Shown: one piece after another, positions 1-35,262 of the stretch
How the letters are laid out: every line of letters starts with the position of its first letter
Position numbering within the stretch: position 1 is the stretch's first letter
Assembly: GCA_964636085.1 (NCBI GenBank)
Contig: CAZWPQ010000017.1
Span: forward strand, 1-35,262
DNA: 35,262 nucleotides
DNA from: an uncultured Nitrososphaerota archaeon
GTDB lineage: Archaea > Asgardarchaeota > Njordarchaeia > Njordarchaeales > Panguiarchaeaceae
Reading direction: 5' to 3'
The notes under the pieces: generated by a model
The model's database searches: none
Told to the model about the DNA's origin: nothing
The model's input: the letters and a program-made list of their open reading frames with translations, nothing else
Position numbers and translations under genes: made by a program

Positions 1-746
1 CATCAAGATCTCGATCTTATCCATAAATGGTTCAGCCAATTTCCTGATTTTTTGTCGACAGCATCACGCCGTCTCATCAAATACTCCAACGTTTCCAACT
101 CGTTGATGATTATGTCCAAACCAACAAGACCACTTCTAGCCCTCTCCGCGATACTAACTATTAAGCTGTCCTCCCTGAATCGTCTGTCAACCCTCCCCAA
201 CAACGCCTTCTTCAGAGCCCCCCTAAATTTCTTTCCCTCAAGCCTCCCCGAGACATTTCTGGCCAGAAAACCAAACCGCCACAGCATACCCTCAATACGT
301 TTCTTTGAGGCCGCGATCATGTCGGCTATGTGGAATCTAAGTCTTGTCGCCTCCCTCAGAGGCAAAATATTCGGACTCACCAGTCTCGAGGCCTTGACTT
401 GGCCGGTCTTCCCAAGAGCATAAAGCCATGCCGAGTCACTATCGTCCCTTTTGTCGATATCGGGGTTCTTCGTTTTGAAGGCGTTAAACACATACGTCTC
501 TATACCGTTCGCCTCCAATATCGATGCGAAGGGATAATAGTAGCTCCCAGTGGATTCGATGAAGGCTTTTTTGACGTGATTTGCCTTCATCACTGCCAGG
601 AACCGATTTATGCTTTCTTTCGTGTATGGGAAGATTTCAGTCTTAACGCTACCATCTATTGTATCGTAGGTCGCATAAAAATTGTCCGAGTGGAGATCAA
701 CACCGACAACCCTTATGCTCAGATTTGTGTTTGTCTTCCTAATCAT
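1..746 (-). CDS. IS110-family transposase/recombinase, N-terminal DEDD (RuvC-like) domain and coiled-coil; continues beyond the window edge, apparent 1-nt frameshift at the T6 tract 48-53
   Basis: Motifs VVGVDLHS (D), FIESTGSYY (E) and KRDDSDS (D..D), then LREATRLR helix, are typical of DEDD_Tnp_IS110. ATG at 746 (MIRKTN). Adding one A to the A6 run gives ...VDKKIRKLAEPFMDKIEILM, the usual lead-in to the C-terminal Tnp domain. Confidence 0.9.
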
Positions 747-775
747 TTTTAAACACCTTTTCGTAGTATTTGTAT

Positions 776-940
776 GGTGGGCATCCCTAGCCAGCTCGAG
801 GCCCGCGTGAGCCAAATTAGTATTCGAGCTCGAGGGCTCACGTGTATTTGAACCGGCATTGCGGACCTCAGACTAGCTTAGTATTCGGGCTCAAAGGCCC
901 AAAAATCAATCAGTCTTTGAGCGGCTAGGGATGCCCTACC
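776..940 (-). ncRNA. Candidate bridge-RNA-like structured RNA in the IS110 non-coding end (strand inferred from the transposase)
   Basis: A perfect 14-bp stem (779-792 with 923-936) encloses two 24-nt modules, 817-840 and 878-901, that are 20/24 identical. Each has TTAGTATTCG plus a 4-bp hairpin with a compensatory A-T/G-C swap. It lies directly 5' of an IS110 gene. Confidence 0.7.
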
Positions 941-983
941 TGATAATATTACTAGAATTCGTGTGATTTAGACCTCACACAGG

Positions 984-1026
984 AAAATCAACAACCCGTG
1001 TATAAATCGCCCCTCAAGGGGCGACT
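984..1026. repeat. Repeat copy 1: 22-bp AAAATCAACAACCCGTGTATAA followed by a GC hairpin
   Basis: 984-1005 is identical to 1097-1118. Hairpin TCGCCCC-TCAA-GGGGCGA at 1007-1024. 984-993 is also inverted at 1040-1049. Confidence 0.9.
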
Positions 1027-1096
1027 AGGGGACTTAGTATGTTGATTTTTGATTGCTCACACTTGAAACGCCTCCCGAGAAGGCTCCACAAAACTT

Positions 1097-1138
1097 AAAA
1101 TCAACAACCCGTGTATAAGTCATCCCTCAGGGATGACT
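1097..1138. repeat. Repeat copy 2: 22-bp AAAATCAACAACCCGTGTATAA followed by a hairpin
   Basis: Hairpin AGTCATCCC-TCA-GGGATGACT at 1118-1138, with two compensatory base-pair changes relative to copy 1. It ends 2 nt before the TIR at 1141. Confidence 0.9.
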
Positions 1139-1140
1139 GG

Positions 1141-2911
1141 GTCGCAAAATTAGTTCTGTAGGGCGTTTTTGTGGCTTCTAAGTGGAAATACGAGGCGGTA
1201 GAATCAATATGTATCAAAAAGCCTCATATTTTTCACCAATGATCTTTGATAACACACCTTTATATGACACCACAGGCGAATACCCAGCAAAGACATCAAA
1301 ACCACGAACAGCACGCCTAAAATGACAAAAAACACGCCAGACCTCAACATGGTCACAACAACGCCAAAGCGAAGAAAGATCGAGACTGTCTGAACAGTTA
1401 ACAATAAAAGCGAGAGACCAACCATAACTAGCGAGTTGAAGACCAACCTGACGCCGGCCGCAGACACGACGAATAAACCACTTAAGACTCATGTTGAATC
1501 TCTCAATAATTATATTGTCCTTTGGAATTAATGGATCGTCGTAACAAGAGAAGAGTCCATCCCACCAATTTCTGAGTGTTTTGACAGCATGCCTAGCGAA
1601 ACGCAGTGCAAAATCACTATCATGGCCTCTATAGTACCTTGGATTGCATGACCGGAGGAACTTCCGACCGAAAACCTCAGCAAGGAAGTCTAAGATAGCT
1701 CTCTTTACCTCCTCTGACGGCCCCTTGCTGTCCCGCAGGATTCGCCAAATCCTAAATACCACTCGCCACGCCCATACTACCTCTTCGAAGAGAGGCTTAA
1801 GCTTGTCTAGGAGCTTCCTAATTTTTGAAAGAAGTCTAGCCATATCTACTCGTGCCCGTTTGGGCCATGGATATACAAGACTATGGAGGAGCTGATATAT
1901 TATGCCAGCTGGTTTGAATGGATATCGGGGCCTTATGCGGATGATTCGGCGAAGGCGGCGGAATACGATGTTGTTGACTTTTTTTATATAGTTTCCTATA
2001 CTCAGCCATGCTGGATATACTGTTCTTCAGTGCGCTCGCCAAGATCTTGTCTTGCTTTTGGACGGGATCCGCAAGGTTTCTTATGAAGTGGAGCTGGCAG
2101 AGCTGGTGCTTGACTTCTGGAAAGACTTTCCTTATAGCATTGACAAGATAGGTCTCTTTATCAGATACTACCCCCTTATTTTTATTCCAGCCTCCTCAAG
2201 CTTTGTGCGGACTCTTCGTAGCAGATCTACTAGGCTGTCCTTACTGTAACTTGGTAGGAGTTCGGCGTGGAGTGGTTTTCCCGTTGATGCTTCAAGAACT
2301 ATCCATAGGGTGGCTGGGCCATTCTCTGGATTCACGCCATCGATGCATATCGCTATCTCCTTGTCTTGGAATTCCTTGAGAGTTTCTTTTTCGATGACGT
2401 TGGATGCTAGTGTTAGGTAGTATTTCATGATGTCTATTGCCCTATTTCTTGTCATTGGTAGTCCTCGCTTCCTAAGGGCAGTCACGATGTACTCCCATGT
2501 CTTCTTTTCCTGTAGTCTTTTCTGGGTTATCCATGCCATGACGTCGTACCCGTATTTTCTTCTTGGTGGTGCTAGTTGTTTTTCTGGTCTTACTGTTTTG
2601 TGGTAGTTTGGGCAGTGTAGGTTGTTGCATGCGTATCTGTATTCTTTGATGGTTATGGGGCCTTGTAGTGTCCATATTGTCCTTTTGTTTAGGTAGCGGT
2701 ATATCATGTAGCCGTTGCATTCTGGGCATGTTTTATCTTGTCTTGTTAGGCTTATTGTGGTGTTTGTTTCGATTTTTGTCACCCGTTTTTCGTAATATAT
2801 GTGTAATACTTTATTTAAAAATCTATGAGGCTATATGATGCATATTGTCTCATCGGCCTACCTTAGCCATTTAAAGCCCATAAAAATGGCCTACAAATCT
2901 AGTGACGCGAC
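1141..2911 (-). mobile_element. IS element (ISNCY-like / IS256-MULE-related DDE), about 1.77 kb, with imperfect 45-bp terminal inverted repeats
   Basis: 1141-1185 (GTCGCAAAATTAGTTCTGTAGGGCG...) matches the reverse complement of 2867-2911 (GTCGCGTCACTAGATTTGTAGGCCA...) at 32/45 positions, and these repeats bracket the transposase fragments. No convincing target-site duplication. Confidence 0.75.
1214..2782 (-). pseudogene. DDE transposase (ISNCY-like) split by two homopolymer frameshifts
   Basis: N-terminal CPEC...YACNNLHC zinc ribbon and AICIDG. After a shift at C5 (2171-2175) the frame reads GVVSDKE...HQLCQLHFIRNL. After a second shift at T7 (1979-1985) it reads VNNIVFRR...RYPFKPAG and joins ORF 1214-1843, which carries PKDNIIIERF. 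Confidence 0.8.
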
Positions 2912-2946
2912 ATGATAGAGCTTGATATAGAACCTATGATATATAG

Positions 2947-3111
2947 ATAAGATCATTTGATAAAACCGGGGACTCTATAGAAGCGATAGTATACTTTAGT
3001 ATTGAGGCAGCAATTTCCTTCCTAGCACTATTAATAACACTAGCATTAGCACTCATCGCGATCTATATAGTTGTATATCTGTAGAGAAGAAGGATCAAAA
3101 TTACTTTTTAA
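2947..3111 (+). pseudogene. Decayed 3' end of an Ig-repeat, membrane-anchored surface-protein gene
   Basis: Reads IRSFDKTGDSIEAIVYFSIE (compare AYDKAGN in neighbouring Ig repeats), then hydrophobic AAISFLALLITLALALIAIYIVVYL, an internal TAG and an RRR tail. No 5' part; lies just beyond the IS end at 2911. Confidence 0.5.
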
Positions 3112-3171
3112 GAATAAATAAACTCTCTATCCACACTATGGTTAATGGGGAGAAAAATAAAAGGAAAAGAT

Positions 3172-6100
3172 TCACTCCTCTACAGGCTTCTTTTTCCTAA
3201 GCAACACAAGTATGGTTGTTATTATTACTGCCGCAACACCCAATCCTATGGTTGCATAGACCCAATTCTGTACTCCAGCCGCCGTAGTTGTTGTAGTAGT
3301 TACAACGATAGTTACTACTGATGCATCAGTATTTCCCGCATAATCCATGGTTACTACACTTATCACATAGTCTCCAGGCTCCTCAGGCTTAAACATATAG
3401 GATCCCGATCCAGTCGTCTCGTACTTCAGTTCACCATTTATATATAGTTTAACGCTCTTCAGCATATAATTATCGGATGCATTCCAAGTTATGGTGATAT
3501 CCTCCCCTACACTGTATGTAGAACCATTCGCAGGAGATGTTATCTCTACTGTTGGAGGCACTGTATCTATGTGTATGTAGATAGTATCGGTAGCGGAGTT
3601 ACCAGCATAATCATAGACCGAGATATTAATGATAAACAACCCATCCTTGAGCGTTAAAGTGACATTTGTCGCATCTCCGGTTAAGCTGGTGTTCAGATGG
3701 CCATTAACATATACCTTAATACTCTCTACACCATATTCGTCGGTTACTGTCCATACAACCGTTATTTGGGGCATGTTAAGCCAACTATCGTTTGCTGGAC
3801 TTAATATAGTGATGCTTGGTGGGGTTAGATCCACATAAATGATAATCTCAGCCCTCCCTACATTTCCTATGCTATCGTACACAGCGACCTTTATCACCCA
3901 ATAACCCTCCGTGAGATTGGTTATTGAATAGCTTGTCACTGTTGGATCGGTTATCACAACTAACCTCGTACCATTAAGGTATATTTCTGTGCGGTTGAAT
4001 TCAGTCTCCACATAACTCCATGTGACATTAATGGTCTCTGTTCCTAGAACAGAACCGTTCTCTGGATACAATATTGCTACTTCGGGAGGCGTGGAATCTA
4101 TGTTCACGACTACGTAATCACTATCACTATTTCCAGCTTTATCATATGCTACTATCTCTATGATGTATGAACCATCGGATAAATATAGGGTAACATTTGA
4201 CGCTATGCCAGAGATGGTCTGGTTGAGAGTTCCATTTATGTAGACCTCAAGTTTTTCTATTGCATAGTTATCTGATACATTCCAAACTACTGTGAGGTTA
4301 CTTACCCAGCTATCGTTCTCTGGACTTACAATAACAATGCTTGGTGGCGTTAAATCTACGTATATACATACAAAATCTTCACCACGATTGCCAACAACGT
4401 CCTCTACTACTACCTCGATAACCCAGTAGCCCTCGTCTAGGTCTATTGTGAGGCTTGTTACTGTTGGGTCTGTAATGTTTTGTATCGATGTACCATTTAC
4501 AATTATTTCTGTATGATCAAAGTTTTCCTCCATGTAGTCCCATTCAATATTTATAGTTGGAGTATTGAACCAGGAGTCGTTGCTTGGAGAGATTATGTCT
4601 ACTGTGGGTGAGGTTTCATCAACATGCACTATGATTGTGGTTGTTGCGTTATTTCCTGCCCAATCAGAAGCCAATAGCGTTATTTCCCAGTCACCCTCTC
4701 CTGGAAGCGTGATGTTTGCATAGTCAATATACCATGGGTATCGTGCATATAGGCTACCATTAATGTATAGTCTATAGGAGTAGACGGAGGCATCATCCAC
4801 TCCCGTCCAATTAATCAACGTAGTAATTGGTATATAGGAACCATTTATGGGTGATGTAATTGTCACTGTTGGTGGGGAGGTATCTGGATAGTACCTGAAC
4901 CACAGTAGGATTTTCCGGAGTAAATTTCCATTCTCATAATTTAATGGATAGGGCCATCCGTCATAGAACATCTTTGAGCTTCCAGTTGCAATAATCTTAG
5001 TACCTGAGGACTCATTATAGAAGCCTGCGACAAGATTTATTGATTCGGCCCCTAAGCCAACATTATTGTTGTCTGGATCCACGGCGTATGTTGAACCTGG
5101 ATTTCCGTGTATTATTACTTCTGCATAACTAGAAACATTTAGGTATGTTCCACCTAGGTATAGTGCATAACTAATGTCGAACGTTATATTCTTGGCTATG
5201 AATCCCATTCCAAAGGCACCACGCGTGAGGTTTATCCTCCAGTTTCTGCCAAACACATAGTTTACATCATCTTTTGCCTCGCCCATATTCCATACTATAC
5301 CAAATCTACCAGTGATGTTGTTGTAGGATGCTTGTTGCCAATCAGGGAAGAATGGAGCCGGATTTACATGGCATGCCCCCATAATGAAAAGATGGCCCCC
5401 AGAGTTTAGATAGTTTCCTATGGCTACCAATTCTTCGGCAGTGAAGTTTTCTTCTATATCTGGTATGATAAGGAGTGATGTGTTTCCAAGTATGTTTGCA
5501 TCTAGAGTGCTGTTAAGGATGTATACATTGTAATTGTATATATAGTTTGCCATATCTATTAGGGTAAACATTTTGCTTGCATTATAATAAGATGTATGGT
5601 AGTTGTCGAATATTACGAGTTTTTCTGATGCCACGAATAGATTGGCTTTATCAGTAGCGTAGCCCACATTGTCTGATGACACATCTATCGTAAATATCAC
5701 ATTCTCTCCCGAGATAAAGTCCGCTGCCTCTACAAACCACTTAACTATCTTGGAGGTACCATTCTCTAGGAGTGGAATTGTATAGGACCAAGAAGCATTG
5801 GTGGTTGTTATGTTTCCATAATATGAGTGTGGTGTTACTGTTATGCTTACATTGGTCGCATTAACATCGGAGGTCGGGTTAGTTACATTAACATAGAGTA
5901 CTGTATCGTTGAAGTTCTGAAGCACTATGTAATTATTTGAGAAGTAGGCATGAACCTCTAGACCTATTGTGGAGAATGACCCCCTAATCTGGTAGCCAAA
6001 TATGGATCTATCATCATTGCTCCACGTTTTTAGCTCCATAACCACATTACTAGTTCCCACAACCTTAAAGGCGAATGTCACATTAACTATATCTCCAGAA

Positions 6101-7227
6101 TTCATTGTCCCAACATAGTAGGAATTGCTGTCATTTAGTAGTTGGAGTGCTCCATAAAACTCCACTCCCACATACACATCATTGGTAGCGACATTCTTGT
6201 AGTTTTTGACGCTAATATTTATATATACGATCTCCCCAGTAGTCAGTATGCCTGTAGGAATATCATAGGATATTATCGCTAGATCCCTATTCATGGCAGC
6301 CCTAATGCTATCGAGAAGGAAGTCCTTACTGTTTACGTCGTTGTATCCATATCTATAATCAAAGAAACCACTACCACTCGTAATTAGGGCGCATCCATTT
6401 ACTGGATTTTCAATGCCAGCAACATATATTACATTCCCATCGCAAGGTTCTGAATTAAATTCCGTGTCGTCATCACCAACGCCCATCACATATATGTATT
6501 CCCAAGTACCATTAAGATAGGATCTAGTTATATTTAAAGAGGTTGACGATCCCATTTCGACCACATATGTTCCATTCCCACTAACAAGTTTTGCTGCAGT
6601 TGTGTTTGTCCATACGTGTACTCGAGGATAGTAGTCTGCTCCATCGTTATCGGTTGGATCGGTGGTTTGTCCCCAGAGGAACTTTACTCCGAAGGGTTCA
6701 GTAATGTTATTTAGTGTATGGTTGTTGAGTCTGTCTGAGTAGTTGCTGTAGCCAGTGATTATTGCAAATCCTCTAGTCCTATTTATAAAGCTTCTAACAG
6801 CGGCTTGTTCCTCCATTGTAAGGTTTCCGTATTGTGGGTTGGGTAAAATGAAAAAGTCGTACTGGGATATGTAGGAGAAATTGTAGTAGCTAATTCCGTC
6901 TCTATCGGCTGACACGACCGTGAATCCAAATAGATTCTCCATGTCACTAATGAAGTCCTTCATGAGGGTATAGTCGTAATATGCGTATCTATCATCAATG
7001 AATACCTTCATTTCGAAAGGCAGGGTCATGCCTCTGCTATAGAGCCTATTCGCTGTATCCTTGCGAGTTATGGGGATGTACTCTAGTAGAGCGTCACCTG
7101 CAAAAGCATGTGTTTGTAGATCACCAGTAGCCTTGGTATGTTTTTCCATAAATGATGATAGCTGAGCCGAGTATATGGGATTAAATAGCATCAAAACTAG
7201 TAGCGTGGCTAGAAGAATACTCCTCAT
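3172..7227 (-). CDS. Large cell-surface protein: signal peptide, two DUF4350/GldG-like alpha/beta domains, CARDB-like domains, six Ig-like repeats, Thr linker, C-terminal TM anchor
   Basis: 1351 aa. Hydrophobic N-terminus, six D-x-T/S-x-P-x-V/I-x-I-x-S/Y-P-x-N...D-x-x-GN repeats, many N-x-S/T sequons, TTTTTT then TM then RKKK. TGGTGAT RBS upstream. Confidence 0.85.
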   Translation of the reverse strand: MRSILLATLLVLMLFNPIYSAQLSSFMEKHTKATGDLQTHAFAGDALLEYIPITRKDTANRLYSRGMTLPFEMKVFIDDRYAYYDYTLMKDFISDMENLFGFTVVSADRDGISYYNFSYISQYDFFILPNPQYGNLTMEEQAAVRSFINRTRGFAIITGYSNYSDRLNNHTLNNITEPFGVKFLWGQTTDPTDNDGADYYPRVHVWTNTTAAKLVSGNGTYVVEMGSSTSLNITRSYLNGTWEYIYVMGVGDDDTEFNSEPCDGNVIYVAGIENPVNGCALITSGSGFFDYRYGYNDVNSKDFLLDSIRAAMNRDLAIISYDIPTGILTTGEIVYINISVKNYKNVATNDVYVGVEFYGALQLLNDSNSYYVGTMNSGDIVNVTFAFKVVGTSNVVMELKTWSNDDRSIFGYQIRGSFSTIGLEVHAYFSNNYIVLQNFNDTVLYVNVTNPTSDVNATNVSITVTPHSYYGNITTTNASWSYTIPLLENGTSKIVKWFVEAADFISGENVIFTIDVSSDNVGYATDKANLFVASEKLVIFDNYHTSYYNASKMFTLIDMANYIYNYNVYILNSTLDANILGNTSLLIIPDIEENFTAEELVAIGNYLNSGGHLFIMGACHVNPAPFFPDWQQASYNNITGRFGIVWNMGEAKDDVNYVFGRNWRINLTRGAFGMGFIAKNITFDISYALYLGGTYLNVSSYAEVIIHGNPGSTYAVDPDNNNVGLGAESINLVAGFYNESSGTKIIATGSSKMFYDGWPYPLNYENGNLLRKILLWFRYYPDTSPPTVTITSPINGSYIPITTLINWTGVDDASVYSYRLYINGSLYARYPWYIDYANITLPGEGDWEITLLASDWAGNNATTTIIVHVDETSPTVDIISPSNDSWFNTPTINIEWDYMEENFDHTEIIVNGTSIQNITDPTVTSLTIDLDEGYWVIEVVVEDVVGNRGEDFVCIYVDLTPPSIVIVSPENDSWVSNLTVVWNVSDNYAIEKLEVYINGTLNQTISGIASNVTLYLSDGSYIIEIVAYDKAGNSDSDYVVVNIDSTPPEVAILYPENGSVLGTETINVTWSYVETEFNRTEIYLNGTRLVVITDPTVTSYSITNLTEGYWVIKVAVYDSIGNVGRAEIIIYVDLTPPSITILSPANDSWLNMPQITVVWTVTDEYGVESIKVYVNGHLNTSLTGDATNVTLTLKDGLFIINISVYDYAGNSATDTIYIHIDTVPPTVEITSPANGSTYSVGEDITITWNASDNYMLKSVKLYINGELKYETTGSGSYMFKPEEPGDYVISVVTMDYAGNTDASVVTIVVTTTTTTAAGVQNWVYATIGLGVAAVIITTILVLLRKKKPVEE

Positions 7228-7766
7228 GACATATCACCAATTCTTTCTAGTATATTTTTGTAAAAAGTTTAAAAAAAGATATAGCGTAATACCATAAGGC
7301 CATCTGGAGACTAAGTCTAGGCAAATAGCCCTCGCATGGCATTCAAAATACATGATACTCAACCTATTAAAATGCAACTATAAAAAACTTGCAAGTTCAA
7401 TACAATAAACCACAAATGATGCACCATTTCTAGTGTAACTAATATTCCCACAAAAATATCCCACCAAAAGGAGCTTTGTTAAGAAGTATAGAAGTAATAT
7501 TTAGCTCCAAATAGGAGATAACAGACAAAATCTTACTCTAATACGTCATTTTCTTCTTTCTTTTCTCTGATTCTATTCATTAGGATCGCAATTTTTCCTC
7601 ATTTTTTCGCGCCTCCAGATATGTTAATTGAAGAACTCCCTATATTTCGCATTTCCCATAATCAGTGGGGTGATATATTCCAAAGAAGCTACAAATATCA
7701 GTATGATGAAATTCTTGGGAATTTAGCGTTCTTATGATACAAATAAAATTGGAAAAATCCTTCTGG

Positions 7767-8390
7767 TCATACGCCTAATTTGCGTCGTGTTTCCCACGCC
7801 AAAAGCTCTATCTCCTTCTTGTATTTTTCTGGAAAAACCCTAGCAAGAATAGCAAGCCTAGAGGCCTCCTGGAACACCCTTTTAACGCCAAGCCCCTCAA
7901 TAGCAACAGTTTTAAACACGGGGAAGGGGCCATTCAATCTTAAAACCCTTAGTAGTACTGTCTCTGGCAACGCATCGGGCAGATCCCTCTTGTTTAATGC
8001 AACAACTATAGGGGTCGAGTACCACTCCTTACCCAAGAATGCCTTCAGCTCCTGAATACTATAGACATTTTCCTCAAGGGCCTCTGGATCCGAATCAACA
8101 ACGAAAACTACAGAATCAGCCCCCCTCAAAACAGTGCGTCTCTGCATTTTATGCCTTCTCTGGCCTGGCACTGTATATAAGTCAAAGAAAATATTGCCAG
8201 ATGTCATAAGTGGTACATAATCAAAATAGATAGTCCTACCGCTTTCATCATCAATCATACGAAGTTTGCCTTTTCTAAGAGTCCTGATTTTATTATACAG
8301 AACCTTAAGCATCGTTGTCTTGCCCCCCAATGAGGGGCCATAGAGAACAACCTTAAACCTATAGTGCCCATGCTTATCCTTGAAAACCAT
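7767..8390 (-). CDS. MglA-like small Ras-superfamily GTPase
   Basis: G1 GPSLGGKTT, G2 with intrinsic Arg (GRTIYFD), MglA-type G3 YTVPGQ, G4 NKRD, G5 TVA. Start placed at ATG 8390 (MVFKDK) with GGTGA upstream. Confidence 0.9.
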   Translation of the reverse strand: MVFKDKHGHYRFKVVLYGPSLGGKTTMLKVLYNKIRTLRKGKLRMIDDESGRTIYFDYVPLMTSGNIFFDLYTVPGQRRHKMQRRTVLRGADSVVFVVDSDPEALEENVYSIQELKAFLGKEWYSTPIVVALNKRDLPDALPETVLLRVLRLNGPFPVFKTVAIEGLGVKRVFQEASRLAILARVFPEKYKKEIELLAWETRRKLGV

Positions 8391-8635
8391 AAAATTCACC
8401 ACCAATATTCTAAATATAAAAAATGTATAAAAAACCATATATATTTTGGAAATATAGATAAAAAAGCGTCTACGACCTTTATAATTATTGTCTATTTTGT
8501 ATACGACCCAAGATCTTTTATACTTATCTGTACTTGCAATCAATTAAAGCAGAGGTTTCGAATCTGCGTTAAAAAATAGATATTGTAGCGATAGGCTATA
8601 TTGTGCGGTTATTTTCCCGATCTATTATATCTCCC

Positions 8636-9271
8636 CTAAGATTCTGTGTTTATGATATCGCCATTTATAGTGACATTCTCTCCTAGTTTTAGGGATGATG
8701 CCTTTACATCCCCTGAGATCTCGACGTTTTCTAGAAATAGATCTCCATCTACACTTATGTTGCCATCTATGACAAGGATTTTTTCGCCAGAAATTTTTGC
8801 GTCACCATGAACAATGATGTCTCCCTTAATACCGCTCTTCTCGGTACCTCGAGTAGTTATCTCTAGATCATCCCCCACCAAAATATCACCACCTATACGT
8901 ATTCCGCCCTTAATAATACAGCCATGCCTAATATTTATGTCACCATTAACCTGTAATCCTCCTAGGAACTCGGCATCTCCCCTTACCTCAATATCTCCCT
9001 CCACCTTCATGCCTCCCTTTACTCTAAGATCTTCCCATAACTTAACATCGCCCTTTATGTCTCCGCCACCCTCAAGGTATAGATCACCCATAACCTCTAA
9101 GTCTTCCTCTACCCTCATTCCTCCTTTTATGCGACAGTCTCCAGGAATCCTAAGGGTGCCCCTGCAAAGTATTGCCCCCTCGTATACACCGCCACTCAAT
9201 TCGGAATCGCCGACAAAAAATATACTTATTCCTCTATTTGGACTATTTTGCCCACTCATATGAGACACCAT
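8636..9271 (-). CDS. Polymer-forming cytoskeletal (bactofilin-like) beta-solenoid protein
   Basis: Nearly the whole protein is G-D/N-x-x-I/V repeats, including five consecutive 18-aa units starting GG, and it ends in VTINGDI. No signal peptide. Confidence 0.75.
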   Translation of the reverse strand: MVSHMSGQNSPNRGISIFFVGDSELSGGVYEGAILCRGTLRIPGDCRIKGGMRVEEDLEVMGDLYLEGGGDIKGDVKLWEDLRVKGGMKVEGDIEVRGDAEFLGGLQVNGDINIRHGCIIKGGIRIGGDILVGDDLEITTRGTEKSGIKGDIIVHGDAKISGEKILVIDGNISVDGDLFLENVEISGDVKASSLKLGENVTINGDIINTES

Positions 9272-9337
9272 TTTCTATCTTTAAGTCAAAATTTTCTAAT
9301 TTTAAAATACCTTTTTTTATTTATAAACCTAACGAAA

Positions 9338-10408
9338 TTATGGGGCTTCAACCTTTATTATCTCATACTTTGTGGATCCAAGACCCAATTTTTCTGCATG
9401 ATACAACTGAATAAGTGGATCAACATGGCCTCCAAATACTTTATTGCTTGACATCTGTATAACCAAATCATATGATGCCATATCTATTGCTACGGGATCA
9501 CTACTGGCGAGAATACCGATATCCGTTAACATAGGGACTCCCGACATTGGCATACAGTCGCAGACCCTAGTCATATCCATGAGGAAGTTAATAAAGAACA
9601 TTTTTTCCTTGGGTACAACCTTTGTTACTGCATATGCGGCCTCAGCTATTCGCTTTAAAAACCTATCACCAGTAAACCATTCCACATCTATAGCCCCCAC
9701 TGGGCAATAAACTATGCAATTTCCACAGCCAACACACCTGTCATAATCTATCTTTGGCTTCTTATTCCTTTGGATCGCTCCATATTTACATGCCATTAGG
9801 CATGTCCAACAGGAGATACACTTCTCATAATTTATCCTTGGTTTGGATACAGTATGTTGGAGGATTTTGCCCCTCTTGGATGAGCAGCCCATGCCAAGGT
9901 TCTTGATTGCGCCACCAAACCCACTCATCTCATGCCCCTTAAAGTGTGTGAGTACGAGGAGAAAGTCCACATCCTTAAATAATGAGGCAATGGGTACTTC
10001 GTCAAGTTCTTCGCCATCAATCCTCACCGAAATTTCGTCCCTACCTCTGAGACCATCGGCAATTATGACTGGTGCATTCACAACAGAGAATACGAACCCA
10101 TTGAAAAAAGCGGTTCTAAGATGGCCAACAGCATCATATCTAGAGCCCCTATATAGTGTTGTTGTATTCGTAAGAAACGGTTTACATCCATACTCAACCA
10201 GCATATCCACTATGATACTAACGAACTGTGGCCTAATATATCTAATATTCCCAAACTCGCCCATATGTAGTTTAATTGCGACAAAATCTCCCTTATTAAC
10301 CAGGTTAGGTAGTCCTGCATTCTCCAATAATTTGCGAAAATAAGCATATGTCGGGGACAAAGATATTCTTCCTAAGTCTAGATAATAGACCTTGCTACCC
10401 ACATCCAT
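9338..10408 (-). CDS. DUF362-domain Fe-S protein with 2x[4Fe-4S] ferredoxin insert
   Basis: VAIKLHMGE, THFKGHEMSGFGGAIKNLGMG, CxxCxxCxxxC twice, CDC, DIGILASSDPVAID. Confidence 0.9.
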   Translation of the reverse strand: MDVGSKVYYLDLGRISLSPTYAYFRKLLENAGLPNLVNKGDFVAIKLHMGEFGNIRYIRPQFVSIIVDMLVEYGCKPFLTNTTTLYRGSRYDAVGHLRTAFFNGFVFSVVNAPVIIADGLRGRDEISVRIDGEELDEVPIASLFKDVDFLLVLTHFKGHEMSGFGGAIKNLGMGCSSKRGKILQHTVSKPRINYEKCISCWTCLMACKYGAIQRNKKPKIDYDRCVGCGNCIVYCPVGAIDVEWFTGDRFLKRIAEAAYAVTKVVPKEKMFFINFLMDMTRVCDCMPMSGVPMLTDIGILASSDPVAIDMASYDLVIQMSSNKVFGGHVDPLIQLYHAEKLGLGSTKYEIIKVEAP

Positions 10409-10951
10409 CCACCAAACGATCAAATATGTATTGACAGTACAAGGATAATATTAAAAAGCCCTTTATATGGAAAAAAGCAGCCTGCCATATTGTAGGTCGC
10501 CATGTAATCCGCCTCTCCTACATAGAGAAAATTCCTAGAGACTTAAAGGAAAGATATACATGCCTGGTTAATTGGTAAAAAATAGCGTCAGAGATGACCT
10601 ATTGTTCCTAAAATGATCTCACATAGGTAAGCTAAATACTATAAAACACCAAATAATTAGCCCCAACAATTTGCTAATTGCGACTCTGTCGTGATTTTAA
10701 ACATCCAGAATATTCACTGGGTATACTTAGCGATGTATATCTCCCCTATCCTAGACTTTATCTGTATTGTTATTGGCGGCAACGAAAATATGCACGACTC
10801 TGGTAGATTCTTTCTTTTCTAAAAGTTAGGCAAAGATTATGATATCTTATTAATCACAACACGCCCTCCAAGAAGAAGATATATGTTACTACTTTTTTAA
10901 TTTGGGATTTAACTCTTACTATTCAATCATAACTAATATTGGTGCATAGAT

Positions 10952-11584
10952 ATGCTTGTACCCATATTCAAGATAGTGATTGTGTTCATTGCTATATTAT
11001 TTCTAAGTTCGATTATCTCTGTACCCTTGATGAAGAACAAAATTTTAAGTGGAATAATTACACAGATAGGAATACTAGTGATAAGCCTTGTATTAGGCCT
11101 ATTTGCCCTTGATCTAAACTGTTCCAACATTGGGATAAAAGCATGTAAAATCCTAATTTTGTCGATGTCATTCATATTGAGTATACTTATAGCGCTACCC
11201 CTCGCATATTTAAGCATGATCTATGGAAAGGATTTTGAGCATCCATTAGAGATAAAGAGCTTTCCCGTCTATGTTTTAGTAGGCCTAATCCTGTCACCAA
11301 TAGCTGAAGAAATAATGTTCAGAGGAGTCCTAGAAGGATACCTACTATTAACAACAATCCCATGGATAGCGATAATCCTTCCAGCAATTCTATTCAGCAT
11401 TATGCATATGGCGCCCTTCTCCAAGGCTCCAAGAAAATTAGTTCTTATAGTTCTTACAAGCGCTTTTATCCTCGGAATAATCGCGGGGACCTTCCGATAT
11501 GTAGCAGACTCAATAATACCAGCAATTATTACCCACCAATGCTTTAATATTGCTGGGAAAACCATAGAACACACAACAAAATGA
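10952..11584 (+). CDS. CPBP (CAAX/Abi) family intramembrane metalloprotease
   Basis: Multi-TM protein with AEEIMFRG, LFSIMH and THQCFN motifs. Confidence 0.9.
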   Translation: MLVPIFKIVIVFIAILFLSSIISVPLMKNKILSGIITQIGILVISLVLGLFALDLNCSNIGIKACKILILSMSFILSILIALPLAYLSMIYGKDFEHPLEIKSFPVYVLVGLILSPIAEEIMFRGVLEGYLLLTTIPWIAIILPAILFSIMHMAPFSKAPRKLVLIVLTSAFILGIIAGTFRYVADSIIPAIITHQCFNIAGKTIEHTTK

Positions 11585-12026
11585 TATGGATGATCCAAAC
11601 CCCTCAATACGATTTTACTACTAATATTGACTATCGATCCAGATTGAGAACGGAGTAAATCCGTCAATTCTCCAAACGAGGCCCAACAAAAACGAAATAA
11701 CACAGGAAACACGCAGGTTTTCTAATCACGTTAATGAGAAGCTTAAGGATCGCAATTGTCGAACTGTTAGGCTAGTTATTGGTATTCTATAGCATTTAGA
11801 TTTCCTAAGTGAGAACATTTTAGGAACAGCGAGAAGCATTAAAGAAACAGAAGCAGAATTATCGCTAAATTGAGCTTTTTTCTCATTTGAACCTTTATAC
11901 CTACTGGACAATCCCCAGCACATGCGTCCGAGACGCAAAGTATGATTCTGCTAGGAAATTCTGGAGAACGTAGCAATACGTCTCGATATATTAGAAGAAA
12001 TACTCATTGATAAACATACTGAAACT

Positions 12027-12091
12027 TTTTTCATATTTGAAGAAATTTTGCATTTTTTAATATGAAAAATTAATTATGTGAAATATGAAAA
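12027..12091. promoter_or_regulatory. Possible autoregulatory operator upstream of vapBC
   Basis: TTTTTCATATT (12027-12037) is inverted at 12059-12069 (AATATGAAAAA), with a further AATATGAAAA at 12082-12091. AT-rich context weakens the significance. Confidence 0.35.
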
Positions 12092-12103
12092 TATTGTTAA
12101 TTT

Positions 12104-12376
12104 TTGAGAGTGATAAATTTGAGGGAGAAAAATTTGTACATAAAAGTTTATGATGACATGGGCCGTATTAAGCTTCCCAGTATTGTGGTTAAAAAAATGA
12201 AGCTTCGTAGAGGAAGCATCTTGGTGGTTTCAGAATTAAATGAGGAGTTCGTTGTATTAAAGAAAATAGATCGTAAAATCGATGAGTTAAAGGAAATGGG
12301 GCCTCAGCTACCTCCCAATATTAATGAAGACGAAGAATTAGAGGAGACAAAACTACTCATATATGAAATGTTGTGA
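12104..12376 (+). CDS. AbrB/MazE-like antitoxin (VapB)
   Basis: DDMGRIKLPSIVVKKMKLRRGSILVV is a swapped-hairpin signature, with an acidic tail, directly upstream of a PIN gene. The start may be the TTG at 12119. Confidence 0.8.
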   Translation: MRVINLREKNLYIKVYDDMGRIKLPSIVVKKMKLRRGSILVVSELNEEFVVLKKIDRKIDELKEMGPQLPPNINEDEELEETKLLIYEML

Positions 12377-12382
12377 GTGTCT

Positions 12383-12880
12383 ATGCCCAAGATACTTCTC
12401 GATACAAAAGCACTTTGGGGCCTCATCGTCAGAGGCTCTATATATTCTGGTCATGTCTATGAAATTGCAAAAACTTATCAATTGATAATACCTCTCCCAG
12501 CCATAATTGAGGTGATAATGGCGATTTATAAGGTCTTCTCGGAGAGAGGTACGAATTTTGAAAAAGGCTTTGAAGCTGTTATCGAAGCAATAAACAAACT
12601 TAATGCTATTATTAAAAAACCAAACGAATATGGCATAATAGCCAAAGTTTTAATGCCGAAAGAGACGATAACTCTAGAAGCTATAGGAATTATAAAAGAT
12701 CATCTAGAACTGTTCGTAAAAAAGGGCCCCAAAAATACGAGGTGGTTAAGATTATTTGATGCAATCATAGCAACAATATGGATAAAAGAGAAAATCCCAA
12801 TCCTAGCAGATGACCCAGTATACGATAAACTAGCACAAAAGTATAAACTCAAATACATAAGGCTTCAGAAATATAAATAG
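12383..12880 (+). CDS. PIN-domain toxin (VapC-like)
   Basis: ILLDT, AIIE, LFDAIIA and ILADD acidic PIN motifs; coupled to an AbrB-like gene. Confidence 0.85.
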   Translation: MPKILLDTKALWGLIVRGSIYSGHVYEIAKTYQLIIPLPAIIEVIMAIYKVFSERGTNFEKGFEAVIEAINKLNAIIKKPNEYGIIAKVLMPKETITLEAIGIIKDHLELFVKKGPKNTRWLRLFDAIIATIWIKEKIPILADDPVYDKLAQKYKLKYIRLQKYK

Positions 12881-12899
12881 CACAGTACCCAGTGAAAAA

Positions 12900-13176
12900 A
12901 TATCGGATACTTTTAATAATATAAATAAATACGTTTGTATTAATCATAACTTGCTCATTTTTCCTTCTAGTTTTATCTATTACCTCTCTTAAATCTCCAA
13001 GACCTTCTTTACTTACCGAATCTATGTCCCATGCAAACATCAAACTCTTGTATTCTCTATGTATCTTAATAAGAATATTTTGCCTCACCTAGGCTTCTCG
13101 CCTTAAGCTCTCTTCTAATACTCTCCAATATACATAGCAAACTATGTCTAACTGTTATTGTTATATATCTCGCCAA
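12900..13176 (-). pseudogene. Decayed second vapBC-like pair (RHH-like antitoxin plus 5' stub of a PIN toxin)
   Basis: TGGTGAT RBS then TTG at 13176: ARYITITVR...ESIRRELKARSLGEA, frameshift, ILIKIHREYK. It is followed by ATGAGC and MINTNVFIY, a degenerate PIN start (compare DTNVFIY). Confidence 0.5.
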
Positions 13177-13565
13177 TAATATCACCATGTTATAATTTCT
13201 CAATTTATACATTGATGAAATATAGCAAATTAAGACTGTAAAAGATGGCGGCATTTGATACTACACCACTAACATTATATGGAAGACAAAGATTTTATCT
13301 TATGGGAAGAGACAAAAGGTAGGGAGGCTTATAACCATACTGATAATTTATATGGTGCGGGATTGATATCAACCGTTGGTTGTCTCCGTTTCTGTTTCTC
13401 CTTTTTGATGCTGGCTAAGACTGTTTTTTGCGCTAATTGTTGCATGTTAGAAGTACTAAAAAATAGCTAAAGTAGCTAGTTTCACGACGCTTCTCTTTGA
13501 CCAATTTCAATAAATTTTATGATATAAATTATACCCTACACAAGAAAAAAATAGAATGTCAAGTC

Positions 13566-16175
13566 TTAGCCTTTACCGAAGCCAAAACGCTTTAATACTA
13601 TTATCGCGATAATTACGATTACTACTATTATTAAAGCTATTAACAGCCAATTGAACTTCTCTTCTTTTTGTCGAACAATTGTATATGAAATCATCTCCTC
13701 AGCTATGTTCCCAGCATAATCAGTGACAACTATTCTAAGCGATACTGTGACATTATTTTCGGAGGGTATGGCTATTCTGGCAACCCACAGATTATTCTCT
13801 AGGCTCGCGTTGACATGATTCCATATCTCTCCATCAGTAGAATAATATACCACAACTTTTGAGACCCCTGAGAGGTTATCGCTTGCATTTACCCTAACCA
13901 CAACAATATTGCCTTCTTGCGATACATTGACTGAGTATATTATTGGTGGGGCATTGTCTACATACACGCCTAGCATATCCTCAGCAGTAAGGCCAAAACT
14001 ATCGCATGCAATGGCTCTTATCAAATAGTATCCATCATCGTACTTGGATGTATTCCATGTAAATATGTAGGGGGCGGCGGTCATGTTATCTAGTAATGAG
14101 CCGTTAAGGTAGACAGCTACCCATGAAAGTCCGGAGGAGTCAGTAGCATTAACTATGATTTGCACTATTCCACGAAGATACACGGCTGTGGGACTAATGA
14201 TGTTTATTGTTGGCGGGAGGTTATATATTACGTAGATTTTAACCGACTTGAGATTTCCAAAGATATCGTATATATTTATGGTTATTGTATACTCCTTCTC
14301 GATCTCTGGGGTATATTGTGTCTGATAGGGCGGTGTCCTTAATATAGCAATAATATTACTATCCACATAGATCTCTACTCTATCGATTTCCGTGTTGTCT
14401 GTAGCATTTACAGAAATTATGAATGTGCCAGAAACAAATGAATGATTGGCTGGTGATGTACTTATTAATGTCGGTTCCTGTGTGTCTGGACTTACCACAG
14501 GCTCAGATAAATAGGGCGAATATGCTATATAAGATGAGCTATAAAGTTCCTCAGGGTCATACGGATCGCCGGTCGCTGTTAATTCTGGTCCCAGCTCAGA
14601 TCCCCACCAGTTATATGTTGCATTTATATTTATGCTTGCGCAATAGAGCCCGACATCTCTGTTAAGCGAGAATGTACTATTATGCACTGTTAGGGGGGTA
14701 CTGCTATCATATATTCCGTGATATTCATTGAGAACAAACGCAGAGTATGTGATATTTATAGGGCACGAATAATGCAGATAGGCACCATAGTAATTATGGA
14801 TAAATGTGGAATTTCTAACAATTATGGCCCCCCCAATATCCCCATCAACATATAGCCCTGCGTATCCCCCAGATGAGACAATTTTTTCCATGGTTATGTT
14901 ACCGCACGAAACGATGTTTATTCCATATGTTGATACATTCCGTATTGTGATATTCCTACACCCTACTAATATTAGCTCTCCATAATTCACGTCTTTAATT
15001 GTCTTTAGATTTTCACTCACCCACCAGAGCACGGAAAGGTCGTTTATTGTGTTTCCAGAAACTGTATATTCTGCCATGTCTACAAGGTCATCTTCCAGTA
15101 CTAAGATCGATCCATTGTATATCGAGTTTTCTGATATCAAGATGTTTTGTACATCAACATCATATATTTTCATGGCTATATGTTGTCTTCGAGCTATTAT
15201 TGTATTTGACTCTATAACCACATTTGCACAGTCTCTATATATATCGACACTACCATGTATTCTATTGTTTCTAATCTTCACATCATCGTCGGCAATGCGG
15301 ATGGCTGTAGGACTCCCCTCCGAAGTGATTGTGGATCCAGTGATTAGTGACGTATCATCCAGATACATGCCATATGCATAATACCGAAATGTCAAATCAC
15401 AATTCTTTATCGTTAAATTGTCGCCATAGAATATCAAATTATTAGCGCTTACGGTGGTGCTACTGATAGTCACATTTGCACCCGAGATATAGATGTCTAG
15501 GTTTATATCCACTTGGGAGCTTTCTATGTTTATGCATGGTGAGCTCACCATAGTTAATTCATTGGTGTCAATATGGATGTGATATATATGACCTGTTATA
15601 TTATTAAAAACGATCTCATCATCGTTAATAATGTCACAGTTTTTGGCATCTAGGTTTGAATCAACAATCTCCACTTTGTAGGTGTTTATCTCTGTGTTGG
15701 ATCCAAACTTTACGCTCGACTCGTCATAGAAACTCAGATACTTAACATATAACGTATTGTTGTTGCTAGAGTTGAATACAGAGCCATAAGTCTCCAATTC
15801 GTAGCAATTTTGTATTTTTGATGAAGAGAGCTCTATGATGGATCCTTCATATGCATAGATTTCATAGAGATACGATGCAGATGAAGATTTTATTGTGGAG
15901 TTTTCTAATACAAGTTTGCCGTGGACATATATATCATCGGTTGTTTCCGCGGAGAAGTTACTCATGATTAGTATGGAGTTCCTGAGAGTTAACTGACTCG
16001 TAATGTTTATTGAACCATTTATCATAAGTACTTCATTCTCAACTATTGTTGGCTGAGTTACATTCCAAACCCCCCACCTCGGGGGATTCACTCCAGATAT
16101 CGACTTTGATCCTGAAGCCCCCACACCCCAATAGAATCCCAATACAACAAGAAATAGTATGAAATACTCCCTCAT
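13566..16175 (-). CDS. Cell-surface protein: right-handed beta-helix (pectin-lyase-like) region, three Ig-like domains, C-terminal TM anchor
   Basis: Signal peptide, Asn/Ile/Ser-rich beta-helix repeats, NATYNWWG motif, DTQEP/NLPP/DNAPP Ig units, TM then KR tail. Confidence 0.85.
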   Translation of the reverse strand: MREYFILFLVVLGFYWGVGASGSKSISGVNPPRWGVWNVTQPTIVENEVLMINGSINITSQLTLRNSILIMSNFSAETTDDIYVHGKLVLENSTIKSSSASYLYEIYAYEGSIIELSSSKIQNCYELETYGSVFNSSNNNTLYVKYLSFYDESSVKFGSNTEINTYKVEIVDSNLDAKNCDIINDDEIVFNNITGHIYHIHIDTNELTMVSSPCINIESSQVDINLDIYISGANVTISSTTVSANNLIFYGDNLTIKNCDLTFRYYAYGMYLDDTSLITGSTITSEGSPTAIRIADDDVKIRNNRIHGSVDIYRDCANVVIESNTIIARRQHIAMKIYDVDVQNILISENSIYNGSILVLEDDLVDMAEYTVSGNTINDLSVLWWVSENLKTIKDVNYGELILVGCRNITIRNVSTYGINIVSCGNITMEKIVSSGGYAGLYVDGDIGGAIIVRNSTFIHNYYGAYLHYSCPINITYSAFVLNEYHGIYDSSTPLTVHNSTFSLNRDVGLYCASININATYNWWGSELGPELTATGDPYDPEELYSSSYIAYSPYLSEPVVSPDTQEPTLISTSPANHSFVSGTFIISVNATDNTEIDRVEIYVDSNIIAILRTPPYQTQYTPEIEKEYTITINIYDIFGNLKSVKIYVIYNLPPTINIISPTAVYLRGIVQIIVNATDSSGLSWVAVYLNGSLLDNMTAAPYIFTWNTSKYDDGYYLIRAIACDSFGLTAEDMLGVYVDNAPPIIYSVNVSQEGNIVVVRVNASDNLSGVSKVVVYYSTDGEIWNHVNASLENNLWVARIAIPSENNVTVSLRIVVTDYAGNIAEEMISYTIVRQKEEKFNWLLIALIIVVIVIIAIIVLKRFGFGKG

Positions 16176-16381
16176 CAGAGACACCTATGTGTCTCCTTGT
16201 ACTGTAATAAGAATTTAGAAAATCAATTTATAACAGTTTTGCAAATTTTCTAACGACATTTAGAGGATACTCTTGCCGGGGATTTCATAGTATTTAAAAA
16301 TTTATCCAATATGGCGACGAACCAAAGCTTTTCTCAGTTTTTTAATATCATATTTCGCAATATCTTAATAGGTGATGGTCC

Positions 16382-16945
16382 ATGTCTAAGGTGCTTATTC
16401 TTGCTGGCGATGGAGTCGAGGCTCAGGAGATATTTTATCCCTATTATCGTCTAAGAGAGGAGGGTATCGAAGTAGATGTTGCCGTTCCAGAGAAGAAGAA
16501 GGACTTCATCTTCACCGTTGTGCATGATTTTGAACCGGGTTGGGAAACATATACGGAGAAGTTTGGCTATAGGTTCCCGTGGGTCACTAAGAGTTTTAAG
16601 GGGGTAAAACCTGAGGAGTATGATGGCCTGATAATCCCTGGCGGTAGGGCTCCAGAATGGATTCGCCTCCATCCTAAATGCAAGGAAATAATCGGGCACT
16701 TCTTTGAGAACAACAAACCCATCGCGGCAATATGTCACGGCCCATTAGTTCTGATAGTAACATGTCCAGAGTACTTAAAGGGTCGAAGAATGACGGCATA
16801 CATCGCTGTTAAACCAGACGTGGAGGGCATAGGTGCTAAATATGAAGATGAAGAGGTTGTTGTGGATGGAAACTTGATAACATCAAGAGCATGGCCTGAT
16901 CTTCCAGCTTTCATGAGGGAATTCTTGAAACTCTTAAAAAAATAG
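16382..16945 (+). CDS. DJ-1/PfpI family protein
   Basis: EAQE, IIPGGRAPE, AAICHGP nucleophile elbow, VVDGNLITSRAWPD. GGTGA RBS. Confidence 0.95.
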   Translation: MSKVLILAGDGVEAQEIFYPYYRLREEGIEVDVAVPEKKKDFIFTVVHDFEPGWETYTEKFGYRFPWVTKSFKGVKPEEYDGLIIPGGRAPEWIRLHPKCKEIIGHFFENNKPIAAICHGPLVLIVTCPEYLKGRRMTAYIAVKPDVEGIGAKYEDEEVVVDGNLITSRAWPDLPAFMREFLKLLKK

Positions 16946-17009
16946 CCTAACTTTCTTCTTTTTTGGAGAGTAGTGCTGTGATCCTTAGGGGCCAAACATT
17001 CTGCATTCT

Positions 17010-17215
17010 GTATTCATCGGGAGTCACTATGTCGGGGGATATTAGACCGACAACCCCTAACTCGTCCTCAACCTCACTAATGACCTCAGAACAGTCTCGA
17101 TAATACTATTGGTCTTTTCCATAACGACGACACGGACATTAGAACAATCACTACCCTCAAAGCCCTCAACAAGGAGTAGATTCTCACCGAGTCTCTAGGG
17201 ACTCTCCTTATCAAT
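17010..17215 (-). pseudogene. Degenerate minimal nucleotidyltransferase (MNT)-like remnant
   Basis: Across frameshifts it reads RLGENLLLVEGFEGSDCSNVRVVVMEKTNSIIETV / EVISEVEDELGVVGLISPDIVTPDEY, the secondary-structure pattern of small archaeal MNT-fold proteins. Confidence 0.4.
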
Positions 17216-17528
17216 ACAGTCACATGCATAGTGCGCAACTAATAATTCATAATAAAAGTGAAAGAATAAAAAGAAACTCATAAAATACGGCTAAAATTTA
17301 GTATAATATATCTACAAGCTCCATAATTCTAACCGATATAAGGATGCTTAAAACAAGAAATTTATGAAAAACCCTGCAATTTTGTATCCTTATGTTCCTG
17401 ATCCTTTACTAGTTCTATTCTGCATAGAAAGTATAATCTAAAACGATTATACGACAGCAGTGTTTTTTGGATGATATATCTTCTCGACGGGGGGCACCTA
17501 AGGCACTACTAAATTGTTGTCCCCAGCG

Positions 17529-18392
17529 CTAGGTTTCGGAGTGTGGCTGCAGTTCATATATAACCCCTACATCTGTCTTTCTTATGGGTACGAGTAGATC
17601 ATAGTTCTGTGAAAGTATTATCCGTACTGGGTTTCTAATGTTTCTGGAAACCGTAATTAGGATTTCTTCAATAATTTTTTTGGTGAGTGTTTTTGTGTTG
17701 GGGTCTTTTAGTGTTTCAAGTCTAGCAAACCCTTCTATAATGCCCAGATATTTTTCATTCATAATCAACATAATTATTGGAGGTACAAAGACCAGCACGA
17801 TTATTAGTACGAGGAAGTATACTTGCCATATAATTCCACGACTATACAGGTATAATAGTAGAGTGGAAGAAACAATATTGATGATTGTCATGACATCAAT
17901 ATACCGTCTGTATTTCCTATATTTGTTGCTAAAGCCCAAGATACCCTCCTTAGATTGCTCAATATTAAGAACCTTAAGGAGATTTACGATGCCCCGATAT
18001 ACGTCACTATTGACCAATCTAACCCTGTCTATAGCCTCAAATATCTCTCTAAATCCATCAAGCAGTCTATTATAGATCAAAGATTCGTTGTGTTGAACTA
18101 TATTATCAAAAATAGAAACCACATATATGAAATCTTTGCACCTCAAAAATGGATCTATAAGAACTGTATCCCTAGCAGATCTATAGCCATAAAACAAGGC
18201 TATAAATGGCAACACAAATACTACGTTAGAGAGTCCATAAAACAGATAGAAAAATACGTTGCTCTGGAGTAAGTATGACAAAACAAATGCAGAGACGAAA
18301 AACAATGACCATCCAGTAATGATCAGAACGACCGGCTTAAATCGGAAGTAAATGTATCTGTAGAAACTCACGGCACAATAATATTTCTTCAT
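17529..18392 (-). CDS. Hypothetical membrane protein (about 4 TM)
   Basis: Long ORF with two TM hairpins separated by a soluble helical region; start placed at MKKYY. Confidence 0.7.
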   Translation of the reverse strand: MKKYYCAVSFYRYIYFRFKPVVLIITGWSLFFVSAFVLSYLLQSNVFFYLFYGLSNVVFVLPFIALFYGYRSARDTVLIDPFLRCKDFIYVVSIFDNIVQHNESLIYNRLLDGFREIFEAIDRVRLVNSDVYRGIVNLLKVLNIEQSKEGILGFSNKYRKYRRYIDVMTIINIVSSTLLLYLYSRGIIWQVYFLVLIIVLVFVPPIIMLIMNEKYLGIIEGFARLETLKDPNTKTLTKKIIEEILITVSRNIRNPVRIILSQNYDLLVPIRKTDVGVIYELQPHSET

Positions 18393-18664
18393 TATACTCG
18401 ACCTACATGGTTTTCCGCATGGATGAAAAATGAAAAATAAGAATTTCATATGTGTATATATAAAATAAAAAAATACTGCTATAATATGTGTATGAGAGAT
18501 GTAGATTATTTATTTCTCTTGTTTTTTATGTATATACAATCCCAAATTATGACAATTTTTAGGATAGATTGCGAATACCTGTGGGCTCTCCAGTTTCAGA
18601 TACTACTTGTCTGATTCTGGAGATTTCCCAGGTTTCCTTGCCTAAAATCTTGGCATTGGTGTTG

Positions 18665-19426
18665 ATGTTGAGTACAAAACCTGATATATCTGCAAAAGTT
18701 GGGAGTGGGGGCATAGAAACATCCGTTGGCTACGGCCCATTGCAACTGACCATACAGAAAGGAGATGTGGGTAGGAAAGTAGGAGGGCTCTTATTGTTGA
18801 TTCTAGGCATCATGGGTATCATCGCTAGTATGAAAATTTCATCGAGTTCCGGCGCCTTTGCCGTGTTAATGCTTAGCCTTATATTCCTTGCCCTAGGGCC
18901 TATACTCATGGCGGCAGGGGGCGGGAGTAGCCGTCCATCGCTTCCGACTCCTCCATCCAGATTATTTAGGAGGCATGATATCATATGTCCGACTAATTGG
19001 GCTAGGGGGAAGGAACGTAAGATCGATGCATCTACAACGGAGAGATTCACTATCAAGGTGCCAGATACAACATTTCTCCATGCATTTCATGTAGGAATTA
19101 GGCACACATTGGAAGATCTGGGATATGTAATACTTACTGATGTCTCGCCTGCAGAGGGCACGCATAAGACTGGGTATTCATCTTCTAGATTACTATTAAG
19201 AGCTGGGATATATGGATATAAGTATAGGAATAGAGACATAGAATTCTGGATTTTGGAGGAGGGAGAACTCATCGATGGAAAGGTAACGGGTATACTTATG
19301 TTGACTGCTGGTTTAAATGTACTAAGAAACAGTTTTTTGGACGAAGGAGAGCGCGATTTCAACAAGGTTATCGAGTACATAAATAGTTCCCTGAACCAAC
19401 ATATTTTTGATAGCAAAGAAATCTAG
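18665..19426 (+). CDS. Hypothetical membrane protein (2 TM, Pro/Gly linker, soluble alpha/beta domain)
   Basis: ORF with TM pair GGLLLLILGIMGIIAS / AFAVLMLSLIFLALGPIL; start uncertain. Confidence 0.7.
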   Translation: MLSTKPDISAKVGSGGIETSVGYGPLQLTIQKGDVGRKVGGLLLLILGIMGIIASMKISSSSGAFAVLMLSLIFLALGPILMAAGGGSSRPSLPTPPSRLFRRHDIICPTNWARGKERKIDASTTERFTIKVPDTTFLHAFHVGIRHTLEDLGYVILTDVSPAEGTHKTGYSSSRLLLRAGIYGYKYRNRDIEFWILEEGELIDGKVTGILMLTAGLNVLRNSFLDEGERDFNKVIEYINSSLNQHIFDSKEI

Positions 19427-19535
19427 CCCTACTCCCAAGTATTTACATGTCCTAAATATTTCTATTTTTTTGTATACTAAGAGGAGAAAATAAAGTTACA
19501 GAGGTACCTTTGAATCATCCTTACCCTGCACGGTC

Positions 19536-20531
19536 ATGACAATGATGAAAGGGTCGATGAACCTATCTTTTTGGTGTGAAAATTACTACCCAAGTAGATT
19601 AGTGACCCAGCGAGTGCTAAAGTTGATTACACAATATAATATCGATCTAATTCTGGCGACGAGGCTAGATAGACTAGACGATAATATGTGTACATTGATA
19701 AGGGCACTGATCGATGTAGATGGAATACTTGGAGTTTGGGTATTATTGGATGAAAAATTTGGATACTGGCCAAACATTCAAAATGCAAGACTTTTTAGGG
19801 CTACCATAGCAAGAATATGCGAATGGTTGTTTGGAAAAAACCTTGAAATCAGACATATAGTGTTTGATTTAGAGCCACCGATCTTCATCACTAGGAGTAT
19901 CAGTCGACTACGGGCCGATCTGCTACATGTTTTCTCATATATGAAGAAATGTATCAAGTATCATGACAAGAACATTTTATACTTTCATGAAGCCGCAGAC
20001 CTCGTGAGGAGTTATGGTGCCTCGGTCTTTGTGGTGGTGCCTGATTTTCTATTCGAGATGGACGAAAAAGTAGCCATAGAGTTTTCGAGGATACTGGGGA
20101 TACCCGTATTCGACATAGGTTTTGATGTTATCTCGACGATGACATACAATAGTATTATTCATGGCCTTTTCAAGGTTCCCTATGGCGTGCTTAGATATAG
20201 GATGTACCGAGTTATGAGGAATTGCATAGAGAAGTATGGCGCCGGATATGTTCCTTCAATAGGGGCTATTTGGAGAGGAATACTTGGAAATGAACCAATA
20301 TATTCCTCCCCCAAAGAGATCTCCCGTGATGTGTCTATAATAAAATATCTGGGGATAAATAGGGTATTGGTCTATAATTTTGAGGGAATATTGAACAGAA
20401 GGAATGAGGGCGAATGGTTAGGCGCCATGATCAATACCAAACCCGCTCGGCCGAAAGAGAGTATTACATATGAGATCTTTAGGAGAATAATGAAGGAACA
20501 TGCCAAAAGAATAATAGATATCTTTAAATGA
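19536..20531 (+). CDS. Hypothetical protein, possible TIM-barrel glycoside-hydrolase-like fold
   Basis: 331 aa with alternating beta/alpha pattern, GYWPN, HIVFDLEPP and STMTY; fold is inferred. Confidence 0.6.
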   Translation: MTMMKGSMNLSFWCENYYPSRLVTQRVLKLITQYNIDLILATRLDRLDDNMCTLIRALIDVDGILGVWVLLDEKFGYWPNIQNARLFRATIARICEWLFGKNLEIRHIVFDLEPPIFITRSISRLRADLLHVFSYMKKCIKYHDKNILYFHEAADLVRSYGASVFVVVPDFLFEMDEKVAIEFSRILGIPVFDIGFDVISTMTYNSIIHGLFKVPYGVLRYRMYRVMRNCIEKYGAGYVPSIGAIWRGILGNEPIYSSPKEISRDVSIIKYLGINRVLVYNFEGILNRRNEGEWLGAMINTKPARPKESITYEIFRRIMKEHAKRIIDIFK

Positions 20532-20568
20532 GTTCCTAGTAATTATTTAATATTAGTAGTAGGGCTGT

Positions 20569-21591
20569 ATGTGCTTGGAAGAACAGATCCTCTCACCTGA
20601 AGAAAAATTGGGCCTATTCACCAGATACCTCGAAAATCGGGATCCGAGAGCATTGGAAATGTTCTCGAGAAATTCATCAACAAATCAACTACTTACTTTC
20701 CTACAGTCAGCACCCTTCAAAAGCACAAACTACATCGTGAGGATAGGAGAATACATAGTAATCAAAAACTATGAGCTTCCAAGAGACAACATCTTTATCG
20801 TTGGTCTCGATGATAATTATAGATTCTTCTGCCACAGGCTGGCAATAGGAAATAGAAGCCTAAATCTAGAAGAATTAGACGAAAAGCAGATAAGGAACCT
20901 AATGGGTTTTGATTATCATGCATGGGAAATGAAGCCAACGATGTTTAGGGATGGTGTGAGGGTAAGGATTCAGGGCGACGTAGTACTTCGTTTTGCCCGT
21001 GTATTTAGAAGCGAAGAGGAACTCTATGCATATCTATGCCTAGGAGTGTTCCTAGAAATTGCAAATATTAGAGTACTCCTTCCAGAAAGGGTTTCTTGGG
21101 AACTTAGAAGGAGAATAAGTACAATAGCCGAAAATTTTGATTGTTATGAAGACCCAATAGGTATACTCAAGAACATACTGAGTGGCGTCTATATTGTACC
21201 ACCAATCTACCAGGATCGTATTAATGAAGAAGTATATAGAGTCATGCAGAACATCAGACACTTAGAACACAGACTAAATATAGTCGTTGGGAATCACAGA
21301 ATACAAATAATAGGTGTTAGAGGACAAGATATAACAAATTCATTCCAGATAAAAGATAGTATTCTTGAAGAACGAAACTCTATCCTTATTCTCCGTCAAC
21401 AGGACATTTTAGCGATGCATGATGAACACAGAACATCGACACTCCATGTGCCGAGATCAATAGTGCAACTTACCACGCTAGCAGGGTCTAACCTACAGAT
21501 AACACGAGAGCGAGCGGAGGAATGGCCAAGAACAAAAGAACTTGTCTCAGAAAAAATTATAAAGGAGTTAAGTAACATGTTGGGATTCTAG
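20569..21591 (+). CDS. Hypothetical protein with QGD...GxH...HxEH motif set
   Basis: 340-aa ORF containing RIQGDVV, VGNHRI and AMHDEH. Confidence 0.7.
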   Translation: MCLEEQILSPEEKLGLFTRYLENRDPRALEMFSRNSSTNQLLTFLQSAPFKSTNYIVRIGEYIVIKNYELPRDNIFIVGLDDNYRFFCHRLAIGNRSLNLEELDEKQIRNLMGFDYHAWEMKPTMFRDGVRVRIQGDVVLRFARVFRSEEELYAYLCLGVFLEIANIRVLLPERVSWELRRRISTIAENFDCYEDPIGILKNILSGVYIVPPIYQDRINEEVYRVMQNIRHLEHRLNIVVGNHRIQIIGVRGQDITNSFQIKDSILEERNSILILRQQDILAMHDEHRTSTLHVPRSIVQLTTLAGSNLQITRERAEEWPRTKELVSEKIIKELSNMLGF

Positions 21592-21594
21592 ATC

Positions 21595-22031
21595 CTATTC
21601 CTCCCCTATTATCTTCTTTTTATAATATTCATAAAGCGCATCAAAATACGGGAGACTCTAATTCCATTTTCTTATAGTCATCATCAACCAAATAATGAAA
21701 ACCATGGGGTACAGCCCTTAATCCTGCAGATTTCGGCGTAATATTAATGTCCTCAGGGATATCAGCGCCATGAATAATCTTAGCCATATATTCCAGGGCT
21801 GGATCCTTAATGTTATATTTCTCCATCATTACTTCAAATGTATACTTCCCATCTCTATGATGTAATTCGGCACCTAGAGTATCAAGGGGTATTACATTCT
21901 CCTTCTTAGCTACCTACAACACCTTCTCAGGGCACAAATAAGAATTCGGCGTCCGGATCTATAAATCTCTTAATCAGCCATGGGCACACTATCCTTTCTA
22001 CCTTGGCCTTCTCGTTAGTTACCCACTTCAT
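21595..22031 (-). pseudogene. Chromate-resistance ChrB-domain protein, disrupted
   Basis: MKWVT...RIVCPWLIKRFIDPDAEFLFV, frameshift, in-frame TAG, GAELHHRDGKYTFE...IIHGADI, then a second frameshift before DALYEY. Confidence 0.85.
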
Positions 22032-22385
22032 TTTAGCCACACTCTTATAACATTACCAAAATGACAAATAAATCATGTCATCATTTTAATACAACCGTAA
22101 TCCCACTTTACTACCATCATAAATTAAAATCCCAATGCATTTTATCCATAAACAACCCCCAATTGAAAACCAGAAAGTTTGGTCAACAAGACGAATACAT
22201 AGAACTCTTGCATGGCGTAGTCATTAGCTAAATTCACATCAAAAATAGTGATGAAAATCCTATCCCTAAAAACAACTTGAGCGATTTTTTCAACTGATCG
22301 CCACATCATAAATTAGTACATAATGAATATCCACAGTCCCACAGATGGTCTAGACAACTTGCTTTGCCAAAAAGATATGAATTAT

Positions 22386-23651
22386 TTATTTGTTGTTATT
22401 GGTACTTGGCATTGTTCTACCGGTAGCCAATTTGAGTAATATTATGGCAATAGCCTGCATGACTACTGAGTATATTATCGCGTAGAGCATATATATCGAG
22501 TCTCCAGCGGCCATGTCTAAGAAGAATCCCATAACTACTCCGGACACTAAAAACCCTAGTCCATAGACCGTGTTGAAAATTCCATACCCAGTCCCCCTCT
22601 TCGATATGCCAGTCAGATCTGCTACTGCTGCCCTATAGATAGACTCTTGCATTCCAAGTATTACCCCAAATAGTCCTGTTGCCAATAATATCAGGTAAAT
22701 AGGCGAAATACTGATAATATCTATGAATACGAGAGATATGAATAATGTTGGTAATACTGATAGGAAAAACGGCACCAATAAAACTTTGATACCGTGCTTA
22801 TCATAGGCAGCACCAGATATAGGCGCCGACACAGCATCTATTCCCTGCACAAACAGATATAGTAAGGGGACAAGCCATAGAGATTCCTCCAGTATACTTG
22901 TGGACAAATATAGTATTAGGGCTATATGCAACAGACCAGCAGTATTCAACATTACAGCCAAGGAATAGAAATAGAAGTTTTTCCCAAGCTTCTCCTCTTT
23001 ATGGATTTGTGCCGCCATCTTTAATGCATCTGCAGTTGGTTCTCTTAGTCGGAGATATCCACTAAAAAGCACCATTATCATTATTACATATGGAATAAAC
23101 ATAAATAGGAATGCCGTATGTAGTTGTTTTAACGGTTCATAATTTTTGCCAGATGTATAGTATATTATAGAGGCCATTATCAATGGCCCAACTGTAGCCC
23201 CAATTTGATCAAATAATTCGTGAAGACCAAATGCTTTACCTCTACCAATCCCACTTGTGGTGACCGAGATTAATGTATCCCTAGCCGGTGTCCTAATGGC
23301 TTTTCCCACTCTCTCTAGAACCACAAGAATTATCGCTAATTTCCAACTGTAGGCAAAAGCGAGAAGTGGTATTGCTATTATTAATCCATATCCCATAGCT
23401 GTCAGTGCCCAATAAGCTTTGGTGGTATCTGCCACATATCCAGACACTAACCTAAGCGAGTAGCCTAGAAATTCCCCAAGACCAATAGCCAACCCGACCA
23501 CAATTGCTGGTGTTTCCAATATCTCGAGAAGGGTAGGTATAGAACTCCTTGCCCCCTCATATATTATGTCGCCGAAGAGGCTTATAAAGCCAAAGATTAT
23601 TATTGCGGTCTTGGCCAGCTTGGTAGGTTCGACTTGATGATGATCCGACAA
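22386..23651 (-). CDS. MFS transporter
   Basis: About 12 TM; FGDIIYEGARS, ERVGKAIRTPARD, GKAFGLHELFDQIGA, RGTGYGIFN. Start placed at TTG 23651. Confidence 0.9.
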   Translation of the reverse strand: MSDHHQVEPTKLAKTAIIIFGFISLFGDIIYEGARSSIPTLLEILETPAIVVGLAIGLGEFLGYSLRLVSGYVADTTKAYWALTAMGYGLIIAIPLLAFAYSWKLAIILVVLERVGKAIRTPARDTLISVTTSGIGRGKAFGLHELFDQIGATVGPLIMASIIYYTSGKNYEPLKQLHTAFLFMFIPYVIMIMVLFSGYLRLREPTADALKMAAQIHKEEKLGKNFYFYSLAVMLNTAGLLHIALILYLSTSILEESLWLVPLLYLFVQGIDAVSAPISGAAYDKHGIKVLLVPFFLSVLPTLFISLVFIDIISISPIYLILLATGLFGVILGMQESIYRAAVADLTGISKRGTGYGIFNTVYGLGFLVSGVVMGFFLDMAAGDSIYMLYAIIYSVVMQAIAIILLKLATGRTMPSTNNNK

Positions 23652-23760
23652 CTTTCTACACCACAGTCGATAGATATATATGTAGTATAAGATAGAATAT
23701 AAATATATTCGTATTGGAAAACTAGATTTACGTGAGGGAGAACGCTTGACCATTTGGCGA

Positions 23761-24513
23761 ATGAGGAAGAGTCTTGCAGACCCAAAATTATCTATGTATC
23801 TAAAGCTTGTGGTTCCAACGACAAGGACATATGTGCTGGCCCTAATCGGCATCGTGGGATTAATGATCTATCTACTAAATTCCATGCTCTGGAGAGTTGA
23901 CCATTTCAACACTCTTTCCCCCGGGATTACAAAGAATTTACAGGAAATGATAGGTACAAATGGCATATTTGCTGTTTTTGCCTCGATGTATTACTTCTTT
24001 ATCTTTGCTACAAATTTAGCACTTGTCATTATCTCGGCATATTTCGCCCCATATTATGGTAAACATAAGACATCCCCATGGCTCTACATTGTCGGTATAT
24101 ATCTCGTATGGTTCGTGGACATGATATTCTATGTTATTTATCCAGTAGCACCACCAATAAGATATAACTCGGGAGTAGTTAGGATCCGACAAAACTACAT
24201 GCCTTGGTCTGACACACTTATTGGAATGAAGTATAATGCGTTTCCAAGCGGCCATATAATGTATTTAACATGTGGGTTATACATAGGGATGAGAGAAAAA
24301 ATAAAGAAACTTGAGCTATGGTATCTTATTAATCTTATCCTGACCTCATTCGTCGTTCTTTACCTTGGTGAGCACTATATCCATGATCTCGTCTCTGGCT
24401 TCATTGTTGCACTATCTATAATGGGCATATTCATACCCTATGCGGAGATGAAAGGCTTTCTAGCGTTGCCCAAGGAGGTATTAGAGATATGTGGACAGGA
24501 CTATATGAGATAA
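23761..24513 (+). CDS. PAP2-superfamily membrane phosphatase/phosphotransferase (Aur1/IPC-synthase-like motifs)
   Basis: YPVAPP, AFPSGH and LYLGEHYIHDL motifs in a multi-TM protein. Confidence 0.85.
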   Translation: MRKSLADPKLSMYLKLVVPTTRTYVLALIGIVGLMIYLLNSMLWRVDHFNTLSPGITKNLQEMIGTNGIFAVFASMYYFFIFATNLALVIISAYFAPYYGKHKTSPWLYIVGIYLVWFVDMIFYVIYPVAPPIRYNSGVVRIRQNYMPWSDTLIGMKYNAFPSGHIMYLTCGLYIGMREKIKKLELWYLINLILTSFVVLYLGEHYIHDLVSGFIVALSIMGIFIPYAEMKGFLALPKEVLEICGQDYMR

Positions 24514-26432
24514 TACCATCGGAGAACTCGAGAGATCGTATAGTATATGCAACGGAGAATTTGAAGATAGTTGAGAGAAGTTGGAGTGCTAATAGAGTAT
24601 TCCATTTCCGTGTCAGGTTCAATATAAAACCAAAATACTGGATGATTCCAGGCGTCGTATATAATGGAAATATGCTTGGATCAGGGAGATTTCCTAGGCC
24701 CAGATTTTCCTCAAACTGGTTTTTTAGAGAGGACAGATGTACACTGCCCTCTGGAGTAATAATCGAGGACAATAAATTTGTGTTATCCGTATTTACGGAG
24801 CCAGCAAAAACAACGGATGAGTTATCGTCTGTATCCATACAGAACAACATTATCGTCATAAGAATCCCCTGGATGGAGACACCGCTGAGATATACGAGCA
24901 AGGGAAAATTTACGAGGGGAGAAACAACATACTTTGATGAGCCCACCACGTATACTAGACGATTCTACATAATCAATGCGCCATATAGAGAGCTTGGCTA
25001 TGAGAATGGATACTCCTACGTACTTAGGAGGGCATGGGAGATATTCGGTAGGAGGGAAGCAATCAATAGAGAAATTGTGCAGAGATATATCGAACTAAAA
25101 ACAAGATTCGCCCTAGACGTACACTATTACGAAGATGGTAAAGTAGCCGGATTCCTCCAATTCGTCATGCCAAATACACCACTCTGCGGAAGCTCCATAT
25201 CAGCGGGCTTCACTGGCAAATCAATGGAGATGGCCCTAGCCCTATACAGAATCTACCTACTCAATGGTGATGAGAGAATAAAAAATATCGCGTTTAATGT
25301 GGCGAATTTTCATTGTGTCGGTCTACTAAAAAGTGGACTGATATATACTGACTATAGCCTAGCGAGAAAGAAGTGGTATGGATACTTCCCAAAGAAATGC
25401 AGAAACATAAATACTAGGCAAGTAGGAGAGACAATATACTCCCTCTTGAGGCTTTATCAAATAGCTAAAAACAAAGGCGAACAAAAAGAAAAATGGCTGA
25501 TAATATCAAAGAAAATCGGGGACTTCCTCGTAGCAAAACAATGCGAAGATGGCTCCTTCTACTCTTGGTGGACACCAACAGGCGTTGGATTAACGCGCGG
25601 AGGCACCAACGGTGCCTATGCCATATGGTTGCTTGCTGAACTATACCGTATTACACAGGATCAAAAATATCTAAAAACAACGGAAAAAGCAATAGTGTAT
25701 TACATTAAACAAATAATAGATAATAACAGGTACTGGGGCGACACACTGGATGCAGACTGCATAGATAAAGAAGCTGGCCACGCCCTATTACGGGCATGTG
25801 TCCTAATGTATGAGATTACGAGGAATGAATCATATTTAGATGCCGCCAAAAGAGCGGCCTATTACATATTATCATGGATGTTTTTCTGGGATGTGCCCTT
25901 TGACGAAAAGACAATTCTTGGTAAAATAAAATTCAGGACTTTTGGATGGACTGCGGTTTCTGTCGAAAACCTACATTTGGATCCCTATGGCCTAATAATG
26001 GCCCCGGATTTTATTAAAATCTTCAAATATACAGGGGATAGATTTTGGCTAGATATCGCCATTTCAATGGCCAGGCCTGTGTTAGGTTTTATTTCGAAAA
26101 AACCTGGCCAGTTGGGAGCCAACAAAATATTCGTGGGTTTCCAGCCAGAACAGATATATCATACGGACTGGACGTATAATTCTCTGTTGAATATTGTGCT
26201 TAATATCTTTCAGTGTGGATGTATAGACATAAAGAGGCTCATGCGGGGGAAAGGTTTCTTTGCTAATAACGTTTTCTGGGTTGTTGCTGGATGTCTAAAC
26301 GCCGCTCTGGACTTGGCCGAACTGATGGGGATAAAACTCGGTAAAATAGTGATAAGGCGTAGCGGAGGGATAAGATACAGAATCTTTAAAGCAATAAGGG
26401 ACTTCATAGCTAGAATAAATCCAATAATATAG
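24489..26432 (+). CDS. Hypothetical (alpha/alpha)6-barrel glycosidase-like protein with N-terminal beta-sandwich
   Basis: 647 aa with repeated L-x-x-LY-x-x-T-x-D/N-x-x-Y/W-L helical hairpins, QCEDGSF and DTLDADCIDKEAG; overlaps the PAP2 gene by 25 nt. Confidence 0.7.
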   Translation: MWTGLYEIIPSENSRDRIVYATENLKIVERSWSANRVFHFRVRFNIKPKYWMIPGVVYNGNMLGSGRFPRPRFSSNWFFREDRCTLPSGVIIEDNKFVLSVFTEPAKTTDELSSVSIQNNIIVIRIPWMETPLRYTSKGKFTRGETTYFDEPTTYTRRFYIINAPYRELGYENGYSYVLRRAWEIFGRREAINREIVQRYIELKTRFALDVHYYEDGKVAGFLQFVMPNTPLCGSSISAGFTGKSMEMALALYRIYLLNGDERIKNIAFNVANFHCVGLLKSGLIYTDYSLARKKWYGYFPKKCRNINTRQVGETIYSLLRLYQIAKNKGEQKEKWLIISKKIGDFLVAKQCEDGSFYSWWTPTGVGLTRGGTNGAYAIWLLAELYRITQDQKYLKTTEKAIVYYIKQIIDNNRYWGDTLDADCIDKEAGHALLRACVLMYEITRNESYLDAAKRAAYYILSWMFFWDVPFDEKTILGKIKFRTFGWTAVSVENLHLDPYGLIMAPDFIKIFKYTGDRFWLDIAISMARPVLGFISKKPGQLGANKIFVGFQPEQIYHTDWTYNSLLNIVLNIFQCGCIDIKRLMRGKGFFANNVFWVVAGCLNAALDLAELMGIKLGKIVIRRSGGIRYRIFKAIRDFIARINPII

Positions 26433-26529
26433 CCGACAATAATGCCTTACCTATCCATGATGAGGAGTATCATCAATGATTAGCGATTCTCTAAGGGGAT
26501 TCTCTACTAGGCAGAGATAATGGAGTACA

Positions 26530-27096
26530 TTAGATACTCACTACAGAGAGGGAGCTCAGAATAAGAAATATTCCTAGGAATACAAATAGTGCGGACACTA
26601 AAAACTTTGTTTTCCTCTCATCCAAATGTCTACCAGCTCTACAGCCCAAAACAACTGTGATTAAAGTTACTACTAGGAAAGCAAATATCGCCAATAGGAA
26701 CGCCACGAATGGATCGCCATATAGGGCGGAGAGTATAACTATGGATATCTGCGTCTTATCACCCAACTCTAGAAGGAATATAACGAGGGAATTACTTATG
26801 ACCCCTCCAGAGAAATTATGGGCCTCATCATTTCTGGATACTAACGAGAGAATCCCAAACAAAATGAAGACTGCTCCTCCAACGAGCATAAGTATATTCC
26901 TATCCAACAGTCCCCCGAGTGTAGTTCCAATAGCTACAGATATAACCGTTGCGAGGGCTAAGCCCAATAGACATGATATCACTGCCAATGAAATATTCCT
27001 AGTTCTCATAGAAACAGCAAGGGCGCCAAGTTGGGTTTTATCTCCTAGCTCTGCCACAAATACCGTCGAAAAAATCATCAATGGATCAATATGCAT
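26530..27096 (-). CDS. TMEM165/GDT1 (UPF0016) family Ca2+/Mn2+ transporter
   Basis: Two ELGDKTQ motifs in inverted TM halves. Confidence 0.93.
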   Translation of the reverse strand: MHIDPLMIFSTVFVAELGDKTQLGALAVSMRTRNISLAVISCLLGLALATVISVAIGTTLGGLLDRNILMLVGGAVFILFGILSLVSRNDEAHNFSGGVISNSLVIFLLELGDKTQISIVILSALYGDPFVAFLLAIFAFLVVTLITVVLGCRAGRHLDERKTKFLVSALFVFLGIFLILSSLSVVSI

Positions 27097-27217
27097 CAAA
27101 TTCACCCTCAATGATATAACAAAAATGCTACATATTATCTAGTAAACACATTATGGAAATCTAAAGCCCTAAAAAATAGTAAGTGAAAACCTTTTCGTTC
27201 CATGCATATTAAAATTT

Positions 27218-29569
27218 TTACTTTCGCCGCTTCCAATAGAATACAGATCCTATCAATGCAAAAACAACTACTGGCACAATTATCCAAATAAATGAAATTT
27301 CTTTCGGATAACTACCTGGATCCAGAGGATCTGTTCCTTTCTCAACTTCCACGCCGTCATAGTATCCATCTCCATCTGTGTCTGGGTTCGTTGGATCGGT
27401 ACTATGCGTATATTCATCACGATTTACTAGGCCATCATTATCAGGATCCTCCTGTCCGTCGTCTACAGTGGGGTCAAGATCATAGGTTACTTCCCAACCA
27501 TCAGGCATACCGTCACCGTCAGTATCGCTGTTGAGTGGGTCTGTTCCTAGATTGTATTCTTGGAGATTTGTCAATCCATCACCATCCATATCTTCAGAGG
27601 AATCTCTTCTCAGGGGATCAAGTCCATATAGAACTTCCCATCCATCAGGCATACCATCACGGTCTGTATCGTTTTTTACTGGATTAGTATTATAAGTATC
27701 GACTTCATCACCATCCGTGAGGCCATCATTATCTGTATCATTATTCTGTGGATCTGTTTCGTATAGATATTCCCGCAGATTACTTAGTCCATCTCCATCC
27801 AAATCTTCCAACGAGTCATTTCTAAGGGGGTCCAGCCCATGTTGTATTTCCCAATAGTCGGGCATGCGATCAAAATCTGTATCACTACTTGTTGGGTCGG
27901 TATTATAGATATACTCTTGGATATTCGTTATACCGTCAGAATCCCAATCCTCCAGCGAGTTATCCTCAAAGGGGTTCAATCCATACAACACCTCCCATCC
28001 ATCGGGTATACCGTCAAGATCAGTATCCATGTTCGTTAGGTTTGTACCGAATACATCCTCCTCGATATCGTTTAATCCATCATTGTCAATGTCATGTATG
28101 ATATATTGCTCGATCTTATCGATTAGAGGCATCGTGTCATTCTGGTAGGGAACATCCCCAATACCATCACCATTTGTGTCGTTCCCAGAATATTTGCTCC
28201 AGTGGTTACCCGTTCTATTGCTCCAATCATTACCACCATAAGTATATGAGATACTCTCGTTTGAGACAAATATATTTCCAGTAAATTGATTCACATGATA
28301 TGTGTTGCTGATAAAGTTGTTAAAGAAAATGCTGTTATTATATGCATTATTGAAATCTATTCCATAGGTGCTATGTTGAAGCGTATTGCCGACAATAATA
28401 CATAACTGAGAGTCTTCGAGTAGGATGTTTGCGCTAGAAAGATCGATATAATTCGCATAGACGATGCATTTCGTGCTACTTATAATTATCCCACGGGCCG
28501 ATGTATTAACCAGTATGTTGTGGCTAATAATGTTTTTTGAGGACATATAGAGATTTATACCGTATAGGCAATCCCTTATATCATTATTTTTGATGACATT
28601 TCCATTGTTGGAGTATCGTAATTCTATAGATGATGTCCCCCCACTAAGAGTGTTATAGTATACCCGACTAGATGACGAATACTCCAAGCTGATCCCAATA
28701 TTTTCGCTTATAACACTATTATTACTTACTATGGTCTTATTGGAGTATTGCACCCGAGCCCCTATAGGTCCTCTAATAGAGTTAGAGTATATATAGTTGA
28801 GGCAGGAGAATTCGACAGATATGCCTGCATATTCGTCCTCAATATCATTGTGGTGAACAAAATTATTCTCGGAGTAGCTTATATCGATGCTATATACCGC
28901 ATCAGTAAATGTGTTCCAGAATATATAATTGCTGGATGAATACTCAAGCAAAACCCCTCTATACCCATCCATCTCGATGTTATTATTATATATAAAGCTC
29001 ATGGATGAGTTATAGACATATATGCCATAGTCGCAACCAGAAATTGTACAATTACGTATATAGGTCTTTGAGGAATGGTTAAGATATACCCCATAGTACC
29101 AATTTTCGAGCCTAATATTCTTTATGACCACATTCTTTGATCTCAGCACATAGATCCCATATCCAAAATAATTGCTACTAGAAGCATTGACCACATGGCC
29201 ATCGCCATCTAACACTACATTATTCGCCATGATGTAAATGCATGTAGAGTACCCGCAATTAACTATGTCCTCAGTAAGTTTATAGTGCCCAGGGGCACAA
29301 ATAACCATATAGGCATGCACTAGACCCCTTGTAGACATCCGTGCGGAACAATATCCGCTATTTAGGATAATACCAGATCTATAGCCATTAGCACGTAGAT
29401 AAGTATGGCCCCCAGGCTCTATTCTTATTATTGGAGATCTCTCATATCCAGCATAGTGGCTGCCAGATATATTATATCTAATGTTATCAAATAACGATAC
29501 AAGAGAGGCAAACATCAGAAGTGACAAAATTAAAAACTGGGAAGTCCTAAAGTGAGGTGCCAATTTCAT
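27218..29569 (-). CDS. Surface protein: NosD/CASH-like beta-helix, Ca-binding DxDxDG (TSP3-like) repeats, C-terminal TM anchor
   Basis: Signal peptide, VVLDGDGH, GIxLxxSSxNxIxxN repeats, GNHWSKY...DTNGDGIGD, eleven DxDxDG/R repeats, TM then KRRK. Confidence 0.88.
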
Positions 29570-29755
29570 ACACCCACAACTACATAACAAGCAAATATAA
29601 AAAAATTATTTCCCGTATAGATTCTATAAAAAATATTTATAATAGCATGGTGAGTTTAAGAAATTATGGATCATTTTCCCGATATACGGGTATGGAGAAA
29701 AGTTTATATTCTCTTATATTCCTAGTTTAGTATGGCCTTGAATTTGGCCTGTTTT

Positions 29756-31450
29756 CTATTGGCTAAGGTAGTTCCTATAGTATTGTTGGTATATTTGGCT
29801 CTTCTCGAGTTTCTTTATGTCTCTTCTATACTTTATTTTTGGGCCTATTGTATCCTCGCCATATAGCCTGGCCCATTTTTCGAGCGGTATGCCGTATTGT
29901 TTCTGTATTTTATCCCTATATATGTGGGGTAGTACATTAAAGGCGCAGAATGGTATTAGTCTTTTGTCTGGTGTTAGGTAATGTATGTTGCATCTCATTA
30001 CCCTCTGGACGTCATAATTGTATGGATCCATGAAGTGCATCATTCCGATATACAGCATCTTATAGTGGAAGTCGCCTAGTGCAGAATAGTTCCTCTTGAT
30101 AAATATTCTCCTGACCAATTTCTTCATACCTAGTTCTTTTGGTGCCTTGGAGTAATCAATGAACTTGCCTAGCCTCCACAAAAGGGACAGCGCGACCCTT
30201 ATCTTTCTCAGTTTTCTCCTTATGCCCCTAGATGCCTCCAGATACTCTGCTTTTTCCTCGAGATAATCATATAGCGCCTCCACATCTATAAATTCTGTTA
30301 TCGGCGTGTAGCCCTCGACTATCTTTCTCCCATTTACCTTCTTTATATGAGGATATACATAGGTAGCTGCACCACATACAGGATCATTCACCATGACCAA
30401 CTGTGGCTTGCCACTAAAGGCCTCCATAAAGTGCGATATTGCGTATGTCCAGGGGACTGGATACCAAGCTTCCCTCCCTATTTGCCCATCGGTCTGTTTT
30501 TCGATCAGTTTTATGACGTCAGGTATTGTTATTCTTAGTTTTTCTCTTTGATCCCTAGGAACACTACCAGTTATAGATATTGGCTGGAGGTTTATTCCTC
30601 TTACAACCTCCATGTTTTCGGCGGCAAAACTAATGATCTTTCCTAATTCGTCAGTATTGTAGTTGTTTATTACTGTTGGTACAAAAACAACACTTGTCAT
30701 TCCACCCCTCTTAAAGGCCTCCAATATATATGGTATTTCCCAATGATTCTTGGGGTTTGTTCTCGGGCTGACACCATCAAAACTTAGATACACAGTATTG
30801 ACTCCCGCCTTCCTAAGCCTACTTACATAATCCACAGCATCATCCATACCATTCTCGATCCATCTCCTAGCTATGGCGATCCCATTCGTATTTAGCTGAA
30901 TATGTGTTATACCCTCCTCCTTTATCCTTCTAATAAGCTCTACTAGGTCACTACGTAGAAGAGGCTCCCCACCAGTTAATTGGACAGCATTCGGAACCCA
31001 TGGGCGTTGCTTTCTCATCTCCCTTATCATCTCTATTATCTGCTCTATCGAGGGCTCATAAACAAACCCTGCTTTTTCTGCATAGAAGAAACAGTACCAA
31101 CATTGTAGGTCGCATCTATTTGTAGCCACTATATTGGCCAATGCGGTCTGGTTAAGATGTGCGGGGCAGAGACCACAGCTGAAGGGACAACCATTTTTGA
31201 ATTCTGTATTATGCCCACTAAACTTCCTGCCTTTTACCCTATACCTCTGAAACTTGTTGTAGAGCTCGACATCTCCCCAATATATTTCTGTTATCTCGCC
31301 ATGTTCGGGGCATTCACGTGTTATGTAGAGAGCACCATCTTTCTCGTATACAATGGCATCCAGTAGCTTAAAATCATACGGACAAAGCGATTTTGTTCTT
31401 TTAACTATTTTATACTCAGTCTTCTCCTCGACATACTGGGCTGTAGCCAT
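29756..31450 (-). CDS. tes: Radical SAM tetraether lipid synthase (Tes / GDGT-MAS homologue)
   Basis: TKSLCP...CPEHG rubredoxin-like site, GCPFSCGLCPAH, TNRCDLQCWYCF, QLTGGEP, MHFMDPYNYDVQRVMRCNIHY, IPFC. Confidence 0.85.
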   Translation of the reverse strand: MATAQYVEEKTEYKIVKRTKSLCPYDFKLLDAIVYEKDGALYITRECPEHGEITEIYWGDVELYNKFQRYRVKGRKFSGHNTEFKNGCPFSCGLCPAHLNQTALANIVATNRCDLQCWYCFFYAEKAGFVYEPSIEQIIEMIREMRKQRPWVPNAVQLTGGEPLLRSDLVELIRRIKEEGITHIQLNTNGIAIARRWIENGMDDAVDYVSRLRKAGVNTVYLSFDGVSPRTNPKNHWEIPYILEAFKRGGMTSVVFVPTVINNYNTDELGKIISFAAENMEVVRGINLQPISITGSVPRDQREKLRITIPDVIKLIEKQTDGQIGREAWYPVPWTYAISHFMEAFSGKPQLVMVNDPVCGAATYVYPHIKKVNGRKIVEGYTPITEFIDVEALYDYLEEKAEYLEASRGIRRKLRKIRVALSLLWRLGKFIDYSKAPKELGMKKLVRRIFIKRNYSALGDFHYKMLYIGMMHFMDPYNYDVQRVMRCNIHYLTPDKRLIPFCAFNVLPHIYRDKIQKQYGIPLEKWARLYGEDTIGPKIKYRRDIKKLEKSQIYQQYYRNYLSQ

Positions 31451-31543
31451 TTTGTATACCAAACTACTTGGAGGGAAAAATAGAAAGGCTGTGAAAAGGT
31501 AATATAAACAACAAAAAAAGCAAATTAAAAAGAAAAAATATTG

Positions 31544-32044
31544 TCATTCGAGTTCTGCAGAACCTGTGTCTATAGCACTCTTATATTCTAGGCTATACTT
31601 CCTGAGCTCATCAAGTACCCACTTGTTCTCTTTGATTAGTTTGTCTACAAGACTAAGGTACCTCGCAACTCTGACGGCCTCTGGAGTTATTCTTACGAGA
31701 TCTTTACCATTGACAACCACATAGTGCTCCTTCTCCACTTTCTTACCAAGTATATATATGGCCTCATTGACGGCTGCATGCAGAGTAAAACAGTGTGGGG
31801 AACCATCTATTGTGACGACCTTGATTTTCTTTGGGTTTGTTGATCTTATCATTGATGCTATCTTTCCATATACAAGCTGGCCCTTCTCCTCTGGACAGAA
31901 TTCTAGGATTATGCCCTCCTTGTTCAGTGATTTGTAGAGTTCAGGGTTTACATATTTTAGACATTCGCTACATATTATCCATACGGCATTCTTCAAGAAA
32001 TCAGTTTTTACCCAAAGACTCAAAACACTCGGCAATTCCCCCAC
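31544..32044 (-). CDS. Small Cys-containing putative Fe-S-binding protein co-oriented with thiC
   Basis: SEC, FCPE and DGSPHC motifs; starts 20 nt after the thiC stop. Confidence 0.65.
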   Translation of the reverse strand: MGELPSVLSLWVKTDFLKNAVWIICSECLKYVNPELYKSLNKEGIILEFCPEEKGQLVYGKIASMIRSTNPKKIKVVTIDGSPHCFTLHAAVNEAIYILGKKVEKEHYVVVNGKDLVRITPEAVRVARYLSLVDKLIKENKWVLDELRKYSLEYKSAIDTGSAELE

Positions 32045-32064
32045 CTGATACTAAGCATATTAAT

Positions 32065-33366
32065 CTATTCTATTTCCTCCCCTCTAATGATTTTTTCCAA
32101 AATAACATAGACACATAGAGGCCCGCACATAGTGCACCCTTTATCGCCAAAATCACCAAACTGTACATGAATCTTCTTAGAAAGCTCTGGCTCTATCGAC
32201 AATTTTATGACCCCCTTCCAATCCAATTTAGCCCTCGCCCTAGCAATCTTCAGATCCTTCTTCATGTACTTTCTACCATATTTTACCAGATCACCCGCAT
32301 GAGCGGCAATTCTAGCGGAGATAACACCAAGCTTTACTTGCTCTTCATTAGGCAGACTCAAATGCTCACTTGGCGTCAGATAGCATATAAAGTCAGCCCC
32401 TGCTGCAGCAGCTATAGCGGCCCCTATAGCAGCGGATATATGATCGTAAGGAGTAGAAATATCCGTAACTATTGGGCCTAGGACATAGTATGGTGCTCCT
32501 CTAGTAACACCTTTCTCTAGTTTTATGTCTGCAACAACCCTATCTAATGGTACGTGTCCCGGCCCCTCAACCATTGTCTGAACATTTGCTTCTCTTGCAC
32601 GATGTACTAGTTCTCCAAGCGTCACCATTTCTGCGAACTGGAAATAATCGTGGGCATCCACAATGGCTCCAGGTCTTAGAGCATCGCCAAGACTAATAAC
32701 AGCATCAAATTCTTGAAACATTTCGAGGATATAGTCGAAGTTTTTGTATAGTGGGTTTTCCTTCTTATGGTAGTACATCCAAGCGGCTAGGATTGCTCCT
32801 CCTCTACTCACAATCCCTGCGACTCTCTTAATTTTCCTCATCTTCATAACATGCTCCAGCCTTATTCCAGCATGTATAGTCATGAAGTCTACGCCATCCT
32901 TCAAATGTTTTTCTATGGACGATAAGAATTTATCCTCACTCATATAGACCGGGGCGCCCTCCTTTCTAACAGCCTCAATATATGCCTGATATATGGGGAC
33001 TGTTCCAAATGGGACTGAGCATAGAGATAGTAGTTCTCTCCTGATGGAATCTATATCCCCACCAGTGCTGAGATCCATAACTGTGTCGGTACCATACTTT
33101 ATGGCTACCTCCAACTTCCTTTTCTCCATCTCTAGATTATTCACAAACATTGACGTTCCAATATTAGCATTCACCTTCGTCCTCAATCCATATCCAATGC
33201 CCACAATATTTGCCGGATCCAGATTTTTTCTGGATAAATTCCTTGCGATAACAATCCTCCCACTAGCTACTCTTCTAAGAATCTTTCTTGGAGAAATCCT
33301 TTCTATTTTAGAGAGACTTTTTATCTCCTCTGTCACAACCCCACTCTTTGCGTCCTTCATTATCAT
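32065..33366 (-). CDS. thiC: Phosphomethylpyrimidine synthase ThiC
   Basis: TKVNANIGTS, DTVMDLSTGG, GTVPIYQ, DFMTIHAG, VSRGG, MVEGPGH, C-terminal CTMCGPLC. Confidence 0.95.
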   Translation of the reverse strand: MIMKDAKSGVVTEEIKSLSKIERISPRKILRRVASGRIVIARNLSRKNLDPANIVGIGYGLRTKVNANIGTSMFVNNLEMEKRKLEVAIKYGTDTVMDLSTGGDIDSIRRELLSLCSVPFGTVPIYQAYIEAVRKEGAPVYMSEDKFLSSIEKHLKDGVDFMTIHAGIRLEHVMKMRKIKRVAGIVSRGGAILAAWMYYHKKENPLYKNFDYILEMFQEFDAVISLGDALRPGAIVDAHDYFQFAEMVTLGELVHRAREANVQTMVEGPGHVPLDRVVADIKLEKGVTRGAPYYVLGPIVTDISTPYDHISAAIGAAIAAAAGADFICYLTPSEHLSLPNEEQVKLGVISARIAAHAGDLVKYGRKYMKKDLKIARARAKLDWKGVIKLSIEPELSKKIHVQFGDFGDKGCTMCGPLCVYVILEKIIRGEEIE

Positions 33367-33901
33367 TTTACTCTTCACCACAATAAAAAAGAAATTTGAG
33401 GCCATATTTTTGGGAATATATAGATAAAAAATCAACACACCCACTAATCTACCACATCATGGACTAGACACAGCCAAACAGAATAGCCTAAAAAATAGCA
33501 CCCATCCAGCCCCGATAAATCGACAAAAAAATCTATACAATGAAAACTGAGGCATTAGAAAGTTCTTCATATCCCCCTACTCTACGCTTACGAAGAATAT
33601 AGTACAGTAGTGAAGGATGCCCACGCAATATAGCGAGAATAACAAACAATGTAATAAAGGAGACTTCTTCTCAAGGCAACCACACGGGTCGGAGAGGCCA
33701 ATGCCATGCCCAACCTCATACTCATCATTGAACCTATAATCGGTATTCTCGTCGAAAGAGATAATATATGAACATACTACTCATGCCACTAGAATCATCA
33801 AAGCCAGAATTATCGCTCAACGGGTCTTAGACAATATGGAACCTACCAACTATGAGTCATACAATCATTATCTGTGTCTCCCAAGCCCAAATATGAAGCC
33901 G

Positions 33902-34645
33902 CTAGAATTTTTCTGTTTCTAGTATACTGATTATCTTATTGCGTAGGCCAGAAATCACGTCTGGAAAATCACTTGATAACATGTTTACGCCCATCACTAG
34001 CAGTCTCTTGGCCTCATTAATGTTGTTTACGACCCAAGCGTTCAAGATAATCCCTCTCCTCATCGATTTCTTCACCACATCCGCATCTATGGTATCCTTG
34101 TGCAGTGCAAGTATCCTAGCCCCATTCCTCAAAATCATGTCTAGCATATCAACACTAAATGATGTAGAAATAGCCATGAGGGGCAATTCATCATTTATCC
34201 TCCTCGCCCTAGACAAAGTCCTAATATTAAATGAGGCAATAATCGTCCGATCAACAATACCCATATCCTCCACACATCTAATAACCTCCTCCTCAATTCC
34301 CTCATCCTTAATCTCAATAATCAACCCAACATCCTCCCCACGAAGAAACTCTAGAGCCTCCTCCAGTGAGGGTATTTTTATACCACTATAGTCCCGCGAA
34401 AACCAGGATCCAGCATCAAGATGTTTTAACTCTAGAAGGGACATATCCCTCACATAACCACTACCATTGGTCGTCCTATCAACCCTTTCATCATGTATCA
34501 CTACAGGGATACCCTCCCTAGTAGATCTCACATCAAACTCAACAAAATCTACGCCATATCCAATAGCCACCTTAAAGGAAGGTATCGTATTCTCTGGAGC
34601 AAGACCAGCAGCCCCACGATGACCCACAATATAAAAATAGGCCAT
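33902..34645 (-). CDS. Glycerophosphodiester phosphodiesterase (GDPD/UgpQ-like)
   Basis: VGHRGAAGLAPENT, VEFDV, IHDERVDRTTNG, IEIK, SDFP. Confidence 0.95.
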   Translation of the reverse strand: MAYFYIVGHRGAAGLAPENTIPSFKVAIGYGVDFVEFDVRSTREGIPVVIHDERVDRTTNGSGYVRDMSLLELKHLDAGSWFSRDYSGIKIPSLEEALEFLRGEDVGLIIEIKDEGIEEEVIRCVEDMGIVDRTIIASFNIRTLSRARRINDELPLMAISTSFSVDMLDMILRNGARILALHKDTIDADVVKKSMRRGIILNAWVVNNINEAKRLLVMGVNMLSSDFPDVISGLRNKIISILETEKF

Positions 34646-34779
34646 ACATAACCACCAATATCAATGACAGAAAAACTAGCGAATATAAAAAATATTTTCA
34701 TGGCCAAATAGAAAAATCACTAGGAAAGTAAAAACCACAAACCCATCTGATAAGCCAAAAAGAGGCCAGCCTCATATTC

Positions 34780-35262
34780 CTAACTGTGTGTCTCCCGATG
34801 TTGTCTAGCAAGATGTCCCTTCCTCCTAACAATAAAGATTATGGGGATCGATATCCCCACAAGCAATAGTATTATTATTGTTATGGATATATGTCCCCCA
34901 GCTTCTGTCGATCCTATACATACCTGTATCATGGATGCATCCATATTCCCCGCCTTGTCGACGGCCAAAACTATGATATCATGACAGCCTGAATCCAATA
35001 CTAGTGTATAATTATGGGACAAACCAACATTGATACGCTCGATATGATCAACACAAATCTCAAAATGATCAAGCCCTATATTATCTGATGCATCCCACAA
35101 TATTACCACAGTATCCTCACCAACATAGGACACATTGACAGAGAGTATATGGGGCGGAACAGTATCCACAGTAAACACGACCTTGGAAAGACCAGTATTA
35201 CCTGCATAGTCAACAGCCCTAACATAGACAACATGAACACCATCACTAAGACCACTAAGAGT
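34780..35262 (-). CDS. 3' end of an Ig-repeat surface protein with C-terminal TM anchor (5' end outside the window)
   Basis: The frame is open to the window edge: TLSGLSDGVHVVYVRAVDYAGN...VDTVPP...AVDKAGN, then TM and RRK. Confidence 0.85.
   Translation of the reverse strand, partial: TLSGLSDGVHVVYVRAVDYAGNTGLSKVVFTVDTVPPHILSVNVSYVGEDTVVILWDASDNIGLDHFEICVDHIERINVGLSHNYTLVLDSGCHDIIVLAVDKAGNMDASMIQVCIGSTEAGGHISITIIILLLVGISIPIIFIVRRKGHLARQHRETHS

Follow-up and report, generated by a model that had tools for sequence, protein, structure and literature searches.

In an IS110 element of an Asgard archaeon, the left guide of the donor-binding loop of the predicted bridge RNA matches a motif inside the left end of the element, on the same strand as the site read by the right donor guide, and is highly likely to pair with it. 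An IS110 bridge system is of a known kind; a same-strand left donor guide would, judged from the literature searched, be new. The element lies at the start of the window, by which we mean the whole 35,262-nt stretch of contig CAZWPQ010000017.1 (assembly GCA_964636085.1) from an uncultured Njordarchaeales (Asgard) archaeon. The complete proposal developed here, which combines a minus-strand bridge RNA, self-targeting, a same-strand donor guide and a fold-back donor, appears fairly probable to us.

The predicted bridge RNA and its gene

The initial annotation had read positions 776-940 as the bridge RNA of an archaeal IS110 element. The underlying sequence features are present as described: 779-792 and 923-936 are exact reverse complements forming a 14-bp stem, the two modules at 817-840 and 878-901 are identical at 20 of 24 positions (repeat family D4), each carries a 4-bp hairpin (826-829/836-839 and 887-890/897-900) with the compensatory change A827-T838 versus G888-C899, and variable segments occupy 841-847 and 901-909. 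The 776-940 stretch folds more stably than shuffled sequence on both strands (z=-6.1 for plus, z=-9.5 for minus). Alignment of homologous upstream regions, which had been suggested as a check, was carried out on 12 distinct Njordarchaeales homologues with protein identity down to about 40%; the whole fold aligned and covaried. Two-sided changes were found at 18 of the 31 pairs in four helices, none of 500 shuffles was as good, and 94% of the cells were paired over the 12 homologues versus 30-44% in slid controls. The homologues thus support the original assignment, and the entity is almost certainly an IS110 bridge RNA. No Rfam family came close to its threshold for this stretch.

The RNA very probably functions on the minus strand, in transposase sense, from about 942 to 773 (feature 773-942, ends predicted; covariation in alignment A4; E=2e-33 for model R2). 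The RNA is read on this strand because G-U pairs outnumber A-C pairs on the gene strand (19 vs 9 in the 12-homologue alignment) and because one G-U pair is invariant in 12/12 homologues, its plus-strand equivalent being A-C. The minus strand folds into two complete binding loops, and it alone has guides that end in the core, as in IS621. An RNA on the plus strand was considered and rejected: the core falls at the wrong end of the guide, and A-C stands where the minus strand has G-U. The earlier plus-strand parse had therefore interchanged left and right guides.

Read on the minus strand, the RNA consists of one side of the closing stem, the target-binding loop (916-870), the donor-binding loop (869-798) and the other side of the closing stem. 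The closing stem pairs 779-797 with 918-936 and is longer than the 14 bp first described, with 18 consensus pairs, 12 of them showing two-sided changes. The target loop contains a left guide (910-902), a hairpin (900-887), a right guide (886-878) that ends in the core AA, and handshake bases (877-876); its right guide follows the insertion flank in all lineages. The donor loop contains a left guide (847-841), a hairpin (839-826) and a right guide (825-817); the right guide equals the right end at 7/7 positions and the left guide equals the motif at 1003-997, also 7/7. The layout had been described as unlike that of IS621 on two counts. The long closing stem around both loops is conserved and, on the evidence of the alignment, is a genuine feature of the family. 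The shared side of the two loops does not hold as a trait of the RNA family: their right guides are unlike each other in most relatives, and the identity seen here reflects self-targeting.

Structured leader and antisense RNAs exist in ISPpu9, and the good folding of both strands here would suit such a role. We nonetheless find it extremely improbable that the fold acts as an antisense RNA, or as a 5' leader controlling translation, instead of as a guide, since four loop segments covary with the DNA ends and flanks; a regulatory role could be additional to guiding and is no alternative to it. TIGR-Tas systems are arrays of short dual-spacer units accompanied by a Tas protein. This candidate was rejected, as the match to NF052498 reached 25.9 bits (cut-off 100) and a single two-loop RNA lies here within a mobile element.

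The 5' part of the recombinase gene (DEDD/Tnp; PF01548, E=2e-12) occupies 1-746 of the minus strand. It starts at 746, directly downstream of the bridge RNA, and its remainder would lie past the contig start. A 1-nt deletion near 47-52 shifts the frame, while three other sequencing runs have an extra base after 47; with the frameshift and the contig end, this copy is without the serine part. An intact 373-aa protein, P0002 (locus L035), falls in the same 90% cluster and passes NF033542 (212.8 bits, cut-off 140), which makes it an IS110 family recombinase. Residues D17, E64, D101, D104 and S291 are invariant and correspond to the D-E-D-D motif plus the catalytic serine. The stretch occurs in vent and sediment metagenome runs and, given the vent samples, a thermostable recombinase is plausible. 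No RNA run is among those listed with the stretch, an absence that has no bearing on expression.

Further copies were noted beside this one. Two more lineages of the subfamily in genome G000, one on contigs C7, C39, C44, C47, C63 and C86 and the other on C18, C30, C37, C43, C53, C86 and C97, are multi-copy, each with its own target guide, and the assembly is broken at most of their copies. Another IS110 with about 33% identity (L025, on C77 of G000, and L018) has a different upstream RNA that gives no match to R2, and in G004 an IS110 of this type sits immediately upstream of an element of the C7 type. At L217, L219 and L230, RNA matches with bridge-like loops have no transposase match nearby and may be non-autonomous RNA carriers.

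Element ends, target loop and tandem arrays

The boundaries were located from independent insertions, whose flanks diverge at a fixed AA at both ends. On the left this core dinucleotide is 1034-1035 (TT on plus, AA on minus), which sets the left boundary of the full element. Empty alleles were found on contig C87, for one right flank, and in a repeat family, for a left flank; none contains the conserved hairpin seen at 1007-1024. Head-to-tail junctions, whether they stem from circles, from tandem copies or from loops in the assembly, show one constant order: right end, core, 8-9 nt, hairpin, motif, repeat. Being outside the empty sites and inside all junctions, the hairpin is part of the element. 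A 2-nt core at both ends, scarless insertion and the head-to-tail junction are all as in IS110. Subterminal inverted repeats are present, as in the IS1111 group, and the left one lies at 984-993, where it forms a 10-bp stem in the DNA fold with a partner of the type at 1040-1049. The long right end with RNA that marks the IS1111 group was not found: here the RNA is upstream and the right end measures about 70 nt.

These flanks also bear on whether the RNA could be canonical and use another core, within 1000-1003 and 1037-1040, the hairpin then belonging to a repeated target. The two closest lineages do have a 4-5 nt word common to both ends, and ISPpu10 does use a target hairpin. However, divergence between the flanks of independent insertions begins outside the hairpin, which is present in tandem junctions and absent from empty sites; the handshake bases indicate 1034-1035, and the shared word is lost in other lineages. 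We regard this placement of the core as very improbable and keep 1034-1035. Inversion of the left-end tip by the recombinase was rejected too: the two dinucleotides that flank the tip do not make a pair of inverted cores, and all lineages share one arrangement.

The target loop follows the canonical pattern, and its geometry matches that of IS621 once the DNA is read on the opposite strand to the gene. Across all lineages, its right guide matches the core together with 3-5 of the 5 flank positions to the left of the element. The first handshake base is the first base of the left end in 10/10 correctly registered elements, all four bases being represented, in a comparison that is partly circular as the search also scored handshake bases (the L215 row is off by one base). 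The left guide gives a good prediction of the other flank in L233, L028, L046 and L047 and a poor one in the lineage of the window; both sides of the target are thus read on opposite strands as in IS621, with a loose left guide in this lineage. In L034 and L038 the target right guide carries a two-base change, and the L034 flank has changed alongside it; by sequence, this is a natural reprogramming event.

In the lineage of the window, the right guides of the target and donor loops are equal, so that the target half-site is the element's own right end. The full element adjoins the right end of a mini-element (1036-1049), and most left flanks in the lineage are right ends; run X6 also shows a genuine chromosomal site that is identical in the 5 bases and the core. 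Self-matching target guides and tandem junctions occur together in three separate lineages, whereas the lineages with differing right guides show a tandem junction in none of more than 20 flanks. A Caballeronia element and another Asgard family likewise combine guide convergence with arrays. Tandem expansion of IS110 elements is known in general. We infer that self-targeting causes the arrays: equal right guides would direct insertion to the element's own right end, the site would be regenerated, and tandem arrays with mini-elements would build up.

The mini-element next to the full element is non-autonomous and spans 1036-1140 on the minus strand (left end 1140-1097, right end 1049-1036). Its tandem arrangement with the full element makes 984-1049 a donor-type junction. 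An unrelated broken insertion sequence (1141-2908, minus strand, right coordinate approximate) cuts the start of its left end, and the missing first bases are visible in run X1, where a loose end lies at 1141. This insertion sequence gives weak matches to DUF6431, ISL3 and ISKra4, and its end is repeated on at least 6 other contigs. Another Asgard family (L228:2909-3100, L008, L009, L218, L221) has arrays of mini-elements of 55-60 bp, each consisting of just a left end and a right end, on both sides of full elements; the target guide of the full elements beside them resembles their own right end.

The left guide of the donor loop

The right guide of the donor loop behaves as in known systems, matching the right end at 7/7 positions in 13 of 18 elements and at 6/7 in the other five. 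The left guide has no match to the adjacent bottom strand, where the best score anywhere in the loop arm is 4-6 of 9. The contiguous 14-bp donor of IS621, with a left guide that pairs next to the core, is absent. Instead, the left guide corresponds to a motif located 19-30 nt into the left end, on the strand of the right-guide site; in the window this motif lies at 997-1003 on the plus strand, between the conserved DNA hairpin and the subterminal inverted repeat. Motif and guide change together through at least 8 sequence states across lineages. The longest same-strand match is 6-10 nt in 16 of 18 elements and at least 7 nt in 15, compared with 4-6 nt for opposite-strand controls and a mean of 5.0 for cross-lineage controls.

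The same-strand rule was set on four Njordarchaeales lineages and then applied to loci found later. Matches of 7-10 nt were obtained in another Asgard family, family f19, Methanoperedens and two Clostridia. None of 200000 permutations over 11 lineages equalled the observed fit (p<1e-5), and 131 of 200000 did so over the seven lineages added after the rule (p=7e-4), p-values that overstate independence because the lineages are related. A cruder automatic test, in which several repeats were mislocated, gave 9/100000. Exceptions are L222, with neither hairpin nor same-strand match, L224 (4/7) and L034 (6/7); L266 was missed by the fixed search interval and fits by eye only. In Bacilli, ISArsp3 and proteobacterial relatives, whose donor loops are longer, the corresponding position has weaker matches of 6 nt. 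On these comparisons, one defining feature of the IS621 rule is missing, and a wide range of hosts has a conserved alternative in its place. The literature searched, with subscription journals outside it, contains no description of a same-strand or fold-back donor.

Could recombination proceed from the right-guide half-matches alone, with binding of the motif by the left donor guide serving another purpose, such as holding the recombinase on the element or repressing the promoter of RNA and gene? Right-donor-only events are the commonest half-match class of IS621, the left target guide is loose here as well, and a promoter would be expected at the position of the motif, about 60 nt upstream of the RNA. 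This leaves unexplained the fixed register of the motif between hairpin and repeat and its retention in mini-elements that have no RNA. We consider this explanation improbable and favour a motif that is part of the donor.

Variant arrangements were seen among the relatives. In Methanoperedens, a related element occupies a constant position within the hairpin end of an IS200/IS605-family element (L233, L235-L239), and in L232 and L234 the target loop is lost and a piece of the donor loop is duplicated. The bacterial relatives L242, L243, L262 and L271 have an AG core, a longer donor loop and tandem copies with target guides single bases apart.

A proposed fold-back donor and its relation to known systems

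Folded as single-stranded DNA, the junction 984-1049 forms a 10-bp stem of the repeats, a bubble and the hairpin (z=-4.7), and most relatives fold alike. The two sides of the bubble are equal within 0-2 nt, about 14x16 here and 16x16, 12x12 or 12x13 elsewhere. With sides this similar, the motif faces the top strand of the left donor, a place taken in IS621 by the bottom strand. On this basis we propose the following mechanism. The bridge RNA, transcribed in the direction of the transposase, would guide the IS110 recombinase, and the block of RNA and gene is flipped with respect to IS621, the cut ('top') strand being the one that lies opposite to the gene. Covariation shows the partners of the guides: on the target, the right guide would pair with the core and some 4-5 nt of the adjoining flank, and the left guide loosely with the other side; on the donor, the right guide would pair with the right end and the left guide with the internal left-end motif on the same strand. 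The top strand would fold back, closed on one side by the subterminal repeats and on the other by the hairpin, and the motif would replace the bottom strand across an unpaired bubble of 12-16 nt containing the core. A single strand could then suffice for both donor guides. Such a donor would fit single-strand copy-out: a folded single-stranded or cruciform circle may be inserted by top-strand exchange only, host replication completing the insertion as at an integron attC site. We lean towards an attC-like fold-back donor of this kind, single-stranded or cruciform.

IS621 and CazIS110 are reported to excise a single top strand, and CazIS110 inserts single-stranded donors poorly on the LD side, a handicap that a fold-back donor would remove. 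Same-strand pairing might also take place on ordinary duplex DNA, through two separate small R-loops and protein-driven bending, the hairpin being incidental or acting in RNA as a terminator or processing signal that insulates the bridge RNA. Duplex DNA is known to support half-match and donor-only reactions, the ISPpu9 palindrome is not strictly required for circles, and the hairpin mismatches give an unclear strand bias (G-T vs A-C, 6 vs 4, with some seeds off register). Against this, the motif lies within 0-2 nt of the register of the missing strand, counted from the hairpin and from the repeat, and this register is kept in lineages with unlike repeats, hairpins and motifs; furthermore, no terminator-like site was found at the hairpin. 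The duplex alternative seems unlikely to us, although less so than the half-match one, and we retain the fold-back donor as the working model.

The closest characterized systems, IS621 and ISCro4 (PMC11208160, PMC11208158, PMC13626964), share with the present element a DEDD plus catalytic serine protein, an upstream sense RNA with two stem-guide-hairpin-guide loops, a 2-nt core, the 7+2+1 register of the left guide, handshake bases and a right donor guide on the top strand. In contrast to them, RNA and gene are flipped here relative to the recombining ends, the core is TT/AA and not CT, one long closing stem surrounds both loops, and subterminal repeats of 8-11 bp are present. Their left donor guide reads the adjacent bottom strand, whereas the guide described here would read a distant motif on the top strand.

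ISPpu9 of Pseudomonas putida has a 43-bp left box that starts at the core and contains a palindrome, a 16-bp right box and tandem MITEs, and does not need target flanks to form circles (PMC12288879). Circles were still detected by end-point PCR after mutation of the palindrome, and were no longer detected after deletion of the left box or change of core-adjacent bases (PMC12288879). That study did not map the donor guides and proposed no fold-back (PMC12288879). The present element resembles ISPpu9 in left-box size, palindrome type and tandem MITEs, a kinship that we infer from the published description of ISPpu9; if ISPpu9 is a member, the hairpin would not be essential for excision. A Caballeronia relative has the same palindrome type, an AG core and a tandem junction. 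Like the IS1111 group, the element has subterminal repeats (7-17 bp there) with the right repeat 3-6 nt from the core; unlike that group, its RNA is upstream and not downstream, and its left repeat is displaced 30-45 nt inward by hairpin and motif. As in ISPpu10 (10.64898/2026.03.19.712850), a DNA hairpin beside the crossover would matter; that of ISPpu10 is in the target, whereas the one described here is inside the element and would relocate the binding site of a guide.

The protein tree did not establish a single clade, as it had no characterized outgroup and its L129 and L262 rows were in the wrong frame. We give about an even chance to a widespread IS110 subfamily, in Asgard archaea, Methanoperedens, Bacillota and probably ISPpu9-like and ISArsp3-like elements, that uses an RNA-read fold-back single-stranded donor and in which those lineages with a target guide converging on their own end build up arrays of 55-110 bp mini-elements. 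In integron attC sites and in IS200/IS605, one specific folded strand is the substrate, and one strand is exchanged before replication resolves the product. There the structure is read by a protein, with a tyrosine or HUH enzyme, whereas in the present proposal it would be read by RNA, with a DEDD/serine enzyme.

It is currently debated whether the circles through which IS110 elements move are single- or double-stranded; here, the sequence alone predicts a donor that both guides could read on one strand. If this is true, the rule by which every loop reads its staggered sites from opposite strands changes, the left-end palindrome of ISPpu9-like elements is accounted for, and pipelines that score only core-adjacent sequence would miss the left donor guide. 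The system would then be an RNA-guided counterpart of the attC site, offering programmable insertion of single-stranded DNA with a compact, probably heat-stable recombinase for single-stranded cargo.

Elsewhere in the window, three large predicted surface proteins are encoded at 3172-7227, 13566-16184 and 27218-29590, with Ig-like, beta-helix and TSP3 repeats.

Follow-up and report, generated by a model that had tools for sequence, protein, structure and literature searches.

An IS110 family element from an Asgard archaeon in which both donor guides are complementary to one DNA strand, and its likely fold-back single-strand donor

The attC sites of integrons and the attP site of CTX phage are recombination sites made from a folded single strand, which takes part in one strand exchange and is resolved by replication. 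Both are recombined by tyrosine recombinases, and the folded site is read by the protein. Among the closest described systems to the locus presented here are IS621 and ISCro4 (PMC11208160, PMC11208158, PMC13626964; PDB 8wt6, 9t56), which have in common with it a DEDD plus serine Tnp domain enzyme and a 5' two-loop RNA, with the target loop first, 9-nt and 7-nt guides over a 2-nt core and a handshake dinucleotide. For IS621 and CazIS110-1 it has been found that the top strand is excised as a single-stranded circle and that insertion is also by the top strand (10.1101/2025.10.25.684509; 10.64898/2026.08.31.748434). With CazIS110-1, single-stranded DNA donors were about 20-fold poorer at the LD-RT joint, and with IS621, top-strand mismatches at positions 2-7 promote synapsis (PMC11208158). 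Tandem non-coding units beside IS110 genes have already been reported as well (10.64898/2026.08.14.744561). Whether IS110 elements move through single- or double-stranded circles is debated, and two donor guides that read one and the same strand would be an answer to this question at the level of sequence.

The window, that is the whole stretch of 35,262 nucleotides that was analysed, opens within an IS110 DEDD recombinase gene on the minus strand (3-746; PF01548, E 2.4e-12), which is cut by the contig start so that the first 247 of 373 amino acids are present. The protein is 97% identical to a full-length relative, P0002, which matches NF033542 at 213 bits (cut-off 140) and which, together with its loci, supplies the missing end. 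The enzyme combines a DEDD RuvC domain with a Transposase_20 domain carrying the catalytic serine, the latter read in P0002 as it lies off the contig in the window, and the DEDD and serine Tnp domains match PDB 8wt6 at E 1e-14. Judged by these domains and by a two-loop RNA in the non-coding end, the element is a member of the IS110 family. A related transposase carries the label Candidatus Njordarchaeia, and public runs with matching sequence are mostly hydrothermal or sediment metagenomes, with no RNA dataset among those listed. Elsewhere in the window, 7767-8543 encodes a small GTPase with Arf/Rag-type Pfam hits, typical of Asgard archaea.

A preliminary description of this DNA had pointed to short matches between the loops of a putative RNA and a nearby repeat, and these matches hold. 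Positions 984-1005 and 1097-1118 are two identical 22-mers, the loop segments 841-847 and 902-909 lie where they had been placed, and 1033-1051 does equal 877-884 followed by G and the reverse complement of 900-909. The shuffling that had been proposed was carried out with 20,000 dinucleotide shuffles of 961-1096 on both strands. Chance rates were 0.006 for CGTGTAT, 0.009 for AAAATCAA, 0.001 for segment 877-884 and 0.0003 for segment 900-909, and each pair of segments was reached jointly in 0 of 20,000 shuffles; these rates are optimistic, the segments having been picked after the fact, and covariation in homologues is the stronger test. Two features had been missed: loop A, too, has a second matching side, 817-823, whose counterpart is 1034-1040, and both repeats run on into hairpins (1007-1024 and 1119-1137).

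A bridge RNA is predicted at 758-957, with a closing stem of 758-792 and 923-957, from its fold z-score and from its conservation in 10 relatives; an Rfam search returned no relevant family. The single sequence gave a fold z of -9.2 on the minus and -7.2 on the plus strand, whereas the consensus fold of the alignment was lower in energy in antisense (-97.9) than in sense (-89.8), and folding energy alone thus leaves the strand unsettled. The U-G closing pairs (46 of 48) are biased by the search pattern and were not used as proof. We infer that the RNA is transcribed from the minus strand, in the sense of the transposase. Read in this way, loop B precedes loop A, as in the plan of IS621. In each loop an apical stem separates a 9-nt 5' guide from a 7-nt 3' guide, whose last bases are those of the core and which is followed by the handshake dinucleotide. 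The 3' guide of loop B follows the flank and that of loop A the right end, which identifies B as the target loop and A as the donor loop.

All four guides were assigned on the minus strand. The right target guide, ATACTAA at 878-884 with the handshake dinucleotide at 876-877 (together 876-884), rests on flank matches: in homologues the 3' guide of loop B tracks the upstream flank, which here is ATACTAA, and flanks of this kind include sites other than element ends, for which two runs show loose ends at 1040. In a sister element of the same genome (63% identical), which was seen with 6 right flanks, 8 different and independent left flanks all end in ACAA and match its right target guide, and in L021 a variant right target guide is paired with a variant flank. 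The right donor guide, at 817-823, is identical to the right target guide (ATACTAA), and its match spans the core and the final 5 nt of the right end; in every lineage this guide follows the right end, with ATACTAA, ATACCAA, ATAGCAA and ACATCAA each found with its own end. Pooled scores of the right target and right donor guides are circular, the ends having been placed with them, and the pooled 4.8/5 of the right donor guide is inflated by selection; we relied on multi-copy flanks instead. The left target guide, on the 5' side of loop B (902-910), was assigned from the equivalent position in homologues and matches the right (downstream) flanks weakly (3.3/8 versus 2.7). Its match to the inverted repeat, 8/9 in this element and on average 4.9/9 over 21 types, completes the earlier 1033-1051 pattern and is not shared with the homologues. 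The first suggestion, that the loops hold the guides of a bridge RNA, is supported by the test proposed for it, the guides tracking flanks and element ends across homologues. Among variants of this element, L021, L025 and L227 carry the changed right target guide GTACCAA, which resembles the sister element's right end. At L192 the right target and right donor guides are identical, yet the left flank fits the guide of a relative, L004; this suggests that the guides were rewritten after insertion.

The divergence of flanks between copies allowed us to place both ends and the core, a definition which the preliminary description had called for. In transposase sense, again on the minus strand, the full element starts with 9 nt (1025-1033, where 1033 is base 1, in register p8), followed by a DNA hairpin (1007-1024), an internal left-donor site that we call LD' (997-1005) and the left subterminal inverted repeat (984-993), which in L019-L026 is found again, inverted, before the right end; the right end is made of the inverted repeat, ATACT and AA. 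The L021 flank diverges just before the left start and the right flanks diverge directly after AA in 4 contexts, which places the core dinucleotide AA at 1034-1035, and loose ends before 1034 occur in public contigs. A 5-bp core, CATAC, was ruled out by flank divergence. The hairpin is present in every copy, including all copies of the sister element and every unit of an array at L224.

The full element adjoins the right end of a 107-bp non-coding mini-element (1034-1140, minus strand), in which both ends are present and which consists of a hairpin (1119-1137), LD' (1110-1118), an inverted repeat (1097-1106), a spacer and the right end. This right end (1036-1069, with RD at 1036-1040 and an inverted repeat at 1040-1049) matches the right ends of the P0002 loci and of contigs C7, C63 and C86, and it doubles as the left flank, or target half, of the full element. 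The mini-element is also found at other loci in run X1. An unrelated broken IS with terminal inverted repeats (1141-2911, minus strand) is inserted into its left tip, and an X1 allele without this IS continues into another right end. The inserted IS has terminal inverted repeats of about 30 bp, and neither of its two ORF pieces reaches the cut-off of any family; its ends recur on C6, C8, C27, C36, C73 and C79, with no clear target duplication. Beyond it, 2912-2930 holds 9 nt that match the boundary of the upstream unit in the uninterrupted X1 allele, perhaps as the original target, perhaps as a duplication that has degenerated.

Three of the guides behave as in IS621 and the left donor guide does not. 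This guide, on the 5' side of loop A (841-849), matches the canonical position, the first bases of the element, at 4.5/9, whereas it matches the internal site in the same sense at 7.8/9 for cognate and 5.4 for non-cognate pairs over 21 guide types (7/9 in the window). Non-cognate pairs were given the same freedom as cognate pairs, and the cognate match was reached in 0 of 200,000 permutations, a value overstated by the non-independence of related elements. The test is not circular because the guide is defined by its position in the RNA, and changes in guide and LD' track each other across proteins only 30-45% identical. The match being in the same sense, both donor guides pair with one strand, which is the plus strand of the window and which we infer to be the 'top' strand of the bridge convention. 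On the comparison of copies and homologues, then, the element ends, the core AA, the guide assignments and the complementarity of both donor guides to a single strand are established at the level of sequence. The earlier suspicion that donor sites are encoded here, with a non-canonical geometry of recognition, is borne out by the matches of LD' and of the right end to the donor guides and by the internal, same-sense position of the left site. The 22-bp repeat itself is not a site read by both loops, as had been thought; it is made of the subterminal inverted repeat and the internal left-donor site. Analyses confined to short windows around the core could miss such a left donor match.

The LD' layout was found in Asgard and Methanosarcinia elements, and by hand reading in Bacillota, Chloroflexota and Caballeronia. 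Two Asgard groups with left extensions of 4-9 nt have neither the hairpin nor the internal site. The Asgard IS110 elements at L008, L223, L006 and L201-L206 combine subterminal repeats with a 5' RNA and a left extension that is short, and their left donor guide has an antisense match of only 4-5 nt. A third, distant IS110-like element, with an upstream RNA that is differently arranged, was seen in G000 (C77:3279-4499, L016) and G004 (C117:458-1684), and G402 (L233-L240) contains about 20 copies of a Methanosarcinaceae member, several of them in the same repeated context.

When the guide-bound strand was folded in silico across the circle junction, the two inverted repeats paired and the hairpin formed, and in the displayed junction folds the stretch between these stems has one guide site on either side, with the first 9 nt of the full element opposite LD'. 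Of 41 distinct ends, 25 have the first base of LD' opposite end position 7-9, compared with 4.5 in shuffles, and in 24 of these it is position 7 or 8, where A-runs leave an ambiguity of one base; the other 16 ends miss the register by the automatic rule. In this test the core was placed from the target guide alone, and the register was taken from a symmetry-axis score, the MFE-based register being noisy. The register is held although LD' ends 29-37 nt from the core, and the left target guide, too, is aligned with its flank at position 8 (e.g. L268). Half-sites folded back on one strand, as in attC, are thus found here by computation. The hairpins are often weak (median z -1.7), the guide-bound strand is the more stable in 26 versus 11 of 41 ends, a modest asymmetry, and on the RD side the partner strand falls short by 0-2 nt.

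We consider it likely that the donor is a fold-back single strand resembling attC and the CTX-phage site and inserted by one strand exchange. The top strand would be folded at the circle junction, its right arm formed by the paired subterminal inverted repeats and its left arm by the left-end hairpin, and a mismatched bubble would lie between the two opposed guide sites. Once this folded pseudo-duplex was bound by the donor loop, one strand exchange 3' of the core would carry the strand into the target in full, together with its hairpin, and replication would then complete the insertion. The hairpin would be lost in a second exchange, which would be disfavoured because the partner strand is without a matching core; insertion of the whole strand fits the retention of the hairpin in all copies. 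The fold-back end would supply in cis the strand for the left donor guide, and it would already be open at the positions at which engineered mismatches stabilised the synapse of IS621. The deficit of single-stranded donors with CazIS110-1 would then be expected, because those donors do not provide the strand with which the left donor guide pairs.

Perhaps the same base pairing takes place on double-stranded DNA, with the hairpin extruded or the DNA looped in a double-stranded circle and no free single-stranded intermediate. The covariation and register data would fit this equally well, the strand asymmetry of folding is weak, and replichore orientation shows no significant bias (23 co-oriented versus 14, p about 0.19; 5 complete genomes, origin assumed at cdc6, hand count). 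However, about 60 bp would have to be melted and held open by short, often imperfect stems, and single-stranded circles have been reported for two IS110 members; we regard this route as unlikely. It is likewise improbable, in our judgement, that RD and RT half-matches suffice, with LD' serving as an accessory anchor or in self-regulation and the hairpin being a 5' stem-loop of the RNA or a protein site. Half-match recombination has been reported for IS621 (10.64898/2026.08.31.748434), whose RNA has a 5' stem-loop, and left target matches are weak here, but this explanation accounts neither for the p7-p8 register being held while hairpin length varies nor for the inverted repeats completing the other arm.

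LD' is a canonical left half-site in opposite orientation and the interior is flanked by inverted repeats, as would be expected if LD' and RD recombined as inverted half-sites and turned the interior round into a canonical double-stranded donor, or if the true left end lay at the shared ATAC. These proposals are very doubtful: 0 inverted junctions were found for 29 end types in all loci examined, and the sequence common to the copies extends outwards beyond ATAC by 28 nt. Hardly credible, in spite of an 18/19 match at 1033-1051 and the lower consensus energy in antisense, is the plus-strand RNA of the preliminary description with loop B reading 1033-1051 as a two-strand site, since that stretch is a right end and the two loop-B matches in it show no core overlap, loop B in homologues follows the flanks and not the inverted repeats, loop order and guide polarity would reverse the IS621 structure, the guides covary in the transposase-sense reading and the single-sequence fold favours the minus strand.

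The identity of the right target and right donor guides makes right ends into targets, with insertion behind them, and this would explain the tandem of mini-element and full element seen here. Target and donor guides are also the same in a second Asgard lineage, in which L224 carries arrays of 55-60 bp minis. Such mini arrays, next to IS110 genes in which target and donor guide are the same, were observed at L224:2370-2623 and upstream, at L207 and at L011; their units contain the hairpin, LD', both inverted repeats and the right end, and could pass for CRISPR-like arrays. Junctions of right and left ends in assemblies may be tandems rather than circles. We lean towards the existence of a large archaeal and bacterial IS110 branch with an RNA-read, attC-like donor, in which single-stranded circles, down to minis of 55 bp, would be complete substrates and self-directed target guides would build cassette-like arrays. 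If the fold-back single-strand donor is correct, these enzymes would natively take single-stranded DNA donors, which would be useful for editing, and the attC/CTX strategy would have been reached by convergence in an RNA-guided recombinase. Candidate members occur in cultured organisms, including Methanosarcinia genomes, Alicyclobacillus and Roseburia.

We found no description of an IS110 element with a folded donor in the literature searched, a search with ISfinder and subscription journals outside its scope. Compared with IS621 and ISCro4, the core here is AA/AG and not CT, RD is at the right end, there are subterminal repeats of 9-13 bp, and the left donor guide is without an opposite-strand complement beside the core, its match being on the same strand behind the hairpin. 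The IS1111 group (PMC11187229) has subterminal inverted repeats in common with our element (984-993 and the right end), a 3-nt right extension is present in most homologues here, and in short-end relatives the left extension is about 7 nt. In contrast to that group, where the left extension is 7 nt and the RNA is downstream, the RNA here is upstream of the gene and the left extension is 29-40 nt with a hairpin (40 nt in this element). By these comparisons the element is an IS110 family member that departs from both the canonical donor and the IS1111 end rule. The tandem units described beside IS110 genes (10.64898/2026.08.14.744561) likewise accumulate next to the transposase gene, whereas the units here are complete minis with left and right ends, and target and donor guide are identical.

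The predicted mechanism can be set beside the copy-out of CazIS110-1 and IS621 (10.1101/2025.10.25.684509; 10.64898/2026.08.31.748434), with its top-strand excision, single-stranded circle, top-strand insertion and tolerance of half-matches. The circle of those elements lacks the strand for the left donor guide, whereas the circle here would carry both sites. ISPpu10 is another IS110 member that needs a DNA stem-loop (10.64898/2026.03.19.712850). Its hairpin, however, is in the target, where it gates recognition and supplies no guide site. In comparison with attC and CTX phage, the folded site of the element presented here would be read by an RNA, and used by a DEDD/serine enzyme.
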